64,000 nucleotides of DNA, taken from the IMG/VR virus record IMGVR_UViG_3300022669_000027, positions 3,302-67,301 of that record; one strand, 5' to 3'. The DNA is from a virus. A program made the translations under genes and the position numbers. The notes under the pieces were generated by a model. It was not told the origin of the DNA. It saw only the letters and a list, made by a program, of their open reading frames with translations, and ran no database searches. Shown one piece after another: positions 1 to 64,000 of this stretch; the first letter of the stretch is position 1; each line of letters begins with the position of its first letter.

Positions 1-2
1 AC

Positions 3-1133
3 GGAGTTACTAAAATTCAAAAAGAAGAACTTCGCCAACTGGCTTCCGGGAATCCTGAAACTTTTTATGTAGTAGAGAGAATTGTCAATAAGGATCTGCG
101 TTGTGGAGTACAAGCTGCTTTAATAAATCAAGCGGTTCCTGATACTGTTTTTGTGGTGCCCTATATGCGTTGTTCCACAGAAAAGGTAGGGATCAAAAAT
201 ATTACATACGACGGTGGGGCTTTTTGTCAAAAAAAAGCTGATGGTGGATTTTGTTATGGATATAATGACAGTGAATCAGGAGAACCGTTATTGATGACCC
301 GGAACGGTAAATACATGAACATGCATGGATTTTTCAATGAAGACATTCGTAAATTGAGAAAAACTGATGAAGTGATCACAATGGAGATGACGGCTGTAGA
401 CAAACACGGCAACGATCTCCCAAGGGAAATAAGTAATGGCTTGGTCACCAAAGCTATACGGGGCACCATCACCAAAGAAGAGGCTGCGTTGTTCCGGGGA
501 CAAGCTTGGGACATCATTCCCCAAAAAGATTTTTGGAACGGACTCTTCCCCACGCCATATGAATTGCGTTGGAGGAGGGTCACATCAGTGACCCGGAATA
601 TGGATTTAATCAGTAGAATTTATTCTAGGCGCGTGTATTCGGAAGAAGAAGCCCGTATATTTTTTTCTGAAATGAGAAAAAAAGGACTTGAAGGAGCCGT
701 CCTCAAAAACAGAACTTCTCCTTGGAAATCTCACACCAGCCCTCATCAAGTAAAACTCAAAAGAAAACATTGCGCAGAATTCATCGTCACCGGATGGTAT
801 TATGGCAAACCAGGCTGGAAATATGAAAAATGTTTAGGGGGTCTTAATTTTGAATCCGTAGACGGGTTGGTGAAGTGCAATACAGGTTCTGGATTTACTG
901 ACAATGACAGGGGATTTTTGGGATTTGATAAAGACATGAATCCTTTGATAGACGAACAGATTGTGTCTGATTTGGATAAATGGATAGGGCAGATTATATC
1001 TGTAGAATTCGATTCTTTGATCAAAGACAAAAACAGAAAAGACGGAACATGGTCATTGTTTCTACCAATATTTGATAAGCCCCGCCCTGATAAAGTAAAA
1101 GCAGACAATTATGAATATTTAAGGAGTCTATAA
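3..1133 (+). CDS. lig: ATP-dependent DNA ligase (5' end lies before the window)
   Basis: KADG adenylation motif, EGAVLK motif, KLK, and an OB-fold tail (GSGFTD...SLFLPIF...RPDK). The frame of ORF 153..1133 stays open back to position 3. Confidence 0.9.
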   Translation, partial: GVTKIQKEELRQLASGNPETFYVVERIVNKDLRCGVQAALINQAVPDTVFVVPYMRCSTEKVGIKNITYDGGAFCQKKADGGFCYGYNDSESGEPLLMTRNGKYMNMHGFFNEDIRKLRKTDEVITMEMTAVDKHGNDLPREISNGLVTKAIRGTITKEEAALFRGQAWDIIPQKDFWNGLFPTPYELRWRRVTSVTRNMDLISRIYSRRVYSEEEARIFFSEMRKKGLEGAVLKNRTSPWKSHTSPHQVKLKRKHCAEFIVTGWYYGKPGWKYEKCLGGLNFESVDGLVKCNTGSGFTDNDRGFLGFDKDMNPLIDEQIVSDLDKWIGQIISVEFDSLIKDKNRKDGTWSLFLPIFDKPRPDKVKADNYEYLRSL

Positions 1134-2479
1134 TGGATTATGGGTCTTTTATATTAAATAAGCAATACCGAGTAAAAGGAGAAGGAATAAAGCCCTCTTT
1201 TTTGCCTGATTATTTATTTGATTTTCAAAAATATATAGTAGAAAAGAGTCTAGTCAACGGAAGATTCGCCGATTTCGCAGACTGTGGAATGGGGAAGACT
1301 ATTATGCAATTGGTATGGGCTGAAAATATAGTCAGACATACCAATAAACCTGTACTTGTTTTATCTCCATTATCCATCTCTCATCAAACAGTGAGAGAAG
1401 CTGAAAAATTTGGATTGGAAGCTGTCAACAGTAGGGATGGAAAAATAAAGAAAGGAATAATAACTGCTAATTATGAAAGATTAGAAAAATTTGATTTTTC
1501 GGTTTTTGGAGGCGTAGTGTGCGATGAGAGTTCCATTATAAAAAACGCAAAGGGTCAAATACGGAACGCTTTAACCAGTGCCATGAAAACGGTTCCCTAT
1601 CGACTTCTCTGTACAGCCACAGCCGCTCCCAATGATTTTATTGAATTGGGGACTTCTTCTGAGCTTTTGGGGTATTTGGGGTATGTGGACATGTTGAGTC
1701 ATTTTTTTAAAAATGACGAAGATACTATATCCCCTGCATTTTACGGATCGAAGTGGAGATTCAAACATCATGCGGAAGTGCCTTTTTGGAAATGGCTAAG
1801 TACTTGGGCACTGGCTTGTAGAAAGCCTTCTGATCTTGGATTTAAAGACGGAGAGTTTGTTTTACCCGAATTGATAGAAGAAGATCACATTATAAAAACT
1901 GAAAGAAAGAAAGGAGTATTGAGAAATCCTCCTGTAAAAGGATGGAGAGAAACGCGAGAGGACACAAAAGAGACCATAAAAGAAAGATGTGATAAAGCTG
2001 CAGAATTGTTACAAAAAGAGCAATGTGGGATAGCTTGGTGTAATTATAATTCAGAAAGTGAATATTTGAATTCCATTTTGAAAGACGGAGTTGAGGTCAC
2101 AGGATCAGATAGCGATGAGAAGAAAGAAGAAATATTTCAAGATTTTCAGAAAGGCGTTGTAAAATACCTTATAACCAAGCCCAAAATAGCAGGCTTTGGT
2201 ATGAACTGGCAGCATTGTTCTACAATGACATATTTTACGGACTATAGCTATGAAAAGAAATACCAAAGTGTCCGAAGATGTTATCGTTTCGGACAAGAAA
2301 AAGAAGTCACAGTCCATAACATTACCACGGATCGTCAGCGTCATATTTTGGAAAGAGTAAAACAAAAAGAAGCTGACTGCGTACGTATGTTTGAAGAGAT
2401 CATTCAATATATGGAATCTAAGTATTTTCATAAACAAAACCGAATTAATTCAACCATAGAATTGCCAAAATGGATTTAA
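1133..2479 (+). CDS. SNF2-like superfamily 2 helicase/ATPase
   Basis: Walker A DCGMGKT, Walker B VVCDESS, TAT motif III, GFGMNWQ and QSVRRCYRFGQ (motif VI). Confidence 0.88.
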   Translation: MDYGSFILNKQYRVKGEGIKPSFLPDYLFDFQKYIVEKSLVNGRFADFADCGMGKTIMQLVWAENIVRHTNKPVLVLSPLSISHQTVREAEKFGLEAVNSRDGKIKKGIITANYERLEKFDFSVFGGVVCDESSIIKNAKGQIRNALTSAMKTVPYRLLCTATAAPNDFIELGTSSELLGYLGYVDMLSHFFKNDEDTISPAFYGSKWRFKHHAEVPFWKWLSTWALACRKPSDLGFKDGEFVLPELIEEDHIIKTERKKGVLRNPPVKGWRETREDTKETIKERCDKAAELLQKEQCGIAWCNYNSESEYLNSILKDGVEVTGSDSDEKKEEIFQDFQKGVVKYLITKPKIAGFGMNWQHCSTMTYFTDYSYEKKYQSVRRCYRFGQEKEVTVHNITTDRQRHILERVKQKEADCVRMFEEIIQYMESKYFHKQNRINSTIELPKWI

Positions 2480-3417
2480 TAAAAGACAAGTATGCGTTGT
2501 ATAACGGGGATTGTGTAAAAGTAATGGAACAGTTCCCTAAAGAATGTATTGACTTTTCCATCTATTCCCCTCCTTTTTGCGGACTATACAATTATTCATC
2601 TTCTGATTTAGATATGAGTAATTGTGATAGTTATGAATCTTTTTTTAATCATTACAAGTATTGTGTAGAACAAATATATAGATTATTGAAACCGGGAAGG
2701 CTTTGTGCAGTGCATTGCTGTGATATCCCTATACCGGGGCAGAAAAAAGGGTATTATGATTTACCTGGAAAAATAATACAATTACATCATGACATCGGCT
2801 TTAATTTTTTTGGCAGAATAGCGATATGGAAAGAGCCTTTGCGAGTAGCTATCCGTACACGCCTTCGTCATCTTACCCATAAACAAGTAACTTCCGATTC
2901 TTCCCAATGCACGGTCGCTTCAGGTGATTTTTTAGTGATATTCAAGAAGCCGGGGGAAACAGAAGTCCCTGTGGTACATCCTACTGGGTTTATGAACTAT
3001 GCAGGGGAGACGGAAGTTCCTTCAGATATACTTAAATATAGAGGACTGAGGACACAACAAAGAAACAAATACTCTCAATGGATATGGAGACGATATGCTT
3101 CCTGTTTTTGGGATGACATTCGAATAGACAATGTACTTCCATACAAATCAGCAAAAGAACCAGATGACGAAAAACATGTACATCCTCTCCAATTGGATGT
3201 TATAGAAAGAGCTTTAATGCTGTGGACTAATCCTGGTGAAATAGTACTGTCCCCATTTGATGGTGTAGGAAGCGAGGTGTGCGGAGCTTTGTTATGCGGA
3301 AGAAAAGGAATTGGAATAGAATTGAAGAAATCGTATCATAAACAGGCTCTTAAAAATGCAAAATCTATTGAATATGGCAAAAGATTAAAATATGACAGAA
3401 AAGGATTGAGAAAATGA
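2470..3417 (+). CDS. DNA methyltransferase, N6A/N4C family (beta order)
   Basis: Catalytic SPPF near the N-terminus, HPLQL, and SAM-binding LSPFDGVGS...GIELK near the C-terminus. Confidence 0.9.
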   Translation: MDLIKDKYALYNGDCVKVMEQFPKECIDFSIYSPPFCGLYNYSSSDLDMSNCDSYESFFNHYKYCVEQIYRLLKPGRLCAVHCCDIPIPGQKKGYYDLPGKIIQLHHDIGFNFFGRIAIWKEPLRVAIRTRLRHLTHKQVTSDSSQCTVASGDFLVIFKKPGETEVPVVHPTGFMNYAGETEVPSDILKYRGLRTQQRNKYSQWIWRRYASCFWDDIRIDNVLPYKSAKEPDDEKHVHPLQLDVIERALMLWTNPGEIVLSPFDGVGSEVCGALLCGRKGIGIELKKSYHKQALKNAKSIEYGKRLKYDRKGLRK

Positions 3418-3512
3418 AAGTTATAGAGCAATCAGCCCAGGTATGGGGAGAGACACCTTTGCAATTCCAACCCGCACTTGAGCGAATTGAACGAGCTGGC
3501 AGACAATTATGA
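3414..3512 (+). pseudogene. Truncated duplicate of the thyX 5' end (32 codons)
   Basis: Encodes MKVIEQSAQVWGETPLQFQPALERIERAGRQL*. Positions 3425-3507 match 4106-4188 with one mismatch. Confidence 0.9.
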
Positions 3513-3533
3513 ATATTTAAGGAGTCTATAATG
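3499..3533 (+). repeat. 35-bp direct repeat of the ligase 3' end and RBS (copy of 1101-1135)
   Basis: gcagacaattatgaatatttaaggagtctataatg occurs identically at 1101-1135 and 3499-3533. Confidence 0.95.
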
Positions 3534-4070
3534 CTGATTGGATTAACTGGACGGGCGGGAAGCGGAAAATCTTCCGTAAGCGGTTTTCTCGAAACTAACT
3601 ATGGTTTTCATAGAAAGGCTTTCGCAGATCCTGTAAAAAAGACTGTATCTGATCTTTTCAGAATACCTATTGATTGTTTTTATGATCCTGAAGAAAAAAT
3701 AAAAACAGATCCCATGTGGAATATAACCAGGAGAAAAATCTTACAGATATTCGGTACTGAATGTATCAGGAATCATTTCGGCGCAGATTTTTGGGTGAAG
3801 CTGATGGTACTGGATATCGCCGACCTTCGGCAACGGGAAGGGAGCGGTGTGGACATCGTTATAGATGATGTCCGGTTCCCAGAAGAAGCCCGTATGATAC
3901 ACGATAACGGCGGCAAAATCATTTCAATAAAAAGACCTGACAACCCCTATGAGATAGACCAGACTCATATATCTGAAACATTCAAAACCATTCCTTTCGA
4001 TAAGGAGATTATCAATGATTACAGTCTCTTATCGTTATTTAATCAAGTTCATAACATATTCAAAGTTTAA
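3531..4070 (+). CDS. Deoxynucleoside monophosphate kinase
   Basis: IGLTGRAGSGKS P-loop, FADPVK, R.ILQ.FGTE, IDDVRFPEE and HISE motifs typical of phage dNMP kinases. Confidence 0.9.
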   Translation: MLIGLTGRAGSGKSSVSGFLETNYGFHRKAFADPVKKTVSDLFRIPIDCFYDPEEKIKTDPMWNITRRKILQIFGTECIRNHFGADFWVKLMVLDIADLRQREGSGVDIVIDDVRFPEEARMIHDNGGKIISIKRPDNPYEIDQTHISETFKTIPFDKEIINDYSLLSLFNQVHNIFKV

Positions 4071-4094
4071 TTAACAATATTAAGGAGATTTCTA

Positions 4095-4943
4095 ATGAAA
4101 ATCGCAGAGCAATCAGCCCAGGTATGGGGAGAGACACCTTTACAATTCCAACCCGCACTTGAGCGAATTGAACGAGCTGGCAGACAATGTTACCAGAGTC
4201 TGGACAAAATAGAAACAGGAACCGCCCGGCCTTTTTTGGAACGGGTACTCAAACCTGTTCCTGCTCATTTGTCAGTAACAGAGCACTCCAACATGGTATT
4301 CCGTTCCAAAAAAGTAAAATTACCTTTAGAACTGGAACAACGTGTTAAAACCAAGATTTCTTCCAATTTCATATATACAGGAATCCACAGAGACCGTGTA
4401 TATATTTTCGGTAATTTCCGGGCCTGGTATGAAATGATGAAACCTGGTTCTTTTTTTGATCTTGAAGATTCCAACTATCTCTTGCACACGGGTGTTGATT
4501 TTAAACGAGTTCTTGAAAATAAAAAACTTCCGCGCTTTGCGAAAGCTGTTACTGTGTTGTTTAAAACCGACAGGGCAGTCTCTCATGAAATAGTAAGACA
4601 TAGACCATGCGCTCAGAGCCAGGAAAGTCAGCGATATGTCAAATACGACGGAGATATGGAATTCATTGCCCCTTCGTGGTACGATTCCGCAGACTCTGCT
4701 CAAAAAGCCGTATGGGAACAATCTATGTATCTGGCAGAACACAACTACAAAAGACTCCTCCAAGGAGGACTTAAAGCCCAGGATGCGCGGACTGTTTTGC
4801 CAAATTCCACAGCTACTTCTATTGTGACGACCGCTTATCTTCCTGAATGGGATCATATCTTTTATTTACGGACTTCTTCAGCGGCCTACCCATCCATGCG
4901 TTCTCTGATGGTTTCTGCTCAGAAACAAATGAAGCGTATATGA
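4095..4943 (+). CDS. thyX: FAD-dependent thymidylate synthase ThyX
   Basis: ThyX signature HEIVRHR...SQESQRY, plus ARTVLP and LR..AAYP. Confidence 0.92.
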   Translation: MKIAEQSAQVWGETPLQFQPALERIERAGRQCYQSLDKIETGTARPFLERVLKPVPAHLSVTEHSNMVFRSKKVKLPLELEQRVKTKISSNFIYTGIHRDRVYIFGNFRAWYEMMKPGSFFDLEDSNYLLHTGVDFKRVLENKKLPRFAKAVTVLFKTDRAVSHEIVRHRPCAQSQESQRYVKYDGDMEFIAPSWYDSADSAQKAVWEQSMYLAEHNYKRLLQGGLKAQDARTVLPNSTATSIVTTAYLPEWDHIFYLRTSSAAYPSMRSLMVSAQKQMKRI

Positions 4944-5245
4944 CAATGGATAAATCAGAACGAAAAATTCCCAAAGGCTGTCCTGTATTAGGAGGGAGTT
5001 CCAAAATCAAGATAGTTAAGACAGCCTTTATTCGTGTATGCAAAGCCAAGCAATTCCCTAAAAGATCCAAAAAATCAATCGGTATTTATACTGGTATTTG
5101 TTCTAACGGTCTCATTGCTTGTAAACATTGCCCAATCGGATCTGAAGTAAATTCTGGAAAATTCAGAAGGCCGGTTCCGGGTCAGATGGAATTCATACAT
5201 CCGTATGATCTAATTCAACAAAACAACAAAGAGAATAAATTATGA
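4940..5245 (+). CDS. Hypothetical Cys-containing protein
   Basis: Fills the gap between thyX and nrdJ with ATGA overlaps at both ends. The start is probably MTMDK rather than 4847. Confidence 0.55.
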   Translation: MTMDKSERKIPKGCPVLGGSSKIKIVKTAFIRVCKAKQFPKRSKKSIGIYTGICSNGLIACKHCPIGSEVNSGKFRRPVPGQMEFIHPYDLIQQNNKENKL

Positions 5246-7410
5246 ATACTGCCGTTAAAGCTCGAAAATTAACAGAAACTGCGGAAATCGTACTGGCACG
5301 TCGTTATTATCTCAAGGACGGCAACGGCACTGTCCTGGAAAATTGGGAAACGCTCTGTCGGCGGGTTGCGGATGCCGTTGTAGAAGTGGACAGCGACCAG
5401 GAAGATTATCCTGCTCTGCGGGAGGCTTTCTTTGAGATGATCTATCGGCTCGATTTTCTGCCCAACTCACCCTGCCTTATGAATGCAGGCACAGATTTAG
5501 GGCAGCTTTCCGCCTGTTTTGTCCTGCCGGTGGAGGACTCTATGGACGGCATTTTCACCTCCATCCGTAACGGTGCGCTGGTGCATAAAACCGGCGGTGG
5601 AACCGGATATTCTTTTTCCCGCCTCCGCCCCAAGAATTCAGCTGTCCGTTCCACTCAAGGGGTTGCTTCCGGGCCGCTCAGTTTTGCTGCGGTCTTTGAT
5701 GCGGCCACCGAAACCATCAAGCAGGGAGGCAAACGGCGGGGGGCAAATATGGGCGTACTGCGGGTTGATCATCCGGATATCCTCGATTTCATCACGGCGA
5801 AGGAAGACCAGACCCGATTCACTAATTTCAATTTTTCCGTGGCCATCACCGATACCTTTATGGAGGCGGTGAAGAACAATCAGGAGTACGATTTGATTGA
5901 TCCCTCGATCCCTGAGGCAGTGGGCTCTTTGGACGCCAACGAAGTCTTTGACAAGATCGCCAGTAACGCATGGCATAACGGCGAGCCGGGTGTACTGTTT
6001 ATCGATGAGGCCAACCGAGCCAATGCCACGCCCCAGCTTGGTGACTTCGAGGCAGTGAATCCCTGCGGCGAACAGTTTCTTTTACCTTATGAATCCTGCA
6101 ACTTAGGCTCCATTAATCTTGCCAACTACTGGTTGGGTGAGGAGGTTGACTGGGACAGGCTGGCAGGCACCGTAAGCCTTGCTGTCCGGTTCCTCGACAA
6201 CGTGATCGACTGCAACCGATTTCCGATCCGAGAAATCGAAGAGACGACCCTGAGAACCCGGAAGATCGGCCTCGGCATCATGGGGCTGCACGATATGCTT
6301 ATTCAGATGGGACGGTCCTATGGAAGCGAGGAGGGCAGGGAAGCCTCTGCGGAAGTGATACGCTTTATCAAGGACCAGGCAGAGGTTGCGTCTGCCCTAC
6401 TCGCTATGCGGAAAGGGTCATTTCCGGCATATGACCCGGAGGTCAATCTATATACGGCCCGCCGCAATGCCGCCTTGACATCTATCCAGCCCACAGGAAC
6501 CGTCTCCATGATCGCTGACTGTGCCTCCGGCTGTGAACCATATTTTTCCGTGGTGACGGAAAAAAATGTGATGGACGGCGACAAGTTTCTGATGGTCAAT
6601 AAGCATTTTGAAGCTGTTGCTCGGCGGGAGGGATTTTTTTCCGAAGCCCTGATGAAAAAAATCGCTCAGAGCGGCACCGTGCTGGGGCATGACGAAATTC
6701 CGAAGAAGTGGCAGGAGGTGTTCCGATCAGCTCAGGATATCGCCCCGGAGGACCACATTGCGATGCAGGCCGCACTCCAGACAAACGGCGTGGACTCTTC
6801 GATCAGCAAGACAGTCAACATGCCAGCGAATACCGTGGCTGAGGATGTAAAGGGGGCATACCTCCAGGCATGGGAGACCAAATGTAAGGGCCTGACAGTC
6901 TACCGGGACGGTTCCCGTGATGCCCAGGTCCTCAATACGGTGGGCACAGACAAGAAGATGGCTACAGTCTCTGGCCGGGGACTCCTGCACAAAACCGAGC
7001 TGCCCGATGTGCTCAGCGCTAAACGGTACCGCCTGAAGGACGTCAACGGCAATGCCATTTATATTATTGTCTGTTTTGCCGAAAATGAGACGCCGATGGA
7101 GGTTTTTGCCAAGTTTCCATTTGACAACCAGGTTGATCTGAAAGACAAGTCCACTATGTGGACAACCACCTGCCGTTTAGTATCTACGTCTTTACGATAT
7201 GAAATTCCTATGGAGGAGATAATCAAACAGCTTGACCGCTCCAGCGGACATATGCTTGACTTGCCCGCTCAATTGAGTAAACTGCTCAAGTCGTTCATGG
7301 CAGGAACCCGGAACGGATTTTCTTCTGCCTGCCCGGAATGTTCCGGAAAACTGGTTTTCGAGGAAGGCTGTGAGGCCTGCCGGGAATGCGGCTACTCCAA
7401 ATGTTCTTGA
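5242..7410 (+). CDS. nrdJ: Class II (adenosylcobalamin-dependent) ribonucleotide reductase with a C-terminal TSCPD/Zn-ribbon domain
   Basis: FLPNSP.LMNAG, LSACFV, GGGTG, NPCGEQ.L..YESCNLGSINL, IQPTGT, DSSISKT, and C-terminal CPEC...EGC..C..CGYSKC. Confidence 0.93.
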   Translation: MNTAVKARKLTETAEIVLARRYYLKDGNGTVLENWETLCRRVADAVVEVDSDQEDYPALREAFFEMIYRLDFLPNSPCLMNAGTDLGQLSACFVLPVEDSMDGIFTSIRNGALVHKTGGGTGYSFSRLRPKNSAVRSTQGVASGPLSFAAVFDAATETIKQGGKRRGANMGVLRVDHPDILDFITAKEDQTRFTNFNFSVAITDTFMEAVKNNQEYDLIDPSIPEAVGSLDANEVFDKIASNAWHNGEPGVLFIDEANRANATPQLGDFEAVNPCGEQFLLPYESCNLGSINLANYWLGEEVDWDRLAGTVSLAVRFLDNVIDCNRFPIREIEETTLRTRKIGLGIMGLHDMLIQMGRSYGSEEGREASAEVIRFIKDQAEVASALLAMRKGSFPAYDPEVNLYTARRNAALTSIQPTGTVSMIADCASGCEPYFSVVTEKNVMDGDKFLMVNKHFEAVARREGFFSEALMKKIAQSGTVLGHDEIPKKWQEVFRSAQDIAPEDHIAMQAALQTNGVDSSISKTVNMPANTVAEDVKGAYLQAWETKCKGLTVYRDGSRDAQVLNTVGTDKKMATVSGRGLLHKTELPDVLSAKRYRLKDVNGNAIYIIVCFAENETPMEVFAKFPFDNQVDLKDKSTMWTTTCRLVSTSLRYEIPMEEIIKQLDRSSGHMLDLPAQLSKLLKSFMAGTRNGFSSACPECSGKLVFEEGCEACRECGYSKCS

Positions 7411-7497
7411 TTTTATTGTATGATAGGGAACGGATGGACGATTGATATTATTGCTCATATTTTAAAAAACAGCATATATGCTAAAGGAGAAAAATAG

Positions 7498-7989
7498 ATG
7501 AGTACTTCTGACAAATACGTTCGGCCAGAATGGGATGAGTATTTTATGGAAATGACCAATACTGTTTCCAAACGAGCTACTTGTGACAGGGGGCGGAGCG
7601 GATGCGTAGTGGTCAAAGATTGTCAAATACTAGTCAGCGGATATGTGGGTTCCCCTCCGGGATTTCCTCATTGCGATGATGTAGGCCATCAATTTAAGCA
7701 AACAATCCATGAAGATGGCTCTGTATCAGATCATTGTGTACGTACAGTTCACGCAGAACAAAACGCCATTTGTCAAGCTGCAAAAAAGGGAATATCTTTG
7801 AACGGAGCCACCTTATATTGTAGAATGACTCCTTGCAGAATATGCGCAATGTTAATCATAAGCTGCGGCATATCACGGGTAGTTTGTGAAAATAGATATC
7901 ATGCAGGCAAAGAATCAGAAGAGATGTTTTCGGAAGCCGGTATAAAACTGGAAATCCAATCTGAAGACGTGCTTGTTTACAAAAAATAA
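7498..7989 (+). CDS. dCMP deaminase
   Basis: RP.WDEYFM, RATC, HAEQNAI and PCRIC zinc-deaminase motifs. Confidence 0.92.
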   Translation: MSTSDKYVRPEWDEYFMEMTNTVSKRATCDRGRSGCVVVKDCQILVSGYVGSPPGFPHCDDVGHQFKQTIHEDGSVSDHCVRTVHAEQNAICQAAKKGISLNGATLYCRMTPCRICAMLIISCGISRVVCENRYHAGKESEEMFSEAGIKLEIQSEDVLVYKK

Positions 7990-8003
7990 ATAGGAGATAC
8001 GAC

Positions 8004-8693
8004 ATGAAAGCGGTATATGCTATTCTGTTAGTCTGGTTAATTTCATTGACAGGCTGCGCTGACATAATGAAATTTGAACGTGCGGGATACAACGACGTCA
8101 GAATGGAACGAATCGCAACGGTGGCTATTCAGGAAGAACAAAAGACAGCAAGGGCCGCGTTGGGCTATTCTGAGGACAAAAATGGATTAATTCGTTCTTT
8201 AAAAGAGAATGGGCAAACTCCTTCCTGCAACCCATTCAATTACCCGGAGCCCACGGGAGATGCATTATTGATAAATAATCTGCTAAATGAGGCCGCCACC
8301 CATGGATTGATTCCTCCCCGAAGCCTCGGAAATAAAAATGGAAATAATGTGTCTTTATTTTCAGGGCCTATAGTCAATAGTACCATCCAAATCAATACAG
8401 GAGCTGCCAGTAAACAAACAAAGGGATCGGGAGGAAAAGAATATTCATTGGGATCCATTGCTCAATCAGCAGTCAATCGGATAGGGAGGCCAGTCAAGAC
8501 TGATGCTGAGATTGGAATAGAAGCGGGGATGGGTGTGTTAAAAGCAGTGGCATATCCTTTTGCAGGCGCGTATGTGCTCAAAGAAGCGTTCCGGGCAGCG
8601 GGGAACAAAACACATCTTAATGACAGTATGAATCAGGATAATTCAGATAATTCTGTAGACAACAGTGTAAGTGAAGAGTCCACGGAAGAATAA
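8004..8693 (+). CDS. Putative lipoprotein, function unknown
   Basis: Hydrophobic signal peptide ending in the lipobox LTGC, with a good RBS. Confidence 0.6.
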   Translation: MKAVYAILLVWLISLTGCADIMKFERAGYNDVRMERIATVAIQEEQKTARAALGYSEDKNGLIRSLKENGQTPSCNPFNYPEPTGDALLINNLLNEAATHGLIPPRSLGNKNGNNVSLFSGPIVNSTIQINTGAASKQTKGSGGKEYSLGSIAQSAVNRIGRPVKTDAEIGIEAGMGVLKAVAYPFAGAYVLKEAFRAAGNKTHLNDSMNQDNSDNSVDNSVSEESTEE

Positions 8694-8743
8694 TCGGCTG
8701 GCAAAGAAGATATCGAAGAAATCAAAGAAGGGGAATCTGAATC

Positions 8744-9385
8744 ATGACCATCAACGAATTCATGATAATACTGTATTTGGCAATGAATATAGTTCATGAA
8801 GCTCCCAACGATCCCGTAAAAGCCCAAGAAGCGATTGCTCATGTTTTGTTAAACAGAAGCAATGTATGTAATCAAACTTCTATCGTGAATACACCCGATC
8901 ATATTTCCAATGAATTGCGCAGGAATAAGCAATTCAGTTGGACTAATAAAAAATCGGACGGGGAAAGGGACGCTTTTTATGTGCTGGATTTACTGGAACC
9001 GGTATCTTTTGACTTGTTTTCTCAAGCTATGTATGCTGCGTCCAATGCTTTTGAGGAGCATAGAAAAAGGGAAGATCCTACGGGTGGGGCCTTATATTAC
9101 CATGCAAGAAAATTAAAACCTCTTCCTAAATGGACTTTACAAAAAACTGCTATTCCTTATAATTTCAAAGGAGGTCATATTTTCTATTTAGGAAATAACG
9201 GAAAATTTGATTCAGAATTTTGCGAAAAGTCTTTGGTGTCCTTGAATCCGATAAAAAGGAAGGAATGTAAAAACACCCCTCCTTTAAAATGTCCTGAATG
9301 CAAGCAAGAATCTGAGCCGCGCCCTGATCCTCGAATTGAATGGATCAAAACACAACTGTATTTAATCAGTCAACAATACCGATGA
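8744..9385 (+). CDS. Cell wall hydrolase, SleB/Hydrolase_2 family
   Basis: LAMNIVHEA...AIAHVLLNR...QFSW...DPTGGALYYHA...P.W...HIFY. Confidence 0.88.
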   Translation: MTINEFMIILYLAMNIVHEAPNDPVKAQEAIAHVLLNRSNVCNQTSIVNTPDHISNELRRNKQFSWTNKKSDGERDAFYVLDLLEPVSFDLFSQAMYAASNAFEEHRKREDPTGGALYYHARKLKPLPKWTLQKTAIPYNFKGGHIFYLGNNGKFDSEFCEKSLVSLNPIKRKECKNTPPLKCPECKQESEPRPDPRIEWIKTQLYLISQQYR

Positions 9386-9421
9386 GGGGAGCATGTGTAC
9401 AGAAATCTGTGCAGGAACCCG

Positions 9422-9997
9422 TTAATTATCTAGTACAGATTTCTGTTGTGTATATTTTTTTCTTCGTTGTTTTATCGCCAGGAGTATTAATCCGGCTATT
9501 ACAGGACAAATAACACCGAAAAATCTGTTGACCCATATATTTATGGACTTGACTGCGTTAAGACTTATTTGCACCCCTTCCGATAAAAATGCGTTTGTTT
9601 TATCTTGACTTTCCATTTTACGCAATACCCAGTCTGTTTTTTCCTTGAGGATTGCCTGACGCTCTTTTATAACAATCTGTTCCCGTTGCAACAGACTGCG
9701 CTCGGAAGCTGCTTGGGTAACTTTGATTTCCAAATCATGGTTTTTTTCTTTGATGTCCCGGATATCATTAGTTATATCTTTGGCAGTGCCTAGTCCGTCT
9801 TCCGCTATTTTTTTGAGGTCATTGAGAATAACAACTGTTTGCTGTAGATGGCTTTCTGCGGTTTCTTTCGGATCTTTGAGATAGTACTCCTCACATAATG
9901 GATCGTTATCGTCGCAATCAGGCACTCCACAAATACCAAGATCGCTACAGGAAAGGAATATGACACATGTGTATATTTTTAATGTATCTGATTTCAT
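9422..9997 (-). CDS. Coiled-coil protein with a C-terminal transmembrane segment (possible lysis/holin-related)
   Basis: Last gene of the late operon. Heptad-rich middle, then FFGVICPVIAGLILLAI and a basic tail. Start moved to MKSD, which has a GAGG RBS. Confidence 0.5.
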   Translation of the reverse strand: MKSDTLKIYTCVIFLSCSDLGICGVPDCDDNDPLCEEYYLKDPKETAESHLQQTVVILNDLKKIAEDGLGTAKDITNDIRDIKEKNHDLEIKVTQAASERSLLQREQIVIKERQAILKEKTDWVLRKMESQDKTNAFLSEGVQISLNAVKSINIWVNRFFGVICPVIAGLILLAIKQRRKKYTQQKSVLDN

Positions 9998-10028
9998 TTG
10001 CAAATGCCTCTGTTTGCGTCGATTATAA

Positions 10029-10742
10029 TCAGTATATATCGACCTCTTTTCCGTTAAAGACAGTCCAAGCAGGTCCACTCAATGGATCGTCGTTAATATC
10101 GAGTAATGGAGTATGTTGTTCAAGATATGTTTTAATATTTTCGCCTTTATCTCCACACAATATGAGGGGCGTTCCTTCCAATGTGCATGGATCCGCGTAT
10201 AAAAATCTTAATTCTATCAATTTGTCGCTCGAAAAAGCCGGTATCGTGTCGGAAGTAGTTCGTATCGGAGCATTTGTTTTTTTGATTAAATCCTCCATAG
10301 AAGCATACTCATGTGTAATCACATCTTGTAATGACTGTGAAGTTTCTATCCATTTTTGGACTACAAAAATCAATTTGTTCGAAGAAGTCAATCTGACCTG
10401 TCTCGGAAACCGTACCTGTATATATGTCAAAAATATCATCCTGCCGGTATTGGGCGCGAAAGAAAATGTACTGTCATCTGGGTCTGTCCAAGTTGTGGAA
10501 TCTCCGAAATCATGAGTATTTATCCTGTTGTCAAATAATGCAACAGGCGCGTTCGCATAAGCCAGGGCCTTCACCACGTCCGGGTCAGAGGAATCCGCTT
10601 TGGCTCTCATCAATAAAGATTCTGATGCCTGAAGTGTCAATTCCACTATTTGAGAACTTATATTTTCATAAAAGAAGGGCAAGGCGCGTTCCCTTCTGTA
10701 TTTCAAAAATTGATCAGTGCTTACATCAATAACATGAGTCAT
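10029..10742 (-). CDS. Hypothetical protein (putative virion)
   Basis: 237-aa ORF in the tightly packed late operon. Confidence 0.65.
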   Translation of the reverse strand: MTHVIDVSTDQFLKYRRERALPFFYENISSQIVELTLQASESLLMRAKADSSDPDVVKALAYANAPVALFDNRINTHDFGDSTTWTDPDDSTFSFAPNTGRMIFLTYIQVRFPRQVRLTSSNKLIFVVQKWIETSQSLQDVITHEYASMEDLIKKTNAPIRTTSDTIPAFSSDKLIELRFLYADPCTLEGTPLILCGDKGENIKTYLEQHTPLLDINDDPLSGPAWTVFNGKEVDIY

Positions 10743-10761
10743 GTTGTGTCCTCATCTTGTG

Positions 10762-11655
10762 TTATGTCACCGGATAGTTACGATATCCAAAATAAATAAT
10801 CTCAAATAGACTCAATCCTGTGAGGTCATCTTTTACTTCCGCTTCTATTTTTGTGGTTGTCCCTCTTCCTATTCTGATCCCATTGGGCATGAAACGACTT
10901 ATCGGAATAGCGACAGTGGTGGCGTCATCTCCGCTATCTGACCAATTGGTCAATTCCCATGATTTAGCCTCTGATCCGTAAGGTTCCGTCAATCCTGACT
11001 GGGCTATAAGTTCTCCGCCCGTTCGTGCATTAGATATAATACATGAAGTCACGCCTTCGTCAATGGATCTTAAAGAGAATCCATTAACCAACGGATTCAA
11101 TTTCCCAAACAAATTATGGGAAACTGATAAATCTGCTAACACTATCGCGAAATGCATTATATGAAAATCAAAATCCGGTTGAGCATCCATGTAAAATATT
11201 TGAGGAGTGACTGATCCATCGACATTCATGTTACTTCCTGCAGATCCGTAGGGCTGTGCTCCTGTAAGCGTAAGTACGCCAGAACAATATCTATGTATGT
11301 TAGGTGTTTCCGGTTCTGGTGGTGTGTTTACCACGTTTACGGATAACGGAGATTCCACACTCCCCAATGATCCCGGCTCTAAAGACAACACAGTGGAATG
11401 GCGGACTTCTATGAATATTTGTAATGAATCTGTATTCGCCATTCCTGTTGTAGAAGTATTTAATGTCAATACATTACCTGACAGTGATCCCGATAAAGAA
11501 GATTCATTGAAAATATAAATAATCTGAGAAGTTGTGATATTGGTAATTACCAATATCTTTGATATATTTATAGGCCCCGCCTCGGAAGGCCACTCATTAA
11601 AGGTGACCGTCTTTGCAGAAACATCAAATGTATAATCTTCCAGCAAATATTTCAT
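10762..11655 (-). CDS. Putative virion structural protein
   Basis: N-terminus (YTFD..AKTVTF...ILVITN.T...IIY) resembles beta-rich phage fibre/baseplate modules. Confidence 0.6.
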   Translation of the reverse strand: MKYLLEDYTFDVSAKTVTFNEWPSEAGPINISKILVITNITTSQIIYIFNESSLSGSLSGNVLTLNTSTTGMANTDSLQIFIEVRHSTVLSLEPGSLGSVESPLSVNVVNTPPEPETPNIHRYCSGVLTLTGAQPYGSAGSNMNVDGSVTPQIFYMDAQPDFDFHIMHFAIVLADLSVSHNLFGKLNPLVNGFSLRSIDEGVTSCIISNARTGGELIAQSGLTEPYGSEAKSWELTNWSDSGDDATTVAIPISRFMPNGIRIGRGTTTKIEAEVKDDLTGLSLFEIIYFGYRNYPVT

Positions 11656-11912
11656 TATGACCCCAAAGCTATAATCAATGCTATTTCTTTGTCTTTCGGT
11701 CTATTCCTGCCGACTTTCGCTACCCACCTGGAAAAACCGCCTTGTCCTGTCGTAAGTATGGTGACATCATTTGCTGTATGAGGGTACCACGGTACAAATT
11801 CATAATATGTCGCAGTCTCTTTCACATAGCAAACTTCGTGAGCCCTCCCGGTACTTTTTGCTTCGGACACAGTGTCAACTATAAAATCTCTAATATGTCT
11901 TTGTGACTGCAT
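11655..11912 (-). CDS. Small putative fibre adaptor protein
   Basis: 85 aa, translationally coupled. VDTVSE...CYVKET..YY...RW resembles tailspike docking modules. Confidence 0.55.
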   Translation of the reverse strand: MQSQRHIRDFIVDTVSEAKSTGRAHEVCYVKETATYYEFVPWYPHTANDVTILTTGQGGFSRWVAKVGRNRPKDKEIALIIALGS

Positions 11913-12002
11913 CGCATTTCCCTTATTAGTCTCACTGTATCCAACCGGCGTGTCGCGCCACTCGGTTCACTGTATCCGACCAAAGTGGCGCGACACTTGG
12001 GA

Positions 12003-12899
12003 TTATACTTCCTCAGCAACCTCCACCTCGAAAGAATCCCCTGGATCCAGGGCAAAGGTAAAATGAAACGTTGTGGAAGAGTCCCAAATTACCTCACTGC
12101 CTTTCGTCAACTGTTCCCCATTAACCCGGATACGGGAACGATTGTCATTGTTAAATGACGTGGCATTGGCCCCCAAAGAGGTAATAGTGTCCCCTGTCAC
12201 TGTAGACGCGCCTGTGGCGGCTCCGTCGCCAGTGGACAATGTGATAACTTCATCTTCATCGTAGAAGGATGTCACCAGATATTTACGAACCAAAGGCTCA
12301 GGAAGGGACGCCACCACCTCTTGCTCTACAGGCATACCTTGTTTCATGCCGTCCGGGGTATGTCGCTCCGCGTACAGTCGAGGATAACTGATTTCGATAT
12401 CGCCGGTAATGGATACAAGTGTATACGTCCCGTCCGCTGCCACCGATACAAAGGAAGCCTGTACGTTTTCGGAACTGACAGCTGCAATAGCATCCCCATC
12501 AGTAACAGAAGAAGCCGCCTGGAATAAAGCATACACTCTTCGGCCATCTGCATCTACAAGAGGATCATGAGAGGCTGCATCTCTCAATTCGCACAAATTC
12601 ACACACTGACTCAGTGAATTATACGTTGCGGAAGTCGCAGCTGTTCCTACAGCACCAACAAGCTGGGCAGCCACAACACCACCGTCTGTTCGATCAGAAT
12701 CGACTCCCAGAGCTATGTTTCCTGTCACATGAGAAGAATCAAGCAAAGTATATTGGCCATTTACCGTGATAGCTCCTTCCACATAGGCCCCTGGTTTGAC
12801 TTCAGTACGGTCAAGATATTCCTTTAAAGAATTATACAGACCACCGCCTTGAGCATCCCCAGCTCTGCTCGTATCTACGTGACGCGCGTTTTGCAACAT
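12003..12899 (-). CDS. Putative virion structural protein
   Basis: Ala/Gly/Thr-rich. Its C-terminal NG..L.KG..V.W.S..F.F.F.LDPGD module is shared with the 12910..13434 protein. Confidence 0.65.
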   Translation of the reverse strand: MLQNARHVDTSRAGDAQGGGLYNSLKEYLDRTEVKPGAYVEGAITVNGQYTLLDSSHVTGNIALGVDSDRTDGGVVAAQLVGAVGTAATSATYNSLSQCVNLCELRDAASHDPLVDADGRRVYALFQAASSVTDGDAIAAVSSENVQASFVSVAADGTYTLVSITGDIEISYPRLYAERHTPDGMKQGMPVEQEVVASLPEPLVRKYLVTSFYDEDEVITLSTGDGAATGASTVTGDTITSLGANATSFNNDNRSRIRVNGEQLTKGSEVIWDSSTTFHFTFALDPGDSFEVEVAEEV

Positions 12900-12909
12900 G
12901 GTTATCTCC

Positions 12910-13434
12910 TTATGATGTTACTTTGATGTAGTCTCCGGGGTCTACGTCGAACCCGAATATAAAAGAATACATAGAGGTCCAAAGAACGGCCTCGCCTTTA
13001 ATCAAATTGGACCCATTTAAATAAAATTGCACTGCTTCATCTTCTAAAAATACTTGTGCGGCTGGTCTAAGGTTGCCTATGTCCCTTTCAAAAGTATAGC
13101 ACAGCCCTCCTGAATTAACAAAGAACTCGGCCCCAGACAGACATGATTTAGACACATATAAAATTGAAGTTCTGGTAGGGCCTGTCCCTACTTGAATTCC
13201 GGGCCAAGTGCCTACTTTTACTGCAATGGTTTGTTGTTTTATTAATGCGTTTATCTTGTTTTGTTTAAGAAGCGCATTGATTCTTTGTTCCGATACCGCC
13301 GCCTTGATCCGGTTCGCAGCAATGGTAGCATTGATAACAGGATGAGAGACGGAGGCTTTGACCGTAGGGTTCGATACCTTCGCCTTGACAATCGGATTAG
13401 AAACAACGGCCTGGATGCATTCACAGCTACTCAT
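12910..13434 (-). CDS. Putative virion structural protein with short N-terminal repeats
   Basis: Repeats of the (V/I)xA.VS.P type, and a C-terminal module paralogous to that of 12003..12899. Confidence 0.6.
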   Translation of the reverse strand: MSSCECIQAVVSNPIVKAKVSNPTVKASVSHPVINATIAANRIKAAVSEQRINALLKQNKINALIKQQTIAVKVGTWPGIQVGTGPTRTSILYVSKSCLSGAEFFVNSGGLCYTFERDIGNLRPAAQVFLEDEAVQFYLNGSNLIKGEAVLWTSMYSFIFGFDVDPGDYIKVTS

Positions 13435-13808
13435 GGCGTGTATGTACTCATATGGGTTGTATGGTCATATACCTCAACTGTTTCTTCCTCTCCGATTGTG
13501 GGGAGGACTGTTTTTACTTTGCCCGCTGTAGATATAAATTGAAAATCGTAATAATACTCACCAGGTTCTACCAGAGCCGTTTTTTCTGCCGGGATTTCCA
13601 AAGTCAGCAATCCCGTAGGATCGATTAAATCATCGTCGTCTCTATACGCGGTATGTTGAAGAACGCCTGGATCAGGATCTGTCTGACTTGTTTTAAGAGT
13701 AAAGGTCAAAGCCCCATTAGCGGGAATGGGCTGATCATTTTCATCTACTAATTGCAAAGTATAATCAATAGAATCTCCTTTCCTGATCGGATCTATTTCT
13801 GCTGCCAT
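13431..13808 (-). CDS. BppU-like baseplate/fibre attachment domain protein
   Basis: I.KGD......L.D...PI.....FT.K....D...G......P..T....G.YYYD.Q pattern. Confidence 0.6.
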   Translation of the reverse strand: MAAEIDPIRKGDSIDYTLQLVDENDQPIPANGALTFTLKTSQTDPDPGVLQHTAYRDDDDLIDPTGLLTLEIPAEKTALVEPGEYYYDFQFISTAGKVKTVLPTIGEEETVEVYDHTTHMSTYTP

Positions 13809-14317
13809 TACACCACCCCCATGGATACGGATAGTTCCCCGGCTAAAGGCGCGTCATATGTAACTTTTGCTACATCTCCGCCGAATGTATCTATTACCAA
13901 GGCCGCTGCTTGATACCAACCATTACTGTCGGCCCCTGGTAACGCCGTCAACGTGGTACTTGCAACAGGAACCCATAAGCCGTTATTAGACTTGATCCAG
14001 ATTTTGGCATTTACCTGGGACTGACTGGTGAAATAGGCAGCAACAATAATTTTCGACCGTCTTCTTACCGATACTTCAGCACTTTCACCTCCAGAAGACG
14101 AAAATGAAGGTACTTCAGGGAACTCCAGCGGAGCAAAACACGTTGTAGTTGACTGGAGATAATCAGCATCGTAACCACGCAGACACGCAACAGGAACCGG
14201 ATCACCGGAATCAGCATCTTTTACATTAATGTGATCCTCAGCCAAGGAACCGGTTATTGATGCTTGATATGCTGTAGTAGGATTCCATTCTGTATATAAA
14301 GTGTCTGCTATTTGCAT
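13808..14317 (-). CDS. Hypothetical protein (putative virion)
   Basis: 169-aa coupled ORF. Confidence 0.6.
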   Translation of the reverse strand: MQIADTLYTEWNPTTAYQASITGSLAEDHINVKDADSGDPVPVACLRGYDADYLQSTTTCFAPLEFPEVPSFSSSGGESAEVSVRRRSKIIVAAYFTSQSQVNAKIWIKSNNGLWVPVASTTLTALPGADSNGWYQAAALVIDTFGGDVAKVTYDAPLAGELSVSMGVV

Positions 14318-14940
14318 TATTCACTCAGCCTCTCAAACGTCTTTGGGGTGATAAGATTGTTAGTAAAGAGTAGGTTAATCCCTGCCTTACACTTCTTAGT
14401 CGTAGGATTAACCTTCTTCAAGCCATTTACGTAGTTGACGAATTCATCAACGTCTGGATTATCTGAAGAATCCACTACCTTCCACTCACGGTCTGTTAAC
14501 TGACCCCAAAAGTCGTCGGGAGTCATGTTCTTAGGTCTGCCAGGTTCTCCTCTAAAACTCATAAAGTTACCCTGAATTACCTCACCAACCCGACCAACCA
14601 CATTATTCAATCTGTATTCACTAAGACATGGATCGAATTCTTCTGCTGACTTTCCGATACGGCCAGACTTCGTGTGAGTGACTATGGTAACTATCTTACC
14701 TTTGTTCTTTATTACAGCAATGCAGCCTCCCTGCTCTATAACCCTTCTGAACTCGTCTGCTCTATAAGGGTGCTTAAGCAGTTCTATGCCATTAACCACT
14801 GGATTCTCCGCATCAAGAAGTTCCAGGGATATGTCTGCTTCCACCTCCGCAATGATCTGCTCTGTATTCACCACGGCTACCATATCCTCAAGTGTTTTCT
14901 TTGATGCTCTGAACTTACTCTTCAACTTATCTGCTATCAT
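14317..14940 (-). CDS. Hypothetical protein (possible fibre assembly chaperone)
   Basis: Follows the three propeller genes. Probable start MIADK overlaps the upstream stop codon. Confidence 0.5.
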   Translation of the reverse strand: MIADKLKSKFRASKKTLEDMVAVVNTEQIIAEVEADISLELLDAENPVVNGIELLKHPYRADEFRRVIEQGGCIAVIKNKGKIVTIVTHTKSGRIGKSAEEFDPCLSEYRLNNVVGRVGEVIQGNFMSFRGEPGRPKNMTPDDFWGQLTDREWKVVDSSDNPDVDEFVNYVNGLKKVNPTTKKCKAGINLLFTNNLITPKTFERLSE

Positions 14941-16190
14941 GGTGTGTCCTGTACGCAAAGGTTCTTAACTTCTTTATACAACCGAACTACATAAGGTGAA
15001 CTATCTAATGTATGTATAGTTGTGTCCGTGTCCTCATCAAAAACACTGGATGTATCATATACCTCCAATTCAAAGGGCTGACTTCTAACTACAGACCAAG
15101 TATTGGTGGCTATATCATAGCCGACAACCACATGTTTCATTGCAGGGTCATTTAGGTTGCCTTGATCTATACATATCAAAGACAGGGCTGTATCGTAATA
15201 GATATGATATTTGATATAGCCTTCATAATCTGACGAGTAATCCGGAATGGTAGTGTTATCCCATGTATTTGCTACTGTATCATATATCAGACCCTTTATA
15301 TCACCGGTGGTAGTACCTGTTCTATAGAACGCATATAGTTTAGTGCCTACACCGACTGTGCCCGCATTAATAATAGAAACTGGAAGATCGGCCTTTTGAA
15401 CGTATGCCGCAGAATTCGGAGTTGTGTAATCATCTAAGCTCCTATCATACTCATAAACAGATACACCTGAATTCTGACCTCCAAATATATAAGCCTTTCC
15501 GTTACAGAAACCTGCTGATCCTTTATACCCTTGATTTAACACTCCGGGAATGACAGTGGCCATCTCTTTATTAGTACCTGTAGACAGATTTACTTCAATA
15601 GCTCTGCTGTAATACCTGTCGAAGATCATATACTGTGTGTCGCTAATCTTACAACCTGCTGTATAGTAAACATTGTTTACTAAATCCGTCAAGCGAACAC
15701 TTTCTCCTGTAGGAAGGTGTATCCTATACACGTACTTGTATTGTGACTCACCTCCTATAACATACAGGTAATTATTATATATTGCAAGGAGAGGGTAATC
15801 CCTATATGGTGTGTCTCCTGATTTAAATATAGTTTCACTCCCATAACCTTTGGCTACGCTTGTAAACCCTGCAGGTACTGTACCTAAGACTTCCTTAACT
15901 TCTAACGGAAATTCAGGTGTCTCTGTTAGGTCTGCTATAAACTGACACTGCCACACAAAAGTGCCTCCAGACACCATCGCAACTGTACGGTAACTATCTG
16001 TAGATGGACTGGGTGTATATCTTGCAATATAACAGTAAGATGGACCCCCATCAATAATTACATAACAGATGTCACCTTCCCTTACTGCAACATTCGATCC
16101 ATCACTGAATATATCAGTGTGGCTCACGTCCTCTAAAGAGTCTGTACCCCCTGATAGGGAATCACAACTTATTATGCTGTTCTTAATCAT
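14937..16190 (-). CDS. Kelch-type beta-propeller protein (putative receptor-binding protein 3)
   Basis: Kelch motifs LYVIGG, AYIFGG..VYEYD, YDTVANTW and YDIATNTWS. Confidence 0.75.
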   Translation of the reverse strand: MIKNSIISCDSLSGGTDSLEDVSHTDIFSDGSNVAVREGDICYVIIDGGPSYCYIARYTPSPSTDSYRTVAMVSGGTFVWQCQFIADLTETPEFPLEVKEVLGTVPAGFTSVAKGYGSETIFKSGDTPYRDYPLLAIYNNYLYVIGGESQYKYVYRIHLPTGESVRLTDLVNNVYYTAGCKISDTQYMIFDRYYSRAIEVNLSTGTNKEMATVIPGVLNQGYKGSAGFCNGKAYIFGGQNSGVSVYEYDRSLDDYTTPNSAAYVQKADLPVSIINAGTVGVGTKLYAFYRTGTTTGDIKGLIYDTVANTWDNTTIPDYSSDYEGYIKYHIYYDTALSLICIDQGNLNDPAMKHVVVGYDIATNTWSVVRSQPFELEVYDTSSVFDEDTDTTIHTLDSSPYVVRLYKEVKNLCVQDTP

Positions 16191-17413
16191 GTCTTTGTAA
16201 TCCTCACGGGGTTGTCTTTTCTCATAATAAAGTGGGATAAAGACGAGTCTTTATTAAAGTAACCAAAGGGGCATACCATTCCGAAGTCCTTATAATATAG
16301 AGGAATGCCGCCTTCTTCAGGACTCTCAGTGTAAGGATAAGAAGACCATGTGTTACTTACTATGTCGTAAATATGTGTCTGGTTATCTAAACCTGGGAGA
16401 ATCAACTGACGTGTCTTTTGATCTATCCAACCCATATGCATCCACCATAAATCGGCTGGACTTGTTGCAAGATCTTCCCAACTGTCAGTATCTATTGAAT
16501 ACCTCATAGTATGACAATCAGGCTTTTCACTAACATAATATATCTGATTGTACTCAAAATCAGGACACATACAACCATCTTTGGGAGCAAAAGGAAAGTC
16601 GGCTAATTTATAAACCTCTCCTGTTAAAATATTAACCTTCCCAAATCCTACATCTGGTGGGTACCTACACACATACATCCACTTCCCTATGCGCAAAGCC
16701 ATGCGAGGAGTGGACTCACTACCAAACACGTCTGCCCAGCTTGTTGCAGGTGACACAAAGACAAACGGAATGTGAGACACGACACCTTCGTCTATTAAAA
16801 ATCTTGAAAGTAATGCAAGATCATCTATGTCAGTTATCATGTTTTCTGATCCACCTTCTGGACTCTCAATGCAGTGAGTTGGACAGCCCCAGAACCCGTG
16901 TGTATTGGTTATGGCTGTATATGTGTACGTATTGGATACCAAATCCCAACGGTGATAATCTCCCTCAGTCACTACATGAAGTATGTTACCAAGAAGAGCA
17001 CAACCATAATAACCAGCTTCTGTCCCATCATAATATACATCCCAACTCATGAACGGTAACTCAGAATATGGTATTACGGCTCCTGTAAACCCACCGGGTG
17101 GAATCTCAGAACCGCTTAAAATATTGAACTGAGTTCCGGATGGTACATCTATGGTGTCTTTAGTAAATCCACAGCAAGACCAATAAAAGTCTCCAGGATT
17201 GTTATTAGGAACTAAAATGAGAATACCACTGTCAGACTGACCTGCAGCTGACTTAAGAATGTAGAATGCTGTCTTTCCTGTTGCGTCTGCAACCACAGCC
17301 CTATCTCCTACTTCCAATGGAACATTAGACCCGTCTCCATAATAATCAAGAGGATCTATGTTCTTTAATGAAGAGTCATTACCGTCAAGTGTATCACAGA
17401 ATAATAATCTCAT
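16187..17413 (-). CDS. Kelch-type beta-propeller protein (putative receptor-binding protein 2)
   Basis: RYSIDTDSWEDLA and IYDIVSNTWS motifs. N-terminal domain similar to that of 14937..16190. Confidence 0.72.
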   Translation of the reverse strand: MRLLFCDTLDGNDSSLKNIDPLDYYGDGSNVPLEVGDRAVVADATGKTAFYILKSAAGQSDSGILILVPNNNPGDFYWSCCGFTKDTIDVPSGTQFNILSGSEIPPGGFTGAVIPYSELPFMSWDVYYDGTEAGYYGCALLGNILHVVTEGDYHRWDLVSNTYTYTAITNTHGFWGCPTHCIESPEGGSENMITDIDDLALLSRFLIDEGVVSHIPFVFVSPATSWADVFGSESTPRMALRIGKWMYVCRYPPDVGFGKVNILTGEVYKLADFPFAPKDGCMCPDFEYNQIYYVSEKPDCHTMRYSIDTDSWEDLATSPADLWWMHMGWIDQKTRQLILPGLDNQTHIYDIVSNTWSSYPYTESPEEGGIPLYYKDFGMVCPFGYFNKDSSLSHFIMRKDNPVRITKT

Positions 17414-18597
17414 GGGCGTTCCTTCTTATAAACAGAGTATGGGCTTACACTAATAAGTTTATAACCATCAATCTCTTCGTCATCCAGGAAGAAATTAACA
17501 CCTTCTCCTAAATACACCGACATAGAATAACCTACAGCCCTATAAAGGATGTTCATATCAGTTAACAATCCTGTATCCCCTGTAAGAGGGTCATAGTAAA
17601 CATAGTCCTCATTATATGGAGAGTATAACCTGCCTGAGATAGGGTCCCAGAACAGTGCGGAAGGATGGTTATATGGTCTTGTGATTGTATTGAAGGCTGT
17701 AATGGAGTGCTTTAAAGTAAAGGATCCATCTGAGGAATCTAAAGTGTAAACTCCATTCCCATAGAGGCATACCAAGAACTTCCCAGGATTGTGTGGATCG
17801 GGTGCCCAGGAACATGGTTGTGCTGGACATACTCCCTTATGTGTCCAAGTATCTCCAGTTATGTCATATTCATAGATGTCATATGCTAAAGAAGAATATC
17901 TATTGATGTAATATAACTTATTGTTCTCCTGAGATGCATCTATCATAAAGTTCTGATTCATTGCTACTGGATACGCTGCCTTAGCTGCATAACTCATGGT
18001 GGTAGTAGCTACATCAAACAAATGATGGTTACCTGCTGTGTCTATGATATGAATCTTATCCTCTGACTTGGAGTAACAACGTCCGTGCTCGCCAAGGGAT
18101 GACGTGCTGTCTGTCATAGTACCCACTAAATGAACGGCTGATGTTAGGTTATTTAGGTCTATCTCAATTATATTCTCAGATGTGACCCATACCTTACCGC
18201 TAACGTGTTCACATGACAACCCAGAATAATATGCGAACTCTTGCAAGTACGTGATGGTATATGCCAAAGGAGGTACTGAAGCTGAAGACCAACCTGATGG
18301 AATTGAACCACCGAACTTGCCGGTGGTTTCCAGTGAATTAGGTACTGCTCCATCAAAGAACCCATGAGAAACTTTATCCCATTGTATCTTACCATCATCT
18401 GATGATAAGCTTTCTGGCAAGGACTCGGTTGGAGAATCCGTTACTTGGGCTTGAAAAAACGCGCAATCGTCCCGGTTAACATCTCCGATCAAATGTACAT
18501 AATCTCCATTTGAAACAGACCTTAACGGATGGGGTTGTTTAATAGCTCTTAATTCTGCCAAAGAGCGCACTGTGTATATAGCAGTAGACATGATCAC
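17410..18597 (-). CDS. Beta-propeller protein (putative receptor-binding protein 1)
   Basis: YEYDITGDTWT and YYDPLTG repeats. N-terminal V.SLAELRAI docking-like module. Confidence 0.68.
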   Translation of the reverse strand: MIMSTAIYTVRSLAELRAIKQPHPLRSVSNGDYVHLIGDVNRDDCAFFQAQVTDSPTESLPESLSSDDGKIQWDKVSHGFFDGAVPNSLETTGKFGGSIPSGWSSASVPPLAYTITYLQEFAYYSGLSCEHVSGKVWVTSENIIEIDLNNLTSAVHLVGTMTDSTSSLGEHGRCYSKSEDKIHIIDTAGNHHLFDVATTTMSYAAKAAYPVAMNQNFMIDASQENNKLYYINRYSSLAYDIYEYDITGDTWTHKGVCPAQPCSWAPDPHNPGKFLVCLYGNGVYTLDSSDGSFTLKHSITAFNTITRPYNHPSALFWDPISGRLYSPYNEDYVYYDPLTGDTGLLTDMNILYRAVGYSMSVYLGEGVNFFLDDEEIDGYKLISVSPYSVYKKERP

Positions 18598-18689
18598 CTC
18601 ATTTTCATCAGCACTTTTATTGTATATATTCTACTATTTTTGAACTTATTGGTCTACCATTTAATTAAATCAGGATCTTATAAAAAGGT

Positions 18690-19235
18690 TTATGTACAAA
18701 AATCAACCAAAGATTCTCCAGGTTGTTGGACTCTCATTATCGGAAAAGTACGCTCGCTCTCATCGAACAAAGCTCTAAATTGAAACGTCAAAGACTTCCA
18801 TGAATTGGATATTAAAAGAAGTTTACTGGAAATTGATAATTCCACCGCAGGAAACTGTACGCATATAGCCGGGCCGTCGTATACATCGGGTACGAATTTC
18901 AAAGCTCGGACCACGGGAGTCAATTCGGACGTATATAATGGTTCTGTTCCTGCATCCGTATTATCCCCTAACCACCATATTTTTTGAAGCATATTCCGTG
19001 TCATTGATTCACACACAAAAGCTCCATTAAAGGAAGCACTGGTGATTATCCCTTTGGTGGAAGGCAAACGGATAAGCCGCCCGTTCGAGTCAGTATAGTA
19101 TTGATTGAAAAACTTCTGAACCACGTCCATTCCTATTTCCAAATCCATAGAATATCCGAGATCTTCATATGAACCGGAGTCAAATTGTTCTTTAAGGTGG
19201 ACAACTCCCCCACCAAGGGATAATGTATCTATCAT
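18690..19235 (-). CDS. Minor tail-tube-like protein (paralog of 36164..37177)
   Basis: LSLGGGVV..EDLG and LKFVPD..GP...LTFQFRALFD align by eye with YQLGKGVG..RDLG and FRFVSD..GP...ISLQFELLAD of the major tube. Confidence 0.6.
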   Translation of the reverse strand: MIDTLSLGGGVVHLKEQFDSGSYEDLGYSMDLEIGMDVVQKFFNQYYTDSNGRLIRLPSTKGIITSASFNGAFVCESMTRNMLQKIWWLGDNTDAGTEPLYTSELTPVVRALKFVPDVYDGPAICVQFPAVELSISSKLLLISNSWKSLTFQFRALFDESERTFPIMRVQQPGESLVDFCT

Positions 19236-19534
19236 TTTGTTACCTTAAATTCAAAAGCCAGACAGATTCCGCTTACATCCACAGACACAGTAGCCCCAGA
19301 ACAAGTAGCCTGTTGACCAAGAGCCGCGAAACCGTGACGTGTAAATTTGTAATTGGTTCCTTGCGGTAGTTGGATGCCCAAAGCCATCATGGCTTTAATG
19401 TTTCCGTGATCCACCGAAGGCCACAGGACATTCTGATCACCTTCTGTCACCATCTGTCCATTTTCGTACAGCACGGACCACGCTTTTATGTTGGGGAATG
19501 ATGGAACGGGTATTACGGACGTTATGGTCTCCAT
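19232..19534 (-). CDS. Hypothetical protein
   Basis: 100-aa ORF in the operon. Confidence 0.55.
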   Translation of the reverse strand: METITSVIPVPSFPNIKAWSVLYENGQMVTEGDQNVLWPSVDHGNIKAMMALGIQLPQGTNYKFTRHGFAALGQQATCSGATVSVDVSGICLAFEFKVTK

Positions 19535-19808
19535 TATTTAATCTCCTGTCTATTGTGGATATGGCATCTAAAGAAGACGATAATTGTTTTATGATCCATG
19601 CTCTATCTCCTGCTCCTTTTTCAATATAAGACATAGTATCTGATAAAGTTTTTTGGAATTGTTTTACCATTCCGGTACTTAAAGGAACAATGGCTTCTAT
19701 GAGTTCGGGAGGTAGATGTTTCAAAGATTCCAAATTTACTTTGATTGAAGGTCTCTCTTCCTTTACCGCGATACGTTTTGTTGTTTTGTTTTCTCTAGGC
19801 ATAATCAA
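19437..19808 (-). CDS. Hypothetical protein
   Basis: Coupled to the upstream gene. Its 3' end overlaps the next ORF by about 100 nt. Confidence 0.45.
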   Translation of the reverse strand: MIMPRENKTTKRIAVKEERPSIKVNLESLKHLPPELIEAIVPLSTGMVKQFQKTLSDTMSYIEKGAGDRAWIIKQLSSSLDAISTIDRRLNNGDHNVRNTRSIIPQHKSVVRAVRKWTDGDRR

Positions 19809-22729
19809 TTAAGTATTAAGGTATCACCTAAACTATCTCCGATGTTTAAAGGATAAGACAAAGGCTGGGGTCCGTTATGTTGGATATCAGTCAGGTCAAA
19901 CATTTGGATCTGTAGTCCAGATGTTCCATATTTATTAGTGAAATATGTACTTTCCGTCAATTCCATTTTATCCCCATATCCAAGTCGAGGACCAGCACTA
20001 AATTCTATCCAAGATGTCCTGCAACTAAAAATAGCCATTGATCCATCTTCTGTAATGGTCAAGTTAGGACAAAGTGGATGCACCCCATCAAAAGATATTT
20101 GATACGGGTTGTACATAGTCTGTTCTCCTTCGTATTGTACTATTTCTTGAAAAGTCTCAATCGGCTGTAACGGATCTGCGTCCAGTTCTTTTGCAGTGAT
20201 TGTTATTTCCGTATCTTCATCGGGATGGGCAGGACCAAATATGAAATGAATGGACCCAGCATCATAGTTAATCTCTGAGGAAGCCAATATCGTATCGAAC
20301 CCGTCTATTTGTTCGGGAATTTCATAAAATACACCGTTCCCGTCATCTTCCAAATAAAAATCTGTGCCGTTAACAGTACAATATACCTTGACCTCTTCCG
20401 GTAAAATACGTCCTTCGAATTGCACTGTATATTCCTGACCTCCGTGGGATTCATATACCTTTTCTTTGTAAAAGTATACACTGCTGTCGTTTGAAGAGTA
20501 GTCAGGAGGAGAGGCTTTCAATTTCCATCTGGCTATTACTATCCCATTCGGATCTATTATCGCTGCCCAAAATTCTGTCTTAAACCACCAATACAATTCT
20601 TTTACCCATTTACCTCCTTCTTCCTCTGGCTCATTCCATTCTCTAGCCGTCGTGTTCAACATTTTAGGCATTGTATAAGTAACAGCTGTGTATCCAGAAA
20701 CTGTGTAAAATACACTGCCTACCATTATATTTTGCCAAGGATTAAGGGTGGGGCCTTGTTGTAATCGAGAAGCCCTATCTATAAAAGTGAGTCCTATCCT
20801 CAATTCACAATCCCCAGGTGCTCCGTTATAAGGGAATTCTGGCTCATTTTCATCTTTTCCCAATAAAGGGGATTCCCTGAAATAATCTCTATTGCCGGGA
20901 TCTGGAATAGGGATAGGCCTGGTGGATCCCTGTACACCTTCTAAAATGACCCTGATATCTTTCCGATCAATGGGACTCACGTTGGTCCTAATATCCCTTT
21001 GTATCCAAAATTCAATAGAATTCCCTGCGTCAACAGGCCGAATAAATGCCCCTGTTGACAGCAGAGATCTTCCGTATTCATGGGGATAGTCAGTATTTAC
21101 ATATTCAGAACCGCGATGAACTGTCCCCTCTTCGTCACGGTATATATTGTCTAATTTCCAATCGTAAGCATAGAAATCTTTTATTCTTACAGGTAAATAT
21201 TCCCCTAACAATAAAAAACTACCCTCAAACACAGGACGAAGTATACCTGATAAATAACAAGTTTCTTGAGGAGCAGTACACATTGCACGGATGCCAGAAC
21301 CACGGTACCTGACCACAGGATACCATTCAGGATTATCTGTTTTCCACACGTAAGGAGGCTCTTGATAATCAATTTTATATGATTCGTATTCTTCCGGGCC
21401 ATCCTCCTCTTGGGTCATCACAACAGCACAGCCATACCAAGTACCGGAATCAGATCTAGCGAATCCGAAACCTGCCTGATAATATTTAACAGACACAAGA
21501 GCGTCATAATGAACCTCACTGGCCTTCCAAGCTTCCCATAAAGCGTCCACCGCGTAAGCATTTTCCGGCTCTCCTTCGGGCACTTCAAATCCCGATGCAG
21601 ATGCCAGTGTCTCCGTCATAATTTCGTATGGAATTCCCGCTGTAGCCAGCCTGTCCTCCGCAGTTTCCCCTGTAAAAGGATCTGTATGGGCTATGAATTC
21701 ATATTCTGCCATTTTTTCTGCATAGGATTGACATACAGCTCCAAGCTCTCCATTCCATTCTACTTTATCAACAATTTGTATACAATATCTGTCATGATTA
21801 AGATGCTGGAGGAACCGATTGTCCAGGTCCACAGTGTCCAGTACAAGATTATCACAGGGAATATTTTTATCGAACCCGTCAATCCAACGTATGCCCCTGT
21901 TTCCTTCCGTTCCTAAAAAAGACGGAAAGTCCCAAGCTGGACTGTCGAATAATTCCCAATCCGTGCCTTCAATTGCCGCTACCAATGCATCCTTAGTGAA
22001 AAAACAAACATCTCCTGCTGTAGCTACTCCCCCAAGTTTGGCCCCGGCCCCCATGGTTCCCTCATAATTATATCCGTAATGAGATATTGATACGAAATCG
22101 TCTGCAAAAAAATCTACAAAATAGTCTTCTTGGGTGCTGTTTATGAAGGGCATACAATTCCATAACTGGACATCCTGGGGAATTGCGTGTTTACGGACTC
22201 CATCTTCATAAGACCACCGAGAAGGCATGCAATTGGACTTGTAATCTTTTACTTGTATCCATTCCACATTACCTACTATTTCTATAATGCATTGGTTATT
22301 TATGGAAGTTCCAAGGTATTGAACGTAGGATAGGGCCTTGTCATCGTAATTGGGTTTCAATAAATAGTACCCGGAAGGAGCTGCCATGACAAAACCACCT
22401 TCGGGATCACATGGATATTCTTCTTCGCTGGGAGAAGGGGCAACAGATACAATACTGATTTGATTAGATGGAGAGGCCGGTGACGGGGAATCTTCTGACA
22501 AATTAAACCCGGAAGGACTCGATGGCAATGCGCCGCAGGATATATTGCTGTTATAAGGGGAACCTTTCGATGCGCTTTCCCCGGAGTCCAGTTCCCCCAC
22601 TTCGATAATATCCAGCGTAGAATTCACGGGAGCAGAAGGAGTTATAGAAACCCGGTTTCCTCTTCTGGAAGCACTGATTCCATTCTGTTCAGAGGTTGAA
22701 GATATTTTATATGTTTTAATATCCGTCAT
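19805..22729 (-). CDS. Large tail-tip/virion protein with an internal CAP (SCP) domain
   Basis: The segment LNHDR...WNGELGAVCQSYAEKM...IAH...DRL...WKASEVHYDAL....Y.AGFG...WY matches the CAP fold pattern. Confidence 0.65.
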   Translation of the reverse strand: MTDIKTYKISSTSEQNGISASRRGNRVSITPSAPVNSTLDIIEVGELDSGESASKGSPYNSNISCGALPSSPSGFNLSEDSPSPASPSNQISIVSVAPSPSEEEYPCDPEGGFVMAAPSGYYLLKPNYDDKALSYVQYLGTSINNQCIIEIVGNVEWIQVKDYKSNCMPSRWSYEDGVRKHAIPQDVQLWNCMPFINSTQEDYFVDFFADDFVSISHYGYNYEGTMGAGAKLGGVATAGDVCFFTKDALVAAIEGTDWELFDSPAWDFPSFLGTEGNRGIRWIDGFDKNIPCDNLVLDTVDLDNRFLQHLNHDRYCIQIVDKVEWNGELGAVCQSYAEKMAEYEFIAHTDPFTGETAEDRLATAGIPYEIMTETLASASGFEVPEGEPENAYAVDALWEAWKASEVHYDALVSVKYYQAGFGFARSDSGTWYGCAVVMTQEEDGPEEYESYKIDYQEPPYVWKTDNPEWYPVVRYRGSGIRAMCTAPQETCYLSGILRPVFEGSFLLLGEYLPVRIKDFYAYDWKLDNIYRDEEGTVHRGSEYVNTDYPHEYGRSLLSTGAFIRPVDAGNSIEFWIQRDIRTNVSPIDRKDIRVILEGVQGSTRPIPIPDPGNRDYFRESPLLGKDENEPEFPYNGAPGDCELRIGLTFIDRASRLQQGPTLNPWQNIMVGSVFYTVSGYTAVTYTMPKMLNTTAREWNEPEEEGGKWVKELYWWFKTEFWAAIIDPNGIVIARWKLKASPPDYSSNDSSVYFYKEKVYESHGGQEYTVQFEGRILPEEVKVYCTVNGTDFYLEDDGNGVFYEIPEQIDGFDTILASSEINYDAGSIHFIFGPAHPDEDTEITITAKELDADPLQPIETFQEIVQYEGEQTMYNPYQISFDGVHPLCPNLTITEDGSMAIFSCRTSWIEFSAGPRLGYGDKMELTESTYFTNKYGTSGLQIQMFDLTDIQHNGPQPLSYPLNIGDSLGDTLILN

Positions 22730-22905
22730 TATCTCGTTACTTTTCTGTGTCCGCTGTTTAATGTATAAATGGACGATCCTGTTTTTAATTTTTTGGGGTT
22801 CACCGTTTTATTCACAGATAAAACAGATAACCTCCCTCTGGACCCTCTGACTATTCCTATACCAGCTCCCTTATTGAATGTTTTTATAGTAGAAGTCCGT
22901 CTCAT
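22729..22905 (-). CDS. Small basic hypothetical protein (58 aa, not in the ORF track)
   Basis: MRRTSTIKTFNKGAGIGIVRG...RKVTR* fills the gap exactly, with a TAATG coupling to the next gene. Confidence 0.55.
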   Translation of the reverse strand: MRRTSTIKTFNKGAGIGIVRGSRGRLSVLSVNKTVNPKKLKTGSSIYTLNSGHRKVTR

Positions 22906-22909
22906 TTTT

Positions 22910-24973
22910 TTACACCAATTGGCACATGGCTACCGAAATTTCAGGAACGGAACTCCCTTCCCAGTCCATGGTTAATCCGGTTATCCGGAAGGATCGAATC
23001 GCCATAGCATCCTCAAGCATGGAATAATGCTGATCAATAGACTCCCTATCCTCTCCGATAATCATACCGGAATTAGGAGAAGAATCAAATGAAAATCTAA
23101 CCGATCCTCCTAATGCTCCCCTAACGTCCAAGTGACGAGAAGTAAAGGAGGCGTAATATGCAGATTTAGGATCCAGAACGTAATGATTTTTAAGATATTC
23201 CTCCAATTCTTCTAAAGTCAAAGATTCCACAGTCACATACAAAGTTCCCGTCGCGTATTCTTGATACGCTTCACCGTCTGATGGACCTGCCTCCACAGGA
23301 GGATTGGAAATAAGTAATTTATTACGAAGAACCTGATTACCTTCGGATGACGCTGAAACAGAAGTAGGACTAGGACCGGAAATCTGAGCTGAGACCATTT
23401 GGACAGAAACATCTGTAACGGACGTTTCCAATAAATTCTCAGCTTCCTCCCCGCCTCTGTATTTGGATACTACTGAAAATGTCATTTCAGAGGACAATTG
23501 ATCAGATACTGGACTAATAATTCGATAAGTCTCTGTGACTGTGAATTCTTCTCCGTTCTGTACCACTTTTCGGGATCGTTCTCCGGTCAGATACCCTTCT
23601 TCCGAATACATAAACACTTCAGTCAAAGTAGTAGTCACTTCATCTCCTTCGGGAACCCCTCCTGGAAAATGGTATTCAACTCCATTGATAGTGAAATAAT
23701 TTTCCTGGACGGATCTTTCCACGGACACAACTTCCCGGCCCAATACCTGGATTCCGTCAGTAGTAAGTAAATATTCAGGGTGATGGTCTTCGTCTATTTT
23801 GACGCATCCCAAGTCCCTAGATATTTGTTGACGTGTGCCTGTTTGAGACTTGCTGAATAAATGATTGCCGGAAGGTTCAGAAAACCAAGGAACTGCTGAT
23901 TTTTCATAAGGAGGCCCTGTCATATATTTGTATTTTGTAGTAGTCTCGACTTCTGATGACTTGCCTTTGGTAAGATATACAGAATAAGAATCGCTGCCAG
24001 GATTAAGTCCTCCCCAATGATTGGCTATTTCAATAAGCGTGCTTTGGGACATAGACGCTGTTTCTTGTTGAGAAAGCAACAAACCCCCCAACGTGATTTT
24101 TTCTCCATTCAAAGTAGCGGAGATTTCTGTTACATCAGAATCCTCTTCTTCTATCGTAGATCCAGTGGAAGTATCATATGACTCTGTTTTAATCCCAAAT
24201 TCTTCGAGATGTTCCTCAGAGCGGAAAACCGCAGTCTCCGATTCTTCAATGTGTAATTTCTCCGGTAAATCCACATATACCTTTCTCACTGTCAAGTCAA
24301 TGGGTTTTACATCCGAAATACTGACAGTTGCTCCGCTGGAGCTGTCGAGGGGGGATGTAATGATTATATCTCCTGTAAATATATTCACATAAAAAGATAA
24401 GGACTGTCCCCATAAATCATTAGGGGTAAACATTCCCAATAATTCAGATAACTGTTCTATCAAAGAGCCATTAAGCGCAATGGCCGGATTGGCTTCCGTA
24501 ACTACAGGATAATTAGATAATTGTCCCACATCCAGTCGTATATTCCATCCCGTTTTTGCTAACAGAGAATATACCGCTGTACCGAACGTTTCTGCAGTAA
24601 TAACATCCATATCCTCTATGTCTTCATAATCATCCTGTATTACAGACAAGGAAGGAGTTATAACAGAGGGCAAGTGGGATTTACTGATCTCACGGACGGA
24701 CAAAGGAACACCCTTTAAAAGCATACTTTTTTCATCATTTACCTGCGATTCTTCCACCCACAGATCGAGATCCACATACACATATTCGTTGACTTTTTGT
24801 TGGGTGAGAGGAACACTTGTCCTTATCACTCTTACATCCTGTGTGTATTGAGTGAAAGGAATAGTCCCACTCCAAGTAGGAGCAGAATTTGGCAATACCT
24901 GTAAACTTAAAGAATCAAATAAAGCGCTCATATGTTTGTTACCGCAGGCCCTCCCGTGGTAGTCATAATCCAT
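22910..24973 (-). CDS. Putative tail-tip/hub protein
   Basis: Acidic, Ser/Thr-rich ORF of about 680 aa downstream of the tape measure module. The true start is probably MSALF (about 24931). Confidence 0.55.
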   Translation of the reverse strand: MDYDYHGRACGNKHMSALFDSLSLQVLPNSAPTWSGTIPFTQYTQDVRVIRTSVPLTQQKVNEYVYVDLDLWVEESQVNDEKSMLLKGVPLSVREISKSHLPSVITPSLSVIQDDYEDIEDMDVITAETFGTAVYSLLAKTGWNIRLDVGQLSNYPVVTEANPAIALNGSLIEQLSELLGMFTPNDLWGQSLSFYVNIFTGDIIITSPLDSSSGATVSISDVKPIDLTVRKVYVDLPEKLHIEESETAVFRSEEHLEEFGIKTESYDTSTGSTIEEEDSDVTEISATLNGEKITLGGLLLSQQETASMSQSTLIEIANHWGGLNPGSDSYSVYLTKGKSSEVETTTKYKYMTGPPYEKSAVPWFSEPSGNHLFSKSQTGTRQQISRDLGCVKIDEDHHPEYLLTTDGIQVLGREVVSVERSVQENYFTINGVEYHFPGGVPEGDEVTTTLTEVFMYSEEGYLTGERSRKVVQNGEEFTVTETYRIISPVSDQLSSEMTFSVVSKYRGGEEAENLLETSVTDVSVQMVSAQISGPSPTSVSASSEGNQVLRNKLLISNPPVEAGPSDGEAYQEYATGTLYVTVESLTLEELEEYLKNHYVLDPKSAYYASFTSRHLDVRGALGGSVRFSFDSSPNSGMIIGEDRESIDQHYSMLEDAMAIRSFRITGLTMDWEGSSVPEISVAMCQLV

Positions 24974-27900
24974 GTTCTGGGTTTAGCCGATTCTGGATCT
25001 TCTATCAAAACAGGATCTGATTGCATAAAATATTGATATCTTCTTTTGTAAAATTGACTGTATCCGGGCTGAGGAGCATTCGGATAAAATTCATCGGGAT
25101 GCTTAGTCATCCCCACCTCTTCGTCTCTGGCAGTCAATCTGGGCGTGTCATTCATAGGTTGGTACGCCACCTCTTCGTCAATCGGCAGAAGAGTCGATTC
25201 ATCCAAGATCACCATAGTAGTAACCCGGCCATCTCCGTAACGATTCCACCGTTCCGCTTGATGTCTTCGAAATTCACCGTACAACCTACGGTGAAAAAAA
25301 GAAGGCCGGCTGGAAGAATTCTTGTATACCAAAACTGTCCATTTTCCTTCTACATGATGATCTTTGACAATGGCCAAGGCCCCCGGAATTTCTTCGTAAC
25401 CGGTTCCGTCCAACCGTACTGCCATACCCATACAAGTGCCCGCCCTCGTTTTATGGACTCCAGACCAGTTCAGCCATGCGTGTGTGTCTGTGATTTCTTG
25501 TATCAAAATATCGCCTACAGAGTGTCCCGCCCACGGTAACTCCACTATCAACTCACTACTTGATGAGGACAAAGCATTGACCTTGTACAGTTTCACTGAA
25601 CTGAATTTGTAACCATATTTATCGTCCTGATAACCATGTTCCAGGGGGGTACCTATACCTCTGGTAGCATGAAATTGAGCCCAATTACATGAAGTTTCTG
25701 CTTTCTTTTGCGTTAATAGATAGTAAGTTCCATCTCTTTCTGTTAAATGCAAAATCACCTCGTCATCCGGCACGGCTTCTGGGACTGGTATCTTCCTCAA
25801 GTACTGAAGATTATAATCAAATACCAAGATATCCCTTACTTCATATGTATTGGGTTTCTGTTCGTAGTTCTCCAGGGTTTCCGTTTTATGCTGAATAAAA
25901 CGGTTATTTTCATCCGTTCCCGGTTCCTCCCAAGAATACCCATAAGGCTGCACATGATTCTCCATTGTCATAATGTAATCATAATGATTCCAAGGGGTAT
26001 AGTCCCTTGTATCCAATAACATCACATTATTGTCATCTGGCATCCATCCTCTCAAGTCAGGAGGACCAAAAGTGTAACTCGGAGAAGAATCATAAGGATG
26101 ATAAGCAATGTATAAATCCGGATAATCAGACAAAGCAGCTGATGAATTATCAACCGAAGGCATATCTGGCTCTGTTAAAAATTCATTAAGCTTATATGTA
26201 TATCCATCGTCAGGAAGTCTCACCCAAGGAGAAGATTGATTCATCACAAACGTCCTCATGCTTGTGTGAAAAAAATCAGGTCTTCCCAATGCCCGTATCA
26301 CATATAATTTTTTCTCAGTTGGAGAATGTCCAAAATATCTACATGTGACATACGGATCATATTCCTTTGTTGTATTATTTTTCAAAAATCCAGGAATGAT
26401 GACTGATTTAATAGGATCTTCATTAGGTCTGTTATATTTATGAAGAACTCCCCCTATCGGATAAGACACACATGCTGATTTATAAGGCTCGAACTCGAAT
26501 CCTAATTGATCCGGGTAAAGACGGGAACCTATATTGTCATGTCGATTAAACAAATAACCTGTCTCAGGCCCTCTAGTCATATACCAGTCGTAGTATCCAT
26601 GTATATCCCCGTCGATGTCTTGCATTTCTTGATAGCCGGACATCCATGTACGGCCTTCTGGTAGCCGAAATAAACCAAATAGTGCTTGATTATCATTGTC
26701 GGAGATAAACTGAATCGGTTGAGGGAAATTCTCATCATTGAAATAATCAAAAACACCCCGCGCCGGATCGAAATCATCATAGTATTTAGGTAATTTTGGC
26801 CTCCAACACAACGCTGGATTATGATATAATGCATCTCCTCCCCATTCTTCATATCCCGGTTCCGGGGTATAATATCCTGCTATTCCTTCTCTTGGATAAA
26901 GAAATCCCTTTCCGGTGGGATAACCGATCCCTATTTCCCAATAACGTACCCCATAAGGATATGTGCCTGTTTGCCCCGTTGGGTGAGATCTGTTATTGTC
27001 TCCTGCTCTGTTCTCAGAAAACATGTCAGCTGCTTCTACCAATGAGGAATTAGTAATCAGCACTATGTTCTCTGTATATCCTGCCGGACTGAGAATGGGA
27101 TCTGACAAAATCCCCCTGTCAGTAATTAATTCTGGATCTGACAAAATCCCCATGTCAGTAATTAATTCTGGATCTGACACCAACGGAGTAGACTGGCCGA
27201 AATACCTCAGTATGGGCTCGCTGATTATAAAATCAAAATAACCGTACGGTAGCAATGAAGGCTCCGAACTGATCGCTGCTATCTCTCCGCCCATGCTGAC
27301 ACACAAAAAAGAGGTATGGGGTATGTCTGTGTAAAATTCTGCCTTACTGTTTAGATCCCTGTCTAAGATCTGGATTCTGTTATGGGGCTTTGTATAGTCT
27401 CCGGGAGTACGCAATACTTCGGAAGTGGTATCCCAAGGATAATGCCAAGTAGAATTATAACCATACTCCTGTCGAGGCTCATGTACTGTCGAGGCCAGCA
27501 TTTGGTCTGTCAGCCATACAATATGGTCTTCTACCAAATGGAACAGTCCGTTGAACGAGGTTTCGGAAGCGGCCAAATTCATAATACCTGTCCCTGCAAA
27601 CCATGACTGTCCAGACCTGTTTACTGTGGACAATACCTGTACGTATGGGTACGGATTCTCCCCCAAGGGAAGTTGCTCATAATCATATTGGACATCTTCT
27701 CCTTCCAGCCGATACTTCGGCAATATACAGGGCAACACTGCTTGTTTTTCAAATGAAAAATCCAACCTCATCAAAGTCATACATTTTACTTTAGGGCCTT
27801 CTATGTCGTGGATACTGTCATTTGTGAATTTAGGTAAATGACCGTCAAAAGTCGTTCTCCAATAGAAGTCCATAATGACTATGCCTAATTGATCATTCGC

Positions 27901-29598
27901 TTTGATACCTGCAGCAGCGGACGCATTCACACACTTATTCGCAGATATGGGCCACCTTGTGTCGGGATCAATTTCTGTAAATAAAGTTTTTGAAGACCGC
28001 CTTTGGGGATCTTCCTCATCAACATGTTCATTTTCCCACGGCCATGCGCCTCTATGTTTCACTGTTCCGAAAACCAACCGAGTCTCGGATGACACCAAAT
28101 GAGGAGCTGTGACCTGTCTTGTGTTAATTACCCTCTCGGAGGTAACGTGAGAAGTTTTCATTAAAGCGTTTTCATTTACCAAACGCTGGTCGGGCACATA
28201 AAACAAATCATCCAATTCAAAATCACCGTCTTTGGCGGCTTTAAAATGCAAAGGATGACCGTAATATAAAGGTTCTGTTTCATGATATGGCATTTCATGT
28301 TGAGCTTCAGAAACTCTGACGGGCCATATTGGATTGTATATCCTATGGACATCATTTTCCAAATTGTAATAAGAAGGAAATAAATTCCGTTCGTCTGCCG
28401 CCCTGATACCTTCTGGAAAATGATATGCACTATTATATCCATACATTCTATGGAATGGAGCAACCTTGTGACTGGGTAATCTTAATTCTATACGTACTTC
28501 CGTCAATACAGGATCGGACACTATTCCGTAGGAATGAGGCAGCAACACAGGACTGGATTCTACAGACCGGACATCCGTTAAAACAGGATCAGTGACTATC
28601 CATTCGTCATGTACCAAAGAAGGAGAAGAAGAAAGCCCGGCACGGCCTATAGGATAATCTAATACGGGTTTCGATTGCAAAGTAGTGCCTTCCTGAAAAA
28701 ATACAGGAACCGAAGACACAAAAGTAGTGGAATGTTCTGTGTAAAATTCAGGATCGGATTCAATAGCATAAATGGTATCCAATACAGGAACAGAACGAAG
28801 TAATGCACCCTCGAAAAGTAACGGATTGGAAGAAAGAAAAGAAATAGAAGGTTCCAATTCAGGAGCAGATTCAAGGATTCTGTCTGTGTGAAATTCAGGA
28901 TTGGACTCCACAAACGTTTCCCACGTCATTTCAACAATGGTATGGTCTTCTATCCTTCTGCGTTCAATATTGAATCTATTTCCGCCATTGTGATTAGCAG
29001 ATACCCATCTTAATAACCAATATGTTTCATTGTCGGAAGTTATTGTGATTACGTCTGCAAAAACATCAAGCCCTAAAATTTCCCGAAATAGGACATCTCC
29101 TTCATTGTTCAAAACCCTGACTAAACCCTGAACTGGATCTATGATAATTACTTTTGAATTATCAGGAGTGGTGGTGGATAAACTGTTACCTGTAACTGGT
29201 CCTGAATGCGACCGGGACGTTGTGCCTTTGTTACTTTCGATTTTCGGTAGTGGCCCATGTACCCGTCCATAATCTATGTCATTCTCAAATCTCCAGGGGT
29301 TTCCTATAACCTGCGAAACCTTTAAAAGCTCCATACCGGTAAAATGCCGATGAAACAGACACTTGAGGTATGGAGCTGAATTGACATCCCAATCATCGTA
29401 ATCCTTTACATCAGGATCAGATTTCAGCAAATTATATGCATCTAAATCCGGGGTAGAGTCAACAGCTTCTCTACCAGTCCTGACAATGACTGGATTACTC
29501 TCAACCAAAGTCAGACCTTCTCCTTCCCAAAACACGGGATCGGAAGGCAGATAAGAGCGCGCTCTGCTGTCTCCAGTTTGAAATAGTAATACAGCCAA
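24928..29598 (-). CDS. Giant (1556 aa) putative tail/virion protein with dispersed S-x-P-x-L repeats
   Basis: Long ORF in the tail module with many SDPVL/SNPEF/SEPIL-type motifs. Confidence 0.65.
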   Translation of the reverse strand: MAVLLFQTGDSRARSYLPSDPVFWEGEGLTLVESNPVIVRTGREAVDSTPDLDAYNLLKSDPDVKDYDDWDVNSAPYLKCLFHRHFTGMELLKVSQVIGNPWRFENDIDYGRVHGPLPKIESNKGTTSRSHSGPVTGNSLSTTTPDNSKVIIIDPVQGLVRVLNNEGDVLFREILGLDVFADVITITSDNETYWLLRWVSANHNGGNRFNIERRRIEDHTIVEMTWETFVESNPEFHTDRILESAPELEPSISFLSSNPLLFEGALLRSVPVLDTIYAIESDPEFYTEHSTTFVSSVPVFFQEGTTLQSKPVLDYPIGRAGLSSSPSLVHDEWIVTDPVLTDVRSVESSPVLLPHSYGIVSDPVLTEVRIELRLPSHKVAPFHRMYGYNSAYHFPEGIRAADERNLFPSYYNLENDVHRIYNPIWPVRVSEAQHEMPYHETEPLYYGHPLHFKAAKDGDFELDDLFYVPDQRLVNENALMKTSHVTSERVINTRQVTAPHLVSSETRLVFGTVKHRGAWPWENEHVDEEDPQRRSSKTLFTEIDPDTRWPISANKCVNASAAAGIKANDQLGIVIMDFYWRTTFDGHLPKFTNDSIHDIEGPKVKCMTLMRLDFSFEKQAVLPCILPKYRLEGEDVQYDYEQLPLGENPYPYVQVLSTVNRSGQSWFAGTGIMNLAASETSFNGLFHLVEDHIVWLTDQMLASTVHEPRQEYGYNSTWHYPWDTTSEVLRTPGDYTKPHNRIQILDRDLNSKAEFYTDIPHTSFLCVSMGGEIAAISSEPSLLPYGYFDFIISEPILRYFGQSTPLVSDPELITDMGILSDPELITDRGILSDPILSPAGYTENIVLITNSSLVEAADMFSENRAGDNNRSHPTGQTGTYPYGVRYWEIGIGYPTGKGFLYPREGIAGYYTPEPGYEEWGGDALYHNPALCWRPKLPKYYDDFDPARGVFDYFNDENFPQPIQFISDNDNQALFGLFRLPEGRTWMSGYQEMQDIDGDIHGYYDWYMTRGPETGYLFNRHDNIGSRLYPDQLGFEFEPYKSACVSYPIGGVLHKYNRPNEDPIKSVIIPGFLKNNTTKEYDPYVTCRYFGHSPTEKKLYVIRALGRPDFFHTSMRTFVMNQSSPWVRLPDDGYTYKLNEFLTEPDMPSVDNSSAALSDYPDLYIAYHPYDSSPSYTFGPPDLRGWMPDDNNVMLLDTRDYTPWNHYDYIMTMENHVQPYGYSWEEPGTDENNRFIQHKTETLENYEQKPNTYEVRDILVFDYNLQYLRKIPVPEAVPDDEVILHLTERDGTYYLLTQKKAETSCNWAQFHATRGIGTPLEHGYQDDKYGYKFSSVKLYKVNALSSSSSELIVELPWAGHSVGDILIQEITDTHAWLNWSGVHKTRAGTCMGMAVRLDGTGYEEIPGALAIVKDHHVEGKWTVLVYKNSSSRPSFFHRRLYGEFRRHQAERWNRYGDGRVTTMVILDESTLLPIDEEVAYQPMNDTPRLTARDEEVGMTKHPDEFYPNAPQPGYSQFYKRRYQYFMQSDPVLIEDPESAKPRTWIMTTTGGPAVTNI
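27098..27179. repeat. 36-bp in-frame tandem repeat (about 2.3 copies)
   Basis: ggatctgaca recurs at 27098, 27134 and 27170 and encodes SDPELITD(M/R)GIL. Confidence 0.9.
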
Positions 29599-29607
29599 AA
29601 TGACCTC

Positions 29608-30228
29608 CTATACGGCCCAAACTTCCCCGATATCTTGTACACCGGTCGGAGGCCTGTGTAAAGTGATGTTAGCAGGAGTGGAACCAGCGTCCGCAGGATT
29701 AACTTTATTTCCACCTGTTCCGGGAGTGAGCGTAGTCCAAGAAGGAGTTCCATCAGAACCTCCGTCTTCATTATCATTCACTTCCCAGGTAATGATGGGG
29801 GCTGCACCTGGATAGTTGAATTCTATCATAAATACAGCAAATAAATCAGAAGGAATAGCCGCATCGGAAGGAATTTCCCAACACAAATTAAACATCACGC
29901 TTTCTCCGGCTGCAAGGGCGGCTGCAGACAAGTTCACATAACTGGTAGCTCCCTTTAACCGATTTATTGTGGCACCACCCGGAGTCGCGGATGCTGGTTT
30001 CCAAGAAGCAACAGGAGCACCGTCTGTAGTGGCCACAGCACTTATCATGGATTTATTACCATTACCTACAGTACCGCCGAATACTTCATGATCTGTAGTA
30101 GCGAAATTGTAATCATCATACGCCATTAATTTAGGTATGTCACTGGTAGCTTCCGAAAATGTCACCTTGATTACATTTTGGGCGGCGGAATCGTTCCCGG
30201 CCCCTACGATTTTGGTTGGGATTGTCAT
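29608..30228 (-). CDS. Putative virion structural protein
   Basis: 206 aa, Gly/Ala/Thr-rich, with a strong AGGAG RBS. Confidence 0.65.
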   Translation of the reverse strand: MTIPTKIVGAGNDSAAQNVIKVTFSEATSDIPKLMAYDDYNFATTDHEVFGGTVGNGNKSMISAVATTDGAPVASWKPASATPGGATINRLKGATSYVNLSAAALAAGESVMFNLCWEIPSDAAIPSDLFAVFMIEFNYPGAAPIITWEVNDNEDGGSDGTPSWTTLTPGTGGNKVNPADAGSTPANITLHRPPTGVQDIGEVWAV

Positions 30229-30238
30229 TTCTATCTCC

Positions 30239-30943
30239 TTAGTTTGAAGACGGTATTTTTAAACCATCTCTCATTAAAATCCGAAGACCCATGAATTCGT
30301 AAAATTGTTTCTCCGTTATTTTTTCCCGGAAAACGTCATGCAACTGATCATATTGAACGTCATGATCTATACATAACTGGATGTCCAGTTCGGCTTTTTC
30401 AAAAACCTTTTCAAGATCAGTCAATTTTTTTCTGATCCCGCTCCCGGCTACATCATTGTTTCCTATAGGCTTGATGCGGTTTTCGTGAGAACCAATCACA
30501 GTCAAAGGAACCTCCCCCAGTCTGCAGCTTCCGCGATTTACACCACCGCTGTCTATGGTGTATTCCAGACCTGGTGCCTTTTTGAACACATGTGAAAACG
30601 GGTGTGTTATGAAATTATGAATGCGCTTTCTGAGCAAAACAGTCCAATAATTTGAATCCCCATCTCCAGTAGTCTGGTATTTTCCGATTCGATATCTAAC
30701 ATTAGGAATATACCGGAATATTTTCCTGCCGTAAAGACCTATCGGAATTGAAGCCACTGATCCAACCAAACCCGCTATAACAAGGCCATAGCCGGTAGTT
30801 CCCAGATATACAGATCCTCCGTAAGCCGTGACGATGGGCCAGAAATAAGCATGTTCCCGTATTATTTCAGAACATATTTCAAAAGGATTCCTTTTTCTGG
30901 GTTTTTTCAAAATGGTGTCTAATTGTTGCATGTTGGGCCTCAA
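30239..30943 (-). CDS. Hypothetical membrane-anchored protein
   Basis: Hydrophobic Gly-rich segment near the N-terminus. Coupled to the upstream gene. Confidence 0.55.
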   Translation of the reverse strand: MRPNMQQLDTILKKPRKRNPFEICSEIIREHAYFWPIVTAYGGSVYLGTTGYGLVIAGLVGSVASIPIGLYGRKIFRYIPNVRYRIGKYQTTGDGDSNYWTVLLRKRIHNFITHPFSHVFKKAPGLEYTIDSGGVNRGSCRLGEVPLTVIGSHENRIKPIGNNDVAGSGIRKKLTDLEKVFEKAELDIQLCIDHDVQYDQLHDVFREKITEKQFYEFMGLRILMRDGLKIPSSN

Positions 30944-31353
30944 CAGTTGATGTAAGAAATTTGACCTGTAACCGGATCATTTCCGGTTACAAGATCCCTG
31001 GCATAATGGATGGCCGTTAAAATCCCCGATACGAGTATTGTCTCAGGACAAGAAACACCTCCATACCTTAACCGGATTTCCGGTAGAGCTTCATTGGCAA
31101 TAAAAGATTCCAGGGCTGTTAATGTGGAAAGTGGAGCGTCGAATTTAAGTGAGCCACTTGTATAGCCCGATGACTTCTTTCCTTTTACTATGAAATAAGG
31201 ATCACCATAAACAGGTTCCACAATCTCTACGTCAATTTCAGATATGGTTTTTTCAATCTTATCTCCGTCAATCAAATACACTAACCCTATAAGATCCCCA
31301 GAACTGTTAGTGAATCTGAGTTTTTCGTCATTGGCTAAAGCTTGAATAGGCAT
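30940..31353 (-). CDS. Putative distal tail protein
   Basis: Immediately follows the tape measure gene (positional inference only). Confidence 0.5.
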   Translation of the reverse strand: MPIQALANDEKLRFTNSSGDLIGLVYLIDGDKIEKTISEIDVEIVEPVYGDPYFIVKGKKSSGYTSGSLKFDAPLSTLTALESFIANEALPEIRLRYGGVSCPETILVSGILTAIHYARDLVTGNDPVTGQISYINC

Positions 31354-34300
31354 TATCTTCCATCCATTACAGCATCCATCAATTGCTGTGCTCTAGTTTT
31401 TACCTTTGTCCTGGCAGTGTAATCTATTCCATCCAATCGAACAACTGTTGAATTATTTGTTGTGGAATGGTTCGTAGTTGGACCGGGATTGACCGCGCTG
31501 TCTTTATGATTGTCTAGGGCTTCTTTAGGTACTTGCATGGCATTTAGTCTTTCGTACCTGTCGTCTCCATAAAAGTTCATGGCCTCTCTTCTAAGAATAC
31601 CTTCGCCTGCTTGTAGCCAGCTGGCTACGTTATCCCCGGCTGCGCCTCCGTTATCCGGGATTATTCCTGTTCTACGTAAAAACGGATTAGAATGATCATA
31701 GACTATCTTCTGGAAAGCCTTCCCGGAACTACCAACCTTTCCACCATGGGAATGTGCTTCCACGGTCTGTTCGTGAACAGTGACGTAGGTATGGACTTCT
31801 TTGCCGTCTAGTTCGTTAAGTTTCGCAGTAATTTCCTCCAGTTCTAATTTGGCTTTTTCAATTTCTGAGGTGTCTACTTCGATTTGGGCCACAGTAAGAG
31901 TTTTTAACCTTTTGTTGATCTTATCTATCCGGTTTTGGGCCTCCTGGAGAGAAGCCTCCATTGATTTCTTCTCACTGTCTATGGCTTTCGCCGCGTCCTC
32001 GTGTTGTTTTTTGGTTTGGTCCAGTACGTCGTTGAGAATACCGTGAGACTCATTGATTTCTTTTATGGATTTATCAATGGATTGTGCTACCAGGGCCTCT
32101 GCTTCCGCCCTTTCTCTGGCCTCTCTTGCTTTCTTTGCATGATCAGTCTCATCTTTAGGTGGTTCCGTTTTTGGCGGTTCTGGTGCCCTTTGAGTAGACT
32201 CTGCTAAAGCCATGGCCTGTTCCGCTAACTTTTTGGCCCTTTCCAGATCCCCTTCCGCTAAAGCTTCACGGGCCGCAGATTGTTTTTCGTTGATCTCCTT
32301 TACTCTATCTGCGTATTGCTCTTCTTCACTCATGCCTTTCCGCCGAAGATTCCTGATCTTATCTTCTACAGAAAGTTTAAGAGCGGCTTTTTCTTCTTCT
32401 GCAGCTCTGACAGCATCAAGATGGCGTTGTTCTTCTTGGATCATACTGTCTATCATGGAACGATAGCTGTTGATTGCTTCCTGATAAGAGGCTTTTCTTT
32501 TATTCAGTATGTCATTTTCAACTGTACTGCTGTCCAAATCAGAATTAGCATCCAAACGGGCCTGTCTTTCCTTTCTCAATAATTTCTCAGATGCTTCTAC
32601 GAAATTACGGATAACTTCTGCTTTTTTTCTGTAAGCATCTTTATATGCAGCGGCTTCCTTCTGGATCTGTTCCAAATCGGATACATCTGAATTACGAATA
32701 GCTCTTATTCTAGCCTCCGTCACTTCATCTATCGCTGATATTTGAGAACGGGCGGATTCATTAATGGCAGTCGAAAGTTCCGAATATCCTTGTTCCATTT
32801 CTCTGAGATTTTGTTGAATGGAACGATTCGCCTCTTCTTGGACTTTATCAAGTTCTTTAATTGCTTTTTTCTGAGCCTCAACTTGTTCTTTCGTGGCCAC
32901 AGCTGTCCTTTCTGCTTGTTTCTCTACTTCTTCTGCTGCATGTTTAGCCTTTCCCGCTTTCCTGTTGGCCTCTTCTTGGACCTTTATCATTTCCCTGTAC
33001 GAATCTAATACTTCATCTTTTACCTTTCCAGATATCTGGGCTCTTTCCAGGATATTGGATAATTCGTCTACAGAGTATCCGGTCTTTAACGCTTCAGCTA
33101 AAAGTTTGTTCATGCCTGTAGCTGCAGTTTTATGAGCATCCGCCAATTCATGGGTTTTTGATATATTTTTATCGTATGTTCCCGTAGCTTTATTTAGACC
33201 TCTCCAAAACCACTGAGAAGCCTGTCTGACTTTATTGTAACCTTCCGCTCCCTCTTCCTGAATACCATACCAATCCGATAAATGTTGTCTGTGATCATCT
33301 ATGGCATCGGAAGCCGAAGAAGCGGCTTTGGCCTGGGCTTCTAATTGCAAAGCAAAATCCAACTCGTTCTGCTTATCTAATTCTGCTAAGTACTCCTGAA
33401 GGGCTTTCGTATTCTTTTGATACTCTGTCCCTATCTTAGCCAAAACCCTTCCGTGGTCATCTACAGACACACTGGCTGTAGGAAGAATTTCTGCAAGCCG
33501 TTCCTCAGCATTGATGTATTCTTCGGAACCTTCCTTGCTTTCCGAGAACACTTTTTGTAACGCCCGGAGTTCGTTGGCTTGGTCTGTGTATTCTTTTCTG
33601 TTTTGACCTATGGTGTCTGCAAGTTTTTGATGGGCCTTGGCTGCTTTCAGGGAAGAGTCCCCGAAGAGTTTGGCAGCAATTGTAAATGCAGTCAGGGCAG
33701 CTATTGCCACAGCGAGAACAGGGTTGGTAGCTGCCAAAGTAGCAGTCATGGCCCGTATTCCTGTGACTGCAAACTTAGCCACAGACAATAAAGCGGTGAT
33801 TCCGGCAGACATAGTACTGAATCCCGATACCACAGCAGAAAAATTAAAAGCCCCTAACATCCCGATGAATCCAATGCCCTTAGCGGCTAACACAGCCTTG
33901 TGAGCAGCCCCCAATGCGTAAATACCCACAGTTAAAGCAGCAATGGACGCTATGAGCTGAGCATTCTCCCCTACGAATTTAGCAATAGACACTCCCCATG
34001 AAAGAAAAACCGCCGCGATATCTACAATCGTAGATATCAATCCAGTGACTTCATCCTTTGTAGAAGTCAGGGCATTGATGAGTTGTTCTAAGAACTCTAT
34101 GACTTTCCCTTCAGTAGCCCTGCCTATATTTTTTATATACTCACTCCATGCGGAAGAAGTACGACGCAAAGCTCCCCCCAAACCAGCTTCCATTTCTTCT
34201 GATACTCGTTTGGCAGTGCCCGCCGACATATCAAGAGTCTCATTAAGATCATTGATACTATTCTCCCCTATGGATATAAGAGCTGCCATGCCCGGACCTG

Positions 34301-35390
34301 CTACTTTTCCAAACAACGTCAAAGTATCGGAAGCATTAACCCCCGCTTTGGAAAGAAGTCCTACAATTTCGGACATAGACTTCAGGGAACCATCCGAATT
34401 TTTAACATTTACATTCAGTTCCTTAAGTTTATTAGATACTTTAGGGGTTTCATTAAGTAGATTAGACAAAGCCCCCCGTAATACAGTGCCTCCTTTGGAT
34501 CCCTGATATCCGGCGTCTGCAAGTCTGCCTAATAGAGCAGCAGTTTCATTGAATTCATACCCTGCTGCTTTAGCGATAGGTCCCACATATTGGAAAGCAG
34601 TGCCTAATTGAGATAAACTTGTATTAGAATTAGTGAAAGTAGCAACAAGAGTATCGTTTACTTTTCCGAGATCCTCAATCTCTAATCCGTATCCCGTGAG
34701 AACATTGGAAACTATATCAGCCGCCCTGCCAATATCCATCATACCAGCAGAAGCAAGATTCAATACGTCAGGTAAGGCCGCAATGGATTCCTGTACAGAG
34801 AATCCCGCCATAGATAACATCTGTAAAGCTTCTGCTGCCTGGGTGGCTGTATAGCGGGTAGTCTCGCCCATGTTACGGGCCGCTTCTTCCATGAGGGCCA
34901 ACTCAGCAGACGATGCTTTGGCGGTCGCTCCGGCTGCCCGAAGGGTATCATCAAACTGAGCGGTATCTTGTATTACCTGATATAAAGCGAATCCGGCCCC
35001 AGCGACTGCCAGTACAGATTGAAGGGAGGTGGCCCTTGAAATGAGAGACCTCATAGGCTTGAGGCCTGCGTACAATTCCTTATTGAGAAGGGCTATTTCT
35101 CTGGCGGCTTTTCGATGAGCTTCTGCTATCTGAGTAGCAGAACGGGTTCCTGAATTTTTGTATTCATTAAACCCGCGTTTTACTCTGTTGATGTCTGCTA
35201 AGATATCTTTGGCGTTACGAAATCGAACATTGGAAATATTACCAGTGAGGGACTTGATAGTCTGATCGGCTTTTTTAACACCCCTGTCCATCCGGTCAAA
35301 CAGGTCTACCGTGTTGTCAATAGCACCGCCTGTTTTGTCGGCTACAGTAAGGACGATTTCGACTATGCGTGATAAAGTACCAGCGGCCAT
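31353..35390 (-). CDS. Tail tape measure protein (TP901-type core)
   Basis: A..MG.TT.YTA.QAAEA..L..AG, A..G..G..GGT.LR core, hydrophobic middle, coiled coils and C-terminal GG...GD.V..L..GE. Confidence 0.93.
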   Translation of the reverse strand: MAAGTLSRIVEIVLTVADKTGGAIDNTVDLFDRMDRGVKKADQTIKSLTGNISNVRFRNAKDILADINRVKRGFNEYKNSGTRSATQIAEAHRKAAREIALLNKELYAGLKPMRSLISRATSLQSVLAVAGAGFALYQVIQDTAQFDDTLRAAGATAKASSAELALMEEAARNMGETTRYTATQAAEALQMLSMAGFSVQESIAALPDVLNLASAGMMDIGRAADIVSNVLTGYGLEIEDLGKVNDTLVATFTNSNTSLSQLGTAFQYVGPIAKAAGYEFNETAALLGRLADAGYQGSKGGTVLRGALSNLLNETPKVSNKLKELNVNVKNSDGSLKSMSEIVGLLSKAGVNASDTLTLFGKVAGPGMAALISIGENSINDLNETLDMSAGTAKRVSEEMEAGLGGALRRTSSAWSEYIKNIGRATEGKVIEFLEQLINALTSTKDEVTGLISTIVDIAAVFLSWGVSIAKFVGENAQLIASIAALTVGIYALGAAHKAVLAAKGIGFIGMLGAFNFSAVVSGFSTMSAGITALLSVAKFAVTGIRAMTATLAATNPVLAVAIAALTAFTIAAKLFGDSSLKAAKAHQKLADTIGQNRKEYTDQANELRALQKVFSESKEGSEEYINAEERLAEILPTASVSVDDHGRVLAKIGTEYQKNTKALQEYLAELDKQNELDFALQLEAQAKAASSASDAIDDHRQHLSDWYGIQEEGAEGYNKVRQASQWFWRGLNKATGTYDKNISKTHELADAHKTAATGMNKLLAEALKTGYSVDELSNILERAQISGKVKDEVLDSYREMIKVQEEANRKAGKAKHAAEEVEKQAERTAVATKEQVEAQKKAIKELDKVQEEANRSIQQNLREMEQGYSELSTAINESARSQISAIDEVTEARIRAIRNSDVSDLEQIQKEAAAYKDAYRKKAEVIRNFVEASEKLLRKERQARLDANSDLDSSTVENDILNKRKASYQEAINSYRSMIDSMIQEEQRHLDAVRAAEEEKAALKLSVEDKIRNLRRKGMSEEEQYADRVKEINEKQSAAREALAEGDLERAKKLAEQAMALAESTQRAPEPPKTEPPKDETDHAKKAREARERAEAEALVAQSIDKSIKEINESHGILNDVLDQTKKQHEDAAKAIDSEKKSMEASLQEAQNRIDKINKRLKTLTVAQIEVDTSEIEKAKLELEEITAKLNELDGKEVHTYVTVHEQTVEAHSHGGKVGSSGKAFQKIVYDHSNPFLRRTGIIPDNGGAAGDNVASWLQAGEGILRREAMNFYGDDRYERLNAMQVPKEALDNHKDSAVNPGPTTNHSTTNNSTVVRLDGIDYTARTKVKTRAQQLMDAVMDGR

Positions 35391-35782
35391 TATAAAGCTC
35401 CCAATGCTCTCCCGAATTTAAGCCAATTGCCACGTACTTCGTTAGAGCTTATTTTTTTCTTTTTTCTTCTGTCCGAATCGGCCCCGGCTTCCTTTTCCAA
35501 AGCTTTCGTGTATTCTACAAAACCCTCATCTTTGTATAGTGCACTGGCCCGTATAGTATGGGCTAACAACACATGACTCGCCAGTAACTCTTTATTTTTA
35601 CTTAACTGGTGTCTTTTTGCTGCCCTAACATAGACAGCAAAAAGACCCGGATGATACTCCATTATCTCTGAATGAGTATGGCCTTGACGAATTAACGCTG
35701 CGAAGAGGTCTCCGATATCTTCTTGAGGAATCCCAGATTCTTCATTTTGCTGATTGTTTTCGCCAAGGCTACCCAATTTTTT
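35390..35782 (-). CDS. Tail assembly chaperone, frameshift extension (gpT-like)
   Basis: Lies in the -1 frame of the upstream chaperone and begins at the slippery heptamer A AAA AAT (35776-35782). Confidence 0.8.
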   Translation of the reverse strand, partial: KKLGSLGENNQQNEESGIPQEDIGDLFAALIRQGHTHSEIMEYHPGLFAVYVRAAKRHQLSKNKELLASHVLLAHTIRASALYKDEGFVEYTKALEKEAGADSDRRKKKKISSNEVRGNWLKFGRALGAL

Positions 35783-36138
35783 GAGAAACCTTCCTGAGAC
35801 ACTATATTGACATAAATAACAGCCTCAATTAACTCCATATGGATAACTGGAGAATTGATCTTGAGCAAGGAAGTTCTGTTTATTCCAGTCAACAATTCAT
35901 ACAATCCTATGGCTTCATCAACCATAGCTTCTATGATCATATCCATATGTTCCGCGTAATTGTTGAGAGTAATTCCGTTTTCCCTCAATTTATCAAACAG
36001 TTTCGCGATTTGAGGGGCTATTCTGGGAATCATTGTCAACGAAGGCGGTTTGATGACCACAGCGGTCTTCCCGATCATCACAGTTTTTTCGCAAGCATAT
36101 TGCGCAAGATCACTCTCCGGTATATCTATGAACGTCAT
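35692..36138 (-). CDS. Tail assembly chaperone (gpG-like)
   Basis: Between the tail tube and tape measure genes, with a slippery site at F-S-K-N-W. Confidence 0.82.
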   Translation of the reverse strand: MTFIDIPESDLAQYACEKTVMIGKTAVVIKPPSLTMIPRIAPQIAKLFDKLRENGITLNNYAEHMDMIIEAMVDEAIGLYELLTGINRTSLLKINSPVIHMELIEAVIYVNIVSQEGFSKNWVALAKTISKMKNLGFLKKISETSSQR

Positions 36139-36163
36139 GATTTATATCCTGCTGAAATTAATA

Positions 36164-37177
36164 TTACTGTTCAATGATCATGTCAATGTAAGGACTATCA
36201 GGATGATCCGTCAAATCCGCCAGAAGCTCGAACTGCAAAGAAATCTCCGTCAGAGCATCCCCGATGTATGCCCGGTCCCCCTGCGGAGTAATAGAAGCTC
36301 TGTGAGCAACAAATTCCGCATCCGGCCCAATGGCATTGTCGGAAACGAACCGGAACCGGCCTTCCACGTCGATATTGGTGAAGAAAGTAATGAGAGAATA
36401 GGTTGACTCTGCATAATTCACCCTGACATTGACGGTATCACCGTCCCCGATGGAAGATCCTGTGGCAGGAATAAGAAATCGCCCGACTTTTTCATCTTTC
36501 AAAGATGTATCTACTTTATAATCGGTATTAGCGACATAAGTGGTGGTATCACCTGAATCTTTTACATTGATAAGACCCGCTTGAAATGATTCTGGTGTGT
36601 CCACAAGAGCGTCCCCTGCTACACTTCCTGTAATGGCCTCGTCAGCCACAAAGGTGCCGCTGGTAAGCATAATCACTAATGTTCCTGCATTAGCGTCCCC
36701 TACAACAGCAATGACTTCCCCTGTAGCTCCACCAGCACTGGTAACAATCTCGTCTTCTGCAAAAAGAGCAGGGGCTCCAGAAGCTTTGTACACAAGATGA
36801 TACAACCCTATGTTTCGTTTACCGAGAACGGTTCTCAATCCTGTTTCTGCAATGAAACTGGTATCAAGATACCCCGCGTCTTGAGTCTCTGTAGAAAGAG
36901 TTCCGAGCGCAGCCAGTACCTGATTATCTTCCGTAATTTCATCAAGGGTAGCCGTGAGAGTAGGAGTGATCTCGATGGGTTTATTGAGATCACGGTTGCG
37001 CAATCCTGATCGACTCGAATAATGAGTCAAATACTCAATCGCCACATTAGATGCGAGAGCCGGGATGTTTCCCAAATCTCGTTCACCGTGATATATTCCA
37101 GTAGTTGGATCTTTCACCGCAAAATATCCTACGCCCTTTCCGAGTTGATAGTTGTCTGTATTTGGTGTTGTAGCCAT
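36164..37177 (-). CDS. Major tail tube protein with an inserted domain
   Basis: NY.LGKG..YF...R.LGN...HYSSRSG and EG.FRFV.DN..G motifs, a strong RBS and the expected position. Confidence 0.8.
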   Translation of the reverse strand: MATTPNTDNYQLGKGVGYFAVKDPTTGIYHGERDLGNIPALASNVAIEYLTHYSSRSGLRNRDLNKPIEITPTLTATLDEITEDNQVLAALGTLSTETQDAGYLDTSFIAETGLRTVLGKRNIGLYHLVYKASGAPALFAEDEIVTSAGGATGEVIAVVGDANAGTLVIMLTSGTFVADEAITGSVAGDALVDTPESFQAGLINVKDSGDTTTYVANTDYKVDTSLKDEKVGRFLIPATGSSIGDGDTVNVRVNYAESTYSLITFFTNIDVEGRFRFVSDNAIGPDAEFVAHRASITPQGDRAYIGDALTEISLQFELLADLTDHPDSPYIDMIIEQ

Positions 37178-37286
37178 TATGTTACTCCTTTCAAAATATT
37201 CACTGTACCCAACCGGAAGGGCCGCCTGTTTTGTCCTGCCGGAACATCACATCACTTTTTCTCATCCCAATTACATAGGATATGAT

Positions 37287-37706
37287 TTATAAACCGGGAT
37301 CCATGTACGTCATAGCGAGAATTAACTGCATACCTACCACATCCGAAAGAGTACGATAACTCATAGGCCCTATGGCCCGGACTTCTCTGACTACGCAGTT
37401 ATCTGCCAATTTAGGATCAACCAAAACTTTTTTACGAAATTGAATAAAAAAAGCCCGGATATCGAAAGAGGAAACATGAATCAATTCAAAAACAATCTCC
37501 ACTTCCCTTTTGGCCGGATATCCAAGCCAGCTTCGAGACGAAGGCTTCACCACCCGATCCGTCCCCTCAGTCATAAAAACACATAAAAGATCGTCCTGTT
37601 CCACTGGTTGTGAGGGAGTCCGGCGAAATGTCTTTATATCCAGTTCTATTCTGGAATTCTTGACCCTGTTATATAATTCCTGAAGAGCCTCTTCCCGATT
37701 TTCCAT
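37287..37706 (-). CDS. Tail terminator/completion protein
   Basis: Size and position between the neck genes and the tail tube. Confidence 0.65.
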   Translation of the reverse strand: MENREEALQELYNRVKNSRIELDIKTFRRTPSQPVEQDDLLCVFMTEGTDRVVKPSSRSWLGYPAKREVEIVFELIHVSSFDIRAFFIQFRKKVLVDPKLADNCVVREVRAIGPMSYRTLSDVVGMQLILAMTYMDPGL

Positions 37707-37711
37707 AAGAG

Positions 37712-38131
37712 TTATCCAAACACAAAATCATTGATTTGGCTTTGCAGTTTATCCGCGAAACCCCCTTCATCTCCAAGAACCGGACCAGCCACACCTCCCA
37801 CTGCCTGTGTTGACCAGATTCGCCCGTCCAACTCTATTGTTTTTTCTCCGGCAGCAGCCCAGGGAGCTTCCCCTACAGGAGAACCATATTCAAGCACCAC
37901 TGCATAGGGCATCCGGTTAAATACGGACACTGATGCTATCTCGCCTCTAGAAAGAGGCTCTTCTTTAAAATCCCACTCTGCACGAAATACTCCGCTATCC
38001 ACCGGGGAATTATCAGTCAAAGCAGCTATCAAATCAAGAGCGGCTTTATTAAGGGCTATATCTGCGAGTCCTTTTATTTCATCCCTATCCGGCAATATAT
38101 CATCATGTTTTACTGATATACGGAAAGACAT
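37712..38131 (-). CDS. HK97 gp10-like neck protein
   Basis: SPVDSG.FR..W, N..PYA..LEYG and S.QA..G motifs. Confidence 0.82.
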   Translation of the reverse strand: MSFRISVKHDDILPDRDEIKGLADIALNKAALDLIAALTDNSPVDSGVFRAEWDFKEEPLSRGEIASVSVFNRMPYAVVLEYGSPVGEAPWAAAGEKTIELDGRIWSTQAVGGVAGPVLGDEGGFADKLQSQINDFVFG

Positions 38132-38490
38132 TATACCTTCCTCAAAAGCAACACGTACATGGCATCTGCTGCATCAATAAACTTTTCCTTTATTTCATAA
38201 ACCTGCCCGTCTTCCCTTCTTATCTGTCCTTTATTTCCGATAGGGACAGAAATAGACAAAGACGGAATCAACCCTTTTATATCTTTCTTTTTAAAAACAT
38301 AAGTCCAGCCATAATAATCAAGATCCTTGGCTGTAAATTCGTCACATATAATTTGACATGTGTTTTCTGTACTGACGGGATCGTCGAAACCATTGTCCTC
38401 AGTCTCAATGTAAGTAGCGGGCCGGGGAATATCGCCAGTGATTTTAAAAGCCGCCATAGCGGCTTTCTGAAAAACATTTCTCATTCCCAT
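38131..38490 (-). CDS. Head closure/head-tail joining protein
   Basis: Position, plus a C-terminal G..Y.I....D.A...Y.L.LR pattern. Confidence 0.7.
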   Translation of the reverse strand: MGMRNVFQKAAMAAFKITGDIPRPATYIETEDNGFDDPVSTENTCQIICDEFTAKDLDYYGWTYVFKKKDIKGLIPSLSISVPIGNKGQIRREDGQVYEIKEKFIDAADAMYVLLLRKV

Positions 38491-38491
38491 A

Positions 38492-38983
38492 TCACCACCT
38501 CACCACACGCGCCTGGGAAACTGCAGGTTGTCTTCCGTATTCCGCGATTGCCTTCCAGACCGCCTCCGGGATAGTCCGGGCTTTCGTTTTAGGATCAGCC
38601 ACAATTTGCAATGAACCTACTTTCAATGAATGATATCCTGCCATATCGTCGGTAGCGGTCAAATCTTCTTCAAGCATTACGTAGGCCATCTCACAAGTGG
38701 CCTCCTTGACCGCTACCGGGATAATATGGTTAGGGATAAAGTAACCGTCACGATCCACCGCGCCGTCCGCAGGCCAATGGAGGGCCTGTGTTCCAGTCTT
38801 CTTGATTCCTTGCCATTTTACCCATCTTTCTAATAAACGGGTAGCCGTTATCAACGCGGCTTTTTTGTCTGCAAAAGGACCCCAAAGACTTGAGTGTAGT
38901 CTAGTCTTGAAATAGGCTTTCGCCTCCTCCAATGTTACATAAGTATCGGAACTAGACCCACCGGGAGTAGCATCAAATGACAT
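38492..38983 (-). CDS. Head-tail connector (DnaT-like family adaptor)
   Basis: D.YVTLEEA..YF..R, AL..AT..L, Q.L.WP and IP..VK.A.CE.A motifs. Confidence 0.82.
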   Translation of the reverse strand: MSFDATPGGSSSDTYVTLEEAKAYFKTRLHSSLWGPFADKKAALITATRLLERWVKWQGIKKTGTQALHWPADGAVDRDGYFIPNHIIPVAVKEATCEMAYVMLEEDLTATDDMAGYHSLKVGSLQIVADPKTKARTIPEAVWKAIAEYGRQPAVSQARVVRW

Positions 38984-38994
38984 GATACATTATC

Positions 38995-39198
38995 CTATTT
39001 CTTGGTTGCGGCCCGCTTTCTTACTGCGGCCCGTTTGGGAGCAGACTCTTTGACTTCGCCAGAATCTGTACCAGAGGATTCCGGTTTCTTGTCTGACTTT
39101 TCTGCTTCATAAAGCTCGTGCTTGTCAGGGTCAAAGTCCCGCTCATTGATCAGGCACGATCCTTCGCCGCGCCTGATCTTGACTGTCTTCAGTTTCAT
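38995..39198 (-). CDS. Small head-associated protein
   Basis: TVKI......IN..DFDP..H.L motif, directly after the capsid gene, with a GGAGG RBS before MKLK. Confidence 0.65.
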   Translation of the reverse strand: MKLKTVKIRRGEGSCLINERDFDPDKHELYEAEKSDKKPESSGTDSGEVKESAPKRAAVRKRAATKK

Positions 39199-39235
39199 GG
39201 GAACCTCCATACACTGAATATTTACATATTACGGA

Positions 39236-40372
39236 TTAGCCCAGCAGACGACAACCCAGATCAGCCCGTACCATCTCGCCGCCGAACAGAATATCATAAC
39301 TGAATCGTGTCCGTTTATGCTCGCGAGAAACTTCCAAACGCAGGGCAAGCCCGGAGACCGGATCAACAGCAGACTGAATAAGGTTACCCAGACCCTGAGT
39401 ATTATCAGTCAAGGGGCGAGTAGCGAACGCGATACAATCACGATGAAAAGCCAGATTCACAACATGGTCTGCCAATACGGAAACGGCGGCTGTATCAGAC
39501 AGGTCTTCTGCGATCTTAGTAGTCATTGTGACATTCGCATTACTGGAAGCACCAATAGTTACATCTTCCAGTACCGCATACGGAATATCAGAACCTGCAA
39601 ATTCAAGAATGTCCCCGGCCAGCAACGTGCCTCCTGCAGTGGAAGCAATATTAACCACATACACCGGATTGGCAGGATCAACGACAACATCTCCATTCAC
39701 GGTTCCGTCCGTCAGGGTACCGGCTTTATGGGAAGGAATGTTCTGATCCATATGCCATACAAAACCCAGTTTGGGAGTAAGGATACCGGATTGAATAACT
39801 GTAGGATCACCGGCCCAGGAAGTATCCTGGAAAGCTCGCAGGTTCAGGGCATTGGCTTCCGCATCCGGATCAAGAACGGCCCGACGATCCGCCAGAGGAG
39901 CGAGCTGCTTGTTCAGTACTTTTCGGGCATCAGTCGCATCAGTGGTATTACTTGCGAGCGGAGTAACGCCGGGGGCACCTGCATACGCCGGGATCTTCTT
40001 GTATTTAGACAAGAGAAATTTATCCACTTCATTGCCCAGGGCTTTAATGGCCTCGGAGGCCTGCATCGGAATAACGCCGGAAACAATTTCCACCATGTCC
40101 TTATCGGTCAGATAAAAAGGAGCTTCCTTCCACTGGTCCAACGGAATATTAACATTGGTAGGTTTGACATCGCCTGTACTGGGAGCATTAGCCGCCGGGG
40201 TAACGTCCTGTGCCTGGATGGCAGACGGAATGGGAACATCAATGGAGGCTCCTTTTTGGGCTGCAATGGCATCGTAATCGGAATTTACCAGCCGGGGCAT
40301 AACGCAATTTTCGCGAAGTGCCAGAAGTCCCTGCGCCAGTAACTGGGGGATGACCTTTGTGAGATCGTTCAT
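39236..40372 (-). CDS. Major capsid protein (P22 coat/gp5-like)
   Basis: L..LREN.VM..LVN.DY, G..I..P.P, NLAFHRD..A.ATRPL and D.L.G motifs, with a strong RBS. Confidence 0.88.
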   Translation of the reverse strand: MNDLTKVIPQLLAQGLLALRENCVMPRLVNSDYDAIAAQKGASIDVPIPSAIQAQDVTPAANAPSTGDVKPTNVNIPLDQWKEAPFYLTDKDMVEIVSGVIPMQASEAIKALGNEVDKFLLSKYKKIPAYAGAPGVTPLASNTTDATDARKVLNKQLAPLADRRAVLDPDAEANALNLRAFQDTSWAGDPTVIQSGILTPKLGFVWHMDQNIPSHKAGTLTDGTVNGDVVVDPANPVYVVNIASTAGGTLLAGDILEFAGSDIPYAVLEDVTIGASSNANVTMTTKIAEDLSDTAAVSVLADHVVNLAFHRDCIAFATRPLTDNTQGLGNLIQSAVDPVSGLALRLEVSREHKRTRFSYDILFGGEMVRADLGCRLLG

Positions 40373-40405
40373 TTCTATACTCCTTGTTTTGATTCATGTA
40401 GTCAC

Positions 40406-40502
40406 AAAAAAACCTTCCGCACAGTGATTAGGCAGAATGGTCGTAAGCAGTGAATTTTTAAATTCCCACCGGGAACCAAACCGCCTGCACCGCAGGAAGG
40501 TT
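40406..40502 (-). promoter_or_regulatory. Long imperfect hairpin followed by a U-tract between the scaffold and capsid genes
   Basis: aaccttcc/ggaaggtt outer stem with nested stems, followed by a T-run on the minus strand. Confidence 0.55.
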
Positions 40503-40531
40503 CGTAATGTGAAACTACAACTTATTGTCCG

Positions 40532-41308
40532 TTACTGGACAGTTGCTTTACCGGATGCAATAGCCTCCAGATTATTACCGAAGGCCACAGGATCGTTCGG
40601 CGCGATACGTTTTGAAGGCTGCTGTGTCCCACCGGAACGATTTCCGGGACTCCCGCCCCCGGAAGCAGTCTCAAATAAGAAACCAGCTGTTTCCTGAAGA
40701 CCGTTAGCCCATTCTACAAACGTCATAGGGGCCTTTCCATCTTTACCGAAAATAGGATTACCGTCAGGGCCTATGGGCGTAGGCTTGCCGTCCATCAATT
40801 TGAATAAAGAACGGCCTCGATTCATGATATCTTCCATTGCCCCCTGTCTGGGCTTGCCAACTTCATTGATGGCTTGCTGGATCTGAGAATCAATCAGTAC
40901 AGTGGAAAGTTGAGCTGACAAGGAATTTCTTTCTGTGTCCAGTTCCTCCACTTTGGCTTGAAGAGCCTTGGTCTGGCCTTCAAAATCCTGTTTCATACGT
41001 TCCACACGAGTATTGACGAGTTTATCGACTTCGCCAGCCTCCAGGAGTTTTTTATCAGCAGCCTCCTGTTTCAACTTCATGGCCTGTTTATATTCAGTCA
41101 GATCAACGCCGTCGAACTGTTTCAATTTCTTTTCCAGTTCTTCCTTGACCTTCATTAACTGAATATTGTTGTCCCGAAATTCTCCAAGCTGAGTTTTAGG
41201 CACAACATCGTCATCGAGCTTCAGACAGAGTTTTCCGTTTTTCTCTTCATAGGCAGAAGCGAACCCCTCCGGGATTTGATCTGCACTATCGACAACCAAT
41301 TTCAACAT
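40532..41308 (-). CDS. Capsid scaffolding protein
   Basis: Coiled coil with EFRDNNI and a C-terminal LF..ASGGGS.G...IASGK, upstream of the capsid gene. GGAGG RBS before MLKLVV. Confidence 0.8.
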   Translation of the reverse strand: MLKLVVDSADQIPEGFASAYEEKNGKLCLKLDDDVVPKTQLGEFRDNNIQLMKVKEELEKKLKQFDGVDLTEYKQAMKLKQEAADKKLLEAGEVDKLVNTRVERMKQDFEGQTKALQAKVEELDTERNSLSAQLSTVLIDSQIQQAINEVGKPRQGAMEDIMNRGRSLFKLMDGKPTPIGPDGNPIFGKDGKAPMTFVEWANGLQETAGFLFETASGGGSPGNRSGGTQQPSKRIAPNDPVAFGNNLEAIASGKATVQ

Positions 41309-41463
41309 TGAGCACCTCCGGTACACAGTTGTTTAAATAAAAAATAAACCTTCGATATTCAATTTATACGAAATAATGATGAAAAAGTAAAGAAAATTTT
41401 TAACAGAAAAATAAAAAAAACAGGAACTTACTTTCGATTCTTTCTTTTCTTTCGATTTTTTCC

Positions 41464-41512
41464 TTTACTTTCTTTTTGAATCAGAATATACTGTACTTGA
41501 AGGTAAGGGAAA
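41464..41512 (+). promoter_or_regulatory. Sigma70-like phage promoter, copy 1
   Basis: TTTACT-17 bp-TATACT after a T-rich upstream tract. 33 bp (41480-41512) are identical to the reverse complement of 49330-49362. Confidence 0.8.
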
Positions 41513-41555
41513 GCCCCTACGAACTATATAATTCATCACCTCAAGGAGATAAAAG

Positions 41556-41690
41556 ATGAAAAACATAATGTACACAATTAAACAATTGATAGTAAACACA
41601 ATTGGAAATCATCCACTAGTCGTTCTGTTAATCGGATTTGTAATGATGATGACAAGCGGAATCTATCATCTATTACTCAACTTGATGTAA
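41556..41690 (+). CDS. Small membrane peptide (44 aa)
   Basis: AAGGAG RBS downstream of the promoter. MKNIMYTIKQLIVNTIGNHPLVVLLIGFVMMMTSGIYHLLLNLM has one hydrophobic segment. Confidence 0.6.
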   Translation: MKNIMYTIKQLIVNTIGNHPLVVLLIGFVMMMTSGIYHLLLNLM

Positions 41691-41847
41691 CAAGACCCAG
41701 CAATGACAAAAAATCAACCGCTGGAATTAAGGCAGCAAAAATGCTGATGAACGGAGCATCAGCGGCTCAGGTGTCTGATATATTATACAACTGGGTATAA
41801 CCAACCACAATCGCCCCTCAAATAAAATGAGGGGCAAGGAAGAAAAA

Positions 41848-42117
41848 ATGAATACAATAAGCGTAGTAATCAAGGACGGAGACAACATCTCTGAGATGGA
41901 ACTTCAAACCGGCGATGTTTTAACTGTAAATGTTACCGATAACGGGGTAAACATTTCTCAGTATGGGGGCAGTGGGGAATGTAATATTGCTCAGGGGGCG
42001 GGAGCTGTGGGCAAGGTCGTGAACAGGACAACGGTAAGCCAGCAGACGATTAGAGGCAACGGAAACGTGTCTTCCGGCTCTGGAAGCGTCTTTGTTAACC
42101 ATTTCACGAAAAAATAA
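41848..42117 (+). CDS. Hypothetical Gly/Asn-rich protein
   Basis: AAGGAG RBS before MNTISV, on the strand opposite the head operon. Confidence 0.65.
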   Translation: MNTISVVIKDGDNISEMELQTGDVLTVNVTDNGVNISQYGGSGECNIAQGAGAVGKVVNRTTVSQQTIRGNGNVSSGSGSVFVNHFTKK

Positions 42118-42184
42118 CAAAGCCGAATCGAAGGTATAACCACAATCGCCCCGGTAGCGGGGCGAGGAGAACAGAAACGAAGTG

Positions 42185-42210
42185 GAAACCCGCCCCTTTA
42201 GGGGTGGGTC
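42185..42210. mobile_element. IS200/IS605-like subterminal hairpin remnant
   Basis: gaaacccgcccctttaggggtgggtc has the CC-TTTA-GG loop hairpin typical of IS200/IS605 ends. No tnpA or tnpB is nearby. Confidence 0.4.
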
Positions 42211-42252
42211 GTAATTGGATGTTGTATTTTCTGGATATTAGTTTGTTATATG

Positions 42253-44529
42253 TTAAAGTAGCCGTCCTGTAATAGGATCTGCCAAAGTTCCTGAAGATAT
42301 AGCCTTCAATAAATCTTTGACCGTGAGAAAATTACCATGCTGGTCCAATAATTGGACCATACTTGTTATTTTCCCGGCCCTGAATAAATCAGCCCGCTTT
42401 GGTCCAAGAATGCTGTTTTGCATAGAATCGGATTGATTTTTAAGCCAGTCAGTGTACTTCCAATCTTTGGGAACTTTGCCATCCATAGATGCCCTAGTCT
42501 GAGGGGGAATAGGCTCTAATAAATCCTTGCGTTTCCTTTTATCCCCCTTGTACTGAGCACGTAACTCCGCCCAAGACTTAGTTAGGGGAGACAATACCGA
42601 CCTGCAATTATGTACCACAAATCCTTTTACTACATAACTTTCATCTTCTTCTACTGAAAAATTATAAAGAATTTTTGGTTTTTTCGGAGTCCATGATTTG
42701 TTTGCCGTGACTTCTACATCCATAAACTCAAACATCCCTTCGTGATTATTCAATATGCGATTTATGCAGTAATATAATTCTCTTTGATTTTTAGCCGTTT
42801 TTTCATCTATATGAAATACATCCCATCCCTCTTTTTTCAAGAAAAAATCTCTTGTGGCCTCCCTTTCTTTATCAGTATGCCAATAGTCCCCATCTATTTC
42901 CAGAACTATTTTCAAGCTAGGAATAGCAAAATCCGCAAAATAAGGCCCTATCGGAAATTGAGCCTCATAGCATATCCCCTGTCTGTCTAATGCTCTTGCT
43001 GCGTTTTTCTCTAAAGAAGACATAAATCCCTTCTTAGCCATGATCCTGTTAGGATGCAAATCTGGATTCTCCGCCAATCTTTTCTTTGTGGAATCCGATA
43101 TTTTTTTTCTAACTTCTGGATCAAATGTAGGATTATTTTCTTTCATTCTTTTGGAAATAAACTTTCTTTGTTCTTCCGTAAAATCCGCTCCCGTAAATCT
43201 TCTGTCTCCCAAATTTTCTCCAGAAAAAGGATGAACTCCGTCTTGGATCATCTGTCTAGTTTTCTCATTCGCTTTTCTGGTGATCGCATAAGGATCTCGG
43301 ATCCCCTTTTCATATTCCCGGCGCAACTGCTCAGAAGCTCTTTTTGATGCAGCTTTCCTTTTTTTTGGGTCTTTTGCCCAATTTCCCCCATAATGAGAAG
43401 TGCCACATGATCTTCTACAGTACTTCAGCCAATACGGTTTTAATTCCCCACACGAGCACCTGTCTGCCATCAACAATACACTGTCTCCCACCCTTATGTC
43501 CTTAATAGGAACCCAATGACTCTTCCCATCGCGCTTCACTAATACAGGATGCTCTTCTGTAGCCGTCAATGAAATATTTTTTTTAACATCAAAATTAAGA
43601 GTATAGACTACAGGAGTCTGTTTATACTGCCTTAACAATTCTGTGACAGGCCGGAATCTTCCTTGATGAGTAAGAACCATGTCCCCGACTTTGATCTTTC
43701 CGATGGGCTTATATCCTTTGTCTGTGTATACCGGAATCTGAGGATCTATAAAACACTGCCAATGATTAGGAGGAGGAGATACCCAGCGTGGTCCCTTAGC
43801 TACTTTGTGATTTTTCTTGAATACAGTTCCGTCCGCTGCCTTACAATAAGGAGTGGTGCGTCCATCCAGTGTGGCCACATACTTGTAGCCCTTGATCAAA
43901 TCCCCCATCTGATCGTAAGACTCCCGACGTGACTCATTCAAAACAGCCATCACCGAAGTACGGGCAAGAGCTTCCGCGTTCCTTCTGGATACGGGCATGA
44001 CATTCTTTCGTATCCTTCTGGAAAGATCCCCGATAGTCTCAGCTCTCTGCATCCCCATTCGCATTTCTCTTGCAAATTTATCCTGAATAGCTTGGGTTTG
44101 CTTCTTCCACCACTGAGAAGGGAATGCGCCCTCTACCAAGGTGTTGCGAGCCAGTGCCTTGAGACGAGAAGGGGACATTGCAACAGACACAACCTTTGCT
44201 CCGAGGGCCGCAGTCATGGCTCCTGATACAAAAGCAGCTTCCGCCGCCGCCAAAGTTATCAGATCGGCATCCACGGCACCAGACACCTTATCCATATGTG
44301 TTTTTATTGTGTCTTGAGTTTGTTTCAATAAAGCCTGTAGACGTTTCGTTTGGTGGACTGTTCTTTTGGGTGCTGTGGGATCTATGGTGGCCAAATCAGA
44401 AACCAAATCGCGTTCCAGATCCTTGAGCATTTTGAGAACCTTACGCCGTTCTGACGCCTCTACCCTCATCAAGTCCACTGCGGAATGATGGATGATCTGA
44501 TCTTGTAATATCTCGTTTACTGTACTCAT
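42253..44529 (-). CDS. MuF/SPP1 gp7-type minor head protein containing an intein
   Basis: A..LARTS, ATLDGRTT..C...DG and PPNHWQ|...|CRS with the motif split by an intein. Confidence 0.88.
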   Translation of the reverse strand: MSTVNEILQDQIIHHSAVDLMRVEASERRKVLKMLKDLERDLVSDLATIDPTAPKRTVHQTKRLQALLKQTQDTIKTHMDKVSGAVDADLITLAAAEAAFVSGAMTAALGAKVVSVAMSPSRLKALARNTLVEGAFPSQWWKKQTQAIQDKFAREMRMGMQRAETIGDLSRRIRKNVMPVSRRNAEALARTSVMAVLNESRRESYDQMGDLIKGYKYVATLDGRTTPYCKAADGTVFKKNHKVAKGPRWVSPPPNHWQCFIDPQIPVYTDKGYKPIGKIKVGDMVLTHQGRFRPVTELLRQYKQTPVVYTLNFDVKKNISLTATEEHPVLVKRDGKSHWVPIKDIRVGDSVLLMADRCSCGELKPYWLKYCRRSCGTSHYGGNWAKDPKKRKAASKRASEQLRREYEKGIRDPYAITRKANEKTRQMIQDGVHPFSGENLGDRRFTGADFTEEQRKFISKRMKENNPTFDPEVRKKISDSTKKRLAENPDLHPNRIMAKKGFMSSLEKNAARALDRQGICYEAQFPIGPYFADFAIPSLKIVLEIDGDYWHTDKEREATRDFFLKKEGWDVFHIDEKTAKNQRELYYCINRILNNHEGMFEFMDVEVTANKSWTPKKPKILYNFSVEEDESYVVKGFVVHNCRSVLSPLTKSWAELRAQYKGDKRKRKDLLEPIPPQTRASMDGKVPKDWKYTDWLKNQSDSMQNSILGPKRADLFRAGKITSMVQLLDQHGNFLTVKDLLKAISSGTLADPITGRLL
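42607..43755 (-). mobile_element. Intein (383 aa) in MuF with an in-frame DUF559/Vsr-like endonuclease
   Basis: Starts CFIDPQIPVYTDKG, block B ATEEHP, ends LYNFSVEEDESYVVKGFVVHN/C. Internal Cys cluster, NUMOD3-like repeats and ADF...EIDGDYWH...D..RD. Confidence 0.92.
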
Positions 44530-44761
44530 TATATTTGCTACCTAATGATGGATGCACGGAATTTCCCGTGTACTACCGCCTCTTTTCGACCGGAAAAAAG
44601 CAAGAATCAGAGTAACTGTCCTATTATAATTCTGCTTGAACTTACTTATTTCTTTCTGAATCTCAAACCCATGTTAAAATATCAAAATACGTTATTTTTC
44701 CTCTGCTTCCTTTTCCGGGGGAGGCTCTTTTTAAATTCCCTTTGAAACTCCTGTAAAAGAT

Positions 44762-45016
44762 CTAATTCTTGATCTTTTTCCCAGACGGCAGAAAAGTAAA
44801 TTTAGACAACCGATTATAGCATTGCCATATCGAAAAAAGCAATCGAAAAGACATTGCCTTTTTCTGACCGCACACTTTCAATTTCTCTCTGATGTGTCGA
44901 TTAAATTCCACTGACCATATAGCCCAATCCTCTGCATTAACAGACTTGTTTTTGGATTTTGTATATTCCTGTTTCAACAACTTGTAACATTCATTCGGAT
45001 CGCTGGGAAAACTCAT
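44762..45016 (-). CDS. Hypothetical protein
   Basis: 84-aa ORF coupled to the upstream small ORF. Confidence 0.45.
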   Translation of the reverse strand: MSFPSDPNECYKLLKQEYTKSKNKSVNAEDWAIWSVEFNRHIREKLKVCGQKKAMSFRLLFSIWQCYNRLSKFTFLPSGKKIKN

Positions 45017-45225
45017 TTGTCATCCTTTGATTGAGTTTCATTATCAAAACCTTCTTTCCTAGAATATCCCGGACAACGAAGTAAATTGCACTGTCCGTCC
45101 GAAGATCTGCTATGATCGCATTCAGAAACCGCAGGGGGAGTGGCGAGAAAACGGCCCCTGGTTCCTGTCCATTCCTCCCATGTTCCGATAAAATGCATAC
45201 ACCCCTTTCCAAAATAAAAAGCCAT
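45013..45225 (-). CDS. Hypothetical protein
   Basis: 70-aa ORF containing the 27-bp repeat at 45152-45178. Confidence 0.35.
   Translation of the reverse strand: MAFYFGKGCMHFIGTWEEWTGTRGRFLATPPAVSECDHSRSSDGQCNLLRCPGYSRKEGFDNETQSKDDK
45152..45178. repeat. 27-bp direct repeat (second copy at 55299-55325)
   Basis: cggcccctggttcctgtccattcctcc is identical at both sites. Confidence 0.9.
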
Positions 45226-45392
45226 ACATATACCTTAACCCATAATAACAGTGAAAGGGCCAAGAAGGCCCTGCAAAATTAATTCTTCGCCGACCTCAGA
45301 TCATTATTTCTTTTTCTTTTTCTGAGTTGGTCGTTTCCGGGCTTCTTTTTGAAGTTCTTATGCCCAAACCATGACAGGTCTCCTCATATGAT

Positions 45393-46868
45393 TTACTTTT
45401 CAGAACCTTCTTCAGGCTCTTCCTCTTCCAATTCTTCGTCTATAATTTCCCCTTCTCCGGGAACTGCGGCTGTGTAAGAACGAGCGTCCAATGGAACTTC
45501 CTCTTCAATTCTTTGACGTTCCTCTTCCATGTCTATATCATCTGGATATATCTCCCCGCGCTTATAATTGAAAAATAAAACCTCCCAGGACATCGCACCG
45601 CCTTGCCAAGATTCCATCAGTTTAGCAACTTGCTCAGGAGAAAGTCTGTCATTTATAAAATCAGTATTTAATAATACATTGATTTCTTTGGTCATTCCTC
45701 TCCACTCCATCAACCATGTGAAAGCGACACTCAAAGCAGAAGATACTGTTTTGGAAATTGAAGACAGTATATTATTCTCCCCCCTGAACCGTGTAGTAAG
45801 AGTGCTGTCAGATTCGACAGCCTTCTTGGGATCTTCCAGCATCCGCGCTCCCAGTACCGCCATCATCTCTTGTTTTTCCTTCAAAGCATTTTCAAGAGAT
45901 TGCAGACCTTGACCCGTAAATTCCAAAAAACCTGCATGTGCGTCTGGTTGATCCGAGACCCATGCGACCTGAGAACCAATCCTGAAAATCTCTTCTTTTT
46001 CAAAACCTGCAACCCAGGCTGTAGGAAGGCCCGTAAAATGTCTACCATGCTCCAGATCCGCAGAAGAGCGATAGTGAGAAAGGTTCACATTGGCGAGTGC
46101 CAATATAGGAGAGTCATATATTCGAGATGTGTTATCCACCGGATTGACGAATATGAACGGAATATAGGAAAGAGACTGGTTCCCCACTGTAGGCACAACC
46201 GTGAAGTCTGGATCTTCTTCATATTCTACTACAGTCTTCCCTTTTCCTTCAGAATGATCGTTCGGGCGGAATACTCGTTGACGGTAAGTTCCTTCAAACA
46301 ATTCCAGTACACGGTATTGTTTTTTAGTTTTTTGAACAAACTCATCTTCAGTAGGTTCCTCAAAATCCTCCTCCAACACTACCAATGATAATTGAAGACC
46401 GTCTCCGTTGTCTGCGTACCTCCAATTAATAATTGCCTCTGTTTGGTACAAAGCTATATACGCGGGGCCTTGTATACCGTTGTCCCTATTTGAAGGAGCG
46501 TCCACTAATATCCCCAACCGGCCTGTTACTATGATTTCATGTACTACCGAAGATGCAAAATTATCGCAATCTTGGTAATCTTGAGTAACTGAAGAGAGCT
46601 CTTTTTTGACCCGGCCTTCCTTTTCCTGGATGAGCGGGGGTTTGCGGAAAATAGCACCCTGCAACCCTTCTACAGTTCTGCCGGTCGCCCCATAAAACAA
46701 AGCCCGTTCTTTGTATGCACTATATTCGTTGGGGGACTGTTCTGTAAGGGCGGGGAGAAATCGTACACCTGCGTCTTTGACGGCTTCCTCCCCGCCAGCC
46801 ACCGTTCTGCATTTAAACCAACTTTCTTTATTTTTGTTGTATTCTTTACAAGGGGTATTTACAGGCAT
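45393..46868 (-). CDS. Portal protein (DUF4055 type)
   Basis: Y.AY..RA.FY.AT.RT..GL.G.IF, GR.GILVD, IINW, LVVL.E, IPF.F and NL.HYR.SAD motifs. GGAGG RBS before MPVN. Confidence 0.9.
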   Translation of the reverse strand: MPVNTPCKEYNKNKESWFKCRTVAGGEEAVKDAGVRFLPALTEQSPNEYSAYKERALFYGATGRTVEGLQGAIFRKPPLIQEKEGRVKKELSSVTQDYQDCDNFASSVVHEIIVTGRLGILVDAPSNRDNGIQGPAYIALYQTEAIINWRYADNGDGLQLSLVVLEEDFEEPTEDEFVQKTKKQYRVLELFEGTYRQRVFRPNDHSEGKGKTVVEYEEDPDFTVVPTVGNQSLSYIPFIFVNPVDNTSRIYDSPILALANVNLSHYRSSADLEHGRHFTGLPTAWVAGFEKEEIFRIGSQVAWVSDQPDAHAGFLEFTGQGLQSLENALKEKQEMMAVLGARMLEDPKKAVESDSTLTTRFRGENNILSSISKTVSSALSVAFTWLMEWRGMTKEINVLLNTDFINDRLSPEQVAKLMESWQGGAMSWEVLFFNYKRGEIYPDDIDMEEERQRIEEEVPLDARSYTAAVPGEGEIIDEELEEEEPEEGSEK

Positions 46869-46936
46869 GGAATAACCTCCTTTCTTTTCATTAATCAATA
46901 ACTGAGATTATTATACGATAAAAATAAATAAATATC

Positions 46937-47233
46937 TTATAAAAAATCAACGCCGCAATTAGGGCAGTACATTCCCTCCTGCATAACATGAAGTAGATCA
47001 TTCCCACAATCACAAGTTAGATGAGGGCCTTCCCGCAGGACCAAGTACTTAAAATGCCCTTTATAACAATTGCATTTCGGACATTGTAACTGGATCGTTC
47101 CAACCGGAGCTATCCCGGTCCACTCGTGACCACATCCGATGCAATGACATTCTCCACCTATATGGGGATCATATCTTTCCGACTCTGATTTGATCTCTTT
47201 ACCGGTACAAAAATCGATCATTTTACCTGACAT
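46937..47233 (-). CDS. Double zinc-ribbon small protein
   Basis: CIGC, CPKC, CDC and CPNC pairs. Confidence 0.65.
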   Translation of the reverse strand: MSGKMIDFCTGKEIKSESERYDPHIGGECHCIGCGHEWTGIAPVGTIQLQCPKCNCYKGHFKYLVLREGPHLTCDCGNDLLHVMQEGMYCPNCGVDFL

Positions 47234-47570
47234 GTGTATATCCTTCTCTTGATAAAAAACGAACTACTTCATTCAAATCAACAATAACCCTGGGCCATTT
47301 ATTAATTGTTCCTCCGCATATACAAAAAGAGCGACTCTTTTCAGTAATGATATTGAAAGACGGATTTTCCAAAAGACTGCATATACTATAGGTCTCAAAT
47401 CCTGTAGGGCCTCCAACGAACTCGATTAAATCTTCTTCTCCTTTCCTTTCTATGACTTCCATTCGTATCGTTTTCTCCCGGCTCCTCTTTTCTACATTTA
47501 TGTATTCCCCCAAAGTTCTGTCCCATGTTCCTATAGACATCTCCCACTTCGAATTGATTTCCTTTTTCAT
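47223..47570 (-). CDS. Hypothetical protein
   Basis: RBS and ATGA coupling. Confidence 0.6.
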   Translation of the reverse strand: MKKEINSKWEMSIGTWDRTLGEYINVEKRSREKTIRMEVIERKGEEDLIEFVGGPTGFETYSICSLLENPSFNIITEKSRSFCICGGTINKWPRVIVDLNEVVRFLSREGYTHVR

Positions 47571-47745
47571 TTCCTTCTCCCTTTTCTTGTTATTTTTCTC
47601 TGATCTTCTGTCACTAAACGAGTCAAATATTCTGCAACCTTTGACTCCATGGATGAACTAACAACCGGGGCCATAGAAGAACTATTAAGATCTATGATCT
47701 GAAATATAACAATCCCGGTACATGAACTTTCTTGAATCTGCGCTT

Positions 47746-48318
47746 TCAATCCTTCCATTGGGTTCCCTCCAGTTCTTTCATTGTTTGCAAAAACAATTCC
47801 CATGAACCGATTGCCTTGATAAACAGCAATGCGCTAAAAAGAAACCGTACCACAAAAGATACCTTGCCTAATATTTTCCATGTAGACACTGTAGATTGGG
47901 GGATACCAGTTACTTCGCAGAATTTACTTTGAGGAGCCTTTATCCCGAACAACCTCACCATTCCGGTATGGACTCCGATCCCGTCCATAAACGCGGAACT
48001 GTGAGCTTTTCTCACAGTCAATATCCTCTGTATGAAACCGTCCACCGCCTGTAATTGGGCACAAATCGCCTCATTGGGATCTGTAAAAGATCCCGACACG
48101 TACCAAAATAACTCCCCAGCCTCTTCTCCCGTGGAACTGCATAATACTGTAAATTCATCCGTCACAGGACATCTGGTCAATGTCATGCCTTGCTTAAACA
48201 AAGAAACATGCCATCCCAGATTTTGGGATATTCGAATATCCCAACCCTCCGGGTCATGAAGTAAGTCGAGTCCTGCTTTCCCGGCTTCCTGAGCTTCTTT
48301 TTTTGACAAATAGGCCAC
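47746..48318 (-). CDS. Hypothetical protein
   Basis: AGGAGG RBS before a GTG start. Hydrophobic C-terminus. Confidence 0.55.
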   Translation of the reverse strand: MAYLSKKEAQEAGKAGLDLLHDPEGWDIRISQNLGWHVSLFKQGMTLTRCPVTDEFTVLCSSTGEEAGELFWYVSGSFTDPNEAICAQLQAVDGFIQRILTVRKAHSSAFMDGIGVHTGMVRLFGIKAPQSKFCEVTGIPQSTVSTWKILGKVSFVVRFLFSALLFIKAIGSWELFLQTMKELEGTQWKD

Positions 48319-48683
48319 AAAATCACCTCCTTGATTTTAAGTAACGGTTCCAGTCTACGGCTTCCGTAAAACTATCAAATTCTTCTTTGATTTTTTCTCT
48401 TTCTTCTTTGATTTCTTCGAGAGAAGGCGGGACATATCCCACAGACGGAGCGTTGATGAATTCCTTCGCTGTAATGATTTCATGTTGCATGTGCCTTTCT
48501 CCTTTATTATATAATCGTAAAAGGTTTGATATCCACGTACACATATTTCCATTCCACTGTGTACTTGAACATAGCGCGAAGATCTCCTTCCTTGTATACA
48601 ATTGCGTTCATGGATTGATCTCCTGTTGTGTTGGGTTATTCCCGGCCTTGTGACCGGGAGGGTATATTTATTTATATTCCTGC

Positions 48684-49301
48684 CTATATCAAAGAACCGT
48701 TGCTCATTTCTTCTATCCACTCTGCCTGGTGGTATCCTTCAGGCACCAGAGAATTTACTTTTATTTGGAAGTGGAGCATTGCAGAGCCTTCGAACCTGAT
48801 AGAGTTTGTAACCCGAAGGCATCTACAATCGGATTCTGTAAGTTCAGGAAAATCTTTTTTTGCCTCAAGATAAAGTTCTTTATATAGCCGTAGGTCGGTT
48901 CCGTAACAATCTGGAATAATAACGCAGTTCCATATTTCACCATTAGTCCGTACCATCTTTGTTGTGTTCATGGTTGTTTTTCTGGCAGACTTAGGAGCAG
49001 GCTTTATTATCTCCGATTGAATTTCCATATCTTCGATTTTAGAAAAACCGTACCAGTCCGTGTTGTTCGCTACCGGAGCCGCGCTTTCTTCCCATCCCAT
49101 TTTCTTAAAAAGCTGGACAGAAGAATCTGAAAAAGAATCAGAAGTCGCTAACAAGTGTAGATGCCCGCTGATTTCGTCCACTATCTTCGCTTTGGACTGT
49201 GTTGTATCAATGCCTACTGCGAGGTCACCATTCATTTCCTCAGCGGCTTCCATGATTACTTCCCGGCGTACTGTTTTGATGATTGTTGTCCGTGCTTGCA
49301 T
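48684..49301 (-). CDS. Hypothetical early-type protein
   Basis: Start reassigned to MQARTT (AGGAG RBS), just downstream of promoter copy 2. Confidence 0.65.
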   Translation of the reverse strand: MQARTTIIKTVRREVIMEAAEEMNGDLAVGIDTTQSKAKIVDEISGHLHLLATSDSFSDSSVQLFKKMGWEESAAPVANNTDWYGFSKIEDMEIQSEIIKPAPKSARKTTMNTTKMVRTNGEIWNCVIIPDCYGTDLRLYKELYLEAKKDFPELTESDCRCLRVTNSIRFEGSAMLHFQIKVNSLVPEGYHQAEWIEEMSNGSLI

Positions 49302-49329
49302 TTTGTTCTCCTGGTTGATTTGTATACCG

Positions 49330-49378
49330 TTTCCCTTACCTTCAAGTACAGTATATTCTGATACGGAAAGAAAGTAAA
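49330..49378 (-). promoter_or_regulatory. Sigma70-like phage promoter, copy 2
   Basis: TTTACT-17 bp-TATACT on the minus strand, sharing 33 identical bp with copy 1. Confidence 0.8.
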
Positions 49379-49681
49379 GAAAAAAATAACGTATTTCGAT
49401 ATTTTTTTCTCGCCAACAAAAAGCCCCTCTCTTTCTTGTCGGTGAAGAGAGGGGCAAAAGGAGGGTAAGCGGAGAACAGAATAATAAAAAACGCTTACTA
49501 ACAACGGACAACACTAATGCTTCGGGAAAGAAGCACAACCACTGGAACCCTTACTTGGCCCTCTCGATTTAGGAATATCCGTTACTAAATTATTATACAA
49601 CGGAAAAAAGAAAAAGGGGAAATAAATATTTCCCCCCGATCCATGTAACCGATAACTGTACCTACTGCATACAACAATAAT

Positions 49682-52483
49682 TTATAAACCGGAAAGCCGC
49701 GTCTGTTCTAATACCCTTTTCTTAATAGGGAATTGACCGTGTATGTAGTATCCACCGGCATCGCAATTGGACACTATCGGACTATGCTTAGTTAATTTAA
49801 AATACCCATAATCAGGCACCGTCAAACAATATACGTCCTGGTCTTCTTCTGGATTCATGGTAACAAGTTCTACTGCAGTATTTTGCAGGGGGAAGGTATC
49901 TGTCCCTTTTAAATACCTCTCCACAATATTGACAAGTATACTGGACAGCATCCACTCCCGACTTTCTTCTGGCCGCCGCTGTACACGCCTTTGAACAATA
50001 CTTATTGCGCTTTTGAATTTCCGCTTCATACTCCTTTTCACAGTGGGAGCAAGTAAACCTGCCTCGTTTGTGGAGTTTATGTTTGACTTTTTGGTAATTT
50101 TCACGAGCCTGTTTTCGTCCTTCCTCTGATTGATGCCAAGCCCGTGCCTTCTTTTGGCTGTCCCCGTCAGAAGTGAAACTGCCCCTCTGAAACCCGTTCC
50201 GTACCCGTTCTTCCAGATGGTATTTTGCATGATCGGAACAAGACACAAGTTCCAGATTCTCAATTTCGTTATTGTCCGGATCATGGTCTTTATGATGGAT
50301 GACATACCCCTTTGGAATTGGGACCACCTTGTCTTTATAGATTTCCCTATGTAATAACCTAACGCCTTTACTGCCAAGGAAACACTGCCAATATCCCCCG
50401 TGTTTAACATAGGTATTTCCGTTATAAACTTCTGTCCTTTGTTGGCCTTTCCTATTTCTACCCATTGCAAATCCTCCGTCAAAAATAAATGATCAGGTGT
50501 AGCTATTATATAATAGCTACGTGCATCAGGTAAAGAAAAAACGTACTTGTATACTTTCTGTTGTTTCTTTTTTATACCTCCCTTAACATAGGAACTCCAA
50601 TCCTCATTACTCACCCTTACCTTGCCCGTGCGCGGAATGTCCTTAAATCTGAAAATCCCCTTATCTGTTTCTACTAATTGATCCCCTCCGAAACAAATAT
50701 CATCTCCCTTCCCCTCTCCTTTTTCCGGGAGACCATTCGCATCATAGGCCTGCTGTTCCAGAGAATCCGTATAAAACGGACACTCTGATGTATTGACCTT
50801 GTACCGACGTTCTCCTTGAGAATTGCAGAACATACCGTTCATAGAGGCAATCCTGTCTTTAGGAACTGGGTTGCGGCTTCTCCTTTTTATTCGCCATCGT
50901 TCATCTTTAAGCAATTGTAGATCAGACTCAGTAGCATTCTGACTTTTTCTATTTTTTGAAGTAGCATCAGGATACACTGTGATGGGCCAACCATGATATC
51001 TGCTGTTGAGTACCCGAATTGTATCAGGAGTATCGAAACTGTTAACAACTTCATCCACAGCTATCGGTGACCCATCCCTCAATACATGAACTACTGCACA
51101 GCCTCTCCCTACATTAAAGTCCATTCCTATATGAAGAGGCTCTTTCTGACGGGGATCTATTCTCACATCAGAATGATTATGCTTCCTACTGAACATATGG
51201 TATACAGTACCGGACGTAAGATTGGTGAAAATCCCTTCTACATACGCCTCTAACAAATTCTCATCATAATTACCTTTCAAACTGTCCACATAATCCTCTG
51301 GGAGATTCGCCTGATTGGAATATGTAGAGGCCCTGACATATATATGTTCTTTTGAGGGGTTCTTTTCCCACCTGTTATACACGAAGTTAAACCCCTCTGG
51401 GGTAGTATATGCGCATACCTGGTTCGTTGGACTGCCCGGTAATTTCTGGCGATTTCTTGCTATGATCTTATTCCATGCGTTCTGGGCATTCTTGAATTTC
51501 AGGGTATCTATCTCATCAACATGACTTCTGAACGCTTCGTACCCGATAATACGATTGGGCTTATCCAATGTCCTTATGACAAACATACCTCTGTTCAAAA
51601 GGTAGATAACATTTTCAGACTTATTGTGGAGGTAGGGGACATTGGCTGTATCAAGGAGTTCCAAAAGGCGAGGGATAAGAATGAGACGTGCAAGATCATA
51701 CGTAGGTTCGTACAAAGCTACTGTAGACCTGGGCCACATGAATTTATCTCGGATTGCCCTGGCCAATAATGTCTGTGTCTTGCCGCTATTATGATGAATA
51801 TGTCCATATTCATCCACATAATTATTTGTATTTAGTACCTGTATATCCCAATAAACCTCCTTCACTTCCTTTACCGAAACCTTTATTATATCCGTAATAG
51901 ACAAATCACTATTCTTCAAAGAGACAGGGTGGGATTTTAGAACATCGTTTGATAATGAGTGACATGCTCCAGCGTCCTCTCCTCCCTGAAGAAATTGTTG
52001 ACCATATTGACGGGATAACTCTCCATAATTCACCAAAGAATCTACGTCTTTTTGAGAATAATGCCCTTCATCTGAAAACAACAATTTCAAATCAGATCCC
52101 GAAGTGGTCTTTGGAAGGTCTCTGTTCAATCGATAAAGGCCGGAGGAGTATCCCAATTCAGAAATCTGTTGATAAGTACCGTGAGATGAAAGAGAGTGGT
52201 GATGCCCGCTTGATACAAATTCTCCGTGCTGCGATTGAACTCGGAACAGATAGTCCTTACCTTTTGGGAACGCACCACTGGTTGGAGAAAGCACGAATTG
52301 ATTACAGTTCTGATCATAACTTAAAACGCGCTCTCCTGGCAATATATCGCAAATATTCTTGAGCCCATTCTCTGTCCATATGCGGGTATCTGCCCGCATA
52401 CAACCGAAGCCTCCAACGAAAGCTGGGTACTTGCAATCTAACCAGAAGAAGTCAGATTGAGGTTGTGTTAAATCCCATCCCAT
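49682..52483 (-). CDS. terL: Terminase large subunit with two inteins
   Basis: After removing the inteins: Walker A GGFGSGKT, Walker B HVDE, YTTPEG, nuclease IGMDFN and DDICDA. Confidence 0.93.
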   Translation of the reverse strand: MGWDLTQPQSDFFWLDCKYPAFVGGFGCMRADTRIWTENGLKNICDILPGERVLSYDQNCNQFVLSPTSGAFPKGKDYLFRVQSQHGEFVSSGHHHSLSSHGTYQQISELGYSSGLYRLNRDLPKTTSGSDLKLLFSDEGHYSQKDVDSLVNYGELSRQYGQQFLQGGEDAGACHSLSNDVLKSHPVSLKNSDLSITDIIKVSVKEVKEVYWDIQVLNTNNYVDEYGHIHHNSGKTQTLLARAIRDKFMWPRSTVALYEPTYDLARLILIPRLLELLDTANVPYLHNKSENVIYLLNRGMFVIRTLDKPNRIIGYEAFRSHVDEIDTLKFKNAQNAWNKIIARNRQKLPGSPTNQVCAYTTPEGFNFVYNRWEKNPSKEHIYVRASTYSNQANLPEDYVDSLKGNYDENLLEAYVEGIFTNLTSGTVYHMFSRKHNHSDVRIDPRQKEPLHIGMDFNVGRGCAVVHVLRDGSPIAVDEVVNSFDTPDTIRVLNSRYHGWPITVYPDATSKNRKSQNATESDLQLLKDERWRIKRRSRNPVPKDRIASMNGMFCNSQGERRYKVNTSECPFYTDSLEQQAYDANGLPEKGEGKGDDICFGGDQLVETDKGIFRFKDIPRTGKVRVSNEDWSSYVKGGIKKKQQKVYKYVFSLPDARSYYIIATPDHLFLTEDLQWVEIGKANKGQKFITEIPMLNTGDIGSVSLAVKALGYYIGKSIKTRWSQFQRGMSSIIKTMIRTITKLRIWNLCLVPIMQNTIWKNGYGTGFRGAVSLLTGTAKRRHGLGINQRKDENRLVKITKKSNINSTNEAGLLAPTVKRSMKRKFKSAISIVQRRVQRRPEESREWMLSSILVNIVERYLKGTDTFPLQNTAVELVTMNPEEDQDVYCLTVPDYGYFKLTKHSPIVSNCDAGGYYIHGQFPIKKRVLEQTRLSGL
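49812..50465 (-). CDS. HNH endonuclease with zinc fingers, nested out of frame inside intein 2
   Basis: LHREIY...IPKGYVIHHKDHDPDNNEIENLEL...H..YH plus two CxxC...YCS..C fingers. GGAGG at 50473-50477 lies 7 nt before the ATG. Confidence 0.88.
   Translation of the reverse strand: MGRNRKGQQRTEVYNGNTYVKHGGYWQCFLGSKGVRLLHREIYKDKVVPIPKGYVIHHKDHDPDNNEIENLELVSCSDHAKYHLEERVRNGFQRGSFTSDGDSQKKARAWHQSEEGRKQARENYQKVKHKLHKRGRFTCSHCEKEYEAEIQKRNKYCSKACTAAARRKSGVDAVQYTCQYCGEVFKRDRYLPPAKYCSRTCYHESRRRPGRILFDGA
50499..50534 (-). promoter_or_regulatory. Candidate internal promoter with a perfect 22-bp palindrome, upstream of the nested HNH
   Basis: Palindrome gtagctattatataatagctac (50499-50520) contains TATAAT, and TTTACC lies 18 bp upstream on the minus strand. 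Confidence 0.5.
51788..52402 (-). mobile_element. TerL intein 1 (205 aa) in the Walker A motif
   Basis: GGFG|CMRADTRIWTENG...VYWDIQVLNTNNYVDEYGHIHHN|SGKT. Confidence 0.92.
51901..52362 (+). pseudogene. Antisense HNH endonuclease reading frame inside intein 1, apparently 5'-truncated
   Basis: The frame is open from 51901 and reads ...GGILEHRLIMSDMLQRPLLPEEIVDHIDGITLHNSPKNLRLFENNALH. No start codon precedes EHR. Confidence 0.75.
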
Positions 52484-52516
52484 ATCTATGTCCTTTTAAA
52501 TTTTTCAAACAACACT

Positions 52517-52873
52517 TCAATCATATTGTTCCTGTTCATTTCCTAATTCCCATGGGAATTGGTCCCAGTTGAAAAAATGAAACTGTATAAGATCGAAGAG
52601 AAGCGATACATACTCCGTATCTAAAAGTTGATCCTGATGAAAATGATCGAACCAACTATCAACAAACATGTCTGAGAAAGGACTGTGTTTGGCGAGAATC
52701 TTACTAGCTATCCAATTTGATTTCACTAATAGAAACTTCTCCTCGTTACTCCAACTTTCAGGAAGAGATGATGTAATACATACATCCTTTTTCAAAGAAT
52801 ATAGATGCAGATAAACTTCAACTCGCTCTCCCTTCAAGGAAATGCTCCCCATCGTTTGGATCCCATCTTTCAT
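52517..52873 (-). CDS. Hypothetical protein
   Basis: 118-aa ORF with an RBS. Confidence 0.55.
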   Translation of the reverse strand: MKDGIQTMGSISLKGERVEVYLHLYSLKKDVCITSSLPESWSNEEKFLLVKSNWIASKILAKHSPFSDMFVDSWFDHFHQDQLLDTEYVSLLFDLIQFHFFNWDQFPWELGNEQEQYD

Positions 52874-52888
52874 TTATTTCCCCTTCCT

Positions 52889-53146
52889 TCAATTATTCAA
52901 ACACCATTCCGACATAGAATGAATTGCAATTACAATATCCCCCGAACCCTTCCCGTCCAAGACAATGTTACCTGGCTGCTTTCCATGACCACAACAACTG
53001 GTCAGAGTCTTCAAACCTCCCGCGTTAAGAGCAGCTACAATATGAGATATGCAAAAATCAATAATATGAACCCTCCCATTTAAAGGCATAGGGACCGAAC
53101 ATTCATAAGATCCCCGCTCACAACAGCTTTCAGGTTTCTTTATCAT
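52889..53146 (-). CDS. Conserved-looking small phage protein
   Basis: ID.CI..IV.ALN.GG..T..SCCGHG pattern. Confidence 0.65.
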   Translation of the reverse strand: MIKKPESCCERGSYECSVPMPLNGRVHIIDFCISHIVAALNAGGLKTLTSCCGHGKQPGNIVLDGKGSGDIVIAIHSMSEWCLNN

Positions 53147-53513
53147 CTCTCAGCATCTCCATAAATTGAATTTCTGATATTATATGAATACCTATGTCTT
53201 TGCATTCTTGTAAAATAGGATCGTTATCGATATTGTATCCTTTAACAAGATGAGTTGTATTTTCATCCAACTTATCCTGAATTTTCGGAGTCGTTCGACC
53301 CATGTAATACTTGAGTTTGCCTATGCTCAGAAACCTGAAATCTCCCCTGAACAAAAATATACAATCTTTCAAACGGGTATTTTCTGAATGATCTTGAGGA
53401 ATATCATTAATAACCACAATAATTTCCCATTCATTATCCCCATTGTGCTGAGATACAATAGGAACCTCCGCCCCTGCCTGCGTAATCACTTTTACTGTTT
53501 GGTGGAATCCCAT
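53130..53513 (-). CDS. BRCT-domain-like protein
   Basis: F.F.G.F...G......TTHLVKG......GI.II.E..F..ML resembles ligase-type BRCT. Confidence 0.6.
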   Translation of the reverse strand: MGFHQTVKVITQAGAEVPIVSQHNGDNEWEIIVVINDIPQDHSENTRLKDCIFLFRGDFRFLSIGKLKYYMGRTTPKIQDKLDENTTHLVKGYNIDNDPILQECKDIGIHIISEIQFMEMLRDDKET

Positions 53514-53514
53514 C

Positions 53515-53874
53515 CTACTCTCCTATCAAAGCATGTCTGATAGAAAAGAAAGCCTCTATACGTTCCTTACAATCCGCACATCGTGATTTCAGATCCGCCA
53601 AAGACTTTTCCCTGTCCACTTCCCAATCAGATAAATCACCGTATGATACTAAGCTAGGCATCACATACGGGGATTTATGGGTATATCCTCTGCGCAACAT
53701 TTCTGTTACTAATTCATCATGCCTATGTTTCATCTCCAAAGGAACAATCTGGCCTTTTCGCCCGGATATCTTGTGTCCTTTTACAAAGTTATGACGAAAC
53801 TTATGTATTTCCCCATGCTCTCCTATCAGATGACGTACACAGAGACAACGAGGATTTACCATCCACATTCTCAT
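53515..53874 (-). CDS. Pyrimidine dimer DNA glycosylase / endonuclease V family protein
   Basis: MRMW.V.P..LC..HL.GEH.E.H and RH.EL..EM..RGY.H.SP motifs. Confidence 0.75.
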   Translation of the reverse strand: MRMWMVNPRCLCVRHLIGEHGEIHKFRHNFVKGHKISGRKGQIVPLEMKHRHDELVTEMLRRGYTHKSPYVMPSLVSYGDLSDWEVDREKSLADLKSRCADCKERIEAFFSIRHALIGE

Positions 53875-53879
53875 GGCAG

Positions 53880-54098
53880 TTACTTTCCCTCCATTAAGTC
53901 AGCTATTCTTCTCAAACAACCAGAACAGCTTTTGAATTCATCTCCTCCACCATAAATATCAATTATCAATACATTAGGTTTTCCACAACCGTCGCACAGT
54001 TCTTCTTTATGGACGGTTCCTACTTCCTCCTTGTAACCACCATGTGCGTCCCTTACGATACTGAACACACCGTGCATTTTCACGCTGCTGAAAGACAT
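53880..54098 (-). CDS. Small zinc-binding protein
   Basis: CDGC and CSGC pairs. Confidence 0.55.
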   Translation of the reverse strand: MSFSSVKMHGVFSIVRDAHGGYKEEVGTVHKEELCDGCGKPNVLIIDIYGGGDEFKSCSGCLRRIADLMEGK

Positions 54099-54170
54099 AT
54101 CAAATTCTCCCTGTTATTTAATAAATATTCAAGTTATCCTATTATACGTGAAAAAGGATCTTTGAGTCTA

Positions 54171-54584
54171 TCACATCCATCTCCTTCTCCGGCGTTTCTG
54201 GGCTGGTCGTGGAGTATCATCCTGATCAGGTTCCCATTGAAAACCTGATTCAAAAATCTGCTCTCCTGTATTAGGTACTACCTGAACAACCCGATCATCC
54301 CAAAGCTCGGTCATATACATATCCTTCAAACAAGTAATAGGCAGAGTAAACCCTAAATGCTTTTCCAGCCACTTGCCTATTACCCTTCTACTTTTATCTG
54401 AATGGGTATTTCCGAGATGGACTCGCGCCGTGAATATCTTTACATTCTTACCTTCTTCGATCCAAGCAAGTATCCTTTCAACCATTTTAGGAACAGGAGG
54501 GCCAATATGCTCATATCCTTCCCATCCGTGATACTCTGCAAGAGTCCCGTCAAGGTCTACGCCTATCCAACTTCTATTTTTCAT
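54171..54584 (-). CDS. HAD-superfamily phosphatase (polynucleotide kinase phosphatase-like)
   Basis: IGVDLDGTLA, IFTAR and K......LWDDR motifs. Start probably MKNRSW (GAGG RBS). Confidence 0.82.
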   Translation of the reverse strand: MKNRSWIGVDLDGTLAEYHGWEGYEHIGPPVPKMVERILAWIEEGKNVKIFTARVHLGNTHSDKSRRVIGKWLEKHLGFTLPITCLKDMYMTELWDDRVVQVVPNTGEQIFESGFQWEPDQDDTPRPAQKRRRRRWM

Positions 54585-54822
54585 AATTTCCTCTATTGGC
54601 AAAAATAAACAATACAATGATATGCAAACATACTGATACTGAATACAAATACATTCCTAACCAGTACTGAATACGAATACAATGCTAACCGGTACCGAGA
54701 CCGTAAACACTGCATATACATCGTCGTACCAGAACTTGAGAATCTAATAAAGAGTAGATATACCCAAATACAACCTGTAACAACACTGATTATTGCGTAC
54801 AGGACACATAGAAAGGCCAAGA

Positions 54823-55197
54823 TCATTCTGTAACCCCTTTATCGTCGCTCAATATATAAGTACCTATCTCATCATCTTCGAGCACAGCCAGACATGCATT
54901 AAGATCTTTTTCCGCCCGGAGTTTTTCTTCTGTCCTTTCCTGAAGTACCTTCTTGCAAACTGGTATTATACGATGTTTTGTGTATATATGCCCAGCCAGA
55001 ACTCCCAGCGCAAAAAGGAATCCACAAAACAGGGCTTTGGTCAATGCAGATAATTTCATTTCAATACTCCCTTTTCTGATCAATCTTCTGACGAAAACAA
55101 CCAACCGTCTTCGGAAAGGTGTCCGAATGGGAAGAGTTCCGCCTGCTCCAATACTTTTCGCAATCAACAACTGTTTTCTCATTTTTCTATATCTCAT
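54823..55197 (-). CDS. Hypothetical membrane protein
   Basis: One TM segment (ALFCGFLFALGVLAG) followed by a short coiled coil. The true start may be the internal MKLS. Confidence 0.5.
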   Translation of the reverse strand: MRYRKMRKQLLIAKSIGAGGTLPIRTPFRRRLVVFVRRLIRKGSIEMKLSALTKALFCGFLFALGVLAGHIYTKHRIIPVCKKVLQERTEEKLRAEKDLNACLAVLEDDEIGTYILSDDKGVTE

Positions 55198-55815
55198 AAT
55201 AAACTAACAGGGAAGGCCGGATGAGGCGAATTGCCCGAAAATTGTTGTGCTGGGCCTTCCCTGTACATAAGTTACCAAGCCGCTTTTATGTTCGCCCCCG
55301 GCCCCTGGTTCCTGTCCATTCCTCCAGGAGGGCTTTAAACAACACCCGTACCAGAACCTCTGTCGGGGGCCGTTCGAGTTATGTAACCGGTCTTACGGAG
55401 TGGGCTGTATAGGGCCGGAACCTCTCTGGCCCGGATCAGGTATACAGACTCACTCTCAGGACGGACAGGAACCGGTTGTCGATAATTGAATAGCATCCTA
55501 CCTTCGATCCTCCCTGCTCCTCATTTCTTCAAGATCTGCATCCCGCGCATCCAGGTCTCTCACATAATCTTCTGCCATTTTGTCCTGCTGGACGTCCGTA
55601 GATCTTTGATACACGGGAGAATCCTTCAATACTTCATGAGCCGCCTCAATTGTATTTGCCATTGCCTTTCCTGATTACATTAATACCCAGCGGATAAAGA
55701 GTACAACACACACAAAATATATCCGATAGCTATCATACAGATCATGTCCAACACTTCCTTCATGGCCTTATCTCCCGTTTCCTTTTAATTGTTGTGAAGT
55801 TTTTGTTTCAGTTAA

Positions 55816-56112
55816 TTATACAACAGTTTTCTCTGAATCCAACTGAGACGCCACAGTGCTTTTCTTCTGCTCAAGTAACTGAAACACTGCATAAGGTCTT
55901 ATCCCTCTGTCTGACAATTCGGCAAATACCTTTGCAACATAATAAATATCTGTTGCTGTAATGGAATGAACATACATTACTTCCGAAAGCCTATCCCTAC
56001 AATCCTGAAGATCATAAACAGGCTCCTGTTCCACTTCTTCAAGCACTTGCTTCACACATTTAGAAACACAAGCATCTATTCCGTACTTTTTAAGATATTC
56101 TGAATGTTTCAT
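55816..56112 (-). CDS. Hypothetical protein, paralog A
   Basis: MKHSEYLKKYG...VF..L.DRG.RP is shared with paralog B. Start position uncertain. Confidence 0.65.
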   Translation of the reverse strand: MKHSEYLKKYGIDACVSKCVKQVLEEVEQEPVYDLQDCRDRLSEVMYVHSITATDIYYVAKVFAELSDRGIRPYAVFQLLEQKKSTVASQLDSEKTVV

Positions 56113-56539
56113 TTCACCACTCATGTACTGGTATTTCTCTTTCCGATGCGTATTTTTCCGCATACGCCCTCGCTTCCTCTTCCGACTCAAAAAATCTCAA
56201 GCAATCGTACAAGTCTTTGTTTATGATACCTAATATCCACCATTGACTGAGACCTACTTTTTTAATAACAATTGATGTGTATGTGTACTCCATGGTTTCT
56301 CCTATTCAGCGATTTATTCTGATTCTTCCCCATACAAAGGATGGTCCACACGGGAATACATGCGCCTGATCATTCATGGAATTGTCTTTTTATTAGTTAA
56401 GCTGAAAATATAAAAGTATATGAAATACAAACACAATATATCCAATGGCTTCATACAGATTATATTTAGAAGATCCCTCATAACCTCCTCCGTTCTGTTT
56501 GTTGTAGAGTCTTCTTGCCCTCTATTATACAACGGTTAT

Positions 56540-56821
56540 TTATTTCCCCCTATTTTCATTGTGCTCCCTTTTATAAAATAACCGTAATACATTCTCAGGC
56601 CGAACTCCTCTATCGGCAAGTCTCACAAACACATCTAGCACCAACATAATATCCCTTGCAGAAATATTATGCGTATAAACAAGAGCCGGAATAGAATCTC
56701 TCAAAGTTTGAATATCCTGCCGCCAAGAATCTTCATGCATTACTTCCTGAATAACCTCTTGGATGATTTTATGCAATTGCGATTCTACTCCGTATTTCTT
56801 CAAATATTCCGCATGTTCCAT
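56540..56821 (-). CDS. Hypothetical protein, paralog B
   Basis: MEHAEYLKKYG...VFVRLADRGVRP. Start position uncertain. Confidence 0.65.
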   Translation of the reverse strand: MEHAEYLKKYGVESQLHKIIQEVIQEVMHEDSWRQDIQTLRDSIPALVYTHNISARDIMLVLDVFVRLADRGVRPENVLRLFYKREHNENRGK

Positions 56822-57019
56822 TTCATATCCTCTGAACCAGCATATTTTTATCCTTGGCATATTGTTCTGCATACCCACGGGCATCTTCTTCAGACTCAAA
56901 ATACCTCAAACAATCCTGAATATTTTTATTCAAATACCCAATTTCCCGATCCAATTGGTCAAGTGATGTTTAGCATAATCTTCCGGTTTGATTTTTAACA
57001 TCCGCACGATAAAGTCTCC

Positions 57020-57919
57020 TTATTCTGAAATTTCCTCTGGGTCCTTCTCCCCATACAAAGGATGGTCCACAGAGGGAGGAAGAACATTGAAAGTAAATGG
57101 ATTAACTTCTGTGTCCATATCTTCCTGAGCTTTGAGAATCGTTATCCTGGCAGTCTCCATATTTGTGACTAATTTCTGAAGATGGGCAATGTCCTTTAGA
57201 TAATCCCTTCTGCGTTTTATAGTCTTTGAATTGGAAACAATTACTCTGCCGTCTTCATCAACAGTTTCTGCGACCTCTTTACTGAATATCACAAATCCTT
57301 TTTCAACACTCCCTTCGGCTTGAGCCTGTATGTATAGCATTTGATTTTCAAGGGCATCCCGTAGAAGCATTCGAGTAACTCTTATATCATCATCAATATC
57401 CCCCACCGGTGCAGACTTAAACAACTCCCTTTGTTCCTTGGTAAGGAAGGCTCCCCCATAAAACCCATATACCTCCCCGTCCGCTACCTCTACAATCCTT
57501 TCATTATCTGCTGTAGCCAGGTATCCGTCATAGGGCTTGTGTTGTTTAGGGAAAGCGGCTCCTGCAAGATTTGGATCTAAATGTTTATCCTTCTTTTGCC
57601 GTCTGTCCTTTCTCCACTGTCTTCTTTCTTGAGGTGTTGCATGTGCCCAACAGACATTCCGTCCTTGCAGTACCCTACCTTGACATTGCTTTCCATTCCT
57701 GTATTGAAAACGACAAGGTACTTTTGCATCAAGGGAATTATCTGTAGGGTGTATCCCTTTCTTTATACGTTCATACTGTCTTCTTTCTTCAGGAGTCTGA
57801 TGATGGTAACATGTCTGAAAACTGTTTATGCGAACGCCCTTACATCTTTGTCCATCAGGTTTAACAAATGTACACCGCTTTGCTTCATATTCTTCATCGG
57901 AATCAAATAAATGACGCAT
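57020..57919 (-). CDS. Probable terminase small subunit with two CCCH (HGGxSTG-like) modules
   Basis: Two C-x6-G-x2-C-x9-C-x2-H modules, GFYG and a DIDDDIR..R..L helix. First gene of the packaging region. Confidence 0.6.
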   Translation of the reverse strand: MRHLFDSDEEYEAKRCTFVKPDGQRCKGVRINSFQTCYHHQTPEERRQYERIKKGIHPTDNSLDAKVPCRFQYRNGKQCQGRVLQGRNVCWAHATPQERRQWRKDRRQKKDKHLDPNLAGAAFPKQHKPYDGYLATADNERIVEVADGEVYGFYGGAFLTKEQRELFKSAPVGDIDDDIRVTRMLLRDALENQMLYIQAQAEGSVEKGFVIFSKEVAETVDEDGRVIVSNSKTIKRRRDYLKDIAHLQKLVTNMETARITILKAQEDMDTEVNPFTFNVLPPSVDHPLYGEKDPEEISE

Positions 57920-57950
57920 TTCTTTCAGGCCCCGAATAAGTTAGTTTCAC

Positions 57951-58049
57951 AGTTAATATGTCTGGGGAGTATACCGGTAGGGATATGGGACAGGAACTGG
58001 TATACTCCAGATAAAAAGATTTTTATCTATATCCCTACCTATGTTAACT
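57951..58049. other. Compact pseudoknot-like inverted-repeat element upstream of the probable terS
   Basis: 57966-75 pairs with 57999-58008, 57976-86 with 58029-39, and 58009-17 with 58020-28. An imperfect outer stem joins 57951-59 and 58041-49. Confidence 0.6.
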
Positions 58050-58140
58050 GATTTAGACCTGGAAGTAAAGAGCAGGAATTGTTACTGAGAAAATCTACAC
58101 GACACTGATCCACGTCCCATTCCGAAAGATTTAAAGAAAA

Positions 58141-58479
58141 CTATCTACTATCCTTATGTAATTCTGCATCCTTTGTAAAAGTCTTCAATTCTAAATCCTC
58201 CTCCCACCTTCCCGGCTGAGACATATTACAACGTTCACATTCTCTCACGCACCACTTATTAGGGAACTCTGAAGGACTATAGGGTTTTTTATGTGTTCCT
58301 TCCACGGTTCCAGTATCTTTTGGAGCTGTCCCTAATTCCTCATCGCTCAAATACTCCCAATCATCTTCTCCGAAACCTGTGCGTCTTCTTGCCCTGCTGT
58401 TGTTGCCCCAAGCTTTAGAGCAACAACCGTCACAATTAACCTTCGCTTTCTGTCCCAGGTACTGAATAATCATTTCCAT
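58141..58479 (-). CDS. Cys-rich hypothetical protein
   Basis: CDGCCSKAWG.N and NKWCVRECERC. Start probably MEMIIQ. Confidence 0.6.
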   Translation of the reverse strand: MEMIIQYLGQKAKVNCDGCCSKAWGNNSRARRRTGFGEDDWEYLSDEELGTAPKDTGTVEGTHKKPYSPSEFPNKWCVRECERCNMSQPGRWEEDLELKTFTKDAELHKDSR

Positions 58480-58605
58480 GGTATTTCTTCCCTTATGATG
58501 TTTTTCCGGTGAGTTTATTTGTTTTGGTTTTCTAATGCAGGCTGTAAGCCAAGGCCAGTTCAATACGTTTTTTTTTCAGCTGCAGTGATTGTGTGATAGG
58601 TAATT

Positions 58606-58929
58606 TCATGCTATCGCCTCCAATTCTGCCATTTTACGGGTAAGATCATATTTTTCTTCCTCCACCCTTTTCCACCGTTGTCGCATTAAGCTTTTTGTTG
58701 TCGGTATCTCGCTGATTCGAGTTGCATAATTCCCTTCCTTCAAATCATAGTCATAACACCATACTGTTGTAACCGCGCCCTGTTCGTGTTCCCACAGAGG
58801 CGGTATTTCGATGTCAATAGAACGCCTTCCCTGTTTCTGCCAGCGGATTAACGCCGCAAGAAAACGAGGGGTGATCTGTTCAGGTTTGATTTCGTGAGAC
58901 ATGTTCATGATAACCTCCTGTGCTATCAT
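58606..58929 (-). CDS. Hypothetical protein
   Basis: GGAGG RBS before the internal MNMS. Confidence 0.6.
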   Translation of the reverse strand: MIAQEVIMNMSHEIKPEQITPRFLAALIRWQKQGRRSIDIEIPPLWEHEQGAVTTVWCYDYDLKEGNYATRISEIPTTKSLMRQRWKRVEEEKYDLTRKMAELEAIA

Positions 58930-59103
58930 TTTTAGAGATCCGGAGCAGCTAGAGCAAATTCCAATTCCTCATCGCTCAAATACCCCCAATCATCCTCATC
59001 TGGACTTGTGAGTGTTTACCGTTATGCGGCGTGCCATTTTACTCCGATCACCGTCATGCTGCCACCGCAACCAGCCCCTCCGCACCGGAAATCCATTCTT
59101 TCT

Positions 59104-60390
59104 TCATTTCTGCCTCAAGCGGAGAAATTTCTGTTTGTTTTTGTACTCGGTCTGCTCGTCAACAAAAACCAGTCCGTTTTTGATCAGATGGGCATTCAGA
59201 AAGGTTCTGTTTTTCAGGTATAAATAGCAGAGGAGGTTGTTGTCTTTATCGTGTTTGTCCCGGTCGAACCGCATGTACACCTTCTGGTTTTTGTTTTCCT
59301 CTGCAGAAATGCAACCGCATCCTGATTGCAGGCTGCGTCTTCTTTTATACCGATCAGCCGGACTGTCAGGCCGTTACCGAGCTGAACAAGTTCCGGAGTA
59401 AGGACTGTTTTCACACTGTGATACTCTTCTCTTTGGCCGGAATCCCTGTTGATTTTTGAACCGAACTGCAGTTTTTCCGGATCGATTTTTTTATCAAAGG
59501 CATGAGGGTCTTTGAAAACATACGGGAGCCTGCTGATTTCCTCGGCAAAATCAACATCTAACTTGCCCTGTTCAGTAAACTCGTATTCCGCCCCCAATAT
59601 TTCCACCTGATTGATCTGGAGCTTCTTTTTAATAAAGGGTATAAATTCAGCATTTATTTCATAGCCGACTGAATTTCTGCCGTTATTCTTTGCCGCCAGG
59701 GTTGTTGTACCGCTGCCGAGGAACGGATCAAGGACAGTATCACCGACAAAGGAGAACATCTTGATCAGTCTTTTCGGCAGCTCTTCCGGAAACATGGCAA
59801 TATGGCCGTCCTGCTTTGCCCCGCGAAAATTCCAATGCCCGGCAAAGTACACCTTCCATTCCTCCTTGGTCATTTTGGATAATTCTTTTATCTCTTTGGT
59901 CGCCTTTTTCGGGGTACCGAGCTTCTTGAAAAGGAGAATAAATTCATAATCAATAGAGAGAATACCATTGCGGGGATGAGGAAAACTGCCCATGATGCTG
60001 GCCCCGCCTGTGGTATTAGTGGTTGTTTTTTTGCCATATCACCGCCCCCATGTAGTCAAATCCGATGCTCTCACAGAACTTGATGATTTCCGTCCGGATC
60101 GGAATGACTTTATAGCGGCCGTAATAGACCGAACGGGCGAACTGATCCCCGATATTGATACAGAGCCTGCAGCCGTTATCGAGCACCCTGTGACATTCAT
60201 TCCAGACAAGATTCAACTGGTTGATATAGCTTTCGTAGCTGTCATTGAAGCCTATCTGGTCATCTGTGCCGTAATCCTTCAGCTGCCAGTACGGCGGCGA
60301 GGTGATGACGAGATGAACGGACCTGTCGGCCAGTTCGCTCATTTTTCTGCTGTCGCCGCAGATAATCGTATGGTGTGTTGTCGTGTTCAT
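59104..60390 (-). pseudogene. Frameshifted DNA methyltransferase with a C-terminal thermonuclease-like domain
   Basis: TSPPYW in the first fragment and LDPFLGSGTT in the second. A third frame gives VYMRFD...LLCYLYL...FLNAHLIKNGL. Breaks fall in A-runs at 60026-60032 and 59288-59292. Confidence 0.85.
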
Positions 60391-60660
60391 GTGATCTGTG
60401 ATTTTGCCTTTTCAGTCTGCCTTTTTCAGTCCAGCAGCCCGCTTCTCTGCCCGATAAAACAGAGCAGAAAGCCGATCGCCATTGCCAGTATCATTGAGGA
60501 TCATTACGGCAAGGGCATGTACACCGTATGGGCGAGCCTCAGTCTGTCGAGTTCTTCGCTTTGTCTCATTTGTCCGCTCCTTTGTGATTAATACATTCCG
60601 AATAAATACCGAAGGTATACTCTATAATACAACAACTCTGACCAAAACGTTCTCATAAAA

Positions 60661-60689
60661 AAACTGGAACCCCAAAAAGGTTCCAGTTT
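60661..60689. terminator. Hairpin, probable terminator
   Basis: aaactggaacc/ggttccagttt stem flanked by an A-run (U-tract on the minus strand). Confidence 0.6.
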
Positions 60690-60714
60690 GAATACACGAA
60701 AACTGACATACTAA

Positions 60715-61017
60715 CTATAGCTTCCGGTCGAAGCTATATTTTTCATCTCCGGGAGAATCAGTAAAATCACATATAATGTTCCCTGTTACTATGAGATGGA
60801 ATGGAACCGTACCGCTGAAGATGTCTCTACTGATATGGATTTTTACATCCGTAATCTCCATTTCCTTTCCTTGATAAGAAAAACCCTCGCAAGGAATCCT
60901 CCGGCCTTTTTGGTATGGTGTACTGGCCAAATATTCACGAAAACACGCCTGTTTTTGAAGATCCAGTCTATTTATCTTTCCCTGAATATCCAAAGTTTTG
61001 GTAAGATGTATATTCAT
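60715..61017 (-). CDS. Hypothetical protein
   Basis: 100-aa ORF. Confidence 0.5.
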   Translation of the reverse strand: MNIHLTKTLDIQGKINRLDLQKQACFREYLASTPYQKGRRIPCEGFSYQGKEMEITDVKIHISRDIFSGTVPFHLIVTGNIICDFTDSPGDEKYSFDRKL

Positions 61018-61040
61018 ATGTCTTTGTTTTTACGGTTGAG

Positions 61041-61373
61041 TTACAGCCCCACCAACGATGGGGCACATTTTTGTGGAACAAACAGGAAATCGTCCGCACA
61101 TCTGCATATAATCTTCGTGTATTCTTTTTCTACAAAATTCGCAATTTGTCCAACCATCGAATTCTTTATATTCTCCACACCCCCTGGAAGGAAACTGCCG
61201 AACTGTTGGGTCGTAGATAGAGCCGTCTTTCCTTTTACACCACCAATGTTCTTCTTCCCTGTTCCATATAGGACACTAATACCAACCTCTCACCAAAGTA
61301 AGTGATGGATTGCATCCATTGCGGCCTGAGACAATTCCTTACAGCGGCCTCTATATTTTTCATAATCAGTCAT
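61041..61373 (-). pseudogene. Degraded small Cys/His-rich phage gene
   Basis: Reconstructs as MTDYEKYRGRCKELS.../PSLTLVRGWY*CPIW...HWWC...IYDPTVRQFPS...CEFC...VCST with two frameshifts and an in-frame TAG. Confidence 0.6.
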
Positions 61374-61948
61374 CATATCACCGTTAATTTGTACCAATCT
61401 TCGCCGTACGTATCTGACATAAAATCAGAAATCAATTTACATTTACGTCTCAATTGACTGTTACGGGGATCGCTACTTTTTTTTGATTTTCCCACATCCC
61501 CCCATTCCGATATCAAATGAAATAACAGGCTTCCTACGGATTGCTGGAGAGTAGGATGAGTTTTTTGCGTCATTTCTTTAATAAAGCCTTCTTCATCATA
61601 CATGTAGGGATTCACAAAAGAAGAAAGTTGAACCGCCGTCTCCTTCGCTTTCGTCATTCGGCCTTCCCGATATGTTAGGCAATTCTCAGAGTCCACTATG
61701 ATCTTCCCTATCATTTTAGGCTTGATATCATAGGTTTTTAAAACCTCTTCACATTCCCTCCATACTTGGTTATATTGTCTATTCTGATTATGTAAATCGT
61801 ACCATTCTTGAACAAAACGGAGAGCGGAACCGAGACGGACAATCTGTTTGTGCATCTCTTCTGTTTTCCGTGACTGCATATGTAGATTACCAAAACGAAC
61901 GGCCACAGATTTTATGTGTTGAATATCCGATTTATATTTCATCGACAT
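61373..61948 (-). CDS. Hypothetical protein
   Basis: 191-aa ORF in the operon. Confidence 0.55.
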   Translation of the reverse strand: MSMKYKSDIQHIKSVAVRFGNLHMQSRKTEEMHKQIVRLGSALRFVQEWYDLHNQNRQYNQVWRECEEVLKTYDIKPKMIGKIIVDSENCLTYREGRMTKAKETAVQLSSFVNPYMYDEEGFIKEMTQKTHPTLQQSVGSLLFHLISEWGDVGKSKKSSDPRNSQLRRKCKLISDFMSDTYGEDWYKLTVI

Positions 61949-62269
61949 TTAAATGCACAGTGGCTGAAACCGCCTTAACGCTGACTCCGAAAGCCAATCT
62001 ACCAAAAATTCAAAACTGCATTGCTTCCGCAAAACTTCGGTACCAGTACCAATCTGTTTTGAAAGCATAAATAAAGCTTCGTCTCGCTGCTGTATATGTG
62101 TTCGCGGTGGCTGGTCTACCGGAATGTCTGTATTGTCTATGCTTATCATAGTACCTGTGGGTATATGAATCACTATTGTCTTTCTGTTTAAAATTCTCGC
62201 CCCAGCCCTTGTCATCTTGTCATCCCCTTGTAAATTAATATATTTTATTATACATGGATCTTTTACCAA
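61949..62269 (-). CDS. Hypothetical protein
   Basis: 106-aa ORF. The real start may be the internal MTRA. Confidence 0.45.
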   Translation of the reverse strand: MVKDPCIIKYINLQGDDKMTRAGARILNRKTIVIHIPTGTMISIDNTDIPVDQPPRTHIQQRDEALFMLSKQIGTGTEVLRKQCSFEFLVDWLSESALRRFQPLCI

Positions 62270-63144
62270 CTTCCTATATATTCCTGCATAAAATTGTCTG
62301 CATCCTTCTGAGACATGTCTCCGGGATCTCCGTCAATCTCAAAAACCTCAGTATGTCCTGGAAATCCAGACAACATATGATATAAACGGTCGGCCTGTAT
62401 CTCAGCTTGAGGATCATCATCAAACAAAATGAAACGATTTTCAAAACGTCTCATCATAGCGACTTGAGGCCCCCGGAATTTGATACCGAAAGTGGCGACG
62501 GCCCCTGGCCCTAATCTCCAGGCATCTGTTATCCCCTCCACAATCACTATGCTGTTCCCTTTCACCAAATCAATGCCATAAAGGGTATTTTTATGCTCTA
62601 TTACCTCATTACCTTTTGAACACGCCTTATATTTCAATTCATGATGACCTGTTATGTCCCTGCCTTGATAAGAAACCAGCTGACCTTTCAGGTAAATCGG
62701 GGCTATAATTCTATGTCTATATCCTCCTGTAGGTCCTGTTCCCTGAAGCTCCCATATTTTTTCTAATTTTTCGGGATCGAAATTTCTGAATCTAAGATAC
62801 TTACGGTGTCTGTTCGACATGCCCCTTGTACCCGTTGGTAATTCTGTCTGATCGGCCAAATGCACCGTCCTTGACTGGGTATAAGAGGTCCCGGCGTATT
62901 GCTCTATTATTGTATGTGCTTTTTTCCATGAACAATTATGTAATTCTTTCACCACCGAAGGAACGGAATGGCCACCACATCTCCAACAAACGAAATAATC
63001 ATCTTCAGTATTATATCCCAAATGATATCCAGGATTTCCCGTGCAGAAAGGACAAGGAAAGTTGACCCAACCTTCCTGAGAATGTTTGTGACCTTCTGTT
63101 ACGAAAGATATATGAAGATCACGTAACATGTTGATAATCTTCAT
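62263..63144 (-). CDS. DNA primase (Zn finger + TOPRIM)
   Basis: CPFC...CWRC zinc finger, RII.PI...GR, IVEGITD, FDDD and DPGD motifs. Confidence 0.88.
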   Translation of the reverse strand: MKIINMLRDLHISFVTEGHKHSQEGWVNFPCPFCTGNPGYHLGYNTEDDYFVCWRCGGHSVPSVVKELHNCSWKKAHTIIEQYAGTSYTQSRTVHLADQTELPTGTRGMSNRHRKYLRFRNFDPEKLEKIWELQGTGPTGGYRHRIIAPIYLKGQLVSYQGRDITGHHELKYKACSKGNEVIEHKNTLYGIDLVKGNSIVIVEGITDAWRLGPGAVATFGIKFRGPQVAMMRRFENRFILFDDDPQAEIQADRLYHMLSGFPGHTEVFEIDGDPGDMSQKDADNFMQEYIGSW

Positions 63145-63346
63145 TTATGGACTATCTCCGCTCTGTTCCAATGACTGTTCAGTACACGTTGGGAATCTTC
63201 GTAATCAAAATGACCCACAATCCCGTAAGATACTAATAATCCCAAAACCAAAACCAAATTACGCAGAAATTTCATGGTTGCCCGTTCAATAAAAAGAAAA
63301 AAGGGAGGGGAGAGGACATCTCCCCTATTCCGCAACAGCGATAACT

Positions 63347-64000
63347 CTACCACTCAATATCTACCAGTTTACCGTCCTTAACCTCTGTTTTTACAGGTTT
63401 TTCTACCAGAATGATATGACCCGGAATGACGTATACCACGAAACAGGATTGTAACAGTTTCTCGCAACATTTCAACATGTTACTGTGTTTTTCATTGTAT
63501 TTCACAAGTCCGATTTTTTCCGGGAATCTGTAAAAGGCTATCCATCCAGAATCCCACAGAGAATTCTGCAGAGAATCCCACAAAGAAACCCGCAGAGAAT
63601 CCCACAAAGAAACCCGCAGAGAAACCCACAGAGAATTCCGCAGAGAATCCTGCAGAGAATCCCACAAAGAATTCCACAAAGAATTACGCAAAGAATCCTC
63701 CAAAGAATCCCGCAGAGAATCCCACAAAGAATCCCGCAGAGAATCCCGCAGAGAATTCCACAAAGAATCCTCCAAGGATTCCTCCAAAGAATCCCGCAGA
63801 GAATCCCGCAGAGAATCCCGCAATTTCTTCCCTTCTTCAGGACTGGATACCCAATGAATTTTCGGCTTTTCCAATACATCCTTAGTCAGCTCCAAAGCGG
63901 CGGGAGCCGCTTTGTCCCTGTCTGTCTCGGTACTCCCAGCATATTGAAATATCTCGTTCCGGTATTCTTCCAACTGTTTTTCTTGGGATTCTGTCAGTTT
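63347..64000 (-). CDS. DUF6745-like protein with (L-R/W-D/N-S)n repeats (5' end beyond the window)
   Basis: P.I.WV.SP, a repeat tract, then W.AFY.F...G. The frame is open to the window end. Confidence 0.7.
   Translation of the reverse strand, partial: KLTESQEKQLEEYRNEIFQYAGSTETDRDKAAPAALELTKDVLEKPKIHWVSSPEEGKKLRDSLRDSLRDSLEESLEDSLWNSLRDSLRDSLWDSLRDSLEDSLRNSLWNSLWDSLQDSLRNSLWVSLRVSLWDSLRVSLWDSLQNSLWDSGWIAFYRFPEKIGLVKYNEKHSNMLKCCEKLLQSCFVVYVIPGHIILVEKPVKTEVKDGKLVDIEW
63550..63822. repeat. 12-bp coding tandem repeat array
   Basis: Units such as agaatcccgcag and agaatcccacaa repeated about 20 times. Confidence 0.92.

Follow-up and report, generated by a model that had tools for sequence, protein, structure and literature searches.

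Inteins whose nuclease is encoded out of frame with the splicing domain have already been described, in phage genes and in a cellular gene. In brucellaphages Tb and Pr, the terL intein contains a nested out-of-frame HNH gene (GenBank JN939331, ORF_07/ORF_08; Virol J 2015, PMC4422536): in the record, terL carries the annotation "intein present" and the HNH is a separate CDS, and the article describes the layout in its text. Gosselin, Arsenault and Gogarten (bioRxiv 10.1101/2025.01.02.630785) presented non-canonical actinobacteriophage inteins, with TerL among the hosts, and proposed that a free-standing nuclease gene had invaded the intein. An origin by secondary invasion is also proposed for a cyanobacterial dnaX intein whose homing endonuclease is encoded out of frame (Phillips, DeSimone and Gogarten, bioRxiv 10.64898/2026.09.14.751524), an enzyme given as an antisense LAGLIDADG in the 2025 preprint. 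Finally, the ShiLan domain is a "hidden" out-of-frame HNH in a mycobacteriophage DNA methylase (Genes 2025, PMC11855218).

Intein 2 of the terL gene in the window (the whole 64,000-nucleotide stretch of viral DNA analyzed) resembles each of these systems and differs from each. As in brucellaphages Tb and Pr, a terL intein contains a complete zinc-ribbon HNH gene that shares its strand but not its frame. By contrast, the Tb HNH belongs to PF01844 with a C-terminal catalytic motif (residues 150-189), Tb ORF_08 shares just a 28-residue motif with the nested HNH (E 0.004), and the brucellaphage offset ((3170-2347) mod 3 = 1) and insertion site (intein at about aa 181-506, before the matched Terminase_6N part) are different. 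The actinophage inteins share with intein 2 a nuclease encoded on the same strand in "reading frame 3", which is the same offset, and an in-frame stretch without recognizable structure, while their antisense nucleases correspond to the arrangement in intein 1 of the window. Their out-of-frame nuclease is nevertheless set apart by its description as endonuclease VII-like (IPR004211), as opposed to HNH_3 here, where a profile search gave no Endonuclease_7 model match at E<=0.1. The architecture is moreover called rare among those PhagesDB actinophages, whereas it is the majority state here (61/80 of the best of 212 relatives). The dnaX case also combines an overlapping-frame nuclease under purifying selection with a sporadic intein, but in a cellular rather than a phage gene, and HNH is not mentioned in the preprint text. 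ShiLan likewise places an out-of-frame HNH in a stop-free host ORF and acts as a homing element, but it has no splicing domain, its insert being retained in the host protein, and no detectable ribosome-binding site, in contrast to the canonical intein lobes and the GGAGG found in the window. The design is thus already published (2015 brucellaphage, 2025 actinophage, 2026 dnaX), and the nested HNH represents the same design in a different lineage. A preliminary description of this DNA had left it undecided whether the architecture was unreported; it is not, given the 2015 brucellaphage paper and the two Gogarten-laboratory preprints. The literature examined does not, however, mention this HNH_3/zinc-ribbon lineage in the nuclease motif of TerL.

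Anatomy of intein 2 and of the nested HNH gene

The TerL precursor matched Terminase_6N (E 7.4e-08) and Intein_splicing (E 4.8e-10; 39.9 bits, cut-off 35.8), with a weak match to Terminase_6C (21.4 bits, slightly below the cut-off of 22.6). Its features are collected in Table 1. Intein 1 contains an antisense HNH reduced to 153 aa stop-to-stop, as compared with 236-242 aa in relatives, and shows that nuclease decay happens. Intein 2 is inserted in the TerL nuclease motif GKGDDI/CDAGG and displays the class 1 characters, i.e., Cys1 directly after the N-extein and a block B TxxH (ATPDH, T66..H69), as well as a terminal Asn310 followed by a +1 Cys. The penultimate residue is Ser instead of the usual His, as in many relatives, and C1, T66, H69 and N310 were invariant in an alignment of 56 inteins. 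The Hint fold of the lobes was recovered in seven Foldseek matches at E<=0.001 (mini-inteins gp41-1, Ssp DnaB and NrdJ-1). TerL is an essential phage protein and, from this essentiality and the intact catalytic residues, we infer that intein 2 excises itself by protein splicing. Within the linker, the profile search found no Pfam domain and AlphaFold2 pLDDT was mostly about 46-58, except for one modeled helix at 79-89 (about aa 121-150) which may have a structural role.

Table 1. Coordinates of the terL features in the window.
Feature	Position	Strand	Basis or remarks
terL precursor ORF, two inteins	49682..52483	-	single open frame, 933 aa
TerL exteins	aa 1-27, 233-596, 907-933		
Intein 2, 310 aa (TerL aa 597-906)	49766..50695	-	boundaries GKGDDI/CFGGDQ...IVSN/CDAGG
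N-terminal splicing lobe, intein 2 aa 1-98	50402..50695	-	all beta strands, AlphaFold2 pLDDT 92-98
Intein-frame linker, intein 2 aa 99-270 (172 aa)	49886..50401	-	open frame
C-terminal splicing lobe, intein 2 aa 271-310 (...DVYCLTV...IVSN)	49766..49885	-	pLDDT 85-97; C-block HMM E 1.7e-20
Promoter-like site TTTACC-18-TATAAT, candidate only, 40 nt upstream of nested ATG	50505..50534	-	10/12 consensus matches
GGAGG Shine-Dalgarno motif, 7 nt before nested ATG (50465)	50473..50477	-	sequence; in codons L-T-E-D-L-Q-W
Nested HNH endonuclease gene, 217 aa + stop	49812..50465	-	-1 frame of terL
HNH catalytic core (H57 H58 ... N66 ... N70 ... H79)	50229..50297	-	invariant, alignment of 58 nested HNH proteins
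Two C-terminal zinc ribbons CxxC...CxxxC (C139/C142/C157/C161 + C178/C181/C197/C201)	49863..50051	-	cysteines invariant or nearly so; pLDDT 97-98

The nested gene is offset by (52483-50465) mod 3 = 2, its codon position 1 being TerL codon position 3, and its stop codon falls within the codons of the C-terminal splicing block. Its product matched HNH_3 (PF13392; E 7.3e-13, 48.4 bits, cut-off 24.8; residues 37-80) and phrog_15471 "HNH endonuclease" (E 7.4e-27), and was predicted with a mean AlphaFold2 pLDDT of 90.8. The top PDB fold match was I-HmuI (1u3e; probability 0.99, E 6.2e-03, with a weak TM-score of 0.26-0.31), a nicking homing endonuclease of the HNH type from a group I intron in Bacillus phage SPO1. 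Like the nested HNH, I-HmuI is an extended HNH DNA binder with several modules, and its gene lies within a self-splicing element that interrupts a phage gene; it is, however, intron-encoded and not intein-nested, is 20% identical in sequence, and has C-terminal DNA-binding modules unlike the two zinc ribbons, the presumed DNA-binding part of the nested HNH. The preliminary description had indeed recognized this anatomy: its intein coordinates proved exact and its splicing blocks were confirmed (Cys1/TxxH/Asn+Cys), its linker without recognizable domain is in line with the Pfam and pLDDT results, its intact 217-aa HNH with two zinc fingers in a shifted frame was recovered as the HNH_3 match and the two ribbons, and its Shine-Dalgarno motif was located within the codons that it had named.

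Dual coding, selection and start signals

Neither frame contains a stop codon across the 654-nt overlap. For this HNH protein, 20,000 codon-order shuffles left the TerL frame open in 0.08% of cases (P 0.0008) and 20,000 synonymous resamplings did so in 0.28% (P 0.0028), while the third frame was open in no shuffle or resampling of the window's HNH. The same open-frame test in the four phages named below gave P 0.0000-0.14, and the free-standing homologues (5-10 checked) contain 4-12 stops in the frame that nested copies hold open.

Conservation depended on the frame. HNH-frame proteins aligned at E 1e-21 to 1e-45 and linker peptides at E 3e-7 to 11 (five named cases), and the value of 3e-7 reached in some pairs is what overlap with a conserved frame would produce. 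Differences at codon positions 1, 2 and 3 were 0.513, 0.475 and 0.655 in the HNH frame (1891 pairs) and 0.537, 0.464 and 0.699 in the TerL frame of the N-splicing lobe, position 2 varying least and position 3 most in both cases. In the overlap, a metagenome relative of ~95% identity differs by 11 listed substitutions, of which seven are HNH-silent and linker-changing, three are the reverse and one changes both; outside the overlap, 10/13 of its substitutions are TerL-silent. Substitutions thus obey the TerL frame where the splicing lobes are encoded and the HNH frame across the linker. This pattern indicates purifying selection on the HNH frame and an intein-frame linker that is merely kept open and unconstrained in its substitutions, the linker being translated solely to hold TerL in frame. 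The earlier reading of the locus as a dual-coded element, stop-free in both frames over some 650 nt, is upheld by these data: openness exceeds chance, the out-of-frame gene has its own start signals, and the per-frame selection then suggested as a check, i.e., constraint in the HNH frame and openness in the intein frame, was found among homologues.

As for translation, an SD-like motif, scored by a simple rule, precedes the first start codon in 28/66 nested cases (38/66 lack one), compared with 345/2775 (12.4%) for any host-ORF ATG trinucleotide. This first start codon is ATG in 53/66, at a median of 4 codons past the upstream stop. The nested HNH is therefore likely to be translated independently of the TerL frame, judging from these signals. 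Promoter-like sites in the region were not above chance (6 vs. 8.1 +/- 3.0 in shuffles).

Distribution, mobility and alternative readings

Four annotated phage terL genes share this layout and offset, namely those of Tetrasphaera phage TJE1, Acinetobacter phage Highwayman, Clostridium phage phiCDHM19 and Rhodobacteraceae phage LS06-2018-MD07. The family has at least 212 IMG/VR relatives, and the best 80 of these 212 confirmed relatives comprise 61 nested cases (59 with the window's offset, 2 with the other) and 19 that are not nested; in none of the 80 is the HNH in frame with the intein. Among nested cases, splicing HMMs matched the N-splicing domain in 65/66 and the C-block in 64/66, and 56 of the 58 printed intein boundaries have Cys at the start and Asn at the end. 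The N-exteins matched Terminase_6N in 25/56 cases and Terminase_3 in 17/56. The element occupies the same TerL motif in TerL genes that are unrelated, which points indirectly to site-specific nicking or cleavage of alleles lacking the element. Loci L072 and L088 are 73% identical in the HNH, 69% in the splicing lobe and just 32% in the extein, and L062 shares 52-55% HNH identity with L064, L048, L040 and L032, with no extein BLAST match at E<=10. These sequence comparisons show that the splicing domain and the HNH have been transferred together, horizontally, among TerL genes that are unrelated. Switches between the nested and free-standing states number 11 on the tree, at least 3 of them forced by well-supported branches. 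The presence or absence of an intein among near kin is a classic homing signature; no close relative of the phage was found, as 0/9 records cover 80% of terL.

A silent relic, in which the intein splices while the nested HNH is no longer made or active and the element is inherited vertically only, is the best-placed of the alternatives, although we hold it to be improbable. The shortened antisense HNH of intein 1 offers a precedent for decay, and no near relatives were found that could show recent transfer. However, a relic would accumulate stops fast since protection covers the other frame only, whereas the nested ORF is full length and retains all 9/9 family-invariant residues, its ATG and its GGAGG, and the changes in the close metagenome relative are mostly HNH-silent (see above).

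Somewhat less probable still is a function, exclusive or additional to homing, as a packaging helper like HK97 gp74, placed in terL for co-expression. Terminase-associated packaging HNH proteins of this type were reportedly treated by Kala in 2014, a work cited by the brucellaphage paper, and the adjacency to a terminase gene by which they are recognized holds trivially for a gene nested within terL. All five annotated free-standing homologues inspected lie within the terS-terL-portal module, but such adjacency to the target gene is also seen for free-standing homing endonuclease genes. Against this function, the gene is patchy, accompanies the intein from one TerL family to another, unrelated one and alternates between nested and free-standing states, and its best fold match is an intron homing enzyme. 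The idea was also raised for the brucellaphage nested HNH in the 2015 paper (PMC4422536).

Programmed -1 ribosomal frameshifting, which would produce the HNH as a fusion with the N-extein and the intein N-lobe, with no internal initiation, is very doubtful. The HNH does lie in the -1 frame of terL, and a T-rich run (TTTATTTTTG) occurs in the 27 nt that separate the ATG from the HNH-frame stop upstream of it; yet this stretch lacks the canonical X XXY YYZ heptamer, the median room for a shift is 4 codons (66 cases), and a frameshift product would need neither the predominance of ATG as first start nor the SD-like enrichment. An assembly artefact, in which two compensating indels had moved an HNH truly in frame, was named in the preliminary description as what would refute it and can practically be discarded, given the identical offset in four isolated phages from different laboratories and in 59/80 of the best IMG/VR loci, the low likelihood of a TerL frame open by chance, and contigs of three other runs, one of which may be the source sample, that span the junctions gap-free (X1, 50232-50510; X3, 50438-50588; X4, 49686-49846).

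Proposed mechanism and significance

We consider it highly probable that intein 2 combines two overlapping genes in one composite selfish element, a self-splicing class 1 intein and a separately translated homing HNH_3 nuclease. The 933-aa precursor would be translated and its Hint domain would remove itself together with the 172-aa linker, joining GKGDDI to CDAGG and restoring the TerL nuclease motif. The I-HmuI-like HNH_3 with its two zinc ribbons would be translated alone from its ATG behind GGAGG, on the terL mRNA or possibly on an internal transcript. The free nuclease, whose predicted target is intein-less terL, would nick or cut this gene in co-infecting phages, at the insertion site or close to it, and repair would copy intein and nuclease jointly. 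The nested nuclease thus probably spreads the intein.

The locus brings no new principle, the design having been noted in 2015 and analyzed in 2025-2026. In line with the expectation that standard annotation would overlook the nuclease, the nested HNH was left unannotated in 4/4 public phage records inspected with this layout. Gene callers report the long terL ORF only, which makes the nuclease invisible, and intein 2 would be scored as nuclease-free. More broadly, the HNH_3/zinc-ribbon lineage spans at least two TerL families, and we see an even chance that the out-of-frame state is its stable majority mode and not a rare accident, inteins serving as safe harbors, many "mini-inteins" being armed, and the offset bias stemming from the code. 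The bias of 59 vs. 2 would then arise because, with a protein rich in Lys, Asn, Glu, Asp and Arg, an open reading is maintained at much lower cost in the host frame used; the other host frame was open in 0.0000 of shuffles (once 0.0001) and has 2-37 stops in free-standing genes. If this is true, inteins give free-standing nuclease genes a place within essential genes, and a sizeable share of catalogued nuclease-free "mini-inteins" carry a nuclease.

For the phage itself, an essential packaging gene would rely on two splicing events, and, in mixed infections, the nested nuclease could bias how the head module is inherited. The family as a whole offers a large natural data set on the way in which a splicing domain and a nuclease gene become one mobile unit, on how an overlapping frame stays open under one-sided selection, and on whether inteins gain and lose nuclease genes of the free-standing kind.

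The terL gene and its two inteins

The window, taken from a single 67,301-base contig that is evidently a phage genome and lacking only its initial 3.3 kb, carries a terL gene with two inteins. In profile searches, the TerL open frame matched Terminase_6N (E 7.4e-08) and Intein_splicing (E 4.8e-10), and Terminase_6C at 21.4 bits, slightly below the cut-off of 22.6. The HNH protein encoded within intein 2 matched HNH_3 (E 7.3e-13, 48.4 bits for a cut-off of 24.8) and phrog_15471 "HNH endonuclease" (E 7.4e-27); since (52483 - 50465) mod 3 equals 2, it is read in the -1 frame of terL. The preliminary description had placed a 217-aa HNH gene in a shifted frame of this intein, behind a GGAGG motif, and the sequence bore out every one of these details. 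It should be noted that a terminator-like hairpin lies about 45 nt past the terL stop codon.

Features of the terL region (window positions; a slash marks the intein insertion point)
Feature	Position	Strand	Remarks
terL open frame	49682..52483	-	933 aa
Intein 1	51788..52402	-	TerL aa 28-232, within Walker A motif GGFG/SGKT
Antisense HNH of intein 1	51901..52359	+	153 aa stop-to-stop
ORF matching phrog_10730	51949..52362	+
Intein 2	49766..50695	-	TerL aa 597-906, within nuclease motif GKGDDI/CDAGG
Nested HNH ORF	49812..50465	-	217 aa, within intein 2, strand of terL
GGAGG motif	50473..50477	-	7 nt 5' of HNH ATG; formed by intein codons L-T-E-D-L-Q-W
Promoter-like site TTTACC-18-TATAAT	50534..50505	-	5' of nested HNH; candidate only
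Terminator-like hairpin	49614..49637	-	10-bp stem and T run

The HNH structure predicted with the family alignment reached a mean pLDDT of 90.8, and its top PDB match was I-HmuI (1u3e), a homing enzyme of the HNH type that nicks DNA and belongs to a phage intron; this match (E 6.2e-03, prob 0.99) was weak (TM 0.26-0.31), which is not surprising for a protein built of several modules in an extended arrangement. Read in the TerL frame, intein 2 was modelled as two beta-rich lobes (aa 1-98, pLDDT 92-98; aa 271-310, pLDDT 85-97) joined by a linker with pLDDT mostly of 46-58 and a single helical stretch at 79-89, and its Foldseek matches were mini-intein and Hint structures only, over about 90-110 columns.

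Intein 1 harbors an HNH sequence on its antisense strand. The phrog_10730 match there (E 6.3e-39) covers only profile positions 98-234 of 234, and counterparts of this intein in Pseudoalteromonas phage PHS3 and Pectobacterium phage Amona contain full-length antisense HNH genes (236-242 aa), so that the window's copy is N-terminally truncated and probably a decaying version. Both non-canonical nuclease layouts are therefore found in one terL. In the PHS3 record (KX912252, 1366..3177), terL is publicly annotated as beginning past the intein, with the antisense HNH entered as a gene of its own; as the sense frame is open from 1366 through the intein (..AWGGAG/CVHPDT...VHHN/SGKS..), this terL is mis-annotated as shortened.

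Breadth of the nested HNH family

Searching 50,697 phage records with terL by blastn gave nine weak partial matches, none covering 80%, and tblastn with the HNH protein matched 24 records. Ten of these were examined, in a list that includes RefSeq duplicates of some. The match lay within a continuous annotated terL in four of the ten (Tetrasphaera phage TJE1, Acinetobacter phage Highwayman, Clostridium phage phiCDHM19 and Rhodobacteraceae phage LS06-2018-MD07), each time at an offset of 2; that frame contains a complete HNH ORF, and the intein occupies the TerL motif shared with the window. Five others were free-standing genes in the terS-terL-portal module, with 4-12 stops in the host (TerL) frame that nested copies keep open. 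The record of phiCD119 (AY855346, 778..2595) splits terL into ter2 (778..1746) and "ORF3" (1897..2595), the second of which is read in a frame other than that of the HNH match; in the related phiCDHM19, terL is continuous and contains a nested HNH, and the old phiCD119 entry is probably affected by a sequencing error, or its terL is broken.

When IMG/VR was scanned with one protein, no relative was confirmed, and only the scan with an alignment of ten family members succeeded, recovering at least 212 relatives, of which the best 80 were kept. Among these best 80, the HNH was nested in 61, another frame of the same strand being stop-free over the whole match, within ORFs of 355-1236 aa; it was in frame in none. 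The offset was that of the window in 59 of the 61 and the other one in two. The remaining 19 contained 1-11 stops in the frame that nested copies keep open. One of these (L049, 2869..3516), scored as not nested, has a single host-frame stop; on the tree it falls among nested HNH genes, and it could represent a nested copy in which the terL frame is broken or was sequenced wrongly.

Together with the window and the four phages, this gave 66 nested cases, in which the HMM of the N-terminal splicing lobe matched 65 times and that of the C-terminal block 64 times. Intein boundaries showed Cys first, Asn last and then Cys or Ser in 56 of 58 cases, the other two being cut one residue off. Alignments were cleared by hand of near-duplicates and misaligned boundaries, leaving 55 IMG/VR rows for inteins and 57 for HNH proteins; C1, T66, H69 and N310 were invariant in the 56 aligned inteins. 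Pfam scanning covered the 56 of 61 nested IMG/VR loci that had an N-splicing match and an on-contig N-extein of 120 aa or more. It identified Terminase_6N in 25 and Terminase_3 in 17, which places the element at the equivalent position in no fewer than two TerL families.

Selection on the nested frame and its expression signals

The preliminary description had proposed comparing selection on the two frames. In the window and the four phages, HNH-frame proteins aligned with E of 1e-21 to 1e-45, and the TerL-frame peptides from the same DNA with E of 3e-7 to 11. Over 1891 pairs from 62 nested genes (those of the 66 that share the offset of the window and are matched by both HMMs), differences at codon positions 1, 2 and 3 of the HNH frame were 0.513, 0.475 and 0.655, the same p2<p1<p3 signature as that of the N-terminal splicing lobe in the TerL frame (0.537, 0.464 and 0.699); HNH position 3 is TerL position 2, and the pattern was unchanged in close pairs, where the alignment is secure. 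In a near relative of the window from another metagenome run (X4), seven of the 11 substitutions listed in the overlap were HNH-silent and linker-changing, three were the opposite and one changed both; of 13 substitutions beyond the overlap, 10 were TerL-silent. Nine residues (H39, H57, H58, N66, N70, H79, C139, C142 and C157) were invariant in 58 nested HNH proteins. Conservation of the nuclease extends to its protein sequence, and that of the linker only to the openness of its frame. That the HNH is a silent relic is unlikely, and that it serves as a packaging helper is rather less likely still.

Regarding expression signals, the HNH frame has ATG as its first start codon in 53, GTG in eight and TTG in five of the 66 cases, at a median of four codons past the upstream stop, and an SD-like motif precedes this codon by 3-12 nt in 28 of 66; when all ATG trinucleotides of the host ORFs are taken as background, the figure is 345 of 2775 (12.4%). 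This pattern favors internal initiation over frameshifting; production of the HNH as a frameshift fusion is very improbable, and no canonical slippery heptamer was found by eye. Promoter-like sites were not enriched in the region (6 vs 8.1 +/- 3.0), and the run lookup listed four DNA runs and no RNA run for this stretch.

For a fixed HNH protein, 0.08% of 20,000 codon-order shuffles and 0.28% of 20,000 synonymous resamplings left the TerL frame open. An assembly artefact, in which indels would have thrown the HNH out of frame as the preliminary description had considered, has a negligible probability: contigs from other runs span the nested start (X1, 50232-50510, with 0 differences; X3, 50438-50588) and the nested stop with the C-terminal junction (X4, 49686-49846) without indel, and the offset of 2 recurs in four phages. 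The four DNA runs share 0.07-0.19 of words with the window, their contigs cover only parts of it, and one of the runs whose contigs span these junctions may be the source sample.

Mobility and the proposed homing cycle

Sequence identities were compared in the 56 cases whose N-extein spans 250 aa or more, and they showed that the splicing lobe and the HNH move jointly, and faster than their hosts. Indeed, loci L072 and L088 are 73% identical in HNH, 69% in splicing lobe and 32% in extein, and L062 shares 52-55% HNH identity with L064, L048, L040 or L032, with no extein BLAST match at E<=10. On a quick maximum-likelihood tree of 90 HNH proteins (SH-aLRT support only, midpoint-rooted, with the long branches L075 and L090 meeting), nested and free-standing forms were interleaved; parsimony gave 11 changes between them versus a shuffled mean of 23, at least three being forced by well-supported branches, and no direction is given to these switches because the tree is effectively unrooted. 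The two cases with the other offset (L066 and L068) form one clade (SH-aLRT 96). A mechanical cause for the bias towards one offset is plausible: given the composition of the HNH protein, almost no shuffle left the other frame open (0.0000, once 0.0001), and this frame holds 2-37 stops in free-standing genes.

The out-of-frame design is already in print. In Brucella phage Tb (JN939331), terL is annotated "intein present" with an overlapping HNH CDS, a design as in the window, which a 2015 paper (Virol J, PMC4422536) also puts into words, but with an HNH of a different family (PF01844), a different offset and a different insertion site. A preprint (Gosselin, Arsenault & Gogarten, bioRxiv 10.1101/2025.01.02.630785) reports inteins in which "frame 3" holds a gene resembling endonuclease VII, as well as antisense intein nucleases, and terms these layouts rare. 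Its actinophage cases are set apart from the window's HNH by a Pfam non-match, no Endonuclease_7 model matching the latter at E<=0.1; phages of Gordonia, Mycobacterium, Arthrobacter and Microbacterium were absent from the 24 HNH tblastn records, in a collection that may not include the preprint's phages (Angelicase, Keitabear and Affeca). A 2026 preprint treats the dnaX intein (bioRxiv 10.64898/2026.09.14.751524) and a 2025 paper a hidden out-of-frame HNH without splicing domains (PMC11855218). Xu & Gupta 2012/2013 (PMC3592412), considered as a precedent, was rejected: it uses "intein" twice, for a purification tag and in a general statement, neither of which concerns a nested gene. In the portions of the literature covered here, no account was found of this HNH_3/zinc-ribbon lineage occupying the nuclease motif of TerL, nor of its majority-nested state.

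From a mechanistic point of view, intein 2 and its HNH gene very probably constitute a dual-coded element, and homing is its likely function. The terL precursor would be translated through the linker, and the Hint domain would splice, restoring the TerL nuclease motif; the HNH, translated separately, would nick or cut intein-less terL alleles, and repair would copy the entire element. The nested HNH of Highwayman and the free-standing gene of Acinetobacter phage BP10, located 5' of terS with 12 stops in its former host frame, are sisters on the HNH tree (SH-aLRT 95), and this pair is suited to studying the entry of an HNH gene into an intein, or its exit from one.
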